A stretch of DNA of 64,000 nucleotides. Origin: Candidatus Campbellbacteria bacterium (GTDB lineage Bacteria; Patescibacteriota; Minisyncoccia; Phycocordibacterales; JABAAK01). Shown here piece by piece: positions 1-64,000 of this stretch (its first letter is position 1; the number at the start of each line of letters is the position of its first letter). The stretch covers positions 11,546 through 75,545 of the forward strand of contig JAPPQH010000010.1 in the NCBI GenBank assembly GCA_028817035.1, given 5' to 3'. A program made the position numbers and the translations under genes. Below the pieces are notes generated by a model that made no database searches, was not told the DNA's origin, and saw nothing but the letters and a program-made list of their open reading frames with translations.

Positions 1-6
1 ATTGGA

Positions 7-351
7 ATGTTGTTTGGTCTTGTGAAGAACGAATGGACAAACGCAATAGCTAATGCTCAAAGTATTGATGTAACAGCATGGTGGTTTTTGTTTAAAGCAA
101 TTGGAAATTTGAGCTTCTTACTTGTTCCTACGGGAATAATATTTGCGTCAATTGTGTTGCTTGGTAACAAAAGCAAATTAGCAAAAGTTGCTGGTGTTTT
201 GGGGCTTACATTTGTCTTTCCTTTAGGATTTGGAATGTATATGCAATCTCTATTCCTATTTATTTTGCTTTGGGGACTGCTTTGGACACTCGTAGTTACA
301 GCGTTATTGTGGGTATGGGCAATAAACCCTAGCAAAATTGAAGAGCAATAG
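7..351 (+). CDS. hypothetical integral membrane protein (possibly 5'-truncated at window edge)
   Basis: ORF track; 114 aa with several hydrophobic helices; no recognisable motif. Confidence 0.35.
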   Translation: MLFGLVKNEWTNAIANAQSIDVTAWWFLFKAIGNLSFLLVPTGIIFASIVLLGNKSKLAKVAGVLGLTFVFPLGFGMYMQSLFLFILLWGLLWTLVVTALLWVWAINPSKIEEQ

Positions 352-367
352 AGTTAATCACTCCCTC

Positions 368-1048
368 CTACTCATCAAACAAGTCCTCCATGTTTTCTTT
401 CATTGAGTAGTAATGGTCTTTGGTGACGATTATGTGGTCCACAAATTCTACGCCGAGGATACTCCCTGCCTCTACCAATCTCTTAGTTACATTTATATCT
501 GCATCAGACGGCTCGCTATCATTAGAAGGATGATTGTGTGCTCCCAATATACTTGCCGCATTGTTTTTAACTGCGTATGAAAACACCTCTCTTGGATGAA
601 CCAAACTTGCGTTAACCGTTCCTATACTCACTATCTCTCTTGATATTTCTTTATTTCTTGAATCAAGAAAAAATATTATAAAATGCTCTTTCTGACTCAC
701 CCTGATATCAGCCAACTTCTCCCAAATCTCCTTTGGATCAACTGAAGTTATTGGATACCTGCCGCCCTTTAATCTTGCAGCCAACTCAACACAGGAAAGT
801 ATCTGGCTTATCTTCGCATCACCAAGCCCATTTATCTTTTCCAAATCAGCCCTCTCAATCTTATAATTCTTTTTGCTAAGAAGTCGCCATATCTCGCTTG
901 AGAGCCTTTTAACATCCTTGCCCCTTATTCCACTACCAAGCAATATCTGCATCAATTGGGCATCAGAAAGTTGCTCTGCCCCTTTTTCTTTGAGTATCTC
1001 TCTTGGTCTATCTTCAGTTTCTAATTCACTAAATTTTTTTATCGCCAT
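368..1048 (-). CDS. radC: RadC-family JAB/MPN domain protein
   Basis: 226 aa; C-terminal JAMM motif HNHPSNDSEPSDADINVTKRL and N-terminal helix-hairpin-helix-like GLGDAKISQIL typical of RadC/UPF0758. Confidence 0.85.
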   Translation of the reverse strand: MAIKKFSELETEDRPREILKEKGAEQLSDAQLMQILLGSGIRGKDVKRLSSEIWRLLSKKNYKIERADLEKINGLGDAKISQILSCVELAARLKGGRYPITSVDPKEIWEKLADIRVSQKEHFIIFFLDSRNKEISREIVSIGTVNASLVHPREVFSYAVKNNAASILGAHNHPSNDSEPSDADINVTKRLVEAGSILGVEFVDHIIVTKDHYYSMKENMEDLFDE

Positions 1049-1122
1049 ACAAAAACTATTGGTCTATGATGCCATACTCAGCCCATTGTTGCAATATGAT
1101 TTTATTGCCTTCTATTATTAAT

Positions 1123-1716
1123 TCACCACCTACCCCAAGCGCGATAGACAGTCCAAAGAAGAGCAAGGACGGATACTGTCAGTTGAATGGTTGTAATTGT
1201 GTTGTAAAAGATTAACTCTTTAATTCCTCCAAACTCTGGAGAAATTGAATACATTAGGTGTAGGTAAGTGAAAAGCGAAAGAACTGAAACTATTTTATAA
1301 AACCAAACCCTGGCATTTTCTCTTTTCGTTGTAGCAAAAAGAAATGCAAGTATAAAAAACAAATATGGTAATAAAACAATAAACCAAAACACTATCGGCG
1401 AATTACCAGAACTTAAATGTAAATCATATTCTACTCCAAAATAATTCTCTCCAAAAAAAATAACAGATACCCAAGCCAGTAAGAAAATTGCCAACAAAAC
1501 TTTTATTAATTTATTTGTCTTTTCTGGGGAAGAAAATCTATAAATCAAAACAAACAATGAACCAACTAAAAGCGGTAGTGTTAGAGATTGGAGTAACAAA
1601 GTCGGTGCATAAAACATGACAGATATGAGAACCAGCAAAGGAATAGCCGCCAATACATCTATCACATTTTTAACAACTCTTGAATTCATATATATATTAT
1701 ACACACAACCACTCAT
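1123..1716 (-). CDS. hypothetical polytopic membrane protein
   Basis: 197 aa, 5-6 hydrophobic segments, no conserved motif recognised. Confidence 0.45.
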   Translation of the reverse strand: MSGCVYNIYMNSRVVKNVIDVLAAIPLLVLISVMFYAPTLLLQSLTLPLLVGSLFVLIYRFSSPEKTNKLIKVLLAIFLLAWVSVIFFGENYFGVEYDLHLSSGNSPIVFWFIVLLPYLFFILAFLFATTKRENARVWFYKIVSVLSLFTYLHLMYSISPEFGGIKELIFYNTITTIQLTVSVLALLWTVYRAWGRW

Positions 1717-1953
1717 CCCCTGTCAAGCACGCAAAACCTGCTTGACATTAAGCCAGTAATTTATGCTTTTATTCTCTAACAAGTACTTATATAGGTGACA
1801 ATCAGAAAAGTTTAAAGGCAAAGATAGTTTATATAAACTATCCGAAAAAACTTTTTTGTTTTAGGAAGATGAGGAGGAGAAAGGTTTTTTCTTGGATAAT
1901 GACTAGAATCAATATTGAATATTGAGTTCGCGCTTCGCGCTCACACTATTTTC

Positions 1954-2838
1954 ACCTTATCTCCCCTTATTATCGGGGGCGACAGAAGTTCTAACCGCCT
2001 TATCTCCCCTTATTATCGGGGAGATAATACAACCACCGCGCCTTATCTCCCCTTATTATCGGGGTAGTTGTAATCTCACTGGGCCTTATCTCCCCTTATT
2101 ATCGGGGGGCCACAAACCAGCACGGGCCTTATCTCCCCTTATTATCGGGGCTCCTTTCTGACTTTGTCGCCTTATCTCCCCTTATTATCGGGGGGATGCA
2201 TTCTGCCCCTCGCCTTATCTCCCCTTATTATCGGGGTCGCTCGCATTCTATAATGCCTTATCTCCCCTTATTATCGGGGAAGCGTCAACACCCCCAGGCC
2301 TTATCTCCCCTTATTATCGGGGCGCAAAAGATAAAGACATGCCTTATCTCCCCTTATTATCGGGGATTTTACGCTTACAACAAGCCTTATCTCCCCTTAT
2401 TATCGGGGGGTTATAAAAGGCATCTCGCCTTATCTCCCCTTATTATCGGGGAGTGTCATATCATGACTAGCCTTATCTCCCCTTATTATCGGGGTGAGAT
2501 AATCCCACGGATGCCTTATCTCCCCTTATTATCGGGGAGTTAGTCCTTCGTTTTCGCCTTATCTCCCCTTATTATCGGGGTATATTCTCTCAGAATCGGC
2601 CTTATCTCCCCTTATTATCGGGGCAGGATTATATCGACCTCGCCTTATCTCCCCTTATTATCGGGGAAATACGATTACCGACATGCCTTATCTCCCCTTA
2701 TTATCGGGGACATCTTCAAAAGAACACGCCTTATCTCCCCTTATTATCGGGGTGCTCTTTTTGTATTCATGCCTTATCTCCCCTTATTATCGGGGTTTTC
2801 AATTTTTAAGGTTGCCTTATCTCCCCTTATTATCGGGG
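1954..2838. CRISPR. CRISPR array: 21 repeats of GCCTTATCTCCCCTTATTATCGGGG (25 nt) with 20 spacers of 18 nt, period 43 nt
   Basis: Repeat copies start at 1955+43k (k=0..20) by direct reading. Repeat contains internal palindrome CCCC-N8-GGGG. The base preceding the repeat is a instead of g at the 1955-side copy and at the 2384 copy. Short repeat and 17-19 nt spacers are characteristic of Cas12d/CasY arrays. Confidence 0.95.
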
Positions 2839-2951
2839 AGTTTATCCGATTTCCCCATATAAATACTTGTTAAAGAACAAAATTAACAAACAAAAGTCAT
2901 ATCAAAACACCAATGTTTATTAACTACTATTTAATTATAGCATACTTTTAT
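2839..2951 (-). promoter_or_regulatory. putative CRISPR leader / array promoter (AT-rich, TATAAT on minus strand)
   Basis: 113-nt AT-rich spacer between cas1 stop and first cas-proximal repeat; minus strand reads ...gtatgcTATAATtaaatag. Degenerate terminal repeat lies at the opposite (1955) end. Confidence 0.35.
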
Positions 2952-3995
2952 TTACTTGTCTCTATCGGTGTTGATAACCCAATCCTTTGAAACTCTTTCT
3001 GCTTCAATGTTAAAGTCGGTAGGTCCAGCAGAGCGACCATACAACTTATACCCAACTTTTTTAGGACGACCTCCAAGTGGCCTTCCGGGGATCGGAACAA
3101 TAAACTTTTTGGCATCGCCCAATAAATACGCCCTCAGTGCCAATATGTTACCATGCAAAAGTTCTTGAAAAGTAACTATCTGCCTTGTTTGATGTGTATA
3201 AACTTTTTTATCAAGTAAGTCTTCTACGCCCTTAGTCGCAAATGCAACCAAATTTTTGTTATCCCTGTTAGTTTTATGTACTCCTTTTATTGTTTCAAAA
3301 ATATTTTTTTCAATATAACCTCTGTAGGGTTCCATAAGATCATATACAAGTGATGGATAGTCAGTTGGTATATGCATAAATCCGTGGTATGGACTCATTT
3401 TGTGATAGGTTATATATCTCAAAATCACACCGCTGATTAACTTGGACACTGCGTTTAACACAGAGCTTATAACATTTTTTCTATTTCTTCTTTCTGATTC
3501 TTTGTTTCCCAATTTTGCATAATACTTCTTCCAATACCTCACCGCATGAAGTGCTTCTATAGATCTTAAGTCCTTTACACTTTTTGCAAATTTTATCTTA
3601 TGTATTGTGTGTTTATTGTTGGGCAGAAGCCACTCCATTGATTTCACTTTTGCTAACAATAATTTCCTTGCTATATGTAAAGATTTTATTTTATTTTCTC
3701 TGAAAATAATTTGTTTAGTCAGTATGTCATCTATATTCGTTGTTGTGGTACCAGTAATCCATATAGCCTTTGACATATGCCTTCTATGTATGCAAATTGG
3801 TATGTTATATCTAATGCATAACTGTAAAAACTCTTCATCCAAAGGACATACAGCACCATAAAATAAAATTGAGGAAATTCTACTCCATGGAATATCAAGC
3901 ACTCCGCCCTTGAATTTAAAAGTAGCCTTGTCTTTTTGCCAAGAAATATCGCTAGTATATGGCAACCAAATTGGTATTTTACTTTTTCCTGGCAT
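2952..3995 (-). CDS. cas1: CRISPR-associated endonuclease Cas1
   Basis: 347 aa; conserved Cas1 catalytic region SPYHGFMH...LVYDLMEPYR; directly flanks CRISPR array; 17-nt overlap with upstream effector gene. Confidence 0.9.
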   Translation of the reverse strand: MPGKSKIPIWLPYTSDISWQKDKATFKFKGGVLDIPWSRISSILFYGAVCPLDEEFLQLCIRYNIPICIHRRHMSKAIWITGTTTTNIDDILTKQIIFRENKIKSLHIARKLLLAKVKSMEWLLPNNKHTIHKIKFAKSVKDLRSIEALHAVRYWKKYYAKLGNKESERRNRKNVISSVLNAVSKLISGVILRYITYHKMSPYHGFMHIPTDYPSLVYDLMEPYRGYIEKNIFETIKGVHKTNRDNKNLVAFATKGVEDLLDKKVYTHQTRQIVTFQELLHGNILALRAYLLGDAKKFIVPIPGRPLGGRPKKVGYKLYGRSAGPTDFNIEAERVSKDWVINTDRDK

Positions 3996-6900
3996 TTTTA
4001 CTTATAATATCATTAAAGGATTTTCTTGGCATGTTTAACTTTACTGGTTTGAAACCCATATCTTTGTATTTGTTCATTTCATCTTGGAAATTGGCTTTTG
4101 TATTTTTCTTATCTTTCTTAAACCAAGCCCTTAAACCTATAATCAAAGATGCTTGTATATCTGCATCTGATATATGTCCACAGCCCTTAAATGGGCAAAC
4201 AAAAATTCCAGAGTTTCCTGCTGTCTCGTAAAACTTTTTCCGTTCCTTGTTATCATATTTCTTGAAGAAAGCGTCTTTTATAACTGGATGGTCTTTAAAA
4301 GACTCGCTGTTTAATTTAACATTCTTTTCATTTTCTACATCAAAGATTGGAGGTCTTGCAAAATCTTGTATAGATTTTATTAGTTCTTTTGTTTTCATAG
4401 CACCCTTCTTTTTATCTCCCTCCAAAAAGCCATACACTTCTTGCCCATTATCTATAGTTGCTTTTATATATTTACTATTATTGATTCTTTCCCACTCCCA
4501 AGAAACTTCTTCTGTTTCCTTCTTTTTGCTTGCTTTCTTTTTAGACTTTTCATTTTGCATATCTCTTATAGTGTACAAACTTCTCCAACATTCTGTACAT
4601 ACATAACTTGTCCCGTAAGCACTTTTATGAACACCAATAAAGTTACTAGTGCCCCATACATGCTCTCTTGTCATTTTTTCTGACGGATTATTTTCTGTTG
4701 CAACATCCGCAGTTTTTACTGTTTTATATAAAGCAGTCAATCGAGAGCTACCCGTCTCAAAGTTACTTATTGAAAGCTCATAACTTGGTATCGCATTATA
4801 CCGAACAGCCACATCATGTATACGGTTTTTTAATGAACTACTTATTGATTTTCTGATTTCTGCAAGTTTTGTATTAGAGGATGTAAAGGTCGCTGCTTTT
4901 TGTTTTTCTTTGTTCTCTTTGAATCGCTCTCTGACTTTCCTTATTCCTTTTTCATAATCAAACCAAGAAAATAAAAGTTTTTTATTTTTAATATCTATTA
5001 AAGAAAAGGCGAGACCATATTCACCAACATCTATGCCAAGATACCTATTCCTTTCTTCAAGCTCTGCCTTTATTTCTTTTTGTCCCAAATTCTTTTTTAC
5101 CTTTAACTCAAATGGAATAGAGATAAAGATTTTGGAACTACCCCTCACTTTATTAAAAACTGGCTGATCTTTTGACCAGTCAATTTGATAATCTTCTTCT
5201 CCTATAAATGAATAATCAGAAATTTTTACATCAAAATCCTTATTAATAGAATTGCCAAAAAATGGAGAAGATTCGTTCAAAAATTGAGTTTGGTATTTTG
5301 AACTTTGGATCTTAAAACCACAATTAATATTTTCAACTGGTATAAAGTTCTTCTTCTTTGATGGGTCCTTTGTCTTATCTGATAATTGTAAAAAGTCTGT
5401 TTCTGTTTTTGTTTTAGATAAGTTTTCCTTTTTGGCTATATACCAAAGATTATCTTTTTTATCAAAAACCAGAGGAAAATCAGCACCAGAACCCATGGGC
5501 TGAACAACATATCTTTCTTTAAATATTTTTTTGCTTAATATATTTAGCGTTCCCTTCATTTCTGCAAAGAAATATCTTTGCAAAATTGTATTAATTTTAT
5601 CTCCATCCAATGTCTTACCCTCTTGTAATTTTAGATATTCCCCAGCTTCTTCAAAACGTTTAGTTTTAGAGAAATTTTTTAGAAAATCACTTTTACTGAC
5701 ACTTATCTTTTTATAGTAAGTAATTAATCCTATTCTAATCTTTTCAAGTTCAATAGCATCAATATGTTCTCTTATATTTTCTAATTTTCTTTTCTTAAAA
5801 TCAGGTCTCAGTAAATCAATTAATTTTGGTATTGAATCAAAAATTTCTTCTATATTTTTACCTAATTCTAACTCTTTCCAATTTCCTCTTCTCTTATACT
5901 TTGTAAAAACTTCTTTCTCCTTAAGTCCTTTAATATCAATGCCTGTTGTTGTTGTGATTGCCTTTTGAATTATATTCTGTGCCCAAGGGGTTGAATCTTT
6001 GTATAGATTGTTTAAAGTATCAAATCTTCTTAACAATGTAATTTTTTCATTCTCAACATCTTCATCTTCAATTTTCCTTAATTCTAAATCATTATCTAAC
6101 ATCTTTCTTAATCGTTCAATTATATCCAAACCATCTTTGTACATTTCTTTTGAATTCAATATTTTTGTCAAGTGCTCTTTTTTTCTTATACCAGGAAAAG
6201 TTGGAAATTTTGGCAATGTCGCAAAAACTGATTTATATTTATTTCTCTCTTTCTTCAATTCTTTTTCTTCCATCTCTGGATTTTGTGCTTGTATAAATTT
6301 ATTTAATTCAACACGAAGATCGCCTAAAATTCTTGAGTATATATCAAATGATTTCGCCAATAAATTAGTTTTTATTGATTTATTTAGATTTATCAACTCA
6401 TTTGTTAAATTTTTTAATCTATCAATATTTTTATTATTTTTTTCTTTGATAATATCAAGCAAAGTTTTTAAATGCTCTTCATGTCCAGGAACCCCTACAT
6501 CTTTGCCATCCTTATCTTTTTTGGTATATCCAAACAAAACATGGTCTATGTCTTCTTTTTGATTTTCTGTATTACTTATCCAAGAACTTAATTTACCGCC
6601 CATCGTTGTTCTATATTCTGCCCAACTTTTTGCCATATATGGTGTTTCGGGTAATAATTTTGCACGGGACGATAACCATTTTAATCTTTTTTCTAATTCT
6701 TTTTCTTTACCCTTCCATAAATCAGAGTTAATATTTAATATCATTTCTTTTGCTTTATCTATATCACCTTCACGAACCGGTTTAAGGAATTTATTAAAGG
6801 CATAACTTAGTGGGTTATGATTGGTTGCCATAGCCAAAAAAGAGATTGGGTTTTCGCCATACTTTTTCCTTACTCTGTCTATTAAATCCTGTTCTTTAAC

Positions 6901-7650
6901 ATCTTCTTTGGCAAACTCAAAATCTGGGTGTATAAACAACGCACCTTCATTATTACCTTTTTCTATAAAACTAACTCCAAAATTTTTTGACCAAAATTCT
7001 TTTTGTTTATCTGCTTTTATAGTCTCGCCATCCGACTTACAAATCCCTTTGTATATCTGTTCTGTGTATTTCCTAACCTCTTTTCTATTTTTTATATATA
7101 TACTGTGCTTAAAAATACCTGTTTTACCCTTTAATTTTTCTTCATTTTTATCTTTTGATAAAATTCCTTCAATTCTATCTTGATTACCATAAAATATATT
7201 TTTTATTTCTTCTTCTCCAGATTTCTTTCTTACACCGCCAGAGAGCCTTATTTTATTATTAAAAGAATCAAAATCTATTAAATCAAAGAATTTTAGATCT
7301 TTCTTCTTCATATCCTTCTTGACCTCATTATTAGCACTGTCATCTATAAAACTCTTTATTTTAAATACATTGTCATGAAACACACTTCCAACTCTTAGAA
7401 AATCAAGATATAAATCAAATAATGAATATTCTCCTCTGCCATCTTTCAATGTTGTTGCATTAAACTGACCAACTTGACCTTCATAATCACATCTTATCTG
7501 ATTCATAAGATTTTCTGTTTCTGATTCATCCTTAAATACAATTGGAAATTTTATTGTTCTGATTGCCTTACCACCAGTATATTTTAACCTTCTTAGATGA
7601 AGTTTATAACCTGTCATTCCCTTGTATTTTCTTGATCGTTTTGCTTTCAT
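3979..7650 (-). CDS. cas12d: type V-D CRISPR effector Cas12d (CasY)-like nuclease
   Basis: 1223 aa. RuvC-I LGIDVGEYGLAFSLID (D874, codon at 5029-5031), RuvC-II ...IPSYELSISNFE (E958), zinc ribbon CTECW (C1018/C1021) ... CPFKGC (C1152/C1157), RuvC-III SDADIQASLIIG (D1162/D1164). N-terminus GYKLHLRRLKYTGGKAIRTIKFP and motif WAEYRTTMGGKLSSW resemble published CasY N-terminal/helical motifs as recalled. Operonic with cas1 and short-spacer array. Confidence 0.85.
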   Translation of the reverse strand: MKAKRSRKYKGMTGYKLHLRRLKYTGGKAIRTIKFPIVFKDESETENLMNQIRCDYEGQVGQFNATTLKDGRGEYSLFDLYLDFLRVGSVFHDNVFKIKSFIDDSANNEVKKDMKKKDLKFFDLIDFDSFNNKIRLSGGVRKKSGEEEIKNIFYGNQDRIEGILSKDKNEEKLKGKTGIFKHSIYIKNRKEVRKYTEQIYKGICKSDGETIKADKQKEFWSKNFGVSFIEKGNNEGALFIHPDFEFAKEDVKEQDLIDRVRKKYGENPISFLAMATNHNPLSYAFNKFLKPVREGDIDKAKEMILNINSDLWKGKEKELEKRLKWLSSRAKLLPETPYMAKSWAEYRTTMGGKLSSWISNTENQKEDIDHVLFGYTKKDKDGKDVGVPGHEEHLKTLLDIIKEKNNKNIDRLKNLTNELINLNKSIKTNLLAKSFDIYSRILGDLRVELNKFIQAQNPEMEEKELKKERNKYKSVFATLPKFPTFPGIRKKEHLTKILNSKEMYKDGLDIIERLRKMLDNDLELRKIEDEDVENEKITLLRRFDTLNNLYKDSTPWAQNIIQKAITTTTGIDIKGLKEKEVFTKYKRRGNWKELELGKNIEEIFDSIPKLIDLLRPDFKKRKLENIREHIDAIELEKIRIGLITYYKKISVSKSDFLKNFSKTKRFEEAGEYLKLQEGKTLDGDKINTILQRYFFAEMKGTLNILSKKIFKERYVVQPMGSGADFPLVFDKKDNLWYIAKKENLSKTKTETDFLQLSDKTKDPSKKKNFIPVENINCGFKIQSSKYQTQFLNESSPFFGNSINKDFDVKISDYSFIGEEDYQIDWSKDQPVFNKVRGSSKIFISIPFELKVKKNLGQKEIKAELEERNRYLGIDVGEYGLAFSLIDIKNKKLLFSWFDYEKGIRKVRERFKENKEKQKAATFTSSNTKLAEIRKSISSSLKNRIHDVAVRYNAIPSYELSISNFETGSSRLTALYKTVKTADVATENNPSEKMTREHVWGTSNFIGVHKSAYGTSYVCTECWRSLYTIRDMQNEKSKKKASKKKETEEVSWEWERINNSKYIKATIDNGQEVYGFLEGDKKKGAMKTKELIKSIQDFARPPIFDVENEKNVKLNSESFKDHPVIKDAFFKKYDNKERKKFYETAGNSGIFVCPFKGCGHISDADIQASLIIGLRAWFKKDKKNTKANFQDEMNKYKDMGFKPVKLNMPRKSFNDIISKNARKK

Positions 7651-7698
7651 ATCAGTTTATTTTAGCACAAAGACTTTTATTTTGGAATAAAGCGATAT

Positions 7699-7735
7699 AA
7701 AAAAAAAGCCCCGAGGCTCGAAGAGCACTCGGGGC
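7699..7735 (-). terminator. Rho-independent terminator for gene 7761..8234
   Basis: GC hairpin gccccgag-N12-ctcggggc (7708-7735) followed on minus strand by T9 (A-run 7699-7707 on plus). Confidence 0.7.
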
Positions 7736-7760
7736 GTAATTCGGTTAGAGGAGAAACGGT

Positions 7761-8234
7761 TTATTCACCATCCTGTGTTGAGTCAGCATCCTGCATCAAC
7801 TTCATAAACTCGTCTCGCGCAACCTCGTTTTGTTCCTGGTTGCGTTCACTATAACCTTCGTTTGCAGCATCTCGCAAATCACTCTCTGCAGGACCGATTT
7901 CAGGTGTTGGAGCTTTGTCATACTCTCGGACTTGCTCCTCAAGCAGAGGATTTGCGGGCTGTATCACCGTTTTGGGTCGATACCCCATTTCTACCTGTGA
8001 GTAGATAATGGCTGCCGCAAAAAACACCATCCAGAGACCGATGCACCACTTGTTTGACCAAAGTACATCGCCGACTGGAGACGCTCTTTCGCTTCCGTCA
8101 ACCATTTTGGGGTCTGCTTGCTCCACTTGGTTCGCCATCCTGCGCCAAATAGCAACTGCCGAAACAATCACTACAAGCCACAGAACAACTTTGATAAGAG
8201 CAAACCCAAAGACTGAGATGGCAGTGATATCCAT
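7761..8234 (-). CDS. hypothetical membrane protein (2 TM, acidic C-terminus), co-operonic with SPFH protein
   Basis: 157 aa; higher-GC than genome background; 13-nt gap to upstream SPFH gene. Confidence 0.5.
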   Translation of the reverse strand: MDITAISVFGFALIKVVLWLVVIVSAVAIWRRMANQVEQADPKMVDGSERASPVGDVLWSNKWCIGLWMVFFAAAIIYSQVEMGYRPKTVIQPANPLLEEQVREYDKAPTPEIGPAESDLRDAANEGYSERNQEQNEVARDEFMKLMQDADSTQDGE

Positions 8235-8246
8235 AACATACCTCCT

Positions 8247-9200
8247 TTACTTTTCTTGGTTCGATTCTGCCATGGCGTTGTTGAGTGTGCCCATAAGGAC
8301 TGCGGGATTCTTAAATCCCTCGAAGGGCATTACAAAGACACGACCATCTGGATTTTTGGCGAGTGTCTCCATAATCTTCAACCAACGCTGAGTGACAAAT
8401 GGTTCACTCACACTGTCAGCAAGTACGCGATTGACAAGCGCTTGAGTTTCTGCCTCCTTGAGGTCAACCTCCTGTTGTTTTTTAGCAACTTCAAGGGCAG
8501 CATCTGCCTGTTTCAAAGCTATCTGCTTTTCAGCTTCAGCTTTTTGAATCCCGATTTCGCGTTCTTTTCTGTTTTCCTGAGCAGTGACAACGATTTGGGG
8601 TGGCTGAATATCAGCCAAACCAAACCTTATGGTCGTGATAGGAGTCGATTTCAAACGCTCACGAATATCCTTCACAAGCATAGCAGAAATTTCGCTTCGG
8701 TTTTCCATCACCTGTGCGATACTGTGCTCGGCAAGGATTGAGCGGACTGCTTCACGAACGACCGGCTGTCCATAGGTGTTGTAGACCTTTGCCATTGAAA
8801 TCAGTCGGACACGATTGCTTGGTTGTTGGTCGGCAGTCACACGACTAAAGACCTTTTCAACATTTTCTTTGTCAGAGCTGATTGCAAACACGCCACGCAC
8901 ATCCACATTGAGGTTCAGTTGGTCCTTTGGCATAAAGATTACCATCTGTTCCAAAACCGCATGGTCTGATGCCTCAACGAGGATGAGAGAGTCACAGTTC
9001 CAACAAAAACCTTCCAGCCTAAACTTTGAAGGCTGTATGATCTTTTCTTGAAGACCAGACTCAGTCGAGAGTTTGCCGACATGGGCAGGTGGCACTTCAA
9101 CTCTCTCGCCACACCCCCCCATGGCAAACATGCCCAGCAAAATTGCCATCATTGCAATAGTTTTTTTCACGAGTTTTCCTCCTCTGTGTAAAAGGTTCAA
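8247..9200 (-). CDS. SPFH/band-7 (stomatin/prohibitin-like) lipoprotein
   Basis: 317 aa; signal peptide with lipobox-like AMGGC; band-7 core and long Ala/Glu/Lys coiled-coil (EREIGIQKAEAEKQIALKQADAALEVAKKQQEVDLKEAE); GC-rich. Confidence 0.7.
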   Translation of the reverse strand: MNLLHRGGKLVKKTIAMMAILLGMFAMGGCGERVEVPPAHVGKLSTESGLQEKIIQPSKFRLEGFCWNCDSLILVEASDHAVLEQMVIFMPKDQLNLNVDVRGVFAISSDKENVEKVFSRVTADQQPSNRVRLISMAKVYNTYGQPVVREAVRSILAEHSIAQVMENRSEISAMLVKDIRERLKSTPITTIRFGLADIQPPQIVVTAQENRKEREIGIQKAEAEKQIALKQADAALEVAKKQQEVDLKEAETQALVNRVLADSVSEPFVTQRWLKIMETLAKNPDGRVFVMPFEGFKNPAVLMGTLNNAMAESNQEK

Positions 9201-9363
9201 AACATGGGCTTTCTCAAGCCCAATGCTATTTTATAGAATAGCATATATATTGAAAAATATCAAGTACCCATATTTATGGCAAAAACCCTTTTTGCAACTC
9301 TTCGGTTTGGTGGCACAAAGGCACTTTGTGTGGGTGGAGTTGTTGGTCTTATGTTATGAAAAA

Positions 9364-9921
9364 TTATATTGATAGTTTTTTTCTTGCGGTTTCAAATAGA
9401 GTTAGAGTTTCGTCAGACAAAATGAAAGGTATGAAACGCTCTTTGTCTTCTTCGGCGAGTCTCGGAAGTATTTCAACGCTCCACACTTCAAAACCTAATA
9501 TCTCCCCCTCTTCTACGACAAGCGCCTCAATAGGTTGTGTGTGTGTGTATGCGTATTGCGCTCTGATGGTGTTGTTTATTAAACCTGTAGTTGTGTCTAT
9601 GGAACGCTCTGCGCTTTTAGTAAGAAAAATTAGTTCGCTTGAGTCAATGTCAATTCCTGTTTCTTCTCTGCATTCTTTGACGGCTGTTTCCTCGTAGGAC
9701 ATCCCTGGTTCAACATGACCACCCACACTGGCATCCAGTCGGTCTGGATATGTGTCTTTGTTTTTTGCTCTGTGTTGAAAGATAATTTCACCTCTCGGAG
9801 TAAAAAACCAAATATGCACTTCTCTGTGGAGTAGTCCCTCTTTGTGTATCTTTGTGCGATTTTCAAGACCAATAACTTCGTCTTGCTCGTTCACAACTTC
9901 AAGCATCTCATTATTGTTCAT
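9364..9921 (-). CDS. Nudix hydrolase
   Basis: 185 aa; Nudix box GGHVEPGMSYEETAVKECREETGI (Gx5Ex7REUxEExGU). Confidence 0.85.
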   Translation of the reverse strand: MNNNEMLEVVNEQDEVIGLENRTKIHKEGLLHREVHIWFFTPRGEIIFQHRAKNKDTYPDRLDASVGGHVEPGMSYEETAVKECREETGIDIDSSELIFLTKSAERSIDTTTGLINNTIRAQYAYTHTQPIEALVVEEGEILGFEVWSVEILPRLAEEDKERFIPFILSDETLTLFETARKKLSI

Positions 9922-9988
9922 TAGGGTAATTTTAACACGGAAATTTTTACCTCTTAACGAAAAGAAATTGCTCTGTGGGGAAACCCGA

Positions 9989-10399
9989 TCACTCGGCGAG
10001 ATTGAGTTGCCACGAGACGCCGTAGCGGTCTTCTACCCACACAAACAATTTACTAAAGCCGTAGTTGCCTAAGGGCATGTGTTCCCTGCCTTCATTACAG
10101 GGTTCTTTGTGGATATGTCTGATTTCATCTTCACTGTCACACTCAATAAAAATGGAGGTTGCGGGTGTAAATGAGAATTTGTGGTCTGCGGGGTTTTCTG
10201 ATGCCATGTACTCAGTGCCAGCGAGTGTAAACAGTGCAGTTTTGACTTGTCCTGCGACGCCCATTGGCTCATCGCCACTCCACCTTTTAATGCTCTTGAT
10301 TTCTGAGTTTGGTATAAGTGATGTGTAAAATTTTAGCGCTTCTTCTGCCTTACCACATTTATCACCAACAAACATAAGGAATGTTTTTGTTTTTTGCAT
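9989..10399 (-). CDS. VOC-family (PhnB / 3-demethylubiquinone-9 3-methyltransferase-like) protein
   Basis: 136 aa; C-terminal YGFSKLFVWVEDRYGVSWQLN typical of PhnB-like glyoxalase-fold proteins. Confidence 0.7.
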   Translation of the reverse strand: MQKTKTFLMFVGDKCGKAEEALKFYTSLIPNSEIKSIKRWSGDEPMGVAGQVKTALFTLAGTEYMASENPADHKFSFTPATSIFIECDSEDEIRHIHKEPCNEGREHMPLGNYGFSKLFVWVEDRYGVSWQLNLAE

Positions 10400-10485
10400 A
10401 GGGATAATTATATACTATATTTTTTTAACAAACATTGTCTGCCTGTTTTGACTTTTGTGACTTTTATAAATAAACAGCGACCTTG

Positions 10486-10557
10486 TGACCCTACGGGGAA
10501 TCGAACCCCGATTTTCGCCGTGAAAGGGCGATGTCCTGGCCGTTAGACGATAGGGCC
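10486..10557 (-). tRNA. tRNA-Glu (anticodon UUC)
   Basis: Reverse complement folds as GGCCCTA/TAGGGTC acceptor, anticodon stem TCGCC/GGCGA with loop CTTTCAC, T-arm CGGGG-TTCGATT-CCCCG; CCA not encoded. Confidence 0.8.
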
Positions 10558-10612
10558 AATGATAAGATTATACTCTAAAATTATAAACCCTTCCCAGTTA
10601 TGGGAAGGGTTG

Positions 10613-10685
10613 TGACCCAGCGGGGATTTGAACCCCGATTTTCGCCTTGAAAGGGCGATGTCCTCACCGGTTAGACGACAGGGTC
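10613..10685 (-). tRNA. tRNA-Glu (anticodon UUC), second copy with divergent acceptor stem
   Basis: Anticodon arm TCGCC-CTTTCAA-GGCGA; T-arm CGGGG-TTCAAAT-CCCCG; acceptor GACCCTG/CTGGGTC has one T-T mismatch in the canonical register (alternative register GTGACCC/GGGTCAC is perfect but gives non-canonical junctions). Confidence 0.6.
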
Positions 10686-10740
10686 ACGGTTGAAATTGTA
10701 AACCCCTCCCATTTGCGGGAGGGGCTGTATGCAAGGTGAA

Positions 10741-10902
10741 TCACTTCCTGCGGAGTTCCTTGTTGCGTTCCAAACCAAAAGCGACCTCTGGCGGTAGCGG
10801 TAAATCAGAAGGAAGTCCGCATTGATCACAAAAATCCACCGTGGGTTCGTTTTCCTTCAAGCATGTGGAACACTTCCAACCTTCTGCGCCTGCAAGACAC
10901 AT
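10741..10902 (-). CDS. small zinc-ribbon protein (53 aa), unannotated in ORF track
   Basis: Translates MCLAGAEGWKCSTCLKENEPTVDFCDQCGLPSDLPLPPEVAFGLERNKELRRK with CxxC...CxxC; GGAGG 8 nt upstream of ATG; followed by hairpin cccctccc-N6-gggagggg (10702-10728). Confidence 0.35.
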   Translation of the reverse strand: MCLAGAEGWKCSTCLKENEPTVDFCDQCGLPSDLPLPPEVAFGLERNKELRRK

Positions 10903-11052
10903 ATCAGTACCTCCGTTGATTTTTGCAAAAGAACTTTGGGGTTTAACCCATTTTTATATGCTATCATATCTCCCAAAATATGTCAAGTATAAGAAAAGCC
11001 GATAATCAAGCCCATTACCTTAACCTAAATCTTTTAGTATAATTACCATGTT

Positions 11053-11126
11053 GGGCGATTAGCTCAGTTGGCTAGAGCGCTCCCTTGACGTGGGAGAGGT
11101 CACAGGTTCGAATCCTGTATCGCCCA
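11053..11126 (+). tRNA. tRNA-Val (anticodon GAC)
   Basis: GGGCGAT/ATCGCCC acceptor, D-arm GCTC-AGTTGGCTA-GAGC, anticodon arm CTCCC-TTGACGT-GGGAG, T-arm ACAGG-TTCGAAT-CCTGT. Confidence 0.85.
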
Positions 11127-11174
11127 CATTCTCATATTTACATTTACACTTAATTATCATATTATATTATTTAT

Positions 11175-11792
11175 ATGAATAAACAAAAAATTCTATTGGT
11201 TTTAGTTGCTTTGGTTGTCGGAGTTGTGGGCGGTTTTGGCGGTGCTTATATGTTTGAATCTTTGGGTGATAAAAACCAAAACAAATTGATAAAAGATTAT
11301 TACTTGGTTGAGAATGCTGTTGGTGTGAGTCCGCATGGCTTGAGATTGAGGATGGATAAGGGTGATCAGACATTTATACTTGTTGATTTAAGAAGTCAGG
11401 AGGAATATGAAAGAGAGCACATCACGGGTGCGATAAATATCCCTGCATATAGTGATAAGTTTACAAGTGCGTATCATGAGGTGGAGAGGATTGTTGGTTC
11501 TTTTAGGGAGTTGCCAGAAGACAAGGAGATAATAACATATTGCTATAGTGTTCCGTGTATGACGAGTCGCAGAATTGGAAAGCTACTTGTTGAAAATGAT
11601 ATTTATGTTAAGCATCTTAATATAGGTTGGAATGAGTGGAGATATTTTTGGAATTTATGGAATGTTGAGCATGAACTTGCAGATACAAGTCCAGAGCAAT
11701 ATGTAACAGAGGGTCCCGAGCCAGGTGTCCTTGAAAATGCAAATCCTTTCCTTATTGACACAGGATGCACGGCAGGTGAATTTGGGTGTTAA
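11175..11792 (+). CDS. rhodanese-domain sulfurtransferase (membrane-anchored)
   Basis: 205 aa; N-terminal TM; rhodanese fold FILVDLRSQEEYEREHITGAINIP with active-site Cys loop ITYCYSVPCMTS. Confidence 0.75.
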   Translation: MNKQKILLVLVALVVGVVGGFGGAYMFESLGDKNQNKLIKDYYLVENAVGVSPHGLRLRMDKGDQTFILVDLRSQEEYEREHITGAINIPAYSDKFTSAYHEVERIVGSFRELPEDKEIITYCYSVPCMTSRRIGKLLVENDIYVKHLNIGWNEWRYFWNLWNVEHELADTSPEQYVTEGPEPGVLENANPFLIDTGCTAGEFGC

Positions 11793-11798
11793 GGTTTT

Positions 11799-12971
11799 AT
11801 GAGGTTGTTCGCTATTGAGACAAGTTGCGATGAAACTGCTGTTTGTTTTTTGGATGCGGTAGAGAAAGATGGTGGCGATCACAAGATAGAGGTTCTGTCT
11901 CATATATTAATCTCACAGGCAGAGAAACACGCTGAATATGGTGGCGTGTTCCCTACTCTTGCGAAACGCGAGCATGCTAAAAATCTTGTTCCCATCACTT
12001 TGAAAGCGCTTGAAGAGGTGGGTGTAGAAAAGGTTGGCGACAGGGTTATGGATAAAAATGATGAGGAGAAAATTGGAAAAATTCTTGAACGGGAGGAGGA
12101 GTTAAAGGAAAGTTTTATTGAGGAAATTGCGAAGTGTGGGGTGCCTGATGTGGATGCTATCGCTGTTTGTGTCGGTCCTGGTTTAGAGCCAACCCTTTGG
12201 GTGGGTATCAATTTTGCAGAGGCGCTTTCTGTTTTGTGGGATAAGCCGATAATACCTGTGAATCATATGGAGGGACACATTGTGTCTTCATTTTTTGATA
12301 ACAATACTTTGAAAAAATTTCCTATGCCGTTGCTTTCGCTTTTAATTTCTGGAGGACATACAGAGCTTGTCCTTTCAGAGAAACAAAATGATTATAGAAA
12401 AATTGGTTCCACGAGAGATGATGCTGTTGGTGAGAGTTTTGACAAGGTGGCGAGGCTTCTTGGTCTTTCTTATCCAGGGGGTCCTGAGGTGGCAAGGTTG
12501 GCAAGTCTATCACGCACAAGGGCTAAAAAGATTGATGTGAGATTTCCACGCCCAATGATAAAAGATGATGGTTTTGATTTCTCTTTCTCTGGTCTTAAAA
12601 CAGCGGTCAGGTATTTTGTTGAGGGAAAAAATTTAACTGATGCGGAGAAAGAAGATGTTGCTTGTGAGTTTGAGGATGCAGTCACAGAGGTCCTTGTGAC
12701 AAAGACAAAAATGGCTATTTTGAAACACCGACCGAGTGCGCTTGCCGTTGGCGGTGGCGTGGCTGCAAACAAGAATATAAAGGAGGCTATGACAAAGATG
12801 GTGGCGGAGCTTGATTTCCCTGTTTCGCTCCACATACCAAAACCAAAAGATGCGACTGACAACGCGATAATGATTGGTCTGTCGGGTTATCTCAACTCAA
12901 TGCAGAAAGATTATGGAATGGCTGTGTATGAGATAAGGGCTGACAGTTCCCTCTCATATCTAAAAAACTGA
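11799..12971 (+). CDS. tsaD: tRNA N6-adenosine threonylcarbamoyltransferase TsaD (Kae1/Gcp family)
   Basis: 390 aa; N-terminal IETSCDETAV and metal-binding region, 6-nt gap after rhodanese gene. Confidence 0.9.
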   Translation: MRLFAIETSCDETAVCFLDAVEKDGGDHKIEVLSHILISQAEKHAEYGGVFPTLAKREHAKNLVPITLKALEEVGVEKVGDRVMDKNDEEKIGKILEREEELKESFIEEIAKCGVPDVDAIAVCVGPGLEPTLWVGINFAEALSVLWDKPIIPVNHMEGHIVSSFFDNNTLKKFPMPLLSLLISGGHTELVLSEKQNDYRKIGSTRDDAVGESFDKVARLLGLSYPGGPEVARLASLSRTRAKKIDVRFPRPMIKDDGFDFSFSGLKTAVRYFVEGKNLTDAEKEDVACEFEDAVTEVLVTKTKMAILKHRPSALAVGGGVAANKNIKEAMTKMVAELDFPVSLHIPKPKDATDNAIMIGLSGYLNSMQKDYGMAVYEIRADSSLSYLKN

Positions 12972-13017
12972 GATTTACAAATTAGGAAAAACTAAATAAA
13001 TTGTATATTATATAGAT

Positions 13018-15216
13018 ATGGACGAGAAATTTTTGTCACCTTACGACCCTAAAAAATACGAGGGCGAGATTTATAAAAAATGGGAAAATAGCGGTTATTT
13101 TAACCCTGACAAGTGTGTAGCAGATGGTATCACAAGCCCTGATGCAGAGCCTTTTTGTATAGTTCTTCCCCCTCCAAATGTAACAGGTGTTTTGCATACC
13201 GGTCATGCTATGGTTGTTGCGGTTGAGGATCTTTTGATTCGCTACAACAGGATGAAGGGAAAAAGGACTCTGTGGATTCCAGGGACAGACCACGCTGCCA
13301 TCGCGACACAGGCGAAGGTGGAGAAGATTTTATACAAAGAGGAGAAAAAAACAAAGGAGGATTTGGGTAGAGAGAAATTTTTAGAATTGGTTAAAAAATT
13401 TGCAAAAGATAATTACAACACAATAGTTAGCCAGATAAGAAGGTCTGCTGCATCTCTTGATTGGAGTCGCGAGGCATACACACTTGATGAAAAGAGAGAG
13501 AAAGCAGTTTATACCGCTTTCAAAAGAATGTATGATGCAGGAATTATTTATCGTGGTAATCGCATAGTTAATTGGGATCCAAAATTGAAGACTTCTGTTT
13601 CTAATGATGAGATTGAATACAAGCAGGAGGTCTCCCCTTTTTATTATTTGAAATATGGACCGTTTGTTATTGGAACTTCAAGACCAGAAACAAAGTTTGG
13701 TGATAAATATGTGGTTGTTCATCCAGATGACAAAAGATACACGGAATACAAGCATGGACAAAAGATAAGTGTGGATTGGATAAATGGAAAGGTTGAGGCG
13801 ACAGTAATAAAAGATGAGTCAATTGATATGGAACTTGGAACAGGTGCGATGACTATAACCCCATGGCATGATGAAACTGACTATGAGATAGCAGAGAGGC
13901 ACAATCTTGATAAAGAACAGATTATTGATTTTAGGGGCGTCCTGCTCCCTATCGCCGGCGAGTTTGAGGGGATGCATATTAAAAAAGCAAGGGATAAGAT
14001 AGTAGAGAAATTCAAATCTCTTGGTCTGCTTGAAAAGATTGACGAAAAATACGAGCATAACATAGCGACAAATTCAAGGGGTGGTGGGATAATTGAGCCA
14101 CAGATAAAAGAGCAATGGTTTCTGGGGCTTGAAAGAGAGTTTGTCCTTGAGAAGTCAAATATAAAAGGGGTTAAATCGGGAGATAAAACAACGCTCAAAA
14201 AAATATTGTTGTGTGCTGTTGAAAATGGTCAGATAGAGATTTTGCCTGAGAGATATTCAAAAGTTTATTTTAATTGGATAAATAATATAAAAGATTGGTG
14301 CATCAGCAGACAGATATGGTTTGGGCATCGCATACCTGTATGGTATAAAGGTGATGATATACATTGTGACGCTGTTGCGCCTAAGGGTGATGGATGGGAA
14401 CAGGATTCTGACACATTGGACACATGGTTTTCTTCTGGGCTGTGGACTTTCTCAACACTTGGATGGCCAGACACAAAAGAAAAAGATTTTCAGGTGTATC
14501 ACCCTACCTCAACCCTTACGACTGGTTATGATATTTTAATTTTTTGGATTGTTAGGATGATACTTATGAGTGGTTTTTGTGTTGGCGATATTCCCTTTAA
14601 GACCGTATATCTGAATGGTCTTGTGAGAGATGAAAAAGGAAGGAAGATGAGTAAGTCGCTTGGCAACGCCATCAACCCTATTGATGTGATAGAGAAATAT
14701 GGAAATGATGCTCTTCGTTTTTCTATTCTTGTAAGCTCTACCCCAGGAAATGATCTGAATTTTTCAGATGACAGAGTGAAGTCGGCAAAACATTTTGCTA
14801 ACAAGATATGGAATATAACAAGGTTTATTCTTTCAAATATGCCTTCAAATTATGATTTTGAAAAAGATGTGGAATTTACAGACAAAGATTTGGTGCTGCA
14901 TAAAGAACTTCAAGTCCATATAAAACATGTTACTGACAATATTGATTCTTACTCATTTCACCTTGCGGCTGAGAAGTTGTATGCTTATGTCTGGCACAAT
15001 TTGGCGGATGTCATAATTGAAGAAAGCAAGGAGGTGTTGAACGGGCAGGACGAAGCCGCAAAGCAATCACGGGCAAGGGTGCTTTATGAAATCCTTACCA
15101 CAAACCTTAAAATGCTCCACCCGTTTATGCCGTCTATAACTGAGGAAATATGGTCTTCCCTGCCTCATAAAAATATGGACTTGCTTATGGTTGAAAAATG
15201 GCCCAAGTTGTCATAA
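13018..15216 (+). CDS. valS: valine--tRNA ligase (compact form)
   Basis: 732 aa class I aaRS; PPPNVTGVLHTGHA (HIGH) typical of ValRS and KMSKS (RKMSKSLGN); shorter than typical ValRS (no C-terminal coiled coil). Confidence 0.75.
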   Translation: MDEKFLSPYDPKKYEGEIYKKWENSGYFNPDKCVADGITSPDAEPFCIVLPPPNVTGVLHTGHAMVVAVEDLLIRYNRMKGKRTLWIPGTDHAAIATQAKVEKILYKEEKKTKEDLGREKFLELVKKFAKDNYNTIVSQIRRSAASLDWSREAYTLDEKREKAVYTAFKRMYDAGIIYRGNRIVNWDPKLKTSVSNDEIEYKQEVSPFYYLKYGPFVIGTSRPETKFGDKYVVVHPDDKRYTEYKHGQKISVDWINGKVEATVIKDESIDMELGTGAMTITPWHDETDYEIAERHNLDKEQIIDFRGVLLPIAGEFEGMHIKKARDKIVEKFKSLGLLEKIDEKYEHNIATNSRGGGIIEPQIKEQWFLGLEREFVLEKSNIKGVKSGDKTTLKKILLCAVENGQIEILPERYSKVYFNWINNIKDWCISRQIWFGHRIPVWYKGDDIHCDAVAPKGDGWEQDSDTLDTWFSSGLWTFSTLGWPDTKEKDFQVYHPTSTLTTGYDILIFWIVRMILMSGFCVGDIPFKTVYLNGLVRDEKGRKMSKSLGNAINPIDVIEKYGNDALRFSILVSSTPGNDLNFSDDRVKSAKHFANKIWNITRFILSNMPSNYDFEKDVEFTDKDLVLHKELQVHIKHVTDNIDSYSFHLAAEKLYAYVWHNLADVIIEESKEVLNGQDEAAKQSRARVLYEILTTNLKMLHPFMPSITEEIWSSLPHKNMDLLMVEKWPKLS

Positions 15217-15259
15217 ATTGTGATACAATTTTTAATAAGTAAGATTTTTTAAAATAAAT

Positions 15260-15742
15260 ATGAAAAATAAAAAAAGCAAAAAGAAAAAAGGGTTCAGTTT
15301 TTTTGAGTTGTTGACTGGGACAAACGAAGACGAACTGGAAGAGGAACTAAGTGATGAAGAAGAAGTAGAAGGGGGTGAAACAAGCAGGGCTTTACCTCAA
15401 AATGAAGATGAGGAGCGACACTTGCCGGTTGATTTGATAAACACGCCAGACGACATAATAATCAGAGCAAATCTTGCAGGGATTAACCCCGACAATATAG
15501 ATCTTTCAGTATCAAGAGAGGTTATTATAATTACCGCGAAAAATGCAAGAAAGCATGAAGAACAAGAATGTGATTATTTTTATCAAGAATTATATTGGGG
15601 AACTTTATCAAGGACTATTGTTCTGCCACAGGAAATAGAGGTAGAAGATGTTACTGCAGATACAAAGAATGGGATGCTTACCATTGTGCTTCCAAAAATA
15701 GATAAAGATAAAAAGACAAAGGTTAGGGTTTCTAAGAGATAA
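15260..15742 (+). CDS. Hsp20/alpha-crystallin family small heat-shock protein
   Basis: 160 aa; acidic N-terminus then alpha-crystallin domain LPVDLINTPDDIIIRANLAGINPDNIDLSV...GMLTIVLPK. Confidence 0.85.
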   Translation: MKNKKSKKKKGFSFFELLTGTNEDELEEELSDEEEVEGGETSRALPQNEDEERHLPVDLINTPDDIIIRANLAGINPDNIDLSVSREVIIITAKNARKHEEQECDYFYQELYWGTLSRTIVLPQEIEVEDVTADTKNGMLTIVLPKIDKDKKTKVRVSKR

Positions 15743-15751
15743 AAATAAAAA

Positions 15752-15794
15752 GGCATCGCCTCCAAAACCACTTGTGGTTTTTTCAGCGATGCCC
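15752..15794 (+). terminator. nested-hairpin terminator after hsp20
   Basis: ggcatcgc...gcgatgcc outer stem enclosing aaaacca-cttg-tggtttt followed by T-run. Confidence 0.55.
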
Positions 15795-15808
15795 GCCCTT
15801 GCGTGCGG

Positions 15809-16054
15809 CTATCCGCTTATGGGATTCTCCTGCAAGAGTTGTTCGCAGTAGGCTGCGACCTGAGGGTCCCTCTTTCGCATCTCCTGCCTATCGTCGGAAG
15901 ACAGTGCTCTATATGTGCGAAGCAACTCCGTGTCCTTCTGGGGTCTTATCAACCACAAAAGAAATGTCTCCATGCTAACTGAACGGTCGTACTCTATGGG
16001 CTCTACAGCCACACTAGAATCCATCCCTTCTGGGATGTGCTCTACAGTTTTCAT
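15809..16054 (-). CDS. small hypothetical protein in GC-rich patch (start moved to RBS-supported ATG)
   Basis: ORF track 15809..16099; internal Met (MKTVEH...) preceded by AAGGAGG at 7 nt and a TTGACA -35 element upstream; GC content well above background. Confidence 0.4.
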   Translation of the reverse strand: MKTVEHIPEGMDSSVAVEPIEYDRSVSMETFLLWLIRPQKDTELLRTYRALSSDDRQEMRKRDPQVAAYCEQLLQENPISG

Positions 16055-16448
16055 ACCTTTTTCCTCCTTTTGAAGAATGAAAAGTTCAGTGATGGACAAA
16101 CTGCCATCTTCTATAATGTTACTACAAACTCTTTAATTTGTCAAGTAGTTCCAAAAATGAAAAGATCCAAGCGGAATGCTTGGCTCTTTGGTTCAACTGC
16201 AGGACGAGAAAATGCAGACCGCAGCATCAGCGATATAAACGGTTGTTATCAAAGCGATGACGGTAATCAAGGACTTGTCAAAATCGTCAAAACCTGAGTC
16301 TTCTGAGGTATGTTTTTCATTCATACCATTTACCCTCCTGTTTTGAAAAGATTATTCGGCAACGAGTTGCCTTCTATTATTAAGTATAGGGTATATAAAT
16401 GTTGGTGTCAAATGAAAAGAGCCAAGCAAATGGAATAGATTGGAATGT

Positions 16449-16611
16449 GTAAGTCTGACCGCAACGAGCCTGCGAGTTGCGTCAAGCGTTCAAATAGTGA
16501 AGTAATGGGTTGGAGGGCGTGAAACTTGACCTTTGCGAGCTTGCGAGCAAAATCAAGCGAGTGGCGAAGCCACGAGCGATAATAAATAAGGTGTGCCGAG
16601 AGTGGGTCTCG
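16449..16611. repeat. diverged tandem copy of the tRNA-Phe 3'-flank, ending in a 19-nt duplicate of the tRNA-Phe 3' end (gtgccgagagtgggtctcg, 16593-16611)
   Basis: taagtctgaccgcaacgagcctgcgagttgcgtcaagcg at 16449-16487 and 16704-16742; gtgccgagagtgggtctcg at 16593-16611 and 16787-16805 (the latter inside tRNA-Phe). Confidence 0.6.
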
Positions 16612-16786
16612 GCGTCAAGTTTCTAAACTCGCTATCGCTCGTTAAGAACTTCCTGCCCAAATTTGCGATATAGCAAAAGTGATAGATTGGGAGAGAATAA
16701 GTCTGACCGCAACGAGCCTGCGAGTTGCGTCAAGCGAACAGCGGAGCTGTTCGCGTTAATAAATAGAAGCGAGTGAAACGAGCGAG

Positions 16787-16859
16787 TGCCGAGAGTGGGT
16801 CTCGAACCCACGACCCCTTGTTCTTCAGACAAGTGCTCTACCAACTGAGCTATCTCGGC
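16787..16859 (-). tRNA. tRNA-Phe (anticodon GAA)
   Basis: Reverse complement: GCCGAGA/TCTCGGC acceptor, D-arm GCTC-AGTTGGTA-GAGC, anticodon arm CTTGT-CTGAAGA-ACAAG, T-arm GTGGG-TTCGAGA-CCCAC, discriminator A. Confidence 0.85.
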
Positions 16860-16868
16860 GGATTTTGG

Positions 16869-17183
16869 TTAGTTCTCTTTATTTTCAGGTGGAACGACAA
16901 GATTGTCAATCACTTCAACAACGGCTTTATATCTTTCTGTTTCATCTTCTATTTTTTCTTCAACACTTTCAACTTTCTGTTCAAATGCCCTGAACACATC
17001 TATTGCTGGGACAACAAAATTTATAGTTCCGTAGTAACCAAAAGCAATCACGATTATAATAAACAAAAAACGAATTATGCTCCCTATCGCAGTGGATCTC
17101 CTGAGAGCACGCAACAATCTATAGTTCTCACGAGATAACTTTATGTTTTGTTTCAATAGTTTTTCTATTTCTTCGTTGTTCAT
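16869..17183 (-). CDS. hypothetical small membrane protein with coiled-coil
   Basis: 104 aa, one central TM segment, no motif. Confidence 0.4.
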   Translation of the reverse strand: MNNEEIEKLLKQNIKLSRENYRLLRALRRSTAIGSIIRFLFIIIVIAFGYYGTINFVVPAIDVFRAFEQKVESVEEKIEDETERYKAVVEVIDNLVVPPENKEN

Positions 17184-17209
17184 TTTAATCTTGTTTATTC
17201 CGAACTCCC

Positions 17210-17283
17210 TGGTCTCCCTGCCAGGAATCGAACCTGAATCTGATCCTTAGGAGGGATCTGTTTTTCCCTTAAACTACAGGGAG
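17210..17283 (-). tRNA. tRNA-Arg (anticodon CCU), CCA encoded
   Basis: Reverse complement: CTCCCTG/CAGGGAG acceptor, anticodon arm GATCC-CTCCTAA-GGATC, T-arm TCAGG-TTCGATT-CCTGG, discriminator A followed by genomically encoded CCA. Confidence 0.8.
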
Positions 17284-17291
17284 CTTGATTG

Positions 17292-17528
17292 TTATAATCC
17301 CAACGCTTTCTTCAACGCATCTTCATCAAAACCTATAATCATTTCTTCACCAACAAATGTAACCGGTATGTGTGCTTGACCGCTGCGTTCTGTTAATTCT
17401 GCCCTCTTTTCTTCGTCTTCAAGAATGTTGATTTCTTTGAAATCTATTTTATTTTCTTCCAAAAAATCTTTCACCTGAACACAGAAAGGACAGGTTGGGC
17501 TGCTGTAAACTTCTACTTTTTTATCCAT
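17292..17528 (-). CDS. glutaredoxin (NrdH/Grx-like thioredoxin-fold protein)
   Basis: 78 aa; CPFC active site (YSSPTCPFCVQVKDFL). Confidence 0.8.
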   Translation of the reverse strand: MDKKVEVYSSPTCPFCVQVKDFLEENKIDFKEINILEDEEKRAELTERSGQAHIPVTFVGEEMIIGFDEDALKKALGL

Positions 17529-17583
17529 ATTTATTACTGATAAATCTTAATTTAATTGTAATAATATAGAAAGTATACCACTT

Positions 17584-17979
17584 TTAGAAAGAGACATCAA
17601 AGGAATATGTGCTGTCTTTAGGAAAGGTTTTTGGTTTATTATCGCCATTTTTCCTCTCTTTCTCATATATGAGAATGAGCTTTTCGCCCTCACCTGATAT
17701 ATTCAAGTAATCGCGGATTTTCTGCTCACGGCTGAATGGGTTTTTTAGGTTTTCTATTTCCGCCATAATTGATGCGTTATGCTGGCTTGTTTCTATGAGT
17801 TTGTTGGTATGTACCCTGTCTATTCTCCACGCATATATGGTCTTTTTTGCGGAATCTATAAGTGAAGGAAGGAGTATGAGGATAAACAACAGCAAAACAC
17901 CATAGTGGAAGATGCTGGATTTAAAGAAACTGCGTTTATAAAATCTTCGCCTTAATGTCATACTAATATGATATAACAA
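17584..17979 (-). CDS. hypothetical single-TM protein, possibly FtsL/DivIC-like septum formation initiator
   Basis: 131 aa; basic N-terminus, one TM, short extracytoplasmic coiled-coil region; weak assignment. Confidence 0.3.
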   Translation of the reverse strand: MLYHISMTLRRRFYKRSFFKSSIFHYGVLLLFILILLPSLIDSAKKTIYAWRIDRVHTNKLIETSQHNASIMAEIENLKNPFSREQKIRDYLNISGEGEKLILIYEKERKNGDNKPKTFPKDSTYSFDVSF

Positions 17980-18148
17980 AAATGCTGATTAATGTGATAT
18001 AATTAGGAAATAATAAATGTATTAAGAATACTATGGAAAAAATGAGAAAAATAATAGCGACAATAATAGCGATATTGCTCGCGATAATAATGATAGCTTC
18101 TTTATTCCTGCCGTTCTTCTATTAATATTTGCAGTATTTATAGGGGGG

Positions 18149-18177
18149 TTGACAAGATTGGGGTTGTTTGATATACT
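18149..18177 (+). promoter_or_regulatory. sigma70-type promoter TTGACA-N17-TATACT for first REC/zinc-finger gene
   Basis: Direct reading 18149-18154 TTGACA, 18172-18177 TATACT; the whole promoter/5'UTR block is duplicated at 19164-19330. Confidence 0.55.
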
Positions 18178-18315
18178 CAAAAATAGTACTGCTCTTTCAC
18201 AAAAAAGGAGGTAAAAGGCAGACAAAGAATTTATGTTTTGAAAGGGTGCCCTTAGGTGCCCAAAATGCCACTCGCAACCGTGAGTGGTCCCACAAACCAA
18301 CAAAAGGAGAACGGT

Positions 18316-19089
18316 ATGCAAAAGCAAACCAACCCTGCCCTGGGTAAAGAGGGCACCACCCCCCTTCGCGTTCTCGTCATTGATGACAGCGAACGCCACC
18401 AAAAGAGTGCGCGACTCACCCTCGCGGACCACGATCTCACGATCGTTGGGACTTACGAGGAGGCAGAGAAGATCCTGCTTCCTGCCATCTATAAGGCAGG
18501 TGGCCCGAAGGTGGAGGAAGAGATGGAGCGTCTCGGTTTTAGCACTGACGTTAAGTCATACAAGGACTGGGAAGAGTTCCGCAAGGTCCAGAAAGAAATC
18601 GCCAAGAAGCTCTTCCCGACCTTTGACGCAGTCCTCTGCGACCTGCTTATGCCAGTGGTGCATATGTCGGTTTTGAGGGAGCAGAAGAATGAGGAGTATG
18701 CCGGGGAGGAAATGCCCTTCGGCTTCAGCCTCGCTTTCCAGGCAGCTAAGCATGGTGCGAAGTATGTGGCGGTTGTGACTGACACCGGTCATCACGACCA
18801 CCCTGCATCCGCAATGCTTGACCCCCTAAGTTTTAAGGTTCAATTCACAATTACCGGCTTCCATCGCCATCGCGGTGTAACAACTGGCGACAGATATGGT
18901 GCTGCTGTAGGTTTCTACAACAGCCCAAAGATGGTGGAAGTGGAAGGGGTATGCCATGCCTGCGACGGCACTGGACAACGGCATGACAGCGAATACAAGT
19001 GCCCGACCTGCAGAGGGTCTGGCAGCGCTCGGGGTAAGGACTGGGGGTGTATCCTCAAGAAACTCCTTGCCGCTGGCGAGACTGCCTGA
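18316..19089 (+). CDS. receiver (REC)-like domain protein with C-terminal DnaJ-type CxxCxGxG zinc-finger pair, paralog 1
   Basis: ATG at 18316 with AAGGAG RBS (ORF track starts at an upstream GTG, 18256). RVLVIDDSE beta1-like, VLCDLLMP phospho-acceptor-like Asp, His-rich TDTGHHDHP, C-terminal CHACDGTG...CPTCRGSGSARG; ~55 percent GC. Confidence 0.6.
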   Translation: MQKQTNPALGKEGTTPLRVLVIDDSERHQKSARLTLADHDLTIVGTYEEAEKILLPAIYKAGGPKVEEEMERLGFSTDVKSYKDWEEFRKVQKEIAKKLFPTFDAVLCDLLMPVVHMSVLREQKNEEYAGEEMPFGFSLAFQAAKHGAKYVAVVTDTGHHDHPASAMLDPLSFKVQFTITGFHRHRGVTTGDRYGAAVGFYNSPKMVEVEGVCHACDGTGQRHDSEYKCPTCRGSGSARGKDWGCILKKLLAAGETA

Positions 19090-19111
19090 CACCTCCGACG
19101 ACGACCACACG

Positions 19112-19153
19112 GCCGCTCAAGAGCTTTTGCTTGCGAGCGGTCGTTTTTATTTT
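19112..19153 (+). terminator. Rho-independent terminator after paralog 1
   Basis: gccgctc...gagcggtc hairpin followed by gtttttatttt. Confidence 0.6.
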
Positions 19154-19163
19154 AATCTTGGGC

Positions 19164-19193
19164 TTGACAAGATTGGGGGTCTTGTGCTACAAT
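19164..19193 (+). promoter_or_regulatory. sigma70-type promoter TTGACA-N18-TACAAT for paralog 2
   Basis: 19164-19169 TTGACA, 19188-19193 TACAAT; preceded by the same ttttattttaatcttggg junction as the paralog-3 promoter. Confidence 0.55.
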
Positions 19194-19331
19194 TAAAAAT
19201 AGTACTGCTCTTTCACAAAAAAGGAGGTAAAAGGCAGACAAAGAATTTATGTTTTGAAAGGGTGCCCTTAGGTGCCCAAAATGCCACTCGCAACCGTGAG
19301 TGGTCCCACAAACCAACAAAAGGAGAACGGT

Positions 19332-20117
19332 ATGCAAAAGCAAACCAACCCTGCCCTGGGTAAAGAGGGCACCACCCCCCTTCGCGTTCTCGTCATTGAT
19401 GACAGCGAACGCCACCAAAAGAGCGCCCGACTCACCCTCGCGGACCACGATCTCACAATCATCGAGACGCATCAGGAGGCGCTTGTGACCTTGAATCGGG
19501 AAGATTTTCCCAGGCTTTATAGCAAAAAGGTGAAGGAAGAGATGGAGTGTCTCGAGCTTAACCCCGATTCATATGGGAGTCCGAGTGAGTATCTTAGGGC
19601 ATGTGACAAGGCAAGGGAGGAGATTGTTAACAAGCACTTTCCACCCTTTGCCTTTGATGTCGTCCTCTGCGATCTGTTCATGAAGCCAGCGGCAAATATA
19701 GTGAACACCATGGATGGTAGAGAAAGCTTGAGGTGGAGGAAGGAGAAGTTTGCCCGAGAGGAAATGCCGGCTGGTTTCGGTCTTGTCCTCATGGCAGTGG
19801 ACAACCCCTTTCATAGTGTGAAGTATGCGGCGGTTGTGACTGATACCAATCACCATGACCACCCTGTTTCTGCTATGCTTGACTATGTAACCCATAGTCA
19901 AGGAGAGAAACCTCGCTTCAAAATCAACGGAGCGACGGTAGGTTTCTACAACAGCCCAGAGATGGTGGAAGTGGAAGGGGTATGCCATGCCTGCGAAGGT
20001 ACTGGGCAAATTGACAGCGACTACGATTGCGAGACCTGCAGAGGGTCTGGCAACGCCCGGGGTAAGGACTGGGGACTCGTCCTCAAGGACCTCCTTGCCG
20101 CTGGCGAGACTGCCTAA
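19332..20117 (+). CDS. receiver (REC)-like domain protein with C-terminal DnaJ-type CxxCxGxG zinc-finger pair, paralog 2
   Basis: First ~40 codons and 5'UTR identical to paralog 1, then diverges; VVLCDLFMKP, TDTNHHDHP, CHACEGTGQ...CETCRGSGNARG. Confidence 0.6.
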   Translation: MQKQTNPALGKEGTTPLRVLVIDDSERHQKSARLTLADHDLTIIETHQEALVTLNREDFPRLYSKKVKEEMECLELNPDSYGSPSEYLRACDKAREEIVNKHFPPFAFDVVLCDLFMKPAANIVNTMDGRESLRWRKEKFAREEMPAGFGLVLMAVDNPFHSVKYAAVVTDTNHHDHPVSAMLDYVTHSQGEKPRFKINGATVGFYNSPEMVEVEGVCHACEGTGQIDSDYDCETCRGSGNARGKDWGLVLKDLLAAGETA

Positions 20118-20135
20118 CGCCTCCGACGACCACAC

Positions 20136-20178
20136 GACCGCTCAAAAGCTATGGCTTGCGAGCGGTCGTTTTTATTTT
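20136..20178 (+). terminator. Rho-independent terminator after paralog 2
   Basis: gaccgctc-N16-gagcggtc then gtttttatttt. Confidence 0.65.
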
Positions 20179-20188
20179 AATCTTGGGG

Positions 20189-20217
20189 TTGACATAAGAG
20201 ATTTAATATATTATCCT
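20189..20217 (+). promoter_or_regulatory. putative promoter (TTGACA, weaker -10) for third REC-like gene
   Basis: ggggTTGACAtaagagatttaatatattatcc; AAGGAGG RBS 8 nt before ATG 20253. Confidence 0.4.
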
Positions 20218-20252
20218 TAATTTAGCTGAACTTTTCAAAAAGGAGGAAAGAT

Positions 20253-20681
20253 ATGATTGTTAGCGTCTACATCGTGGACCATCGGATCCACAGGGCCAAA
20301 AGGCTCTGGAAACTTTCTGGCTGTGGGAATCGCAAAGATGCCTTTGAACTACTGCCTGCCGAACCGTTTAATTCTATTGAACGGACTTGCGAAAGGGTGA
20401 AGAATCTCAGACCAAATGTGATATTGGTCAATTATGACCTGGGGCAAGGTCGGCGTCTTAATGGCGTTAATGTTGTTCGTGCTCTTATCATTGAAGGGTA
20501 TAAAGGTCACATCGTCGCAAACTGTGCCAAAGGTGCTGAGAGATTCGGTCCATCTGGTGTGAAAGTGGATGGAGATACAAACAGAAAGCCTCGTGGTTTG
20601 TGGAATGCACTTGAGCAATCTCGCAAGTGGTATGATAAAAATAGACCACTGTTAGAGGTACCCTCAAGTCCATCTGCTTGA
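20253..20681 (+). CDS. single-domain receiver (REC)-like protein, degenerate
   Basis: 142 aa; VYIVDH (beta1-like), NVILVNYDLGQG (phospho-acceptor-like Asp), VVRALIIEGYKGHIVANCAKG; no output domain; GC-rich. Confidence 0.45.
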   Translation: MIVSVYIVDHRIHRAKRLWKLSGCGNRKDAFELLPAEPFNSIERTCERVKNLRPNVILVNYDLGQGRRLNGVNVVRALIIEGYKGHIVANCAKGAERFGPSGVKVDGDTNRKPRGLWNALEQSRKWYDKNRPLLEVPSSPSA

Positions 20682-20696
20682 TCCCACCCAACGAAC

Positions 20697-20740
20697 GACC
20701 TTCCGCGGTTATAAAAACTGCGGAAGGTCGTTTTTATTTT
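20697..20740 (+). terminator. Rho-independent terminator after third REC-like gene
   Basis: perfect 10-bp stem gaccttccgc / gcggaaggtc followed by tttttatttt. Confidence 0.8.
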
Positions 20741-20767
20741 GGTTTCTTTTGAGTATCTGTCTAGATC

Positions 20768-21721
20768 TTAATCTCCGTGGAAGATTGAGAGCATCATCCT
20801 AAGAACATGGTCTGGGAATGAGGAGTCGTAGTTCTTCCAACTGCTGTATTTGTCTAATTTAATTTTTTGTGGAAGGACATCAAACAATCCATAAACTGCA
20901 AATGGCCCTTGTTCTTTTTGAACTTTAACAATTTCTGCATACACAACATCATATAGGTCGTTGTAATATTCTGCTCCTTCTATGAGCAACTGTGGGTCTG
21001 TGGATTCTGTGTGTGTGCTTATCGCGTGTGTTATGTCCCATTCTTTTATGGTGTTTAAGATTTTTCTTGTTCCTGTGAAGTTCTTATCATCAACCCAGTT
21101 TTTATGTGTGATTTCCTTGTATTCATACATATCTGCTGTAAGAACAATTCCTTCGTCACGGAGAGCTATAACAGTAGTCGCGTCACCGTCTCCTGGTCCA
21201 AAGTGATATAAGTCAACTTTTTTGTCACCTATGTTTATCGTTCTTTGTGTTGTGAAGGTTTCATCTACTTCTGGGACATCACCGAGTGTGTTAAGGTCAA
21301 AGATTGGCTGACAATTTACATGACAATACACTCGCGCATCAGGAAAGATGCTTGTTCCTCCTGCATGGTCATAGTGTTCGTGTGTAAGAGCTATGTGAGA
21401 TACTGGTTTGTCCGTTAGTGTTGCTACATAACTTTTAAGGGCTTCTGCGCGTGGGTCGTTAGATGGATCTGTGATTAAGACATCATCGCCAGAGATTACA
21501 ATAAGACTGTTTGTGAAAAATCCAAACCAACTATAAACCCCATCAGTAAGTTTCTTTGAGGTTGGCTCTGAAGGGATCATTGGTTCTGAGTGATCGTGTC
21601 CGTCATCCATTTCCTTTCTGTCTTCAGAATAATAGGAATCATCTGTTTCACTTGTGCTGAAAAATATTGCTATTATGACAAGCACGACTATAAGTAATAT
21701 GATTATTGTTTTTGTATTCAT
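20768..21721 (-). CDS. metallo-beta-lactamase-fold hydrolase, membrane-anchored
   Basis: 317 aa; N-terminal TM; HxHxDH motif ALTHEHYDHAGG. Confidence 0.8.
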   Translation of the reverse strand: MNTKTIIILLIVVLVIIAIFFSTSETDDSYYSEDRKEMDDGHDHSEPMIPSEPTSKKLTDGVYSWFGFFTNSLIVISGDDVLITDPSNDPRAEALKSYVATLTDKPVSHIALTHEHYDHAGGTSIFPDARVYCHVNCQPIFDLNTLGDVPEVDETFTTQRTINIGDKKVDLYHFGPGDGDATTVIALRDEGIVLTADMYEYKEITHKNWVDDKNFTGTRKILNTIKEWDITHAISTHTESTDPQLLIEGAEYYNDLYDVVYAEIVKVQKEQGPFAVYGLFDVLPQKIKLDKYSSWKNYDSSFPDHVLRMMLSIFHGD

Positions 21722-21784
21722 GATAATGTTAAAAATTCTTACTTTTTATTATGTAATAAATCCTATCACAGCAATCAAATTTTG

Positions 21785-23584
21785 TTAAGAGTCCTTGCCT
21801 CTTATCACTTTTAGCAGGACATCATGCGGTATCTGGACCCGCCCTACTTCTTTCATTTTCTTTTTCCCCTTTTTCTGTTTCTCGCGGAGTTTCATTTTTC
21901 TTGTTATATCACCGCCATATAGTTTTGCTGTAACATCTTTGCGAAGTGCTGATATGGTCCTTGAGGCGATTATCCTGCCGTTTGCCTGTGCTTGTATTTT
22001 TACCACAAACATTCGTTTTGGGAGAGATTTTGATATGAGCTCAGCAAGTGTTTTTGCTTCTTCCTGTAGTCTTCTGTTGGCGACTATTTTTGTAAACTCG
22101 GGTGCAACAGATCCAGCAACCAGAACATCAAGACGGGTTACTGATGCTTCACGGGGTTCGTCTGTGGCGTAAGAGAAAGACGCATAACCAGATGTTATGC
22201 TTTTTAATTTATCAAAAAAGTTTCGCATCAGTTCTCTCAGTGGCATTTTAGATGTTATTCTCATTCTGTCTTCACCAAAGGATTCTGTGCTTTCGTGTTC
22301 AACCTCATACTCAAAGAAAAGTTTCATTACTTCTCCGACATAATCAGAGGGGGTGATGATTGTTATTGAGACCCATGGCTCTATTATTTTTTCTATGAGA
22401 TTGGTATCAACAAAATTCTCTGGAGAATGAACTTCGTATGATTTGCCATTTTTTTCGTATATAACATAACGGACAGTTGGCGGAAGAAGTATAAACTGAA
22501 GATTGTTTTCTCTTTTTATTCTTTCAACCACAACTTCAAGGTGTAACATTCCCAAAAAACCACATCTGAAACCTCTGCCGAAGGATTGTGAGTGTTCTTC
22601 CTCAAATACAAGGGATGCGTCTGACAGGTGCATTGTTCCAAGTGCTTTTTTCATAAGGCTGAAATCGTTTTGATTTTCAGGGTATATTGAGGTCCATATC
22701 ATTGGTTGTGGGTCGTGATACCCAGAGAGGGGGTTGCTTTTGTCATATTCTTCCGCTGCGGTGTCCCCCACTTTTGCTATTCCTGTTTCTTTTATGCCGG
22801 TTACTATGTAGCCTATGTTGCCTTCTCCGATACTTTTCATTTTTGTTCTGTTTGGGATAAATACACCTACTTCCTGTGCTGCAAAAACTTTGCCTGCTAT
22901 TTTTAGTTTTAATTTGTCTCCTGTTTTTACAAATCCACTCATAACGCGAACATAAAGAATCACTCCTAAATGGCTTGAGTATGAGAAATCAAAGACCAAT
23001 GATGTGAAGGAATCTTTATTTTCTGTTTCTGGTGATGGTATTTTGTCTATTATTCCATCAATTAATTTCTGAACGCCTTCTCCTGTTTTTCCAGACACAA
23101 CAAATATGTCTTCTTCGTTGCATTTTATGAGTTCCATTATTTCTTTTTTTGATTCTTCTATTTGTGCGTTTTTTGAATCTGCCTTTGTGAGAACTGGGAT
23201 GATAATTAAATTGGATTCTTTTGCTCTATCAAGTGTTGATAAGGTCTGTGCTTCTACTCCCTGCGTGGAGTCAACCAAAAGTAAGACGCCTTCAACTGCT
23301 GCGAGTGCGCGAGATACTTCATATGAAAAATCTATGTGTCCTGGTGTGTCTATCAGGTTCAGCGTGTATGTTGTGCCGTCTTTTTCATAATGCATTTTTG
23401 CTGGTTGCATTTTTATGGTGATTCCTCTTTCTCTTTCTATATCCATCTGATCCAATACTTGATCTTTCATTTCCCTTGCGCTTATTGTTTTTGTTATTTC
23501 AAGCATCCTGTCGCAGAGCGTGGATTTGCCGTGGTCTATGTGCGCTATGACAGAAAAATTTCTTATGTTTTTTATATTACTCAT
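21785..23584 (-). CDS. lepA: elongation factor 4 (LepA)
   Basis: 599 aa; GTPase G1 AHIDHGKST, LepA-specific C-terminal domain; 4-nt overlap with murJ. Confidence 0.9.
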   Translation of the reverse strand: MSNIKNIRNFSVIAHIDHGKSTLCDRMLEITKTISAREMKDQVLDQMDIERERGITIKMQPAKMHYEKDGTTYTLNLIDTPGHIDFSYEVSRALAAVEGVLLLVDSTQGVEAQTLSTLDRAKESNLIIIPVLTKADSKNAQIEESKKEIMELIKCNEEDIFVVSGKTGEGVQKLIDGIIDKIPSPETENKDSFTSLVFDFSYSSHLGVILYVRVMSGFVKTGDKLKLKIAGKVFAAQEVGVFIPNRTKMKSIGEGNIGYIVTGIKETGIAKVGDTAAEEYDKSNPLSGYHDPQPMIWTSIYPENQNDFSLMKKALGTMHLSDASLVFEEEHSQSFGRGFRCGFLGMLHLEVVVERIKRENNLQFILLPPTVRYVIYEKNGKSYEVHSPENFVDTNLIEKIIEPWVSITIITPSDYVGEVMKLFFEYEVEHESTESFGEDRMRITSKMPLRELMRNFFDKLKSITSGYASFSYATDEPREASVTRLDVLVAGSVAPEFTKIVANRRLQEEAKTLAELISKSLPKRMFVVKIQAQANGRIIASRTISALRKDVTAKLYGGDITRKMKLREKQKKGKKKMKEVGRVQIPHDVLLKVIRGKDS

Positions 23585-25251
23585 CTTTTTATTTTACTCT
23601 GTGCCCACAACAAGACAGGTCTCGCTGTGTCCAAAAATTCCAGCAATTCCCTGCTTCTTGAGATAAATAGGATTATAAACCAAGCCACAATCCCGACTAT
23701 CGCCGCTATGAAGCCGTTCATAAACACGCCTATGAATGTGTTTATATCAAAGACACCGTCTAAAAGGCGCAATACCACATAAGCCGACAAGCCAAACACA
23801 CCGCCCGCTATTGCGCTTTTCCAGAACGCAAGCCACACATCTCTTGATATCAGTTTATATACTGCGTTTATATATATTAAAAGTATTGACATCTGTATCA
23901 CGGATCCAATCACAAAGGCGGCTGGTAGAATTATGATTTCAGAACCTGGGACATCAAGGATTCTGAATGCTGCTGCTATGCTTTGACTTATTTCGTTGTT
24001 CGCCTCGTAAATTTTTAAGAATAAAAGACCTATTGATACAGAGACTATTGTTGATAGAAAACTTGATACCACTGGGATCATTGTTTTGTTTGAGGCATAA
24101 CAAGCCCTTATCAACAAGAGCGATATGCTTTGTGTGATTATAAAGATGGAGAATATCGCAAGTGCTGCTGCGGTCAAACGGGTGTCATACCAATCAAACT
24201 CACCAGATCCCAAAATTATCCTAACTATGTGTGCGCGAAGGACAACAAAAAAGGCAACTGCTGGGAATGCCCAAAAGATAATATGTCTGAGAGCAGTTTG
24301 AAGTCTTTGAATAAATGTATCTATTTTTCCTTCTATGAAGAGTTTTGAGAGTATTGGAAAAGAAACAACAGAGTAACTTACACCTATGAGTGTTAATGGG
24401 ACTTGTCCTAAGTTATAAGCAAAAGAAAAGACACTGATTGATCCTGCGCTAAGCAAAGATGCGATACCTATGAGAACAAAAAGGGTTATGTTGTTTGCGG
24501 ATAGGACCGCTGCACGCGGGAATGATGTCTTTATTACCCTTATTATCTCGGAATCAAACTTAATTTTCGGTCTGTAGCGTGGAAGTGATTTTTCAGACAA
24601 TAGAAAGGGTATGACAAGTGCCATATGGAAAATTGCGCCAAGAACAACGCCGTAGACAACACCCGTTATTCCAAATATAGGGTTTAGGAAGATTATGCCT
24701 AAAATTATTCCTAAATTATAAAGGACTGGGCTTAAACCAAATATTATAAAACGATGTTTCAACTGTGCAATGCTTGAGAAAAAACTGGAAGCACCAAGAA
24801 AAATTGGCTGAAGTAAAAGCAGGCGAGAAAGTGCTATCACATTTTCACGGACATCAGCATCAAGTCCTTTAAAAACTATATCTGCTATTGCGGGCATAAG
24901 AATATATGCCGCTGCAGATATTATTATCAACATTGTAAGAAAAAATGAGAATGTGTTGTCTATAAACTCTTTGAATTTTTCTTGTGATTCTGCGAGTTTT
25001 CTTTCAAAAAAAGGAAGTAGTGCGTAGACGGACATAAAAGAAACAAGTAGCGCAAAAATTATGTCGGGTATGCGAAACGCTGCGAAGTATATGTCAAGAA
25101 TTTCACCTGCACCGAATATATTAGCAAGAAGACGATCTCTTGCGAACGCCATTATTAAAGACAGCAAAAACATGCCTGTCAGTGCATAGGATGCGAGATG
25201 CAATTCAGATATTTTTTTATGAACTACCGAAACAAGAAATTTTCTTACCAT
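23581..25251 (-). CDS. murJ: lipid II flippase MurJ (MviN family)
   Basis: 556 aa, ~14 TM; N-terminal MurJ signature ARDRLLANIFGAGEILDIYFAAFRIPDIIFALL. Confidence 0.75.
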   Translation of the reverse strand: MVRKFLVSVVHKKISELHLASYALTGMFLLSLIMAFARDRLLANIFGAGEILDIYFAAFRIPDIIFALLVSFMSVYALLPFFERKLAESQEKFKEFIDNTFSFFLTMLIIISAAAYILMPAIADIVFKGLDADVRENVIALSRLLLLQPIFLGASSFFSSIAQLKHRFIIFGLSPVLYNLGIILGIIFLNPIFGITGVVYGVVLGAIFHMALVIPFLLSEKSLPRYRPKIKFDSEIIRVIKTSFPRAAVLSANNITLFVLIGIASLLSAGSISVFSFAYNLGQVPLTLIGVSYSVVSFPILSKLFIEGKIDTFIQRLQTALRHIIFWAFPAVAFFVVLRAHIVRIILGSGEFDWYDTRLTAAALAIFSIFIITQSISLLLIRACYASNKTMIPVVSSFLSTIVSVSIGLLFLKIYEANNEISQSIAAAFRILDVPGSEIIILPAAFVIGSVIQMSILLIYINAVYKLISRDVWLAFWKSAIAGGVFGLSAYVVLRLLDGVFDINTFIGVFMNGFIAAIVGIVAWFIILFISRSRELLEFLDTARPVLLWAQSKIKR

Positions 25252-25318
25252 TTTTTTATTTATTATATGCTTTCAATGAGTATACCAAAAAACACACCTT
25301 TTTATCAGTGTGCTTTTT

Positions 25319-25655
25319 GGCGCTTGATCTATAAACCGGATTCTGTATCTCTTGCGAGACAACGATTATTTATCTGGGATCTGCGTTACCGCAAACCTCA
25401 TGCGACACTCCGCCAATTAAGACGACACGGTCTTGCACCCAGATGGGATTTTTGCCGTTTCACCTCGTATGTCACCATACAAGCTCACCTCAAATGAGGT
25501 GCCACATATCTCTCGATTTGTGGCGTCTCTGCTCGCATCCCTCGCTTTGCAGCGGACGGGCGTTACCCGCCATCCTGCTCCGAATTTCTTCGGGGGTGTC
25601 CGGATTTTCCTCATACATCACCTATGTATGTACGCAATCGTTCAACCAAGCATTT
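25319..25655 (-). ncRNA. rnpB: RNase P RNA (bacterial type A), not in ORF track
   Basis: Minus strand contains P4 5' strand GAGGAAAAUCCGGACACC (rc of 25595-25612), GGCGGGUAACGCC (rc of 25560-25572), P4 3' strand ACAGAAUCCGGUUUAUAG (rc of 25331-25348), P3 hairpin CAUACAUAGGUGAUGUAUG. Ends approximate (P1 GCUUG/CAAGC). Confidence 0.8.
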
Positions 25656-25663
25656 ACATTATA

Positions 25664-26122
25664 TCACTTATTCTCCAAAAGTGAAATACCCCCTATTGTG
25701 CCGCCCTTTTGAAGCCCAGATCTTTCAAAAACGCCTGCGTTTACTTCAATGACATAAAGCGCTGGCTCATCTGGTCTGAAGACTGTCGGATAGGTTTCTG
25801 GCTTTACATCTGTTTCAATATGGACGATATTGTAATCTGAATTTATCCAAATTATATCAATTGGAAATCTGGTGTCTTTCATCCAAAACCCCCAAAGACC
25901 TTCTTCCTCAAAAACAAACAGCATTCCCCTATTTTGTGCGAGTGAATCTCTTCCTCCCAAGCCAAGAGTTCTTTTATCTTTAGTGTCTGCAATTTCTGTG
26001 TGAATTGTGAGGTTGCCAAATGATATTGGTATGGTTCCGTCTTCCCTATTTCCATTGGGGTAGAGGAAAAAGCCGAGTATAAATAATAAAGCAATTATTA
26101 TTATAATTATGGTTTTTTTCAT
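25664..26122 (-). CDS. DUF192-domain protein (secreted/membrane-anchored)
   Basis: 152 aa; N-terminal TM; GMLFVFEEEG...IDIIWIN core typical of DUF192/COG1430. Confidence 0.65.
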   Translation of the reverse strand: MKKTIIIIIIALLFILGFFLYPNGNREDGTIPISFGNLTIHTEIADTKDKRTLGLGGRDSLAQNRGMLFVFEEEGLWGFWMKDTRFPIDIIWINSDYNIVHIETDVKPETYPTVFRPDEPALYVIEVNAGVFERSGLQKGGTIGGISLLENK

Positions 26123-26823
26123 TGGGATCGTTTTTTATTATTTTCTCTTTCAACCAAGCGAGGTAAAAGTGAAACCATAACTGCTATTATAACAAGCGGT
26201 ATGATGATTATGAGGAAATTGCTGGCTGTGGTGCCATTTGTAAATATCATAGATATCCCTGTTCCAGAATAGACGAGAAGTGTGGTTGAAATTATATTTG
26301 TTATAAATGTTGCTGAAACATAAGGAATGAATTTTAACTCTTTTATTGTCCCCAGTACCAATGACAGAGGTATGTAAGGCAAGAAAAGTAAACGGAGTAT
26401 TGCTACGCTGATAAATCCGTGTCTACCAGTGTGGACTGATATTTTGTTAAATATGTGTGATAATTTGCCTTTGTTATTTTTTTTCCATTCATATACTTTT
26501 TCACTAAACAACTTGCCTATAAAAAAGGCTATTGAAGCGCTTATGGTTGCTGAGATTATCGCTATCACTACTCCCCACCAGACACCAAACAAAACTCCTG
26601 CGAGAATTGTGAGGGCTAACGCTGAAAATCCCACCATGGTCAAAGACACATAAATGATGACATAAAAGAGTGCTGATTCCACCATATTGTCGCCAACGCT
26701 TTCAATAAATGATACAATCATATCTTGTATGCTCATAAAATCCACTCTGGAGATAAAGAAGAAAAGGGCAATTATCACTAATACCACAATGGCTGTTATT
26801 ATTTTTTTACTTGCATTTTTCAT
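26119..26823 (-). CDS. TVP38/TMEM64 (DedA-like, SNARE-associated) family membrane protein
   Basis: 234 aa; multi-TM with LTILAGVLFG...FIGK core. Confidence 0.65.
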   Translation of the reverse strand: MKNASKKIITAIVVLVIIALFFFISRVDFMSIQDMIVSFIESVGDNMVESALFYVIIYVSLTMVGFSALALTILAGVLFGVWWGVVIAIISATISASIAFFIGKLFSEKVYEWKKNNKGKLSHIFNKISVHTGRHGFISVAILRLLFLPYIPLSLVLGTIKELKFIPYVSATFITNIISTTLLVYSGTGISMIFTNGTTASNFLIIIIPLVIIAVMVSLLPRLVERENNKKRSQ

Positions 26824-26850
26824 TAAAATAAATATATACTATATAACAAT

Positions 26851-27303
26851 ATGATACCTGATATCACAGAAATGATAGCAAAAGCAATGAAAGAAAGGGA
26901 CTCCCTGAGGCTAAGCGTATTGAGGGATATAAGGACCTCAATCACAAATGAGTTGGTGGCGAGCGGGAAAAAGCCCACTGATACTTTGCCGAATGAAGCG
27001 TTAGAAAAAATCATAAGACGGCTTCTAAAACAAAGGAATGAAGCGCAGGAGAAATATGAGGAGGCAAATGCGCAAGAAAAAGCAGAACTTGAACGAAAAG
27101 AAGCAGAAATATTGAGCGAGTTATTACCCGAGCAGGCAACGGATGAAGAATTGGAAAAAGTTTTGAAAGAGTGTGTGGAAGAGATTGGTCTTTCATCCCC
27201 TGCTGATAAGGGTCGTGTGATAAAAACTGTTCTTGAAAGACTTGCAGGAAAAGTAGATGGAAAAAGAGTGTCGCAAGCACTTAGTAAGATGGGGGACAAC
27301 TAA
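26851..27303 (+). CDS. yqeY: GatB/YqeY domain protein
   Basis: 150 aa; MKERDSLRLSVLRDIRTSI ... matches YqeY family pattern. Confidence 0.8.
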   Translation: MIPDITEMIAKAMKERDSLRLSVLRDIRTSITNELVASGKKPTDTLPNEALEKIIRRLLKQRNEAQEKYEEANAQEKAELERKEAEILSELLPEQATDEELEKVLKECVEEIGLSSPADKGRVIKTVLERLAGKVDGKRVSQALSKMGDN

Positions 27304-27329
27304 TCATTTAGTTGTTCTGCCTTTTTGTT

Positions 27330-29399
27330 TTAGGCGTTTGTGCTATACTGCCTCTCATGGATCATTGCGTCACCTATAATTTTTTCCACTTGCTCAATTT
27401 TTCCACTCAACTTAATACCCTTTACTTTTTCAATATGTCTCAAAAAGTCGTGGAGCATAATAGATTTAGAAAGCATTATGCTTGTCTGCTTATATAATTC
27501 TTCCCCTTTGGATAAATAAGATTGGTTATCTATTTGGTCAAGTAGAAATAAAGTTTCTTGCGAAAGACTCTCAACTATCTCTGTAATTCCCAACATACCT
27601 TCTGTATTGTAGAAAATCATATCTGCATTTGCATCAATTTTTTTATATAAGTCTCTATTGTGCCTCTTCTCCTTTTTGATATTGTTTATATAGGTCTTGT
27701 TGAACTCTTTGGCTTCTTCGTCTGTCTTTATGTCGCTTTCATACAACTTTGAGATGTAGTCAAAGAGTACTCTGCTTCTATGAGCCAGTCTTTGCTTGGA
27801 GAAGTGCGCATCTTCTTTTAGCTTCATCTTTTCCATTATAATTTCTTTACTATCGTTGAGGTCTGCAAGTTGTTCTACTGTTTCTTCATAGTTTATTTCA
27901 TCGTTTTCCATCATACCCTCCAGCTTTTTTATCTCTTTGATTTTTGCACCTAATTCCAATAAGTCTTCCTTGTCGTGTTGGTATGGAATTGAATTTATTT
28001 TTTCCTCTGCCTTTGCATATATTTTTTCTAATCTTTTGGATAACACAGACATCCCATCAATTGATTTTCCAGACAAAATACCTTCTGGCTGTCTCTCCAG
28101 TTTTTCATTATATCTATTTATCGCCCCACCAAGATTTTCTTTTATTTGTTTAGAAATAGGGAGTCCATTTGATATATAATCATTAATCACTTTTGATAGG
28201 TTTGGTGAAGATGCTTCATATTTTTCGGTTTTATTATTTTCTTTTAATAGACTTGCATATAAATCATCAAGTTTATCGCTAGTTGTCATAGCGCCTATGT
28301 CTAACATCATAATCTCTATTTTTTCTAACCTATAATTTTTATACTCTGAATCTTTTTCTTTTAACAGACTTGCCTGACAATCATACAATTTACTTAGTGT
28401 TGTGGCTTTTAATTCTTCCACTTGTTTTTCGGACATTTCTTCTAGAACGGAAAATGATAGCGGTGACAGTGAATCTATCACGATTTCATTAATTTTTTTC
28501 TCTGACATTTGCTTTATCATATCTTCCAATGCTGGAAGTGGTTCTGCCATATTAATCTTCTCCACACCAAAAAATGCCATTTTATCCGAAACATTTTTCG
28601 CAACCTCAGAATTTATAAGATCATAAAATTTCATTTTTGATTCATTTATCTTGTTCAAATCTTCTTGGCTTGGGTATGCCTCGCCAACGTCAAATGGAGA
28701 AACTGAGCCTTCACCCACATCTGTTTCTTCCCCTTCACCAGTCGGTGACACTTGTGGTGGTGCTTGTGGGGTCTTATCTTTCCCTTCACCGGTTGGTTGT
28801 GCTTGTGGATTTGTATCTCCAAGTCTGTTTGATGGGATTCTCAAAGAACCTTCGCCTAATCCTGTTGGCGGTGCTTGTGGTGGTGCTTGTGGGGTCTTAT
28901 CTTCCCCTTCACTGGTTGTTGGTGCTTGTGGGGTCCCATCTTCCTCTTCACCGGGAAGTATCAAAAAATCTTTGCCTAGTCCTGTTGGCGGTGCTTGTGG
29001 AATTGTCTTTTCAAGCTCATCTACTGTTGCTTTCTGTTTCGCTGCCTTTATTGCTTCCTGTCTCGCTTTATCTTTCTTTGCGCTTGCTATTATTATTTTT
29101 ATTACTCTTGGTGACATTCCTTTAAATAATGCTTCTAATTTATCCAATACCTCTGACTTTCTCATCAATTTAACCCTCGCCATATTTTCATTAGCCAACT
29201 TTTTCGCATCCACACATAGACCTTCAATTTTCCGACGAGTTTCTTTATCTTCAATAGTATCGGCAAGTTGAACTATTTCATTTAATTTTTCCAGTATTTT
29301 AAAATCAATCTGATCTGCTGATTCAATAAATCGCCTAAACACCTTCCACTGGACTCTTATATCTTCACCTTCTCTACTTTTATAAAATCTCTCATCCAT
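27330..29399 (-). CDS. hypothetical coiled-coil protein with Pro/Gln-rich TPQAPPTGLG/TPQAPPQAPPTGEG repeats
   Basis: 689 aa; low-complexity repeat block around residues 130-230; no TM; adjacent to ATPase gene. Confidence 0.5.
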   Translation of the reverse strand: MDERFYKSREGEDIRVQWKVFRRFIESADQIDFKILEKLNEIVQLADTIEDKETRRKIEGLCVDAKKLANENMARVKLMRKSEVLDKLEALFKGMSPRVIKIIIASAKKDKARQEAIKAAKQKATVDELEKTIPQAPPTGLGKDFLILPGEEEDGTPQAPTTSEGEDKTPQAPPQAPPTGLGEGSLRIPSNRLGDTNPQAQPTGEGKDKTPQAPPQVSPTGEGEETDVGEGSVSPFDVGEAYPSQEDLNKINESKMKFYDLINSEVAKNVSDKMAFFGVEKINMAEPLPALEDMIKQMSEKKINEIVIDSLSPLSFSVLEEMSEKQVEELKATTLSKLYDCQASLLKEKDSEYKNYRLEKIEIMMLDIGAMTTSDKLDDLYASLLKENNKTEKYEASSPNLSKVINDYISNGLPISKQIKENLGGAINRYNEKLERQPEGILSGKSIDGMSVLSKRLEKIYAKAEEKINSIPYQHDKEDLLELGAKIKEIKKLEGMMENDEINYEETVEQLADLNDSKEIIMEKMKLKEDAHFSKQRLAHRSRVLFDYISKLYESDIKTDEEAKEFNKTYINNIKKEKRHNRDLYKKIDANADMIFYNTEGMLGITEIVESLSQETLFLLDQIDNQSYLSKGEELYKQTSIMLSKSIMLHDFLRHIEKVKGIKLSGKIEQVEKIIGDAMIHERQYSTNA

Positions 29400-29410
29400 A
29401 ATTATATATA

Positions 29411-31801
29411 CTACATTTGTGTAATTTTTCTTATATTATCTTCAACCTCTTCTGATGGACTTCCATATCTTTCAAGTGATTTCATAACAATGAAATCGGC
29501 TATCTCCCTATCCCCTCTATCTACAAACTTAACATTCATAGAAAACGGTTTCTTGGGATGACCGCCAGAGAGAATGCGAACTGCGGCATTCAGATTTTTC
29601 ATTGATATGAGATCATAAGCAGAGAAGGATGGCTCCAGTTGTTTTTCAAGAATCTCGGCGTCCTCATTTCCTATCCTAAAACTCACTATTGTTCCGACAT
29701 TTCCAAAGACAGCACCTTTTATCTTGTCGGACAGTTGTTGGACATACTGGTGGGCTATCATCAGATTCAATCTATACTTTCTCGCCTCTGAAAGTATTGT
29801 TGATATGGTGTCGGTGGTGAAATTCTGAAACTCGTCAATATATAGATAAAAATCTTTTCTTGATTCTTCTGGGATATCTTCGCGAGCAAATGCAGCAAGT
29901 GTGAGTTTGTTTGTTATCATCATTCCGAGTAGGTGTTGATTTATTTCCCCTATACGACCTTTTGATAATTTTACCAGAAGAACATTACCTTCATCAATTA
30001 TTTTTCTAAAATCTATTGAGGAATACGGCTGTCCCATAATCGGACGGATGTAGTCATTTGCTATAAAAACATTGAATTTTGAGGTTATATATGGCGTTAT
30101 GTTGGAGAGTGATGCCTCACCTGTAACCACTGATGCCTCTTTCTCCCAAAAGTCAATGACGATGCCCGTCTTGGCAAGAGATATTTTTCTCCTACGGAAT
30201 TCTTCATCAACAAAAATACGCGGAAGTTCTATGAGTGTTGAGGGTCTTCCCTCTTCTGATTCCATAAGTAGCAACAGCGCGTTTCTCATGTATTGTTCAA
30301 ACATTGGACCCATTGTTTCTTCCGAAAAGAGTGATTTGAATATATTTAATATTTCGTTTACTATAAAAGTTTTTTCCTCTGGTCTTGAGTGGTCGTATTC
30401 GAGCATATTGAGAGCAAATGGTCTTTCCAAATTGTCGGGATTAAACAAAATTGTGTCTTCGCTTCTGTGCTCTGGTATTAGACTGGAAAGATCGTCTATC
30501 ATGTCACCTGCGGGATCAAGAACGCACACACCTCTTCCTTCATATATATCTTGAACCACCATACTTTTTATGAGACTTGTTTTACCTGTTCCTGTCTGTC
30601 CGATGGAATAAATATGTCTTCTTCTGTCTTCATGTGACAGTCGGATTTCTTTTGTTCCATCTTTGCCTACATATTCTCCAAGCAAAAGTCCTTCGGTTGG
30701 AAGATCGTGTGGTGGTGCAACTGTTTTGTTCTCTTCCCACTCAACAAGCCTGTGTCTATCTGTAAATGTGGGCAAGTGAAAGATACTTACCAACTCGGCA
30801 AGGTTCAGACGCATCCTTTTGCTTTCATCAAAAAGAGAGAAGGACAAGTCAGAAGCAAACTTAGATATATCTTTTGCCTTCTTTACCACAAACTCATTAT
30901 AATTTGTTCCTAAAAATTGACCGAAGCCGCTTGAAAGAACATCAAAAAGGCTCTCTGCGGCGTCTTCTGTTGTTGCAGATGCACACACCCTAACAACAAC
31001 ATCCAGTATCGGCTTTTCCACCTTTGCTTTCAATATTTCTACCTCATCCTGATTGACTTCTGGTTGCTGTGGTACCTCCCCTTTTTTCTTATCTTTAGCA
31101 CCAGAAAAAGAGGAAACGAGAGAATGAAAAGCATTTTCTGCCTTGATTGCTTTTTTCAAGGAAGAGCCCTTTGTTAATCTGCCCAATATACGATGGACTG
31201 TACTGCTGTTGCTTTTTGAACTTTGGCGGACAATTACTTGCATCATAAGACCTATGTTTTTTTGCGAAGCGCCTGTAAAAGTGTTTAGTATCGGAAGAAA
31301 GGTGTCTTTTTCAGTTAGTTTATATGTTCGTATTGGAATTGAGAAATGCTTTTTTGTTTCTACATACCCTCCAACTGCGTGCGATTTTTCACTAAAAATA
31401 GTGTAGTCATTTGTCTTTACCACTTTTGCTTCTGGAAATATTCCCTTTATTTGTTCTTCTGTAACATCTTCTTTATCTCTTGCAACTCTTATAAAAAATT
31501 GTAAAGATGGTTTTCCATAAGGAAGCGCCATTTCAAAAGCAAACACGCTGTTCACCGCAGCAAGTGCGTTGAATAACTGTTCGGATCTTGCAACCTCTTC
31601 TATTGGATTTTTTGTTTCTTTTTGTTTTTCATCCCTATATATAGATACAGAAAGAAGTGTCATCTGAAGAGATTGGGCAATCATCTTTTTTTTATTGATT
31701 TTGCGGATAAAAAATAAAAAAAGAATTATCAGACCAAGAATAATGGCAGACGCCCCCGCTATTATCAGAATTAGTATTGGATTTGAAAGAAGATTCAACA
31801 T
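29411..31801 (-). CDS. membrane-anchored AAA-like ATPase (DUF87; VirB4/TraD/HerA-like), putative DNA/protein translocation ATPase
   Basis: 796 aa; N-terminal TM; Walker A IYSIGQTGTGKTS, downstream VCVLDPAGD and Walker B-like LYIDEFQNF. Confidence 0.5.
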   Translation of the reverse strand: MLNLLSNPILILIIAGASAIILGLIILFLFFIRKINKKKMIAQSLQMTLLSVSIYRDEKQKETKNPIEEVARSEQLFNALAAVNSVFAFEMALPYGKPSLQFFIRVARDKEDVTEEQIKGIFPEAKVVKTNDYTIFSEKSHAVGGYVETKKHFSIPIRTYKLTEKDTFLPILNTFTGASQKNIGLMMQVIVRQSSKSNSSTVHRILGRLTKGSSLKKAIKAENAFHSLVSSFSGAKDKKKGEVPQQPEVNQDEVEILKAKVEKPILDVVVRVCASATTEDAAESLFDVLSSGFGQFLGTNYNEFVVKKAKDISKFASDLSFSLFDESKRMRLNLAELVSIFHLPTFTDRHRLVEWEENKTVAPPHDLPTEGLLLGEYVGKDGTKEIRLSHEDRRRHIYSIGQTGTGKTSLIKSMVVQDIYEGRGVCVLDPAGDMIDDLSSLIPEHRSEDTILFNPDNLERPFALNMLEYDHSRPEEKTFIVNEILNIFKSLFSEETMGPMFEQYMRNALLLLMESEEGRPSTLIELPRIFVDEEFRRRKISLAKTGIVIDFWEKEASVVTGEASLSNITPYITSKFNVFIANDYIRPIMGQPYSSIDFRKIIDEGNVLLVKLSKGRIGEINQHLLGMMITNKLTLAAFAREDIPEESRKDFYLYIDEFQNFTTDTISTILSEARKYRLNLMIAHQYVQQLSDKIKGAVFGNVGTIVSFRIGNEDAEILEKQLEPSFSAYDLISMKNLNAAVRILSGGHPKKPFSMNVKFVDRGDREIADFIVMKSLERYGSPSEEVEDNIRKITQM

Positions 31802-31802
31802 A

Positions 31803-32255
31803 TTACTTGTTTTTTTCTTTTATTATCCCCTTTTTGACAAAGTCATCATAAAGAAAATCTGCAACGACATCATGAAACGCATCAATAACAAAAGGGCTTT
31901 GTTTGTTCAGTTCTTTTATAAATTTTGCGCTTATTTTTTCATTGTTTAATAGGTCAAAAATCTTTTCAAGTTGTTTCGCGGTCTCGCCATCTATATCTTG
32001 TGTGTAGTGTTTTGAGTTTTGGTTGGTTACATTGTTATTCACAATAGGTAAAGATTTGCCTATCTGTTTATTTTTCCACGGATTCTCAATTTTTATTTTC
32101 TCAGATTCCAGAGTTTTTTCAATTTTTTCTTCTCCTATGGATTCCAAGTCAAGCTCTATATCCTTCTCTTCACCACCGAGTCGCTCCTCTAATCGCCCTA
32201 TCACCGAGTTTAGTATGTCCTGTTTTTCAAGGGATGCTTTATCGCTTTTTGCCAT
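31803..32255 (-). CDS. hypothetical acidic protein
   Basis: 150 aa; 2-nt gap to ATPase gene; no motif. Confidence 0.4.
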   Translation of the reverse strand: MAKSDKASLEKQDILNSVIGRLEERLGGEEKDIELDLESIGEEKIEKTLESEKIKIENPWKNKQIGKSLPIVNNNVTNQNSKHYTQDIDGETAKQLEKIFDLLNNEKISAKFIKELNKQSPFVIDAFHDVVADFLYDDFVKKGIIKEKNK

Positions 32256-32305
32256 TGCCTTAATTATAACAAATACAGGTAATATTTTAATAAAAAACTA
32301 TAAAA

Positions 32306-33259
32306 TTAAGTTGATTGTTCTGTTTCATCGGCCGCCTCTTCCTTTGTATTTATATGCCTAATGGTTCTATTTACAAGCGTTTTTACATCAATAAACCTCT
32401 TCTCCTTTGTTGAGCCAAGCACGGTGACTATGAAAGGGTTTGACACACCAGGGGCAAAGGAAAGCACGAGATTGCCGCCTGCCTGATCTGTAAATCCAGT
32501 CTTGGAGGAAAATAGGAAGGGTATGTCATCGGTGCTTATGTTTGTGTTCCTCGCCTTTTTGGGCAAACCGCCTATGGGAGATTTAACTATTTCTTTCTGT
32601 GATGTCGCCTCCGAAAGAGATGGGAATTCTTTTATAAAGATTTTCATTAAAATGGCGACTTCGTAGGCAGAACCATAACCTCCGGCTATCGCAGGGGTCA
32701 TATCAAGCCCTGTAGGGTTCAAAAACACGGTCTGAACAAAGCCAAGGTCGTTCGCCTTTTTGTTCATCAGTTCAACAAAAGATTTATACTCTCCGCTGTT
32801 CTGAAAAGATGCCTCCTCAGCGCTTCTTGCAATCGCGGAGACACCGTCATTTGATGAGACAACGAGAGAGTAAGCAGAAAGGTCTTCAAGGGTCCATTTT
32901 TCTCCCACGCGGAGATTGCTTTCACCTTCCACATCTGTATCTGATTTTTTAATAACTATTATTGAATCACTGGAAAGGTAGTCATAAGCGGTTATCACCG
33001 TCATCAATTTTGTTATGGAAGCAAGAGGCAGAGGCACTCTCTCATTTTTTCCATAAAGAACCATATCTTTATCAATATCATAAACAACAGCACCAAGACC
33101 TTCTATGTTTGGCACTTCAAGGGATGGTATTCTTTCTTCCTCTTCAGATTCAGCTAACACACCTTCTGTTGTGTTTCTTTCAAAGACAACAAAAAATAGA
33201 GAAGCGACAAACACCACTATCAATAACCCAACTGCGAGTATAAATATATTTTTTCTCAT
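32306..33259 (-). CDS. dacA: D-alanyl-D-alanine carboxypeptidase (peptidase S11, PBP5-like)
   Basis: 317 aa; N-terminal TM; SxxK (ASITKLMT), SxN (SSNDG), KTG (KTGFT) motifs. Confidence 0.8.
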   Translation of the reverse strand: MRKNIFILAVGLLIVVFVASLFFVVFERNTTEGVLAESEEEERIPSLEVPNIEGLGAVVYDIDKDMVLYGKNERVPLPLASITKLMTVITAYDYLSSDSIIVIKKSDTDVEGESNLRVGEKWTLEDLSAYSLVVSSNDGVSAIARSAEEASFQNSGEYKSFVELMNKKANDLGFVQTVFLNPTGLDMTPAIAGGYGSAYEVAILMKIFIKEFPSLSEATSQKEIVKSPIGGLPKKARNTNISTDDIPFLFSSKTGFTDQAGGNLVLSFAPGVSNPFIVTVLGSTKEKRFIDVKTLVNRTIRHINTKEEAADETEQST

Positions 33260-33262
33260 AAA

Positions 33263-33820
33263 TTATTCTTCTGATTTGTTCAAGCTCTCTTGTCTTTGAT
33301 TAAGTAATTCTTGCAATTTTGTTTTCACACTTTCGTATTCAGGAAGTTCTTCTTTGCTTTTTACACCAAGATGTGAGAGAGAGTTTATGCTCAATGTATA
33401 TTTTGGAGTCCTTTTGTCTTCTCCTGATTCTGCCCTTTCGATAAGACCTCTTATAAGAAGTTTTCTAACTATGAACTGCGAGTTAACCCCTCTTATGTAA
33501 TCAATGGTCGCACGCGATACCGGACCCATATAGGAAATGATAGCAAGAGTTTCGGCACCTGCGTTACCAATTTCACCTTTTAGTTGTTCTTTCCTATATT
33601 TTTCTATTATATCAGCGTTATTTTTACCAGTTACCAAGGCGATTTTACTACCACTATCCACAACAGAAATGCCCCTGTCTTCATATATTGCCTTTATTTC
33701 ACTTATTGCTTCTTCTAATTCTTCTTTTTTTATGCCAAGAATTTTTGAAACCTCATCGCGTGCCATTGGCTCACCAGTATAAAATAAAAGTGCTTCAAGT
33801 TGTTTTGTTATATTATTCAT
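33263..33820 (-). CDS. scpB: segregation and condensation protein B
   Basis: 185 aa; tandem winged-helix ScpB pattern (LEALLFYTGEPMARDEV..., LAIISYMGPVSRATIDYIRG). Confidence 0.85.
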   Translation of the reverse strand: MNNITKQLEALLFYTGEPMARDEVSKILGIKKEELEEAISEIKAIYEDRGISVVDSGSKIALVTGKNNADIIEKYRKEQLKGEIGNAGAETLAIISYMGPVSRATIDYIRGVNSQFIVRKLLIRGLIERAESGEDKRTPKYTLSINSLSHLGVKSKEELPEYESVKTKLQELLNQRQESLNKSEE

Positions 33821-34548
33821 AAAGATTTTGGAACCATACTTATTTCAACAAATAAATCATCCTGCGAGACCAACAGCATATCCTGTTTGACCAGTTCAAG
33901 AAGTGCGAGAAAAGAAACTACTGTGTCGTAACGATTCTTTCCTATCTCTGAAACAAAATCTGAAAATGTCGTCTGTTTGAGTGTGGTTGTAATGCGCTCT
34001 GTTATTTCTTTCATCACTTCTTCAAGTGTTACTGTTGCACGAACAACTTTCTTTGGCAGTTCTTCTTTAACGGTATACTCTTTGTTGGACATGCCATAAA
34101 CTGCACTTAACATTTGATTACTGCTCACAAAACTGTCGGGAAAAAACACAACAGTTGCATCTCTCATTTTTTTTCTTTCTAATGGATAAAGAAAATTTGA
34201 GTCATAATCAGCAGAGATCTGTTTTGCAATCTTTTTTATATGAGAATATATTTTAAGACGCCTTTCCAACTCACTGACATTCTCCTCCTCTTCCTGAGTA
34301 AGTTCAAAGAGAGGAAGAAGTGAACGGGCTTTTATCAGCATCAATGTTGCTATTATTACTGATGTTTCTGCTACCTCATTTGCTGGAAACGGCTGTATTG
34401 TCTTTATTTTTTCAAGGTATGTAGATGCAACTTCTGACAATGAAACCCTATCTATAGAGAGTTTTTTCTCTACCACCATATCGTACAGCATTGGCAATGG
34501 ACCTTTAAATGCTGTTGTATTCACGCTGTAATCAGTATTTATTGTCAT
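33817..34548 (-). CDS. scpA: segregation and condensation protein A
   Basis: 243 aa; kleisin ScpA; 4-nt overlap with scpB. Confidence 0.8.
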   Translation of the reverse strand: MTINTDYSVNTTAFKGPLPMLYDMVVEKKLSIDRVSLSEVASTYLEKIKTIQPFPANEVAETSVIIATLMLIKARSLLPLFELTQEEEENVSELERRLKIYSHIKKIAKQISADYDSNFLYPLERKKMRDATVVFFPDSFVSSNQMLSAVYGMSNKEYTVKEELPKKVVRATVTLEEVMKEITERITTTLKQTTFSDFVSEIGKNRYDTVVSFLALLELVKQDMLLVSQDDLFVEISMVPKSL

Positions 34549-35870
34549 ATATCCTTTAATGGTTTATCTATACGACCCATATCTCTTGGAAATAAGCTTG
34601 CTTCCTTTACATTTTGTATGCCAAGCAGTGCTGCTGTTATCCTTTCAAGTCCAAGACCGGCGCCCCCATGTGGAGGCATTCCATATTTAAACGCTTGTAA
34701 GTAAAAAGAAAAGTTTTCAATATTTAGATTGCGTTTCTTTATGTTTTCTTTTAGTTGTTCGTATGAGTGTATTCGTTGACCGCCAGTTGCAATTTCTTTT
34801 CCACGAAACAATAGATCAAAACTTTTTGTAAGCCCTTTTGCGTTTTCATCTTCGTATGTATACATAGGTCTTTTACTGATTGGATAATGTGTAACAAATA
34901 TAACATCTGACTTATATTCTTTTTTGGAAAACTCACAGAGTATTCTTTCATGTGATGGATCAAGGTCCGATGCACCAACACATTTTTCATCGGACTCCTT
35001 CTCAACTATCTCCTGCGCCTCTTTCAGCGTTACCAAAGGAAAGGTCTCTTTAGGAAGCAATACTTTTGGAACATCAAATTTCTCAACATATTCATTACAA
35101 ACATTTTCAATGTTGGACACTGCTTGTCTTATAAAACCTTCCGCGTGTTTCATTACATCTTTATGATCATCAATGAAACCAAGTTCAAAGTCTAAACTTG
35201 TGTATTCATTAAGATGGCGGGTTGTGCTGTGCTTCTCTGCCCTATAGACATTTCCTATGGTAAAGACTCTTTCAAACACACCGACCATTATCTGTTTGTA
35301 GAGTTGCGGACTTGTTGCAAGACACGCTTCATAACCGAAGTATTGTGTTTTGAATACGCCTGCACCACCCTCTGCATCATCACCGACTAATTTTGGCGAT
35401 TGAAATTCAACAAAATCATTTTTATTAAAATATTCTCTGAAAGCGTTAACAACACACTCCTGAATCATAAAAATTGCCATTTGGTTTTTGGATCTCAGAG
35501 TTATGGGTCTGTTATCAAGAAGTGTGTCTATATTTAGGTTTGTATTCAAATCAAATGGCAATTCTTCTGCTTGAGATATAACATTTATGGACTCAATAGA
35601 TATCTCCACATCTTCCTCATCGCGCTTCTCTTTTGACGGTCTTTCAGTTGCAGTCCCAGTTATTTCAACTATACTTTCTGGGTTTAATGATTTCGCAACA
35701 CCGCAAAGATTTTCATTTTTTGCCACACACTGAACAGTGCCACTTCTATCACGCAATACTACAAAAACCACTTTACTGTGGTCGCGAACTTTTTGAACCC
35801 ATCCTAAACAACGGATTGTATTGCCTATATTTTTCTTTATGTCTTTTATAACAGTTCTTTCCATCATCAT
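34545..35870 (-). CDS. aspS: aspartate--tRNA ligase (class IIb, archaeal/type-2 compact form)
   Basis: 441 aa; N-terminal OB fold; motif 3 region GMPPHGGAGLGLERI; size matches non-discriminating type-2 AspRS (AsnRS not excluded). Confidence 0.65.
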   Translation of the reverse strand: MMMERTVIKDIKKNIGNTIRCLGWVQKVRDHSKVVFVVLRDRSGTVQCVAKNENLCGVAKSLNPESIVEITGTATERPSKEKRDEEDVEISIESINVISQAEELPFDLNTNLNIDTLLDNRPITLRSKNQMAIFMIQECVVNAFREYFNKNDFVEFQSPKLVGDDAEGGAGVFKTQYFGYEACLATSPQLYKQIMVGVFERVFTIGNVYRAEKHSTTRHLNEYTSLDFELGFIDDHKDVMKHAEGFIRQAVSNIENVCNEYVEKFDVPKVLLPKETFPLVTLKEAQEIVEKESDEKCVGASDLDPSHERILCEFSKKEYKSDVIFVTHYPISKRPMYTYEDENAKGLTKSFDLLFRGKEIATGGQRIHSYEQLKENIKKRNLNIENFSFYLQAFKYGMPPHGGAGLGLERITAALLGIQNVKEASLFPRDMGRIDKPLKDI

Positions 35871-35886
35871 TTATTATAAATCTTTA

Positions 35887-36870
35887 TCAGAGGATTCCAA
35901 CAGTTTTTTTGATTTGTTTGAGAATTTCTGTTATTTTGCTCCTTGCCTGTGAAGTTCCTTTCTCAAGAATTTCTGACACAAGTTGTGGATTGTCCTCATA
36001 TTCTTTACGCTTTTTTTCAAAAGGAGCAAAATAAGAGATTATACTATCAACGAGTATTTCTTTGGATTCTTTGTAATTTATTTTTCCACTTTTATATCTG
36101 TCCTCAATGTCTGAAAGTGCATCTTTGCTGAATATGGTGTGATAATTAAAGACAGTGCAATTTGACGGATCAAGTGGCTCCCCTTCTTTTTTAGAGTCAG
36201 TTACTATACCCATTACAGCTTTTTTTATATCATCTTTACCGACAAATAAAGGTATTGTGTTTTTGTATGATTTGCTCATCTTTCTTCCATCCGTTCCGAC
36301 AACTTCTTCCATATCACAAAAATGCCCTTTTGGTATTTTCAAAAGTTCACATTTATAATTGCTGTTAAACTTTCTTGCTATTTCCCTTGTAAGTTCTAAA
36401 TGTTGTTTTTGATCTTTACCAACAGGCACAACATCAGCAGATACAGACAATATGTCTGATGCCATAAGCAATGGATATGCAAACAAACCAAACATAAGCT
36501 CCTTCTTACTGGACTTTGCCGCTTTGTAGGCATGACCCAAGGATAAAGTCGGAACCGTTATGAAATTGGAGAGAATCCACATTATCTCTGATATTTCTGG
36601 TATTTCTGATTGCTTATATATATAAGTTTCATCTGGATTAACACCAAGTGCGAGAGAGTCCAAGACTATATCATTAATGAAGTCATTAAATTTTTTTGAA
36701 TCTTTTTGTATTTCATTTGAGGTTATGGCGTGTAAATCTGCGATAAAAAAATATGACTCATATGTGTTTTGTAATTCTACAAACTGATGAAATGCGCCAA
36801 AATAATTTCCTATGTGTAACCTACCTGTCGGTTGAATTCCTGTTACTAATGTTTTTGTTTTGTTTGTCAT
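35887..36870 (-). CDS. trpS: tryptophan--tRNA ligase
   Basis: 327 aa; TGIQPTGRLHIGNYFGA (HIGH-like) and KMSKS (GRKMSKSYKNTI). Confidence 0.85.
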   Translation of the reverse strand: MTNKTKTLVTGIQPTGRLHIGNYFGAFHQFVELQNTYESYFFIADLHAITSNEIQKDSKKFNDFINDIVLDSLALGVNPDETYIYKQSEIPEISEIMWILSNFITVPTLSLGHAYKAAKSSKKELMFGLFAYPLLMASDILSVSADVVPVGKDQKQHLELTREIARKFNSNYKCELLKIPKGHFCDMEEVVGTDGRKMSKSYKNTIPLFVGKDDIKKAVMGIVTDSKKEGEPLDPSNCTVFNYHTIFSKDALSDIEDRYKSGKINYKESKEILVDSIISYFAPFEKKRKEYEDNPQLVSEILEKGTSQARSKITEILKQIKKTVGIL

Positions 36871-36871
36871 A

Positions 36872-37342
36872 TTAACGAGTTGCGAGATAAACTAATACAA
36901 GGGGGATGAGTTGTTGGTAAAAATTGTATGGCTTGCCGAATATAGTGTCTATTATATCAGAAGTTTCAAAAACATTATTCAGACCGATTGTGTTGTAAAC
37001 AACAAGGGCAACCAGTATTCCAAAACTTATCCCTAACAATACTGCTTCCCAAAATGCTACATTTACTTCACCCAGAGAATCTGAAATTATTTGATGCACA
37101 ACCATAAACGAAAATACATAAAATATCAAAAACAAAAGAAGTGCTTCATAATTAACCCAAGATTCTGGCAAAAAGTTTTCAAAAGGAGTGAGCGGATATA
37201 ATATGAGCGCAGGATAAAAAGATATTATGAGTGCAAGTGTTAACTCCTTACGCATCACTGCGAACACAGAACCAACTATAACCAACAAAATAAAAGAGAG
37301 AAGGTCATAGGGTATGAATAGACTTCCAATTGTTACACCCAT
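36872..37342 (-). CDS. hypothetical membrane protein
   Basis: 156 aa; 4-5 TM; 1-nt gap to trpS. Confidence 0.4.
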   Translation of the reverse strand: MGVTIGSLFIPYDLLSFILLVIVGSVFAVMRKELTLALIISFYPALILYPLTPFENFLPESWVNYEALLLFLIFYVFSFMVVHQIISDSLGEVNVAFWEAVLLGISFGILVALVVYNTIGLNNVFETSDIIDTIFGKPYNFYQQLIPLVLVYLATR

Positions 37343-37349
37343 AAAAGTA

Positions 37350-38396
37350 TTATACCCCTTCCCCTTTCAAATCTTCTATTAAGCGTTTTGCTTTTGTAGA
37401 AAGTTTTTGTGGCATACTCAAAGATACTTCTATCATTACATTCTTATATATACCTTCTTTGAGCGGTATGCCCCCTATGCGTATCCTAAATCGCTCTCCA
37501 TGTGTGGCTCCTGGTGGGACTTTTATACTAAGCGGTTTTTTGTTGAGTGTCTGAATGGAGTAAGAGCCGCCAAGAAGGGCATCTGTTATCTTTACGGGAA
37601 GCCTGTATATAAGTGTCTGTCCTTCACGAAACCAATTTTTGTCTTGAATTATATGGATTTTTACATATAAATCACCCGATATGCCCTTGCTCACAGCCTC
37701 ACCAAAGCCGTTCATACGGATGACATTACTGTCTTCAATGCCCGATGGTATCACGATATTAATTGATTCTGTCATACGGCTGACCCCTTCACCAAGACAT
37801 TTTTTGCATTTTACTTTTGGAATTTTACCAGAACCCAAACATATCTCACATGTGACTGTTGCGCTTATAGATCCAAATATTGTCCTACGACTTTCATTTA
37901 TAGAACCATTGCCCCCACACTTCGTGCAAGTTATTTCTTCTGAACCTGCTTCTCCTCCAGAGCCACCACACGCACCACACTTTGTTCTATGTGTTAATTC
38001 TATTTTTCTCTCCACTCCATACACAGCCTCAGCAAGTGTTATCTCTATATCAACCGCTATGTCTGCGCCTCTACTCTTTCTTCTTGATCCGCCAAAAAAT
38101 GTTTCAAAAATGTTGCTAAAGTCAGCCGTGTTTCTAAAAGAAGAAAAGTCAAAATCATTTGCTCCGCCTTGAAAACCAGACGAGAAAGACATTCCGTATG
38201 TGTCATACTCAGCGCGTTTTTTATCATTAGACAAAACATTATACGCTTCACTTATATCTTTAAAAGATGCCTCATCCCCTCCTTTGTCGGGATGATGTTT
38301 GTGTGCGAGTTTCCTAAATGCTTTTTTTATCTCTTCTTTTGTCGCGTTTTTTGAGACGCCAAGTATTTTGTAATAATCTTTCTTTGACATATACAA
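37350..38396 (-). CDS. dnaJ: chaperone DnaJ
   Basis: 348 aa; J domain with HPD (KHHPDKG), four CxxCxGxG repeats ([32 protein letters not shown]). Confidence 0.9.
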
Positions 38397-38399
38397 TGG

Positions 38400-40286
38400 T
38401 TATTTGTCTTTGTCGTCTTTTGCTTCTTCTCCTTCTGTCGCATCGGCATCCCGTGTTTCTTTTTTGTCTGCTTGATTCTCTGCGTTTGTTTTCACATTAC
38501 GCTGTGCAACTTCTTGAATAATACTTGTAAGTGAGTTTGTTGCTTCTTTCAATTTTTCAGTTCCAACTTCTTTTTTTGCTGATTTTAAGTCTTCTATAGA
38601 TTTTGTTATCTTATTTTTATCATCATCACTTATTGTTTCTTTGTTGTCATTTAGAAACTTTTCAGCTGTATAAATCGCCTGATCTGCAAAGTTGTTTGCC
38701 TCTACTTCTTCTTTTTTCTTAAGATCTTCTTCGCCATGTGTTTCAGCATCAGTCTTCATTTTTTCTATCTCTTCATCAGAAAGACCAGATGTCGCCTCAA
38801 TTCTTATGGACTGCTCTTTCTTTGTTTTTTCATCAACCGCCTTTACATCAAGTATTCCATTGGCATCAACATCAAATGACACCTTGATTTGTGGAACACC
38901 GCGAGGTGCTGGAGATATTCCGTCTAAAAGAAACCTGCCTAAACTTTTGTTATCAGAAGCCATGGCGCGTTCACCTTGAACTATGTGTATATCAACAGAT
39001 GGCTGGTTGTCTGTTGCTGTAGAAAAAACCTGTGAATGACTTGTTGGTAGTGTTGTATTCCTATCAATGAGTTTTGTGGAGACGCCCCCCATAGTCTCAA
39101 TTCCAAGAGAAAGCGGTATGACATCAAGCAATAATATGTCTTTCACATCACCTGCAAGTATGCCCGCTTGAATTGCAGCGCCTTGTGCTACAACTTCATC
39201 TGGATTTATGCTTAGATTGGGCTCTTTATTGAAGAATTCTTTAACTTTTTCCTGTATCAATGGCATGCGGGTCTGACCACCGACAAGTATAACCTCGTTT
39301 ATTTCATTAACCGTTATACCGGAATCTTCAACTGCTTTTTTTGTTATATCAAGTGCACGGTCAACATATTCCCCAGCGAGTTTATCAAGCTGTGCTCTGT
39401 TAATCTGCATAACAAGATGTTTTGGACCAGACGCATCGGATGTTATGAAAGGTATGTTTATGTCTGTTTGGCTTGCTTGCGACAACTCAATTTTTGCTTT
39501 TTCTGCTGCCTCATCCAATCTTTGGAGTGCTAACGGATCTTTAACTATATCTATACCCTGTTCTTTTTTAAATTCATCAGCAATGAAATAAATTAATTTT
39601 CTGTCTATATCACGACCTCCCATATGAGAATCACCGTTAGTAGATTTTACTTCAACAGTGTCATCTCCAACCTCCAATATAGACACATCAAATGTTCCGC
39701 CACCAAAATCAAACACAACAATTTTTTCATTTTTCTTTTTCTCAAAACCATAAGCAAGCGCTGCGGCAGTTGGCTCATTTATTATTCTCTTAACCTCAAG
39801 ACCTGCGATTTTACCCGCATCTTTTGTTGCTTTTCTCTGTGAATCATTGAAATATGCAGGAACAGTTATTATCGCCTCTGTGACAGGAGTGCCAAGTTTC
39901 TGACTCGCATCTTCTTTTAGTTTTCGCAATATCATTGCTGATATCTCTTCTGGTCTGTACTCCTTGCCGTCCATAACAACGAGCACACCACCATTTTCAC
40001 TTTTTTTCACTTCGTATGGGACTGTTTTTTTATCTTCCTGGACTACCTTGTCATCAAAATTATGACCTATGAACCGTTTTATTCCATATACTGTATTCTT
40101 CGGATTTGTTACCGCCTGTCTTTTTGACAAAAGACCAACAAGCCGCTGTCCGTTCTTTGAAATTGCGACCGTTGAAGGAGTCGTTCTATTACCCTCTGTG
40201 TTTTCAATTATTCTTGCACCATCAGGGGTCATATACGCCATTGCGGAATTTGTTGTTCCTAAGTCTATGCCTATTATTTTTCCCAT
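38400..40286 (-). CDS. dnaK: chaperone DnaK (Hsp70)
   Basis: 628 aa; [18 protein letters not shown] signatures. Confidence 0.95.
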
Positions 40287-40322
40287 AATTTGATATTAAT
40301 TAAAAGTTTTTTATAATTTATT

Positions 40323-40829
40323 TTATTTTTTTTCTTCCCAAAAACCTATCATAACTTTTGCAGGTCTGAGAATCGTTTTTTCTATCTTATACCCCTTCTG
40401 CACAACCTCAACAATCCTACCGTCATCTTTCTTTTTCTCAACGGGGCAAGACCCTACAGATTCATGGTTCATAGGATCAAACATCTCATCAGTTGGATCA
40501 AATTGTGAAACACCACACGACTTTAATGAATCTATGAATTGCTTGTGGATGCCTACGATACCTTTGTGTAAAGTTTTGTCCGAAGAATCGTGAGAAAGTG
40601 CGATTTCAATGCTATCTATCACTTGGATAATGTTCTTTGCACAATATATTATCCCGTTCAATCTTGACTGTTCACCCATTTTTTCAAATTGCTTTCTCTC
40701 GTTTGCCGAATCCGCAAGAGCACGCTTCCATCCTTTTAAGTATTCTTCTCGCTCCTTTTTGCATTTTTCAAGTTCTTTCAATACCTTTTCTTCGTTATCG
40801 CCCACTTTTTGTTGTGGCTTTTTCTTCAT
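40323..40829 (-). CDS. grpE: nucleotide exchange factor GrpE
   Basis: 168 aa; coiled-coil N-terminus and C-terminal GrpE beta domain (IVEVVQKGYKIEKTILRPAKV). Confidence 0.8.
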   Translation of the reverse strand: MKKKPQQKVGDNEEKVLKELEKCKKEREEYLKGWKRALADSANERKQFEKMGEQSRLNGIIYCAKNIIQVIDSIEIALSHDSSDKTLHKGIVGIHKQFIDSLKSCGVSQFDPTDEMFDPMNHESVGSCPVEKKKDDGRIVEVVQKGYKIEKTILRPAKVMIGFWEEKK

Positions 40830-40833
40830 ACCA

Positions 40834-41262
40834 CTATCTCTTGCTCCACTGTGGAGCCCTTCTTGCTTTTTTCAAGCCATATTTCTTCCTCTCTTTCCTT
40901 CTCGGATCTCTTCTCAAAAGAGAATTCTGTTTTAATAATTTTCTATGCTCCTGTTTGTGTTTTACAACCGCCCTTGCAATCCCAAGACAAACCGCGTCTG
41001 CTTGGGATGTGAGACCGCCACCTGTTACTCTTGCATCCACTGTAAATGCATCGTCAATAACCTCAAATGGAGATTTTACTTTCTTCTGGTGGCTCTTGTT
41101 CTTAAAATATTGCTCAAGGTCTGACTTGTTTACTGATATAACTGTATTAGAACTTGGCACGACACGAACACGAGCCACAGAAGTTTTTCTCCTTCCTATT
41201 CCTTCTGTGTATCTACTGCTATTAGTATTCTTTTTTTGCTTGGTTTCCACGGTCATACGCAT
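40834..41262 (-). CDS. rpsI: 30S ribosomal protein S9
   Basis: 142 aa; GGGLTSQADAVCLGIARAV, C-terminal ...RRAPQWSKR. Confidence 0.9.
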   Translation of the reverse strand: MRMTVETKQKKNTNSSRYTEGIGRRKTSVARVRVVPSSNTVISVNKSDLEQYFKNKSHQKKVKSPFEVIDDAFTVDARVTGGGLTSQADAVCLGIARAVVKHKQEHRKLLKQNSLLRRDPRRKERKKYGLKKARRAPQWSKR

Positions 41263-41597
41263 TTTATTTTATTTAATTTTACTTGTCTTAGTTTGTTTTT
41301 AGGAAGCATCCCCGACACTGCACGCATCAAAACTTCTTCCTTACCCTTTGCCTCAATCACTTGTTTGACTGTTTTTGTTTTGTCGTTTCCAACATAACCA
41401 GAATGTGAGAAATATTTTTTATCTGTCAGCTTGTTTCCGCTTATTTTCATCTGTGGCACATTCTTAACCAACACGGAAACATCAAGCACACGATTTGGAG
41501 CATAATTTACATCTGTTTTTCCGTTTAACACATTGGCGACTTCTGTAGCGACCCTGCCTAAACTTTGTCCTTTTGCATCAATAGTAACTTCTTTCAT
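41253..41597 (-). CDS. rplM: 50S ribosomal protein L13
   Basis: 114 aa; L13 pattern (GQSLGRVATEVANVLNGK, SGYVGN). Confidence 0.85.
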   Translation of the reverse strand: MKEVTIDAKGQSLGRVATEVANVLNGKTDVNYAPNRVLDVSVLVKNVPQMKISGNKLTDKKYFSHSGYVGNDKTKTVKQVIEAKGKEEVLMRAVSGMLPKNKLRQVKLNKIKCV

Positions 41598-41600
41598 ATT

Positions 41601-41954
41601 TTATACAAATTCAATTATTGCTTCTTTAGCACCGTCTGTACGATTAGAAGATATTTTGGTTATGCGTGTATATCCCCCGTTTCTTTCCATATATCGCGGA
41701 CCTATCGCACTTAGAAGTTTGGACACTGTTTTGTTGTCATTACCAAGCGCCTTTAACAAAATCCTTCTTGAGTGAAGAGTGTTTGTTTTTGAACGGGTTA
41801 TCATTTTTTCAACCTGTGGGCGCAACTCCTTTGCTTTTGCTTCTGTTGTCTTTATTTTTTCATTGAGAATAAGAGAACGAGCAAGAGAACGCATAAGCGC
41901 ATTCCTTATATCTCGAGTTCTGCCAAATTTTCTTTCTTTTATTCTCTTTTTCAT
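41601..41954 (-). CDS. rplQ: 50S ribosomal protein L17
   Basis: 117 aa; RHRK-like KERKFGRTRDIRNALMRSLARSL, ...GGYTRI. Confidence 0.9.
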   Translation of the reverse strand: MKKRIKERKFGRTRDIRNALMRSLARSLILNEKIKTTEAKAKELRPQVEKMITRSKTNTLHSRRILLKALGNDNKTVSKLLSAIGPRYMERNGGYTRITKISSNRTDGAKEAIIEFV

Positions 41955-41957
41955 AAA

Positions 41958-42905
41958 TTATTTATCTGCTTTTCTGATTGAAAGACCTCTCTCTGCGAGA
42001 ACCATCTCAATTTCATCTATTGCCCTTTCACCAAGACCTGGGAGGGCTGCAAGCTCTTTTCTTGTCTTTTCTTCCAAATGATTTAAGCTTACTATCCCTG
42101 CTTTTTTGAGGGCATTTGTTACGCGATTTTTCAAGCCAAGCTGATCAACCGTTCCCCTCTCCGCCTCAAGTTCTTTTTCTGTCATCTTAATCTCCTCGCT
42201 GTCTGAATCATCCTTAAACCCTACAATAGCCTGAAGCTGCGTTATGATTATTGAAACAGTTCTGCGAAATACTTCTTTTGGTGTTATCGTCCCATCTGTT
42301 TCTATAAACACGCGAAGCCTGTTGAAATCAATCCTATCACCAACTCTCATTGGCTCTACTTCATAATTCACTCTTCTTATAGGAGAGAAAAAAGAATCAA
42401 CAACTATGGTTCCAATCTCAACACGATCTTTGTGACTATCTCTCTGAACAAAACCAACACCTCTTTCAATTGTCAGTTCTGCAGAGAACTCTACTTTAGG
42501 ATCAGTTATTTCGGCTATATTATAATCTTTATTCACCACTTCAACCTGTGGGTTGTTTGATATGTCCCCCGCTGTTATAACACCTATGCCTTTTTTCTTA
42601 ATTTTTACTTTCTGCGGTTCATTTGTATGCATTTTGAATAATATTCTCTTTAAGTTAAGAAGTATTATCAAAACTTCTTCTTTTATTCCTTTTATGGTAG
42701 TGAACTCGTGAGACACTCCATCTATCTTCACGCTTGTAATCGCTGTTCCTGGTATTGAAGAAAGGATAACACGGCGTAAAATATTTCCTAATGTATATCC
42801 ATAACCTGGATACAGACCATCTATCTCATAGACGGCACTTGTCTCGTTTTCCTTTACCACACGGGGTTTAGAAGGAAGATTTATGCTATATTCATCTAAC
42901 ATCAT
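41958..42905 (-). CDS. rpoA: DNA-directed RNA polymerase subunit alpha
   Basis: 315 aa; N-terminal dimerisation domain and C-terminal alphaCTD (ALPGLGERAIDEIEMVL). Confidence 0.9.
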   Translation of the reverse strand: MMLDEYSINLPSKPRVVKENETSAVYEIDGLYPGYGYTLGNILRRVILSSIPGTAITSVKIDGVSHEFTTIKGIKEEVLIILLNLKRILFKMHTNEPQKVKIKKKGIGVITAGDISNNPQVEVVNKDYNIAEITDPKVEFSAELTIERGVGFVQRDSHKDRVEIGTIVVDSFFSPIRRVNYEVEPMRVGDRIDFNRLRVFIETDGTITPKEVFRRTVSIIITQLQAIVGFKDDSDSEEIKMTEKELEAERGTVDQLGLKNRVTNALKKAGIVSLNHLEEKTRKELAALPGLGERAIDEIEMVLAERGLSIRKADK

Positions 42906-42908
42906 AAT

Positions 42909-43517
42909 TTATCTACTGTAATATTCAAACACTCTTGAAACATCAAACAATATGTCCTGAGGTGTAGTTGTTGGTAATTCTTTTACAGTTCCTGCACTGG
43001 TTTTGTTGTCAAATGACAGCCAGCTTGGAATTTTTCGTTCCTTCTGCAATTCTGCCATTCCATCAAAATTCTTTTTATTCTTGCTCGCCTCTCGGATGCC
43101 TACGACATCACCCACACGAAGGGCTCGTGAAGGTATGCGGATTTTTCTTCCGTTTACTGTGATGTGCCCGTGTGAAACCATCTGCCTTGCTTTTTTTCTT
43201 GTCTCTGCAAATGAAAGACGATACACCACATTATCAACCCTTCTCTCAAGTGAACAAATAAAATAATCAGTTACTCCTATGCCTTTTTGTTTTTCGGCTT
43301 CTCTTACATATTTCTTTAACTGACCTTCACGTATTCCATAGGTATATCTTGCTTTTTGTTTTTCAACAAGCTGTTTGCCATATTCTGACACGCCAGAATA
43401 AGAAGATTTGCTTTTTCTTTTTCTCTCTTCGGAGCGAGTATATTTAGCAGTCTGACACTTCTCAAACACAGGAGCGCCGAGTCGTCTACTTATTTTATAT
43501 TTTTTAAGTTTAATCAT
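42909..43517 (-). CDS. rpsD: 30S ribosomal protein S4
   Basis: 202 aa; MIKLKKYKISRRLGAPVFEKC N-terminus and S4 domain. Confidence 0.9.
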   Translation of the reverse strand: MIKLKKYKISRRLGAPVFEKCQTAKYTRSEERKRKSKSSYSGVSEYGKQLVEKQKARYTYGIREGQLKKYVREAEKQKGIGVTDYFICSLERRVDNVVYRLSFAETRKKARQMVSHGHITVNGRKIRIPSRALRVGDVVGIREASKNKKNFDGMAELQKERKIPSWLSFDNKTSAGTVKELPTTTPQDILFDVSRVFEYYSR

Positions 43518-43523
43518 ACTAAT

Positions 43524-43958
43524 CTATACTCTTCTTGGTTTTCTTCTCTTAGGTCCGTTATGTGGAATTGGTGTTTTGTCTACGATAGAACCAATTACAA
43601 AACCTTTATTAACAAAAGAACGCATAGCCGATTCTCTTCCAGGACCCACTCCTTTTATCACCACATCAACATCTTGAAGACCTATTGCTTCTGCTTTGTC
43701 TGCGAGAAGTGCTGCAACCTTTGCTGCCGCAAAAGGAGTTGATTTTTTGGTTCCCTTGAAACCAAGCGCACCGGTTGATGACCACATAACAGAATTTCCC
43801 TTTTCATCACACAAAGACAATTTTGTGTTGTTATATGTAGCATTTACATGCAATACACCAGTTTTTATCTTGCGTTTTGGAAGGCGTGAAAGCGACCTTG
43901 AAAGAAGGCCTCTATCTGCTGTCCCACCCGCTTTTTGAACAGATCGTTTCTTACCCAT
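43524..43958 (-). CDS. rpsK: 30S ribosomal protein S11
   Basis: 144 aa; GTKKSTPFAAAKVAALLADKA...KGVGPGRESAMRSF. Confidence 0.9.
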   Translation of the reverse strand: MGKKRSVQKAGGTADRGLLSRSLSRLPKRKIKTGVLHVNATYNNTKLSLCDEKGNSVMWSSTGALGFKGTKKSTPFAAAKVAALLADKAEAIGLQDVDVVIKGVGPGRESAMRSFVNKGFVIGSIVDKTPIPHNGPKRRKPRRV

Positions 43959-43959
43959 A

Positions 43960-44337
43960 CTACTTCTTCTGCAATTTTACGCGACCAGAACCCATTGTTT
44001 TAACGGCACCCTTCCTTGTTCTTGCGTTTGTCTTTGTTCTTTGTCCACGAACAGGCAATCTGACCATATGTCTTTTTCCCTGATAAGAACCTATATCTTT
44101 TTTTCTTTTTATATTAGAGGAAACCTCCCTTCTTAAGTCACCTTCTATTTTCAGAGACTCAATAGATTTTCTTATTGCTTGATCTTGAGCTTCTGTTAAA
44201 TTTTCTGGGGTGGTGTGCTCTTTTATATTAGCTTCCTTTAATATGCGACGCGCACTTACACGACCTACACCGTATATGGTTGTTAGGCCTATCTCAAGAT
44301 GAGTTTTTTCTGGAATTGTTATCCCTGCTATTCTCAT
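43960..44337 (-). CDS. rpsM: 30S ribosomal protein S13
   Basis: 125 aa; MRIAGITIPEKTHLEIGLTTIYGVG. Confidence 0.9.
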   Translation of the reverse strand: MRIAGITIPEKTHLEIGLTTIYGVGRVSARRILKEANIKEHTTPENLTEAQDQAIRKSIESLKIEGDLRREVSSNIKRKKDIGSYQGKRHMVRLPVRGQRTKTNARTRKGAVKTMGSGRVKLQKK

Positions 44338-44340
44338 ATT

Positions 44341-44457
44341 TTATCTTTGTCGCTGCTTATTTCTTGGGTTCTTTTTGTTAATTACATAAATTCGTCCCCC
44401 GCGACGGACAATCTGATCGTTTTTATCTCTTTTCTTAATAGAGGATTTTACTTTCAT
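44341..44457 (-). CDS. rpmJ: 50S ribosomal protein L36 (38 aa), below ORF-track size cutoff
   Basis: Minus-strand translation [38 protein letters not shown]; sits between rpsM and infA as in conserved operon. Confidence 0.8.
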
Positions 44458-44491
44458 ACTTTGTTTACCAAGAAGTCAAAACACACAAAGA

Positions 44492-44713
44492 TTAAAGACG
44501 CTGAATAATACGCGCCTTACCTCCATATTCGTCTAATACAATCATCACTTTGTCGCCAACAAGTACACGGATTCGATTTATTCTCATCTTTCCAGAAACA
44601 TAGGCAATAACCTGCTCCTTTGTATCATCGACTGTTACAAGGAAGTTTGCATTGGAAAGTGATTCGTCAATCGTCCCCATGACACCCTTAGCTTTCTTAT
44701 TATTTGCTTCCAT
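44492..44713 (-). CDS. infA: translation initiation factor IF-1
   Basis: 73 aa; S1-like OB fold, ...GKMRINRIRVLVGDKVMIVLDEYGGKARIIQRL. Confidence 0.9.
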   Translation of the reverse strand: MEANNKKAKGVMGTIDESLSNANFLVTVDDTKEQVIAYVSGKMRINRIRVLVGDKVMIVLDEYGGKARIIQRL

Positions 44714-44769
44714 CTATCATTGTTTTGACAAGTTATATAATAACAGATAGGCCAATTATTTGCAAGTGT

Positions 44770-45414
44770 CTATTTTCTGCCCTTTTTCCATTTATCTATA
44801 TCCCCGTGATGACCTGATAAAAGGACCTTTGGGACCCTATATTTCCTATTCTTATAGCAAAATACCTCTGGTCTCGTATATACCTCGCTATTTGAGACAC
44901 GGGATTCCTCTATGGAATCTGGGTTACCAAGGACATTCGGCAGATGTCTTGAAATGGCGTCTATGACAAACATGGCAGGCAGTTCGCCGCCCGTCAATAT
45001 GCACCTACCAACCGAAATTTTTTTTGCTTTTGTTATTTTTTGAACACGCGCATCAATCCCCTCATAATGACCGGATATCAGTATTATGTGTTTATATTTT
45101 TTTCTGATTCTGTTTGATATGGAAGATGTAAATTCTTCACCGCTTGGTGTAAAGAAAAAAGATACCACATCTTTTTTTCTTCCAACCGCTTTTTCAAAAG
45201 CTTTAAGCACCGGCATTGGTTCAATAACCATCCCTGGTCCACCACCGTATGGTCTTTTGTCTATTCTCTTTCCTTTCTTTTCAGAAAAATCAATTGGGTT
45301 GTAAAAAGATACTTTTATTGATTTTTGTTTTACTGCACGCCCTATTATTGAGGTATTAAGATATTCTTTGAATACATCTGGGAACAAAGTTATTATGTGA
45401 AAATGCATAGACAT
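44770..45414 (-). CDS. trmD: tRNA (guanine37-N1)-methyltransferase
   Basis: 214 aa; MHFHIITLFPDVF N-terminus, RPYGGGPGMV SAM-binding knot. Confidence 0.9.
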   Translation of the reverse strand: MSMHFHIITLFPDVFKEYLNTSIIGRAVKQKSIKVSFYNPIDFSEKKGKRIDKRPYGGGPGMVIEPMPVLKAFEKAVGRKKDVVSFFFTPSGEEFTSSISNRIRKKYKHIILISGHYEGIDARVQKITKAKKISVGRCILTGGELPAMFVIDAISRHLPNVLGNPDSIEESRVSNSEVYTRPEVFCYKNRKYRVPKVLLSGHHGDIDKWKKGRK

Positions 45415-45470
45415 AACTAACCTCGCCTTGTGGGCGACAAATTTATAGTTTTATTGATTTCTTAATTTAT

Positions 45471-45749
45471 CTACTCGTTTCGTGGGGGTCGCTCCGACTC
45501 ATCAAGTCGAAAACTTACATAAGCATTGTTTTTTCTTCCGACTGCCCTCAAAAGTGTTCTTATTGCATCTCTGGTTTTTCCGGACCTTCCTATAATTTTA
45601 CCTCTCTCCGCTGGGTCAACAGAAAGCGTTAGCAATACCCCCTTAGGGTCTACTCTTCTATCCACTTTAACGCTGTCTGTATTATCAACGAGTGCCTTAA
45701 CTATGAATTCCAAAAAATCCTGATCTAAATTTGCTGAACTATTATCCAT
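45471..45749 (-). CDS. KH-domain RNA-binding protein (UPF0109/YlqC-like)
   Basis: 92 aa; KH GxxG loop IIGRSGKTRDAIR; conserved neighbour of rpsP/trmD. Confidence 0.8.
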   Translation of the reverse strand: MDNSSANLDQDFLEFIVKALVDNTDSVKVDRRVDPKGVLLTLSVDPAERGKIIGRSGKTRDAIRTLLRAVGRKNNAYVSFRLDESERPPRNE

Positions 45750-45890
45750 ACTAATCTCCTCTAAATTACCTTGTTCTTAAAAACGACTCAAAGAAAATCT
45801 TCCTGTCGTATAGATTAATTCTATATTATCCCTCCCATTTTGGTCAAGTATCCTCAGGGCTCGCATTCATCCACCCCATTTGTGCCCTAT

Positions 45891-45934
45891 TTTAATTAAA
45901 AAACCACCCACAGCGACAAGGTCGCGTGGGTGGT
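45891..45934 (-). terminator. bidirectional-looking terminator hairpin after paralog A
   Basis: aaccacccac-agcgacaaggtcgc-gtgggtggtt perfect stem, T-run on minus strand (A-run 45893-45900 on plus). Confidence 0.7.
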
Positions 45935-45981
45935 TGAAAACTTGGGTGGCACATATGATTTCAATAGCGTCTGCCAGGGGC

Positions 45982-46674
45982 TTAAAGGACTTGGTTGACA
46001 TTCCGAGAAAGGTTTTCAACACCTTCCAAAGATATCCCACTTGAAGACTCTCTAGCATACTCTTTGCCCAATCTCTCGATACACCACTCTTTGACTTCCC
46101 TGAAGTGTTCTGGACGACAATCCTCGTTATCCAAGAGTTTGCCAATTTTCATGAGTGCTGCAAGAACATTGCGATCATTTCGCGCATTGCCAAGATACCA
46201 TTGGTATCCGCGTATGCCGTGGTGTAGGCGATATCTTCCAAACCACCTGTCCTTACCATCGAGAACATCATTGTAAGCATTGCCGATGATGTAACCACCA
46301 AAACCCATTCTCATCAAAAAACAGATGTCATCATGACAATAATATGGGTTGTTAAGGTAGTGTCCAACAACTAAAAAGTCCAGTTTGGCAGATCTTACAA
46401 TACAAGCTGTTTTTCTTGGGTCAAGAGCGACTGAAACAATGTCGTCACCTTTGGGTGGGACGTATTTCTTCGCCATAGGGTCAACAGGTACACGGTACAC
46501 TACAAAGAAGGTAGCTTCGTATACTTCGCCTTCTTCCCACGCCACCATGTTCTTCATATTCTTCTCCAACAAATTTTTGGTTTTTTTCCACAAACTTCTA
46601 GTGAAAGATAGCGATTCGTCATCACAAAGAAACCCTACCCTGAATTCCTTCTTAGGCTTTTTCTCAGTAGCCAT
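45982..46674 (-). CDS. hypothetical protein, triplicated family copy A (possible Rossmann-like fold)
   Basis: 230 aa; shares FRVGFLCDDESLSF, LDFLVVGHYLNNPYYCHDDICFLMRMGFGGYIIGNAY with copy B (~85 percent) and more distantly with copy C. Confidence 0.6.
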   Translation of the reverse strand: MATEKKPKKEFRVGFLCDDESLSFTRSLWKKTKNLLEKNMKNMVAWEEGEVYEATFFVVYRVPVDPMAKKYVPPKGDDIVSVALDPRKTACIVRSAKLDFLVVGHYLNNPYYCHDDICFLMRMGFGGYIIGNAYNDVLDGKDRWFGRYRLHHGIRGYQWYLGNARNDRNVLAALMKIGKLLDNEDCRPEHFREVKEWCIERLGKEYARESSSGISLEGVENLSRNVNQVL

Positions 46675-46813
46675 AAGATTTTCCTCCTCTTTCCTTTACT
46701 TCCACAAAGTGAAACCTGTTTTCGGGATGCGACAAGCATCCCTTTCAAAGAACACGCGAGGACTTTCGTCCCCACATTGCTTTTATTATATTACCAAAAC
46801 AAGCATTTTGTCA
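46675..46813 (-). promoter_or_regulatory. promoter (TTGACA-N18-TATAAT) plus conserved structured 5' leader of copy A
   Basis: Minus strand: TTGACA (rc 46808-46813), TATAAT (rc 46784-46789), then ~105-nt leader with GGAC-GAAA-GUCC tetraloop hairpin, GGGAUGC-UUGUC-GCAUCCC hairpin, UUCAC-UUU-GUGGA hairpin, AGGAGG RBS; leader identical in all three copies. Confidence 0.6.
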
Positions 46814-46860
46814 AACCACTCAGTTCTTCTATTTCATTATCGCTCTGTGGTTTCATTGCT

Positions 46861-46904
46861 TTAATTAAAAAACCACCCACGGCGACAAGGTCGCGTGGGT
46901 GGTT
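46861..46904 (-). terminator. terminator hairpin after paralog B
   Basis: aaccacccacggcgacaaggtcgcgtgggtggtt preceded by A-run on plus strand. Confidence 0.7.
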
Positions 46905-46939
46905 GAAAACTTGGGTGGCACATATGCCAACCCGAGATG

Positions 46940-47647
46940 TCAATAGGGTCTGTCAGGGGCATCAAGGACTTGGACGACATTCCGAGAAAAGTTTTCAGCA
47001 CCTTCCAAAGATATCTCACCTGAAGACTCTCTAACATACTCTTTGCCCAATCTCTTGATACACCACTCTTTGACTTCCCCGAAGTGTTCTGGATAACTAG
47101 GATTGTTATCCAAAAGTTTGCCAATTTTCATGAGTGCTGCAAGAACATTGCAATCTTTACGCGCATTGCCAAGATACCAATTGTGTCCTCGCCATTTCCC
47201 AAACCATCCGTTTTGTTCATCGGGAACATCATCGTAAGCATTGCCGATGATGTAACCACCAAAACCCATTTGCATCAAAAAACAGATGTCATCATGACAA
47301 TAATATGGGTTGTTAAGGTAGTGTCCAGCAACCAAAAAGTCCAGTTTGGCAGCTCTTACAACACAAGACGCTTTTCTTTTGTCTTCGTAAGCAGTGGCTG
47401 AAACGATTGAAACAATGTCGTCACCTTTGGGTGGGATGTATTTCTTCGTCTGGTCAACAGGTACACGGTACACTACAAAGAAGGTAGCTTCGTATACTTC
47501 GCCTTCTTCCCACGCCACCATGTTCTTCATATTCTTCTCCAACAAATTTTTGGTTTTTTTCCACAAACTTCTAGTGAAAGATAGCGATTCGTCATCACAA
47601 AGAAACCCTACCCTGAATTCCTTCTTAGGCTTTTTCTCAGTAGCCAT
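46940..47647 (-). CDS. hypothetical protein, triplicated family copy B
   Basis: 235 aa; paralog of 45982..46674. Confidence 0.6.
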   Translation of the reverse strand: MATEKKPKKEFRVGFLCDDESLSFTRSLWKKTKNLLEKNMKNMVAWEEGEVYEATFFVVYRVPVDQTKKYIPPKGDDIVSIVSATAYEDKRKASCVVRAAKLDFLVAGHYLNNPYYCHDDICFLMQMGFGGYIIGNAYDDVPDEQNGWFGKWRGHNWYLGNARKDCNVLAALMKIGKLLDNNPSYPEHFGEVKEWCIKRLGKEYVRESSGEISLEGAENFSRNVVQVLDAPDRPY

Positions 47648-47786
47648 AAGATTTTCCTCCTCTTTCCTTTACTTCCACAAAGTGAAACCTGTTTTCGGGA
47701 TGCGACAAGCATCCCTTTCAAAGAACACGCGAGGACTTTCGTCCCCACATTGCTTTTATTATATTACCAAAACAAGCATTTTGTCA
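47648..47786 (-). promoter_or_regulatory. promoter plus conserved structured 5' leader of copy B
   Basis: Same leader sequence as copy A; minus strand TTGACAaaatgcttgttttggtaaTATAAT upstream. Confidence 0.6.
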
Positions 47787-47837
47787 AACCACTCAGTTCT
47801 TCTATTTCATTATCGCTCGGCAGTTTCATTTTCATTA

Positions 47838-47878
47838 ATTAAAAAACCACCCACGACGACAAAGTCGCGTGGGTGGTT
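47838..47878 (-). terminator. terminator hairpin after paralog C
   Basis: aaccacccacgacgacaaagtcgcgtgggtggtt with flanking A-run on plus strand. Confidence 0.7.
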
Positions 47879-47888
47879 TGGGTCAACC

Positions 47889-48740
47889 TCAACCTGTGCG
47901 TTCCATTATGCTAAGAACACTACCCTGTGTGCGAAAGTCAAGGGCAGAGAGAATATCTCTACCTAAAAATACAAGCTTTTCACAACATTCTTCGTTTGGG
48001 TCTTCACCCCAGTATTCAGGTTTTTCTTTACCAACAAAATCTTGGATAAACCCAAGAATGCAGTCGGCATCTATTTTCTGTAAGCAATCACGAGCGCTCA
48101 AAGAATGGCGTTCATCCACTCCGTGATTAACGATTCCCATGGATCGTATAAACAACTTAAGAAGATGAGGATTTTCGCTCATATCGCCAAGGTAGTTCGC
48201 TACACCATAGGGTGGTCTAACGGGAAGCCTGCCCAAACCCACGGTCCCCTTGAGATCATAACCTCCCTCGTTGCCGATGAAATAACAACCTCCACATCCA
48301 CCATGTAACAAAGAAACGTAGAAATCATGACCACTAAATTTCCCACCACCACTAAGATAGTTCCCATCTCCAAGATAGGGGTTGATGATGAGAAAATCTG
48401 GTCTGACAGTTTTTACAAGATCTTTTGTTTCTTTCTTGCCATTGCGGTAGAACAACAATATATTGTCGTCTTCGCGTTCGGGTATAGGACTGCCATCACA
48501 AGACACAACATAGAAATCTTTGTAGATGTTGTATGCATCCCATTTCTCCTTGCCCTTTCTCAGGAGTTCTCTCGTTTTCCTCCAAAAATCTTGTGTTTGC
48601 GGTAACTCACTGAGATGACAGAGAAACGCAATCCTTACTGTTCTCTCAATCCTCCCATTGACTTTTGCTTCTGTGCTCATTTCTTTTCCTCCTCTTTCCT
48701 TTACTTCCACAAAGTGAAACCTGTTTTCGGGATGCGACAA
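47889..48740 (-). CDS. hypothetical protein, triplicated family copy C (divergent, Gly/Cys-rich insert)
   Basis: 283 aa; conserved blocks VRIAFLCHLSE, PDFLIINPYLGDGNY...GHDFYVSLLHGGCGGCYFIGNEGG align with copies A/B. Confidence 0.55.
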   Translation of the reverse strand: MSHPENRFHFVEVKERGGKEMSTEAKVNGRIERTVRIAFLCHLSELPQTQDFWRKTRELLRKGKEKWDAYNIYKDFYVVSCDGSPIPEREDDNILLFYRNGKKETKDLVKTVRPDFLIINPYLGDGNYLSGGGKFSGHDFYVSLLHGGCGGCYFIGNEGGYDLKGTVGLGRLPVRPPYGVANYLGDMSENPHLLKLFIRSMGIVNHGVDERHSLSARDCLQKIDADCILGFIQDFVGKEKPEYWGEDPNEECCEKLVFLGRDILSALDFRTQGSVLSIMERTG

Positions 48741-48819
48741 GCATCCCTTTCAAAGAACACGCGAGGACTTTCGTCCCCACATTGCTTTTATTATATCTCA
48801 CTAACCAAAGTTTTGTCAA
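48741..48819 (-). promoter_or_regulatory. promoter (TTGACA rc 48814-48819, TATAAT rc 48790-48795) plus conserved leader of copy C, immediately downstream of rpsP
   Basis: Leader identical to copies A/B although coding sequence is strongly diverged. Confidence 0.6.
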
Positions 48820-48853
48820 ACCCGCGCTCTGCGACCTATTACTTCCCCCTTCT

Positions 48854-49444
48854 TTATTGTTCTTTCTTTTCTTCGGTTGGCGCTTCACCCTCTGTTTTCT
48901 GTTCTGCTGTTGCTTCCTTATTTTCCACCACCTCTTCTTTTTGTTCTGGCTTCTGCTCTGTCGTCTCCTCTGGCTTCTGCTCTGTCGCCTCCTCTACCTT
49001 TTGTTCTGCCTGTGGTTGTTCGGTTGGTGCTTTTTCCTCGCCAACTTTTTCCTCTCCACTTTTTTGTTCAGCTGACACTTCACCCTCTGCTTTTTGAGTG
49101 GCTACTTCTTCTGTCTTATTTTCATTGGCAACACCAGCCTCTTGTTTTTCTTCGTTAACTTCTTTCTTTATAGGTGTTTTCTTTGGTAGGACATTTTTCT
49201 TTTTTCCTTTGAGCATACCGTCTGCTACCAATATATTAAAAACTGTCTCAGACACTTCTGCACCGTTGTTCATCCAATGTTGTATTCTCTCCTTTTCTAT
49301 TGATTTGGTTTTTCTTATGCTGTCGTAAGTTCCCAACTTTTCTATATACTTTCCACTTTTAGGACCAACGCTGGAGTCCACAACAATAATACGATATGAA
49401 GGATTGTTTTTTCTTCCTGTTCTTTGTAATCTTATTTTAAGCAT
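48854..49444 (-). CDS. rpsP: 30S ribosomal protein S16 with long Lys/Glu-rich C-terminal extension
   Basis: 196 aa; MLKIRLQRTGRKNNPSYRIIVVDS N-terminal S16 domain (~80 aa) then low-complexity KE-rich tail. Confidence 0.85.
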   Translation of the reverse strand: MLKIRLQRTGRKNNPSYRIIVVDSSVGPKSGKYIEKLGTYDSIRKTKSIEKERIQHWMNNGAEVSETVFNILVADGMLKGKKKNVLPKKTPIKKEVNEEKQEAGVANENKTEEVATQKAEGEVSAEQKSGEEKVGEEKAPTEQPQAEQKVEEATEQKPEETTEQKPEQKEEVVENKEATAEQKTEGEAPTEEKKEQ

Positions 49445-49487
49445 TATAGTGTTTAATAGTAGGTGTCATTGAATAATTTGTCAATGT

Positions 49488-50870
49488 TTAGTAATAATTC
49501 TTTAGATTCTTTGTCTTTTTGTGTGATTGAATCTTGTTTATCGCTTTTGCCTCAATCTGCCTTATTCTCTCACGGGTTACACTGAATTTCTTACCCACTT
49601 CTTCAAGAGTTCTCGCGTGTCCGTCCTTTAGTCCGTGCCTCATTTCAATAACTTCTCTTTCTTTTTCAGTGAGGTCTCCAAGAATTTCCTGTATTTGTGT
49701 TGACAGGATACTTTTTGATGCCTGTGTGTCTGGTGATTCTGTGGTTGTGTCAGCAGTAAATTCACCCAATGACGATCTTTCTGGGTCACTTGAATCACCG
49801 ATTTGCTTATCAAGTGATGCGGTGTCTTGCCTTATTCTCTGTATCATCCACACTTTCTCAACAGGAATATCCATCTCAACTGCGACTTCTTCTGCATGTG
49901 GTTCGCGACCAAATTCTTGTGTGAGACGATTACAAACCTTGCGATACTGGTGAATTGTGTCCACCATGTGAACTGGTATGCGGATAATTCTTGATTGGTC
50001 TGCAAGAGCTCTGCTTATTGATTGTCTTATCCACCAAGTCGCGTATGTAGAGAATTTGTAGTCCATTCTATAATCAAATTTTTCAGCCGCTTTGAAAAGT
50101 CCAAATGTTCCTTCCTGAATCAAATCAAGCAGGGTTAAATTAGGGTTTTTGTTTACATATCTCCTTGCATGTGAAACAACCAAGCGCAAGTTTGCTTGTA
50201 TCAATATTTTTTTAGCATCTTCGTCCCCATTTTGTATTCTTTTACTCAATTCTTTTTCTTCTTGGGCTGTTAAAAGCTTATGCCTTCCTATCTCTTTCAG
50301 ATACATCTGAACAAGGTCGCTTGAAGAGGTCTTTACATTTCCTCTTGTCGGAGTGTTTGTTATTCCAGGTAGTGTTATTTTGGACAAATCATCAAAATTG
50401 CTTATTGATTCTGCGACTTTTATATTCCTTATATCCATCTCGTCATAAAGTTTCTCAAGTAGTTGTATCTTCTTTTCTATCAAAGGGAATTGTTTCAATA
50501 TCTCATCGTATGTTATAAAGCCCCTTTGCTGACCGACTTTAACCAATGTATTAATTCTGGATTGCGCGATTTTTGAAAGAGTAAATGGCTTTTTCCTTCC
50601 GACCTTTTTCACTTTCACTTTTTTCTTCGCAACTTTTTTTGGCGCCCTTTTTACAACCTTCTTTGCTTTTTTCTTCGTGACTTTTTTCACCTTTTTTCTT
50701 CCAACCTTTCTTCCGACTTTTCTTGCTTTTCTTGGAACTTTTTTTACAACCCTCCTCTTCTTTGTCTTTTTGGTTGTTGATTTTCTCTTTTTAGACACTC
50801 TTTTAGACAGAGAAGTTTTTCTTCTTGTTGTCTTTTTTGATTTTTTTGTGGTTTTTGTCTTTTTGGGCAT
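49488..50870 (-). CDS. rpoD: RNA polymerase sigma factor RpoD (sigma-70) with Lys-rich N-terminal extension
   Basis: 460 aa; region 2 (DLIQEGTFGLFKAAEKFDYRMDYKFSTYATWWIRQSISRA), region 4 HTH; ~100-aa KKx-rich N-terminus. Confidence 0.9.
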   Translation of the reverse strand: MPKKTKTTKKSKKTTRRKTSLSKRVSKKRKSTTKKTKKRRVVKKVPRKARKVGRKVGRKKVKKVTKKKAKKVVKRAPKKVAKKKVKVKKVGRKKPFTLSKIAQSRINTLVKVGQQRGFITYDEILKQFPLIEKKIQLLEKLYDEMDIRNIKVAESISNFDDLSKITLPGITNTPTRGNVKTSSSDLVQMYLKEIGRHKLLTAQEEKELSKRIQNGDEDAKKILIQANLRLVVSHARRYVNKNPNLTLLDLIQEGTFGLFKAAEKFDYRMDYKFSTYATWWIRQSISRALADQSRIIRIPVHMVDTIHQYRKVCNRLTQEFGREPHAEEVAVEMDIPVEKVWMIQRIRQDTASLDKQIGDSSDPERSSLGEFTADTTTESPDTQASKSILSTQIQEILGDLTEKEREVIEMRHGLKDGHARTLEEVGKKFSVTRERIRQIEAKAINKIQSHKKTKNLKNYY

Positions 50871-50873
50871 ATA

Positions 50874-52568
50874 TTAATCTGTATGTTTTTCAAGTGACTT
50901 CAACTTATTTAATATATCATACAACTCTCTCTCAAACTTCTCCTTGTTTTCTGAGTCCGCTTCGTCAATTGCTTTTGCTATATTATTTTGGCGCTCCTTT
51001 AGCAAAACTCGGAAAAGTCTTTCTGTTATCTCTTCAAGGGCTATGAGCATGTTTGATACCCTGTGCGTTTCATCTGGGTACTCCTGCTCAAAACGAAGGG
51101 CAGCAACTTCAGGATCAACTGGATTTTTCTCGTCCATATATTCCTCCGTGATTTCTTCAATGAGATTTTTAAGCGAGTCCTTACACTCTATGCTATTTGT
51201 TTTTATATAACTCAAATATGCAAAAAATTCATTTGATAATTTCTCTTTCGGCAATTTGTCAGTTTGAGGGTTGGGTGTCTTTTGAGTATAGATTACTTTA
51301 TTTTCCTTTGTTTTTTCATATTGCCTTCTTACATCATCAATAGGCACATCAAACTCTTTTGATACTTTGTTAAGCAATGTCGCCTGCAACAAATCATCAG
51401 AAGAAGCGTTTATAAGAGAAAATACAAGTTCGTTTGTTTTCTTTATCTGTTTTACCACATCACCTTCTTTTTTCACCTGTGCGATAAAAAAGTCAAACAC
51501 ATCGGCAGACTCTCTTATGACTTTCTTCCAATTTGATGAATCTTCGTTTATTATGTCTGCGGGATCTTTATTCTCGGGCATACCCACAACCTTTACAGTC
51601 ATTGAGTTTTTTACTGCTTTTAATGCAGCCCTATGAAGTGCTTTTAACCCAGCTTCATCTGCATCAAACGCAAAGAGTATATTGTCTGAAAACCTTTTAA
51701 TAACCATTATGTGTTCATCCGTCATCGCTGTTCCGCAGACCGCTAATGCGTTTGCATAATCTGCTTGGGCAGAAAAAACAACATCCAAATGACCTTCAAC
51801 AATAATTGAGAATTTATATTTTCTTATATTCTGTTTCGCCTCGTAAATTCCATATAGAGCCCGCGATTTCTTGTATAAAATTGTTTCAGGTCCGTTTATA
51901 TACTTTCCAGCGTTTTTATTCTCCTTTATCAACCTTCCAGAAAACGAGATTACATTTCCCTCTGTGTCTTTTATAGGAAACATTACCCTGTCTCTAAAAT
52001 GTGAATATATATCTTTGTTGTCTGCCTGTTTTGCAAGACCTGCCTTTATGACTTCTTCTTTTGTGAAACCTTTTAACACCAAGTGCTGAATTAGTGAGTT
52101 GTTACTGGGCGCATAACCTATCTCAAAAAAATTAATTGATTTTTGTGATACTCCGCGAGTTTCTAAATATTTTTTTGATTGGTCGGTGTGATTGTTTGAA
52201 AAAAACTTGTTTGCTTCTTTTAGCACATCCCTCAAACGATTGATTTCATTTTTGTTTGTGGAAGTTTTGTAAGAATACTCATTAGGATCTATGCCAGACC
52301 TTTCTGCGAGTAATTTAACGGCATCCTTGAAATCTAATCCCTCTACCTCTTGGATAAAAGTGAATATATCACCACCTCTATTTGTAGAGAAACAATAAAA
52401 TAAATTTTTATCAGGTGAAACAATAAATGAAGGTGTTTTCTCATTGGAAAAAGGTGACTTGCCTTTCATATTTTTACCCGCACGGACTAACTTTACATAC
52501 TGAGAAGCGACATCCTGCATTGAGAGGCGTGATTTTATTTCATCAACGATTGAATTTTGATGCTTCAT
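50874..52568 (-). CDS. dnaG: DNA primase DnaG
   Basis: 564 aa; N-terminal zinc-binding region (SPFSNEKTPSFIVSPDKNLFYCFSTNRGGD), TOPRIM (EGHLDV...DADEAG). Confidence 0.85.
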   Translation of the reverse strand: MKHQNSIVDEIKSRLSMQDVASQYVKLVRAGKNMKGKSPFSNEKTPSFIVSPDKNLFYCFSTNRGGDIFTFIQEVEGLDFKDAVKLLAERSGIDPNEYSYKTSTNKNEINRLRDVLKEANKFFSNNHTDQSKKYLETRGVSQKSINFFEIGYAPSNNSLIQHLVLKGFTKEEVIKAGLAKQADNKDIYSHFRDRVMFPIKDTEGNVISFSGRLIKENKNAGKYINGPETILYKKSRALYGIYEAKQNIRKYKFSIIVEGHLDVVFSAQADYANALAVCGTAMTDEHIMVIKRFSDNILFAFDADEAGLKALHRAALKAVKNSMTVKVVGMPENKDPADIINEDSSNWKKVIRESADVFDFFIAQVKKEGDVVKQIKKTNELVFSLINASSDDLLQATLLNKVSKEFDVPIDDVRRQYEKTKENKVIYTQKTPNPQTDKLPKEKLSNEFFAYLSYIKTNSIECKDSLKNLIEEITEEYMDEKNPVDPEVAALRFEQEYPDETHRVSNMLIALEEITERLFRVLLKERQNNIAKAIDEADSENKEKFERELYDILNKLKSLEKHTD

Positions 52569-52569
52569 A

Positions 52570-55500
52570 TTATTGTTGAGAATCTACTTCTTCAACATCA
52601 AGCTCTTTTTCCTGTCTACGCCTTTCCTCTTCTTCATCAAGTCGCTTCTGAAGGTCGGCAATCATTGAGTGTTTTTTACTTCCCTTATACCCTGTTCCTG
52701 CTGGGAGAAGTCGACCTGTTATAACATTCTCCTTAAGCCCTTCAAGGTGATCTGTGGTTCCGTTAAGAGCCGCCCGTATCAGAACATAAGTTGTGTTTTG
52801 GAAAGATGCAGCCGATAGGAAGCCTGGTCTGAATATAGACATTTTAGTTATTCCAAGCAAAATAGGCTCTATTTTCACCAAATTCCTTCCTTCTTTTTTG
52901 AACGCCTCATTAATTCTGTCGCACTCTTCATGCTCAATCAAATCACCGGCAACATATAGCGTATCTCCAGGTTCTTTGACAGAACAGGAAGAGAACATCT
53001 GTTTCAAAATCAGTTCAAAGTGCTTTGTTGCCAGAGATCTTCCCTGCAATTCATAAATCTTTGTTATCTCATCAAACATGTATTTTTGTGTTGCCTCCTT
53101 GCCGACATATTTGTATAGGTCTGATAGGTTGATGGAACCATCTGTCATAATTTTTCCTTTTTTCACTTCATCTCCTTTGTTTACAAAAACATGTCTATAC
53201 TTATTCACACTATACTCTGTTTCTTTCTTTGATGCCTTTGTGTCATTTTTAGGAGAGATTATTATTATCTTTTCATTTCCTTCAACTCTTATGTCACTTA
53301 TGATGCCGTCAATCATTGCGATAACTGCTGGTGATTTTGGGGTTCTATTTTCAAAAATCTCAACCACACGAGGCAAACCTGTTGTTATGTCACCAGATGC
53401 CGAGTATGCACCAGCAAAGTGAACGGTGTTCATGGTAAGCTGTGTTCCTGGCTCACCTATTGCTTGTGCGGCTATTGTTCCCACTGCTTCTCCCAAATCA
53501 ACTTCTTTGTTGGTTGATGGGTCATCACCATAACACTTTTTGCAAACCCCTCTTTTGTTTTTACAGCTAATAGGAGAACGAGCGGTGATATGTTCAACCC
53601 CAGAATTATCAATCTTGATTGATAATTCTTGATCTATGTATTCACCCTTTTTAGCAATGACCTTCTTTGAAGAATCTACGACATCTTTTGCGAGATATCT
53701 TCCTTTTATCTTTTTGTAGAAAGGAAACTCAATACCAGAGGCACTTGTACGATACAGATTGAAACCACCTGTTGTTCTACAATTGTCGGAGTTTATTATC
53801 ACATCCTGAGCCACATCAAACAATCTCCTTCCAAAATAACCTGACTCTGAAGTTTTTAGAGCCGAGTCCGAAAGTCCTTTTCTTCCGCCATAACCATCAA
53901 TGAAATACTCAACAGGGTTAAGACCTTTTTTGTAAGAACTTATGATTGGTGTCTCAATAGGCATTCCTTTTGCGCTGGCAATTATTCCTTTTATTCCGAT
54001 TATATATGTCAAATCCACAGCAGAACCTCTTGCTCCTGAGGCTATTATATCTTTTGTTGATCCGTCTTCATCCAAACCTTGCATGACAAAATCATTTTTC
54101 AATTTTGAAAATATTCCATGCCATACTTCAATACGCAACCTTCTCTGCTCTACACTAGACAAAAGACCATCTCTATATTGGTCTATTATCTCAGAAGATT
54201 TTTTGAGACCTTCATCAATAAGTGCATCAAGTTCTTTTGGCTCGGGTGTATCACTCAGAGACCAAGAAGCACCCGAAACCGTTGAGTACTTGAAACCAAA
54301 TCTTTTTATTTTATCAAGCGATTCAAGGACATCCTCTAATGGATATCTCTCTATTATATCGCTTATTATTTTTGATATATATTTTTTCGTTATCAGCTCA
54401 TTTATAAAAGGAAAGTCATCTGGTAACACAGTGTTGAACAACAACCGACCTACTGTTGTTTCAAAAGGTTTGTTATTAAATTTCTCATACTTTTTCTTTT
54501 CAGTTCCCAAAACTTTTATCTTTGCCCTTATATCAACGGCACCATATTCATATGCTGATATGGCTTCATTTGGATATGTAAACAGTTTTCCTTCACCTTC
54601 TGCGCCATCAATCATCTTTGTCATCCAATAACAGCCAAGTGCCATGTCCTGTTGGTTTGGTGATGCGATTATTTCTCCGTCACCAGGGTTAAGCACATTT
54701 TGACTTGCCGCCATGATATTTTTTGCCTCAAACTGTGACTCTTCCATAAGAGGAACATGAACTGCCATCTGGTCACCGTCAAAGTCAGCGTTGAATGCCT
54801 TACACACAAGCGGGTGTAGTTGTATCGCCTTTGTCTCTATCAAAAGTGGTTTGAAGGCTTGTAGACCCTGTCTGTGAAGTGTCGGAGCCCTGTTTAGTAA
54901 GACATATTTCTCTTTCACGACTTCTTCAAGCGCCTTCCAAACTTCTGCACCGCGATCATCAATCAATCTTCCAGCGGCTCTTATGTTGTAAGCAAGGTCT
55001 CTCTTGAATAGTTTCTCCATTACAAACGGCTTGAACAATTCCAAAGCCATTTCTTTTGGAATACCACATTCGTTCAATTTCAGCTCTGGACCTGCAACAA
55101 TAACAGAACGCCCAGAGTAGTCCACTCTTTTTCCGAGAAGATTGGAACGGAAACATCCTCTTTTACCACCCAAATGTTCGGCAAGTGATTTTAATTCCCT
55201 TTTTTGGAACTGTCTCATGCCACCTGAATTTGTCCTTGAACGGATGGAGTTATCAAGCAAAGCATCTACCGCTTCCTGCAACAATCTTTTTTCATTTCTC
55301 AATATTACTTCTGGCGCACCAAGTGAAATAAGTCGCTTCAATCTTATATTTCTATTTATGATACGGCGATACAAATCATTTATATCAGATGTGGCATAGC
55401 GACCACCGTCAAGGGCAACCATCGGTCTTAAACCAGCAGGTATTATCGGCAAATGTAGGAAAAACATCCACTCTGGACGCGTTTTTGATTTTATGAAAGA

Positions 55501-56325
55501 ACGAACCAAGCTCAATCGTCTGCGCATTTTCTCCCCTTCAATCTTGGATGCCGACTGAATCTTTTTGACAAGATTTTTTTCAAGAGAACGAAGATCTATT
55601 GACTTCAACGCCTCATATACGATTTCACCACCAATCCCTGCTTTGAACATAGAAGAGTATCTGAGAACATAGCGATAATATCTGTCCTCCCTTATCACAG
55701 CGCCCTTTTGTATTGACTGTATTTCTTTTTGTCTTATTTGATATGTCTCTTTAACCTTCTTCGCTTTTTTGTCATCTCCTTTTACCTCTTTCGCTTCTTT
55801 GGTATATTCTTTTCTCAGATTTTCAAGCAATACCTTTCTTTCATCTTCGTTCGTGTCTGTTATCATATATCCACCGAAGTAAACAACACTTTGCACTTCT
55901 GTAGCAGTAACGCCAAGCATCAAAGCTATGCGGGAAGGGACTGATTTCAAATACCATATATGAGCGACAGGTGCTGCGAGTTCAATATGACCCATCCTGT
56001 TTCTTCTCACCCCTGAGTGTGTAACTTCAACACCACACTTGTCACACACAATTCCTTTGTAACGAATATCGCGATACTTTCCACAAGAACATTCATAGTT
56101 ACGCTCTGTTCCAAACACACGCTCATCAAACAAGCCATCTTTTTCTGCTCTTTGTGTTCTGTAGTTTATAGTTTCTGCCTTTTTTATTTCTCCTCTTGAC
56201 CAATTCAATATTTCTTCTGGCGATGAAATACTTAAAGTTATGGATTCAAAATCGCTTCTTGAGTTAATCTTTTTTTCTTTTTTTATATTTTTGTTTTCCA
56301 TATTATTCTTCTTCTTCTTCATCAT
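52570..56325 (-). CDS. rpoC: DNA-directed RNA polymerase subunit beta'
   Basis: 1251 aa; NADFDGDQMAVHVP catalytic motif, zinc-binding CxxC N-terminus. Confidence 0.95.
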   Translation of the reverse strand: MMKKKKNNMENKNIKKEKKINSRSDFESITLSISSPEEILNWSRGEIKKAETINYRTQRAEKDGLFDERVFGTERNYECSCGKYRDIRYKGIVCDKCGVEVTHSGVRRNRMGHIELAAPVAHIWYLKSVPSRIALMLGVTATEVQSVVYFGGYMITDTNEDERKVLLENLRKEYTKEAKEVKGDDKKAKKVKETYQIRQKEIQSIQKGAVIREDRYYRYVLRYSSMFKAGIGGEIVYEALKSIDLRSLEKNLVKKIQSASKIEGEKMRRRLSLVRSFIKSKTRPEWMFFLHLPIIPAGLRPMVALDGGRYATSDINDLYRRIINRNIRLKRLISLGAPEVILRNEKRLLQEAVDALLDNSIRSRTNSGGMRQFQKRELKSLAEHLGGKRGCFRSNLLGKRVDYSGRSVIVAGPELKLNECGIPKEMALELFKPFVMEKLFKRDLAYNIRAAGRLIDDRGAEVWKALEEVVKEKYVLLNRAPTLHRQGLQAFKPLLIETKAIQLHPLVCKAFNADFDGDQMAVHVPLMEESQFEAKNIMAASQNVLNPGDGEIIASPNQQDMALGCYWMTKMIDGAEGEGKLFTYPNEAISAYEYGAVDIRAKIKVLGTEKKKYEKFNNKPFETTVGRLLFNTVLPDDFPFINELITKKYISKIISDIIERYPLEDVLESLDKIKRFGFKYSTVSGASWSLSDTPEPKELDALIDEGLKKSSEIIDQYRDGLLSSVEQRRLRIEVWHGIFSKLKNDFVMQGLDEDGSTKDIIASGARGSAVDLTYIIGIKGIIASAKGMPIETPIISSYKKGLNPVEYFIDGYGGRKGLSDSALKTSESGYFGRRLFDVAQDVIINSDNCRTTGGFNLYRTSASGIEFPFYKKIKGRYLAKDVVDSSKKVIAKKGEYIDQELSIKIDNSGVEHITARSPISCKNKRGVCKKCYGDDPSTNKEVDLGEAVGTIAAQAIGEPGTQLTMNTVHFAGAYSASGDITTGLPRVVEIFENRTPKSPAVIAMIDGIISDIRVEGNEKIIIISPKNDTKASKKETEYSVNKYRHVFVNKGDEVKKGKIMTDGSINLSDLYKYVGKEATQKYMFDEITKIYELQGRSLATKHFELILKQMFSSCSVKEPGDTLYVAGDLIEHEECDRINEAFKKEGRNLVKIEPILLGITKMSIFRPGFLSAASFQNTTYVLIRAALNGTTDHLEGLKENVITGRLLPAGTGYKGSKKHSMIADLQKRLDEEEERRRQEKELDVEEVDSQQ

Positions 56326-59300
56326 TGTTTTCTCTATTAAAAGTCATATTCAGACCAAGACCGCGGAGATAATGAATAAGCACATTAAAAGACTCAGGCA
56401 GATTAATCTGCTTTATGCGATCCCCATCTATCATTGCCTTAAACGCTGCAGAACGACCATACATATCGTCTGATTTTATAGTCATCATTTCGCGCAGATT
56501 GTAAGCCGCACCATAACCAAGAAACGCCCATACTTCCATTTCACCCAATCTCTGACCTCCTTCGCGAGTTCTACCCTGTAGCGGTTGCTGATGAACGATA
56601 GCATAGTTTCCAAAAGATCTCATATGCAACTTGTCTTCAACCATGTGGCTAATTTTCATAAGATACATATTTCCTACTGTTACTTTTCTTGCAAGTTTTT
56701 CACCTGTTCTTCCGTCATAAAGTGTCTCTTTTCCTGTTTTATCAAACCCTGCTTTTACAAGTTCCTCTCTTACCTCTTCTTCTGTTGCTCCGCTGAATGA
56801 CGGAACCACAGCTTGATAACCGAGGGCTTGTGCGGCAAGTCCAAGGTGTGCTTCAAATACCTGACCGACATTCGCTCTTGAAGCAATTCCAAGAGGGCTC
56901 AAAACTATATCAACCGGCTCACCATCTTCTGTGTGTGGCATATCTTCAGCGGGAAGTATTCTTGCGACCACACCTTTATTTCCGTGCCGTCCTGTGAGCT
57001 TGTCACCCACAGTTATATTTCTCATCTGCGCTATAGTAACTCTTATTTCTTCAAGAACACCTGGGTCTAATTGATCACCATTTTCTTTATTAAAGACCTT
57101 AACATTTATCACGCGACCTTGATGACCTGGGCTTAGTTTTTCAGAAGAGTCTTTTATGTCGCGTGCCCTTTCACCAAAGATGGAACGAAGCAACCTTTCT
57201 TCTGGAGTCAATTGTGTTTCACCCTTAGGGGTTACCTTACCTACTAAAATATCTCCAGGTTTTACTTCTGCACCTATGCGGACAATACCCCTCTCATCAA
57301 GGTTTCTAAGTTTTGCTTCTGATACATTTGGTATATCAAAAGTTGTCATTTCTGGTCCCAACTTTGTGTCTCTTACGCTGACCTTAAAATCTTTTGCGTG
57401 TAGTGAAACAAACTTTCCCTGCTCCACAATTTTGCTTGAAATCAAAATCGCATCTTCATAAGTCATGCCGTGCCAACACACAAACGCAACTCTAAGATTT
57501 TGACCGAGAGCAAGTTGACCTTGATCGGTTGATGCTGCGTCTGCCAATATCTGACCCTGCTTGACTTTTTGTTTGAGAGAAACGATGGATCTTTGATGAT
57601 GTATGGAAGGGCTGTTGGTTCTGCCAAATTTAATCAAGTGGTAATGATAGTTTTTACCACTCACCCCTTTCATTTTTATCTCCTCTGCATCAACATATGT
57701 TATTTCGCCATCCTCTTCCGCGACAATCATACGCCTTGAGCTTTTTGCGACATCACCCTCAATTCCCGTTGAAACATAAGGGGCTTCTGGTGAAACATAT
57801 ATCGTTGCCTGTTTTTGTGTGTTCGCACCGAGAAGCGCTCTGTGTGCGGCATCATGCTCAATAAAAGGAATAAGCGCTGCTGCTACAGACAAAGTTTGAT
57901 TGCTTGAGACATCTATGTATTCTATTTTTTTAGGAGAACTAAATCTTGGCTTGCTGTCTTTTCTGATTATCACTTGTTTATCTAAAATTTTTCCGTCCTT
58001 ATCACACGACACAACCCTATGAGCAATCCTATATTTTTCTTCTTCCTCTGCATTTAGGCTGACTACTTTTTTTGTTATAACACCATCCTCAACTTTGGCA
58101 TAAGTTGTTTCAATGATTCCATATCTGTTGACATCTGCATACAGTGCCAACTGAAGATTCAAACCAATGTTTGGACCTTCTGGCGTATGAACAGGACAAA
58201 TACGACCGTAGTGTGATGGGTGCAAGTCGCGAACAGCGATGCCGGCATGCTCGCGCGTCAAACCACCAGGACCAAGTGCAGAAATTGTTCTTCTATGCTC
58301 AATCTCTGCAACTATGTTTTCCTGTTTCATAACATGAGAAAGTTGGTCTGTAAGGAAAAATTCATTAACAGAAGAACGAAAAGGCTGCGGGTTTAGAAAA
58401 TGTGGAGTTGTAAAAGAAGTATCTATCGTTGTCATACGATCTTGCGTGTTTTTGGCCAATCGTGCTATTCCCCTCCTTATCCTTAACTGAAAAAGTTCAC
58501 CTACATATCTAACCCTTCTTGAAGAAAGATTGTCTATATCATCTGGCTGTGCTTTTGGATCATTGTTGAGACGGACAATCTCCCCAAGTATAGTCATCAC
58601 ATCTTCAATAGAAATAGTTCTTCTTTCTATAGAACCTTTTGTCATTTTTATACCAAATCTTTTGTTAAATCTGATTCTTCCGAGCTCAGAGATATCGTAT
58701 TGCTCTTTGGAAAACATATCATTTATCTTTGCTTTTGCATTTTCTGGCGTCAATTGGTCTCCTGACCGTATTTTCTTGTAGAATTCAACACAGGCATCAT
58801 CTACTGTCTCTATGCTGTCTTTAAGTATCGTCTTTTTTAGCATATCGCGAACATCTTTGTTAGATGTTGCTTTTAATATCTGGTCGTCTGTTTTTAACCC
58901 AAAAGCACGCAAAAAAGTACTCACATACACCTTTCCAGTCCTATCCACGCGGACAGAACATGTTCCATTTATGTCCGTCTCAAACTCAAGCCACGGACCT
59001 TTTGATGGGGTAATTCTCGCAGAGAAACACCGCACATTTTTCACATCTTTTGCATTAAAGAAAACACCAAATGACCGTGTCAATTGTGACATTATAATTC
59101 TCTCAACACCGTTTATTATAAATGTTCCCCTGTCTGTCATAATTGGCACTTTGCCAAACAGAATTTCTTGTTTCTTTTCCGTTTTCTGAATTTTGTTTTT
59201 GAACTTTACCATTACTTTTAGCGGCGCATCATAAGTAAGCATGTTTTCTTTTGCATGCTGTTCGCTATATTTTGGAGAATCAAAACTATAAGAGACAAAA

Positions 59301-59488
59301 GATAGTTCAAATTTATCTCCGCTGTAGTCAGATATAGGAGAGTAGCTTTTAAACATTTCCCACATCCCCTCTTCCATAAACCAATTAAAAGACTCCTTTT
59401 GTGGTCCCAAAAGGTCTGGCAATTTAAGTAATGGTTTTTTATAACCAAGAAAATATTTTTTCTTTTTTGATCCTACTGTTTCACCCAT
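56303..59488 (-). CDS. rpoB: DNA-directed RNA polymerase subunit beta
   Basis: 1061 aa; conserved beta-subunit blocks; 23-nt overlap with rpoC start. Confidence 0.95.
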   Translation of the reverse strand: MGETVGSKKKKYFLGYKKPLLKLPDLLGPQKESFNWFMEEGMWEMFKSYSPISDYSGDKFELSFVSYSFDSPKYSEQHAKENMLTYDAPLKVMVKFKNKIQKTEKKQEILFGKVPIMTDRGTFIINGVERIIMSQLTRSFGVFFNAKDVKNVRCFSARITPSKGPWLEFETDINGTCSVRVDRTGKVYVSTFLRAFGLKTDDQILKATSNKDVRDMLKKTILKDSIETVDDACVEFYKKIRSGDQLTPENAKAKINDMFSKEQYDISELGRIRFNKRFGIKMTKGSIERRTISIEDVMTILGEIVRLNNDPKAQPDDIDNLSSRRVRYVGELFQLRIRRGIARLAKNTQDRMTTIDTSFTTPHFLNPQPFRSSVNEFFLTDQLSHVMKQENIVAEIEHRRTISALGPGGLTREHAGIAVRDLHPSHYGRICPVHTPEGPNIGLNLQLALYADVNRYGIIETTYAKVEDGVITKKVVSLNAEEEEKYRIAHRVVSCDKDGKILDKQVIIRKDSKPRFSSPKKIEYIDVSSNQTLSVAAALIPFIEHDAAHRALLGANTQKQATIYVSPEAPYVSTGIEGDVAKSSRRMIVAEEDGEITYVDAEEIKMKGVSGKNYHYHLIKFGRTNSPSIHHQRSIVSLKQKVKQGQILADAASTDQGQLALGQNLRVAFVCWHGMTYEDAILISSKIVEQGKFVSLHAKDFKVSVRDTKLGPEMTTFDIPNVSEAKLRNLDERGIVRIGAEVKPGDILVGKVTPKGETQLTPEERLLRSIFGERARDIKDSSEKLSPGHQGRVINVKVFNKENGDQLDPGVLEEIRVTIAQMRNITVGDKLTGRHGNKGVVARILPAEDMPHTEDGEPVDIVLSPLGIASRANVGQVFEAHLGLAAQALGYQAVVPSFSGATEEEVREELVKAGFDKTGKETLYDGRTGEKLARKVTVGNMYLMKISHMVEDKLHMRSFGNYAIVHQQPLQGRTREGGQRLGEMEVWAFLGYGAAYNLREMMTIKSDDMYGRSAAFKAMIDGDRIKQINLPESFNVLIHYLRGLGLNMTFNRENNDEEEEE

Positions 59489-59656
59489 GCGTCAATAAGA
59501 CAATAATAAGTAAACAAAAAACTAAACGCTTAAACGCGTAAAGTGTTTTTTATACCCCTTTTATATAATTATTTATAATTTTTATGTGTATTAAAAATAA
59601 ACCCCACTGGTCATTGATTTTCTCACCTTTGCCACAATGTCTGAACACAATCATAA

Positions 59657-59684
59657 ATTATAGCAAATCTCAATATATTGTCAA
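59657..59684 (-). promoter_or_regulatory. rpoBC promoter TTGACA-N16-TATAAT with ~170-nt leader
   Basis: Minus strand reads ggggtggTTGACAatatattgagatttgcTATAATttatg (rc of 59657-59684). Confidence 0.6.
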
Positions 59685-59704
59685 CCACCCCTATTTTTAG
59701 GGCT

Positions 59705-61012
59705 TTATTCACCCTCCGTGAAAGAAACAGATATTGAGTCAGGGTCGTCAGGTATTGTTGATTTCCACGATGGGAAAACGCTTGCCTCTCCACTCTCTAT
59801 ACTTGGAAATGTTGAGAGTATATTGGGTATATTAGACAGTTTCTTCCCCTTTATCTCATCAATCAGCTTATTCTCATTGACAGACCAACCAAGTTTCACA
59901 GAACCATTTAGAGTAAATTCTATATCCTCCAAGTCGTCTGGGTCGTCCAAATCCTCCTCAAAAGAAATATCAAGCGAGTTGTAATCAAGAAATGTTTGTG
60001 GCGTTTCGTCAAAATTTATATTCCTTGTTACCAAACCGATTAATACCGCCTCATTGAACGCAAGAGCCCTTGCCGTTGCCCTCTCTCTTAAAATTATTGA
60101 TTCATTTTCTTTGTTGTCTGTCTGAGATACAGATTCGTATGTTATGAAAAGAGTGTCATCAAGGTCAAAAATCAGCGCACCATCAAGTGTTGTTGTTTTT
60201 ATTATGTCCTCTGCTTTTGTTTTAAGTTTTTCTCTCAATCTGTTTCTTGCACTTTCTATTAATGTATCCTCAGCAACAAAACGAGTTCCCGAAAAACCAC
60301 CCTTTATACTTGCATCTGAACGAGCAGTAAGTTTTGCATATAGTTCAAGATCGCCCGCTTCTTTTAATCCTGGAAAACGAAATGTTGTAGGACCTATGTT
60401 GTATTCCTCACCAGCAGCATCTGCAAATATCTCTACCTCAATTGTTCCAGGGACTTCATTTCCATCAACAACCTTGAGCGCAGGAACCGTTGTTCTTTTA
60501 GGAGTGCGGTATATAAGACCATCCTCTGTCTCAAAACGGGTTGTCGCCTTCAGTCTTATAGGGGTTTTGCTTATCGCGTTTATTATCGTTACCTTACCTG
60601 TCGCATTTAAGTTTACTTCCTTTGAACCATCAGCAGGTATCGCAACAGTATCTTCAATTTCTATGGACTCGGTTATTATGTATGTTGGCTGACTGCCTAT
60701 ATCACTCTCCTTTTTACCCGTATAAGATCCATCAACCTCAACAGTCTGCTCCTTCAAAGTAATCTCAACAGAAGCGCTTGAGAAAAAGGTTGTCAGTAAA
60801 ACACCGACCAACGCAACAATGATTAAAACAAAAATAGACAACCTCACAAGTGCCCTTAATACAAGACCCCTGCCACTCCGCCTCCGCCTCACCTTACCAT
60901 TAAACTCAGAAGAATGAGTTTGTTCTACAGATTTGTTCCCCTGTCTTGAGGGCTTTTTTACTTTCGGCTTTTCAATAGCGCTTATTCTATTTGTCGGCTC
61001 ATCACCATTCAT
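59705..61012 (-). CDS. hypothetical membrane-anchored protein (basic N-terminus, one TM, large acidic ectodomain)
   Basis: 435 aa; RRRRSGRGLVLRALVRLSIFVLIIVALVGVLL TM; no motif recognised. Confidence 0.5.
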   Translation of the reverse strand: MNGDEPTNRISAIEKPKVKKPSRQGNKSVEQTHSSEFNGKVRRRRSGRGLVLRALVRLSIFVLIIVALVGVLLTTFFSSASVEITLKEQTVEVDGSYTGKKESDIGSQPTYIITESIEIEDTVAIPADGSKEVNLNATGKVTIINAISKTPIRLKATTRFETEDGLIYRTPKRTTVPALKVVDGNEVPGTIEVEIFADAAGEEYNIGPTTFRFPGLKEAGDLELYAKLTARSDASIKGGFSGTRFVAEDTLIESARNRLREKLKTKAEDIIKTTTLDGALIFDLDDTLFITYESVSQTDNKENESIILRERATARALAFNEAVLIGLVTRNINFDETPQTFLDYNSLDISFEEDLDDPDDLEDIEFTLNGSVKLGWSVNENKLIDEIKGKKLSNIPNILSTFPSIESGEASVFPSWKSTIPDDPDSISVSFTEGE

Positions 61013-61033
61013 ATATTTAATATTATACTACAA

Positions 61034-61094
61034 AAGGCAGGGGTCATGTGGTGGGGGTGTGAAACTGGGTTGATTGTGTAGGTGGTTATTCTTT
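61034..61094. repeat. conserved ~60-nt 3'-flank shared by both LRR paralogs (second copy 63590-63648)
   Basis: aggcaggggtcatgtggtgggggtgtgaaactgggttgattgtgtaggtggttattctttt present downstream of both stop codons. Confidence 0.7.
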
Positions 61095-61095
61095 T

Positions 61096-63552
61096 CTATT
61101 TTTCTAACCTATGAATATGAATATTGGGATATTGCCTTTCGAGTTTATTAAATTCTTCATCACTCATATTTCGGCTAACAACTAGTCTTTCTAAATTATA
61201 AGGACGACGTGGTGGTGGAAATTCTTCTGCATTTGTGAGACCTTTGAGTTCAAGCCACCAAACACTCTCAGGTATCTTCAACCCTTCTGCAGTTTTGAGA
61301 CCGTTGAGAGAAAGCCTCTTCACACTCTCAGGCATCTTCAACCCTTCTGGGTTTGTGAGACCGTTGAGAGAAAGAATCTTCACACCCCCAGGTATATTCA
61401 ACCCTTCTGGGTTTGTGAGACCGTTGAGTTCAAGATGCTTCACACCCTCAGGTATATTCAACCCTTCTGGGTTTGTGAGACCGTTGAGTTCAAGATGCTT
61501 CACACCCTCAGGTATATTCAACCCTTCTGGGTTTGTGAGACCGTTGAGTTCAAGATGCTTCACACCCTCAGGTATCTTCAACCCTTCTGCAGTTTTGAGA
61601 CCGTTGAGATAAAGCTCCTCCACACCCTCAGGTATATTCAACCCTTCTGGGTTTGTGAGACCGTTGAGATAAAGCCACCTCACACCCTCAGGTATATTCA
61701 ACCTTTCTGGGTTTGTGAGACCGTTGAGAGAAAGACCCCTCACACCCTTAGGTATCTTCAACCCTTCTGGGTTTGTGAGACCGTCGAGAGAAAGAATCTT
61801 CATGCCCTCAGGTATATTCAACCCTTCTGGGTTTGTGAGACCGTTGAGAAAAAGTGCCATCACACCCTTAGGTATCTTCAACCCTTCTGCAGTTTTGAGA
61901 CCGTTGAAATCAAGTTCCAACACACCCTCAGGTATATTCAACCCTTCTGGGTTTGTGAGACCGTTGAGATGAAGATGCTGCACGCCCTCAGGTATATTCA
62001 ACCCTTCTGGGTTTGTGAGACCGTTGAGAGAAAGTGACCACACACCCTCAGGTATATTCAACCCTTCTGGGTTTGTGAGACCATTGAGTTCAAGATTCTC
62101 CACACCCTCAGGTAATGGCGGAATGTCTTTTATATTTGTGGTTGAAAGAATAATTATGTATTCACCCCCAACAACAATTGGAAATTTAGTTCCGCCGTTT
62201 CTTTTTAGTTCTGCTAATTCTTTATCTTCAATTAATAAATTCCCAAGGTGATACACGCATTTACCAGATAGGGCTTCTTCTTCCGAAGTGCTTATTTGAT
62301 CCTTTGGAACACCAAAGATATATGCAACATCTTCTATTTTATCTCTTCCTCTCAGTATTTCTTCTATCATCTCTTCACCTCCTAAGAAGTTGTGTATCTT
62401 GCCATCAATTTCATATAGAAAGCGTAGGTCTTCTTTTGATATTGATAGTGGGCTGTTGTGGATCTCTGTAACCCGTTTCATGTCCTCCGCTGCCTTGTTG
62501 TATCTCTCCGCTTCTTGTGGGTATTCCTCAAGCTTTTCTTTGAGGACAGGGAATATGTATTCATCTAATGTTTGCCCCTCTTCTATCCCGCTTATCTCGC
62601 GTATACCTTTCCCTCTAAACGCTATCGTCAATCTTGGGATAGTGGGGTCTCCTCTTTTATCATTGGAATAGTAGATAAGGGCATCTCCATTGTCTAAGTA
62701 CCCTTCGCAAGTATTGATAGAACCTTCTAAACACCAGCCAGTGTGATGTCCTTGAAGTGAATCAAACATTTCTTTTTCTTGTCCTTTTGTAAATCTTCTC
62801 CACTTACCATCAATCACCTCAAGATGCTCAGCACCTCTGTTTCTTTTCAATATCTCCATCCTTCTGATGTATGCCTTTACAAAGTTTTTGTTCTCTAAGT
62901 ATGTTCTAAATTCCTCATCTTCTGTTTCTATGTCCTTACCTTCCACTATCTTATTGAAATGCTCATATATTCCCGCAAGGGCTTGTTTGTTTAATGTTAG
63001 GAATGGTTTTGCTGTGTATTTTGTTCTTTTGTAGAATTGCTTCTCATTTACTTTGTATTCACCCACACGCAACACATTCTTTAGGGCAAGGAACTTAAAC
63101 CAAAGGGGATATGCGTCTGTCTCATGTGATGCAAAATACTCTATCCAATTGTAGAGACTATCCTCTTGGTCTCCTATCACCCTTTCTGCATATTCTTTCT
63201 TCAGTCTTGGAATCTCACTCTTTGTTATGTCCTCACCCCATGATATGTCCTTACCCCTATCTCTTTCTATTTTTAGATGATTATTAAATGCCTTAGATAT
63301 ATTCTCCTCTTTTATGATATGGTTTCTCTTCACCATCCTCCATATCGCCTCTACCCCTCTTTCCCTCTTTTGTTCGTCCTCCCTTTGCAACACTTGTGCA
63401 TAACGATCCAGAAATACCTTAATAATTTCTTCTGGCTTGTCTATCTTTTCACCAGTCCTTACCTCCTCCCTTTTTGCAGGTCCTCTAATCTTTTTGAATA
63501 AATGTTGGTCGGCACCTCCCAAGAACTCTGCACCCATCTTGTTTTCTTTCAT
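61096..63552 (-). CDS. leucine-rich-repeat protein (about 20 tandem 22-aa LNGLTNPEGLNIPEGVxxLxLNG repeats) with ~470-aa N-terminal domain of unknown function
   Basis: 818 aa; repeats encoded by near-identical 66-bp DNA units; no signal peptide seen; conserved C-terminal tail ERLVVSRNMSDEEFNKLERQYPNIHIHRLEK. Confidence 0.7.
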   Translation of the reverse strand: MKENKMGAEFLGGADQHLFKKIRGPAKREEVRTGEKIDKPEEIIKVFLDRYAQVLQREDEQKRERGVEAIWRMVKRNHIIKEENISKAFNNHLKIERDRGKDISWGEDITKSEIPRLKKEYAERVIGDQEDSLYNWIEYFASHETDAYPLWFKFLALKNVLRVGEYKVNEKQFYKRTKYTAKPFLTLNKQALAGIYEHFNKIVEGKDIETEDEEFRTYLENKNFVKAYIRRMEILKRNRGAEHLEVIDGKWRRFTKGQEKEMFDSLQGHHTGWCLEGSINTCEGYLDNGDALIYYSNDKRGDPTIPRLTIAFRGKGIREISGIEEGQTLDEYIFPVLKEKLEEYPQEAERYNKAAEDMKRVTEIHNSPLSISKEDLRFLYEIDGKIHNFLGGEEMIEEILRGRDKIEDVAYIFGVPKDQISTSEEEALSGKCVYHLGNLLIEDKELAELKRNGGTKFPIVVGGEYIIILSTTNIKDIPPLPEGVENLELNGLTNPEGLNIPEGVWSLSLNGLTNPEGLNIPEGVQHLHLNGLTNPEGLNIPEGVLELDFNGLKTAEGLKIPKGVMALFLNGLTNPEGLNIPEGMKILSLDGLTNPEGLKIPKGVRGLSLNGLTNPERLNIPEGVRWLYLNGLTNPEGLNIPEGVEELYLNGLKTAEGLKIPEGVKHLELNGLTNPEGLNIPEGVKHLELNGLTNPEGLNIPEGVKHLELNGLTNPEGLNIPGGVKILSLNGLTNPEGLKMPESVKRLSLNGLKTAEGLKIPESVWWLELKGLTNAEEFPPPRRPYNLERLVVSRNMSDEEFNKLERQYPNIHIHRLEK
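61235..62110. repeat. array of ~13 tandem 66-bp coding repeats (several copies 100 percent identical)
   Basis: e.g. cacaccctcaggtatattcaacccttctgggtttgtgagaccgttgagttcaagatgctt repeated back-to-back at 61440, 61506. Confidence 0.85.
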
Positions 63553-63654
63553 ATATTCTTATTATACCTTACTCAAAAGCGAGGAAGGGCAGGGGTCATG
63601 TGGTGGGGGTGTGAAACTGGGTTGATTGTGTAGGTGGTTATTCTTTTATTCTGG

Positions 63655-64000
63655 TTATCTCCGCTCAATTTCAATATGAGGATATTGCTCTTTGAGTTTA
63701 TTAACTTCTTCATCACTCATATGTTGGCTAACAGTTAGTCTTTCTAAATCATTAGGAAGTGGTGGAAATTCTTCTGCACTTGGGAGACCCTTGAGTTCAA
63801 GCCACACCACCCTCTCAGGCATATTCAACCCTTCTGGGTTTGTGAGACCGTTGAGAGAAAGATCCAGCACACTCTCAGGTATCTTCAACCCTTCTGGGTT
63901 TGTGAGACCGTTGAGTTCAAGATTCTGCACACCCTCAGGTATATTCAACCCTTCTGGGTTTGTGAGACCGTTGAGAGAAAGACACCTCACACCCTCAGGT
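63655..64000 (-). CDS. LRR protein paralog, C-terminal part (5' end beyond window)
   Basis: Same 22-aa repeats and C-terminal tail (ERLTVSQHMSDEEVNKLKEQYPHIEIERR) as 61096..63552. Confidence 0.65.
   Translation of the reverse strand, partial: PEGVRCLSLNGLTNPEGLNIPEGVQNLELNGLTNPEGLKIPESVLDLSLNGLTNPEGLNMPERVVWLELKGLPSAEEFPPLPNDLERLTVSQHMSDEEVNKLKEQYPHIEIERR

Follow-up and report, generated by a model that had tools for sequence, protein, structure and literature searches.

How can the 5′ leaders of three neighboring paralogs remain identical, base for base, when the coding sequence of one of them no longer aligns with the others as DNA? This question is raised by the region between rpsP and khpA in a Candidatus Campbellbacteria MAG, where three tandem cassettes (A, B, and C) lie on the minus strand. 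An earlier note on this DNA had proposed that the common leader is a candidate cis-regulatory RNA and that its retention implies selection or gene conversion acting on that RNA. In the following, "the window" refers to the whole stretch of DNA that was analysed, which comprises 64,000 nt.

Each cassette consists of its own promoter, a leader of ~105 nt, an orphan open reading frame (ORF), and its own intrinsic hairpin terminator (Table 1). The promoters match the consensus at 12 of 12 positions in each case (TTGACA, 18 nt, TATAAT) and are found directly 5′ of the identical sequence, and the terminators have the form AACCACCCACGCGAC...GUGGGUGGUUUUUU (~-25 kcal/mol, z -6). In this compact genome, of which ~91% is coding and where the intergenic gap has a median of 34 nt, the cassette spacers of 232–265 nt are outliers. 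No regulator gene is present inside or adjoining the A, B, and C cassettes. Regarding the coding sequences, codons 1–65 of gene B are the same DNA as those of gene A. For C, blastn aligns only the leader with A and B, and none of the coding DNA; the encoded proteins are distant paralogs. Protein C is 29% identical to protein A across 147 aa (E 4e-11) and, thus, is a true, although distant, paralog of it. The marked divergence of copy C described in the earlier note is therefore real, and in effect the synonymous sites between A and C are saturated (dS = 1.74).

Table 1. Positions of the features discussed in the text, numbered from the first letter of the window.
Feature	Position	Strand	Remarks
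rpsP	48854-49444	-	
KhpA-type KH gene	45471-45749	-	followed by trmD
Gene A	45982-46674	-	orphan protein of 230 aa
Gene B	46940-47647	-	235 aa; 83% identical to A
Gene C	47889-48680	-	263 aa counted from the ATG at 48680
Identical block, A	46679-46791	-	
Identical block, B	47652-47764	-	
Identical block, C	48684-48796	-	
5′ leader A	46675-46784	-	first base 3′ of the -10 box to last base before the ATG
5′ leader B	47648-47757	-	identical to A
5′ leader C	48681-48789	-	same as A and B within 48684-48796; last 3–4 nt before the ATG differ
Promoter, cassette A	46785-46814	-	TTGACA-18-TATAAT
Promoter, cassette B	47758-47787	-	12/12 consensus
Promoter, cassette C	48790-48819	-	-35 and -10 boxes as in A and B; spacer diverged
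Hairpin 1 (A copy)	46754-46777	-	10 bp including 3 G-U, GAAA tetraloop; followed by GUGUUCUUUG
Hairpin 2 motif (A copy)	46719-46749	-	UUUGAAA-GGGAUGC-uuguc-GCAUCCC-GAAAA
Putative hairpin 3	46700-46714	-	UUUCAC-uuu-GUGGAA; weak
Purine-rich tract	46679-46699	-	tandem SD-like elements (GUAAAGGAAAGAGGAGGAAAA)
Terminator hairpin A	45898-45937	-	-25 kcal/mol; followed by U6
Terminator hairpin B	46867-46906	-	
Terminator hairpin C	47841-47880	-	as in A and B except for loop, bulge, and one G-C to G-U change
D1 gene	18316-19089	+	CheY-like protein with zinc ribbon
D2 gene	19332-20117	+	CheY-like protein with zinc ribbon
D1 leader	18176-18315	+	layout as in A, B, and C; UUUGAAA-hairpin-AAAA at 18237-18265
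D2 leader	19192-19331	+	same sequence as D1 leader

The identical block spans 113 nt, from A-TATAAT, which contains the -10 box, to AGGAGGAAAA, and is 100% identical in A, B, and C. Consequently, the exact identity of the leader on three paralogs with divergent coding regions, as had been noted, holds. The range previously assigned to it in C (48741–48789) was too narrow, as the block extends over 48684–48796 there, and one part had been transcribed with a G missing (the true letters are GUGGGGAC, not GUGGGAC). Beyond the block, the flanks in C are ~40–50% identical to those in A and B. In effect, C has diverged almost to the random level in its coding sequence, in the DNA 5′ of the -35 box, and in what remains of the 18-nt promoter spacer. 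Two further details mark the borders. On the upstream side, 12 nt of the -35 region (GGTTTGACAAAA) are identical in the three cassettes. On the downstream side, where GGAGG sits 7–8 nt 5′ of the ATG, the 4–5 nt that separate the SD tract from the ATG are not the same in C as in A and B. Within the window, pieces of the leader are confined to these three sites, where chance alone would give 0, and no fourth copy exists in 73.5 kb of the genome (the window plus 9.5 kb beyond its start).

Repeats of this kind in a short-read MAG might have been collapsed or joined as chimeras, so that the identity of A, B, and C would be an artefact of assembly. Other assemblies do break at these repeats. Moreover, the ~370-nt identity of A and B described below rests on short-read assemblies that are unable to phase a repeat of that length, and the ENA copy of the contig and the window carry different bases at 46678 and 47651, the -4 positions of A and B, respectively; thus, the identity of these two copies may hide unphased variation. 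The C copy, however, is well anchored. In two k141 assemblies that were obtained independently from other samples (L018 and L019), rpsP, the leader, and gene C are covered without a break at 100% identity, and, since the block of 113 nt is shorter than k141 k-mers, this copy is flanked by spanned unique sequence on both sides. In addition, a Logan contig assembled with k=31 (L017) branches exactly 30 nt into the block, which is what would be expected of a real repeat at that k. Hence, the C copy is real, and an artefact is an extremely unlikely cause of the identity of the three copies.

How the identity is maintained is most directly seen in A and B. These copies are 100% identical over ~370 nt, a stretch that runs from the DNA upstream of the promoter, across the promoter and leader, and up to codon 65. 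Within these codons dS is 0, and after them it rises to 0.109. Past the tract, the comparison becomes a mosaic, with identities from 23 to 100% per 30-nt window and a dN/dS of ~1.25. Identity that includes synonymous sites and has abrupt borders inside otherwise diverged paralogs is the mark of gene conversion, and the A/B tract followed by the mosaic is a textbook example of it. Therefore, the alternative of selection or gene conversion in which the earlier note had framed the leader was the right one, and conversion is directly visible between A and B (~370 nt, with dS passing from 0 to 0.11). For C, saturation at synonymous sites together with zero changes in 113 nt indicates that simple slow drift does not account for the block. 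Furthermore, the saturated spacer between the kept -35 box and the block suggests that the module is old in C and was not freshly transplanted. Conversion between C and A/B can act only within the homology that remains, whose edges are selected elements, namely, the -10 box and the SD.

A second tandem family in the window, the D1/D2 pair at 18256–20117, which is unrelated to A, B, and C, has a similar pattern. Between D1 and D2, the -35 box is kept, the spacer and the -10 box have diverged, and then ~230 nt are 100% identical, through a leader of ~130 nt and into the coding sequence; the terminator is also conserved. Thus, homogenised 5′ ends recur among tandem paralogs in this genome. The terminators of A, B, and C are informative as well. 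They vary in the loop, in a bulge, and by one G-C to G-U change, whereas the leader is invariant. Loop changes and wobble pairs would be acceptable in a hairpin RNA, and for this reason ongoing homogenisation is a better explanation for the leader than selection alone.

Taken with the promoters directly upstream, these observations make it fairly probable that the cassettes carry a promoter and 5′ untranslated region (5′ UTR) expression module that is homogenised by gene conversion, with a constitutive 5′ stabiliser hairpin and a strong ribosome-binding site. In such a module, the identical block would result from concerted evolution, with gene conversion acting between the tandem copies, and purifying selection on the -10 box and the SD would anchor its edges. 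An RNA sensor that needs every base of the leader would not be required. Nevertheless, conversion alone leaves unexplained both the full length of the block and the coincidence of its edges with functional boundaries. Thus, the interior sequence is probably under some selection, and there is scope for a specific regulatory function.

As a whole, the leader folds with -36.4 kcal/mol (z -2.6), and the ensemble assigns a pair probability of ~1 to hairpins 1 and 2. Hairpin 1, AUGUGGGGAC-GAAA-GUCCUCGCGU, has -15.5 kcal/mol and a z of -4.8 when its folding is compared with that of shuffles. It corresponds to the GNRA-tetraloop hairpin of the earlier note and is longer than was described there (10 bp with a GAAA loop). 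Three of its pairs are G-U, so that it can form only in the RNA of the sense strand. The hairpin begins 8 nt past the -10 hexamer, that is, at +2 if transcription starts 7 nt past the hexamer. From this usual spacing, the transcription start is predicted to be 1–3 nt before the hairpin. Hairpin 2, GGGAUGC-UUGUC-GCAUCCC, is the 7-bp GC-rich hairpin reported before and is also well supported by folding (-12.7 kcal/mol, z -3.1). By contrast, the third hairpin that had been placed just before the Shine-Dalgarno is at chance level, as it folds no better than shuffles (-3.8 kcal/mol, z 0.07). A further proposal, that CCUC could pair with the GAGG of the ribosome-binding site, is disfavored: CCUC is held in hairpin 1 with a pair probability of ~1, so that this hairpin would need to be melted, and the SD is mostly unpaired. 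In the predicted ensemble, the probability that GGAGG is unpaired is 0.64 in the context of A and 0.82 in that of C.

Some additional contacts within the leader were considered. A GAAA tetraloop can be matched with an 11-nt receptor, and the pattern UAUGG-N14-CCUAAG was found; this candidate was rejected, as the pattern spans the start codon of A and of B, whereas C lacks it. Its two identical matches compare with 0.55 expected, two are reached by 9 of 100 shuffles, and the outer helix is weak. Long-range complementarity between the 5′ and 3′ parts of the leader amounts to short matches at chance level, which are different in A and C.

Could the leader, then, be a metabolite riboswitch, or another switch that senses a ligand or the temperature and controls the three genes? 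Its length (~105 nt) and structure do stand out against the median intergenic gap of 34 nt, and the z of -2.6 for the whole leader is in line with such a role. Its architecture, however, is that of three independent simple hairpins, with neither a multi-helix junction nor a supported pseudoknot. In the predicted ensemble, no competing fold occludes the SD and none forms a terminator/antiterminator pair. An Rfam scan of the whole window, which had been suggested as a check, gave no match at the gathering threshold in 45.8–49 kb, whether to riboswitches, T-boxes, r-protein leaders, or thermometers. With E up to 10, the best matches of the leader were ylbH (20.6 of the 50 bits needed), RAGATH-19 (18 of 85.6 bits), and the hsp17 thermometer (14.1 of 45 bits). 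Moreover, the downstream orphan genes offer no metabolic link, and the leader, whose three available copies are all alike, has no homologs in the collections searched in which covarying helices or a conserved signature of a ligand pocket could be seen. A switch of this kind is thus a very improbable explanation. The homogenised expression module is the simpler reading.

The searches for relatives of the cassettes were broad. With a word index, the A, B, and C proteins matched only themselves, and a HMMER profile run against 1.84 billion representatives recovered only the genes of the query genome. No family was found for these proteins in Pfam, NCBIfam, PADLOC, PHROGs, or a PDB profile search. 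A covariance model of the leader, run with filters off on the window and 13 kb of related DNA, found the three known copies only, and the next-best match reached 15.8 bits. The same strain, traced through its S16 homologs, is present in three other samples, where the sequence shows no variation. In the closest other species (L020, 90% nucleotide identity over rpoD-rpsP), no cassette follows rpsP. Hence, in the collections searched, neither the A, B, and C proteins nor the leader has a relative beyond this strain. Several apparent leads were discarded. An AlphaFold2 model built from an alignment of three sequences has a pLDDT of 51.7 and is unusable, so that its Foldseek matches in the PDB are meaningless. 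The 19-mer of hairpin 1 gave 11 chance matches in genome contigs from unrelated GC-rich genomes, three scans of viral contigs with pieces of the leader gave nothing or one chance palindrome, and the three matches to the hairpin-2 pattern in metagenome contigs have flanks without similarity.

Hairpin 1 is followed by GUGUUCUUUG, a combination that a loose terminator scan flags in all three copies, although the run of U is interrupted. This terminator-like flag counts against the stabiliser module. It could instead point to an attenuator, in which the translation of a leaderless ORF of 10 codons would melt the hairpin and, in this way, couple read-through to translation capacity. The sequence does contain a suitable ORF: an AUG at about +2, which is 8–10 nt past the -10 box, opens the frame MWGRKSSRVL, whose UGA stop codon lies inside UUUGAAAGGG, within the motif shared with the D leaders that is described below. 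The D leader also has AUGUUUUGA, which ends at the same position of the motif. Nevertheless, the U-tract is short as well as interrupted, and the AUG is buried in a stem of -15.5 kcal/mol, which is unfavorable for leaderless initiation. No alternative antiterminator fold is predicted, and, because all copies are identical, they provide no evidence of conservation for the ORF. Attenuation at hairpin 1 is, on these grounds, highly unlikely. As for hairpin 2, no U-tract follows it.

The motif just mentioned is found in the leaders of both families. The D1/D2 leader has a layout that resembles that of A, B, and C, in that a 5′-proximal stem-loop is followed by a GC hairpin, another hairpin, an A-rich tract, and finally the SD (z -3.0). 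Both contain an element of the form UUUGAAA-[7-bp stem]-[loop]-(G)AAAA. The stems, GGGAUGC/GCAUCCC in one family and GGGUGCC/GGUGCCC in the other, differ on both sides in 3 of 7 pairs, and pairing is kept; these changes were read directly from the sequence, as MAFFT shifted the short hairpin-2 motifs by one column. Since the stem of the D leaders needs G-U pairs, it works only as RNA. A descriptor of the element (TTTGAAA, a 7-bp stem of any sequence, a loop of 3–8 nt, at most 1 nt, and AAAA) matches only the five leaders of the two families in 128 kb of searched strand and gives 0 matches in 30 shuffles, and for a related pattern 0.03 matches are expected by chance; the motif was defined after both leaders had been seen, and these statistics are post hoc. 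As plain sequences, the leaders of the A and D families are not significantly similar, since 105 of 2000 shuffles attain their score of 21. At seven loci with D1 homologs, the upstream regions do not resemble either leader significantly apart from the -35 box, and the leaders of D-family homologs in other genomes do not carry the UUUGAAA-hairpin-AAAA motif.

These comparisons bear on a different reading of hairpin 2, in which the palindrome GGGATGC-N5-GCATCCC (about +38 to +56) would be a DNA operator for a dimeric repressor and the hairpin in the RNA would be incidental. The inverted repeat is perfect, requires no G-T pairs, lies just past a consensus promoter, and is the same in the three copies. 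Its counterpart in D1/D2, however, is not a palindrome in DNA, as it pairs only via G-U and, thus, as RNA. Besides, the cassettes neither contain nor adjoin a regulator gene, and an operator would account for only 19 of the 113 identical bases. A repressor site is, consequently, an improbable origin of the conserved hairpin.

It is easier to conceive of the leader as a cis-regulatory RNA that is recognized in trans, by an RNA-binding protein, a small RNA, or an RNase, through hairpin 2 and its flanks and perhaps hairpin 1. The three paralogs would then be co-regulated at the level of translation or decay, possibly along with D1 and D2. Such recognition could account for a block that is preserved along its full length and with sharp edges amid neutral surroundings that are saturated. 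The restriction of the descriptor to five leaders of two unrelated families, the three stem pairs changed on both sides with pairing retained, the D stem that pairs only as RNA, and the three-hairpin layout before the SD that is common to both leaders are all compatible with it. The same comparison also weakens the case, as the motif statistics are post hoc, the leaders as such are not significantly similar, the independent instances number only two, and the leaders of D-family homologs elsewhere do not have the motif. There is, in addition, no candidate for the binding factor, and the SD is free in the predicted ground state. A trans-acting factor is, for these reasons, a possible but doubtful explanation. 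A more specific form of this idea, which we regard as unlikely, is that UUUGAAA-hairpin-AAAA, placed between a 5′-terminal hairpin and a pre-SD hairpin, is a lineage-specific cis-regulatory element through which a protein or RNase co-regulates the tandemly amplified cassettes of this CPR symbiont, A, B, and C together with D1 and D2; the identity of the leaders would then reflect selection for a regulon signal in addition to conversion. The shared motif is a lead only. It suggests a specific recognition element, which would be more than a pure stabiliser model needs.

For the homogenised expression module, the parts of the leader can be assigned tentative roles. The GAAA-capped hairpin 1, at 1–3 nt from the predicted 5′ end, would guard the mRNA against decay that depends on the 5′ end. 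The exposed double SD-like purine tract (AAGGAA..GAGGAGG) would draw ribosomes strongly and also shield the 5′ region. A role in protein binding or processing is possible for hairpin 2 and its UUUGAAA and GAAAA flanks. Together with the consensus promoters and the purine tract, the stabilising role of hairpin 1 would be expected to lead to high expression.

If this reading is true, the cassettes represent a natural, self-contained unit of expression in a streamlined genome of the Patescibacteria. This unit, made up of a consensus promoter, a 5′ hairpin that stabilises, a strong ribosome-binding site, and a strong terminator, would be copied and held uniform through gene conversion while the proteins diverge fast. 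The module would also be a candidate genetic part for organisms for which almost no tools exist. The finding on the A, B, and C leaders opens no long-standing question, and it would serve as a warning that a leader found unchanged on several paralogs is not necessarily a riboswitch. The presence of a hairpin motif in the leaders of two unrelated families would be new to the RNA biology of the CPR if it were confirmed in more genomes. Two features merit follow-up, namely, the insertion of fast-evolving orphan cassettes in the rpsP-khpA-trmD cluster and the hairpin motif common to both families.

Several known systems resemble the locus in part. Among the Rfam families, the ylbH leader (RF00516) has a 5′ hairpin after an A-rich start, an AGGAG-type SD, and an AUG, as is the case here. 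These features, on which the match is based, are generic ones. By contrast with that family, which is located 5′ of methyltransferase genes of the ylbH/rsmD type in Firmicutes, the match reaches 20.6 rather than 50 bits, the middle of the model is unmatched, and the downstream gene is not ylbH/rsmD. Membership was ruled out, as the downstream orphans match no Pfam or NCBIfam family and the host belongs to the Campbellbacteria, not to the Firmicutes. The 5′ UTRs of the CspA family are long, structured, and conserved across species and paralogs; they adopt temperature-dependent folds and govern mRNA stability and translation. By analogy, a long structured 5′ UTR is kept here across several paralogs of one genome, although there is neither conservation across species nor any sign of alternative folds.

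With respect to function, the closest parallels are found among 5′ stabilisers. [quoted passage not shown] Known stabilisers include the E. coli ompA 5′ UTR, the B. subtilis aprE leader, and the cryIIIA STAB-SD (reviewed in PMC3997798). A stabiliser of the 5′-terminal type has its stem-loop within ~0–4 unpaired nt of the 5′ end of the transcript, and its removal shortens the half-life of the mRNA; hairpin 1 would fall within that distance if transcription began 7 nt past the -10 hexamer. Like these, the leader described here has a hairpin near the predicted 5′ end, an exposed SD-like purine tract, a length of ~100 nt, and a strong promoter; unlike them, its transcription start is a predicted one, and it has no sequence homology to any of the three.

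With respect to evolution, putative mobile promoters are upstream regions of 50–100 nt, at about -5 to -120, that are conserved before unrelated coding sequences (Matus-Garcia, Nijveen and van Passel 2012, PMC3488235). For instance, the conserved stretch in Treponema brennaborense reaches from position -5 or so to roughly -120, counted from the start codon (PMC3488235). They are defined by more than 50 nt of upstream sequence with at least 80% identity within one genome, and the three copies of the block have 113 nt at 100%. As in those regions, a conserved sequence of more than 50 nt, here from about -5 to -118, is reused before coding sequences that cannot be aligned as DNA. In contrast to them, the downstream genes are neither unrelated nor scattered, and instead are tandem distant paralogs (29%), which makes local gene conversion after duplication likely, rather than the mobilisation of a promoter. 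In effect, the perfect tracts with sharp edges (~370 nt in A/B and ~230 nt in D1/D2) are like those seen in the concerted evolution of tandem bacterial paralogs. The tract that C shares with A and B departs from the usual case in that it covers only non-coding expression signals, ends 4–5 nt before the ATG, and has flanks that are fully saturated. The locus thus belongs to a known kind of system, a promoter-leader module held in common by paralogs through concerted evolution.

The gene order rpsP-khpA-(rimM)-trmD is widely conserved. Here, it is broken by the three tandem orphan-gene cassettes A, B and C (45750-48853), whose GC content is slightly higher than that of their flanks (0.41-0.44 versus 0.34-0.41) and whose AT skew, unlike that of the flanks, is near zero. 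Of the other species found, the closest is represented by contig L020 (JGI 3300007112; 90% nucleotide identity over rpoD-rpsP), in which no cassette is present downstream of rpsP at positions 1760-1870; instead, an opposite-strand repeat-protein gene follows rpsP where the window has the cassettes. Several offset blastn matches link this gene to a large gene of the window with many internal repeats, and they reflect the 60-nt register of those repeats. In addition, a 59-nt non-coding element (GACCTTTGCGAGCYTGCGAGCAAAATCAAGCGAGTGGCGAAGCCACGAGCGATAA), which in the window lies within a gene-poor stretch of ~670 nt close to tRNA genes, is 96.6% identical to L020 1786-1844, although its genomic context differs between the two genomes.

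The S16 protein encoded by rpsP carries a C-terminal extension of ~100 aa that is rich in Glu and Lys. No terminator follows this gene in the window sequence, and the promoter of cassette C begins ~30 nt past its stop codon, so that, judging from the sequence, transcription from rpsP could possibly run on into cassette C.

Features discussed here, in window coordinates
Feature	Position	Strand	Remark
59-nt non-coding element	16528-16586		
D1/D2 region	18100-20200	+	second tandem paralog pair
D1	18316-19089	+	
D2	19332-20117	+	
UAUGG-N14-CCUAAG, A	46651-46675	-	
Short upstream ORF in leader	46745-46777	-	equivalents in B and C
UAUGG-N14-CCUAAG, B	47624-47648	-	
rpsP (ribosomal protein S16)	48854-49444	-	
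Large repeat-rich gene	61096-63996	-	818-aa ORF 61096-63552

Only two differences separate the window from the ENA version of the same contig (L012) across 20.8 kb. These are at 46678 and 47651, where the plus strand has G in L012 and A in the window, that is, C versus T on the minus strand, 4 nt 5′ of the ATG in both A and B. This suggests population or copy-specific variation masked by a 370-nt repeat that cannot be phased. Outside their converted 5′ part, genes A and B (45982-47647, minus strand) are separated by 47 non-synonymous and 10 synonymous changes, plus small indels. The resulting dN/dS of ~1.25 (dN 0.137, dS 0.109) indicates that, in these orphan proteins, selection on the C-terminal two-thirds is relaxed or diversifying.

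The leader shared by the cassettes contains a short upstream ORF (AUG UGG GGA CGA AAG UCC UCG CGU GUU CUU UGA) that starts at about +2. Its AUG is buried in hairpin 1, the GAAA-capped stem near the predicted 5′ end, and its terminal UGA falls within UUUGAAAGGG. Separately, the classical 11-nt GAAA-tetraloop receptor has both of its halves in UAUGG-N14-CCUAAG, a sequence that in A and B lies 3′ of hairpin 1 and folds into a small hairpin spanning the start codon. As a receptor, this candidate was rejected, since it is missing from C and is statistically not above chance (0.55 expected per window).

A second tandem pair, D1 and D2, encodes CheY-like proteins that are 57% identical; their N-terminus is receiver-like, and they contain a CxxCxGxG zinc ribbon. 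Their DNA is 100% identical over ~230 nt from just past the -10 box, covering a leader of ~130 nt and the first codons, and the terminators of the two genes are likewise conserved. The D leader has AUGUUUUGA (18233-18241, plus strand), terminating at the same motif position as the upstream ORF of A, B and C, and a UUUGAAA-hairpin-AAAA motif is common to both leaders.
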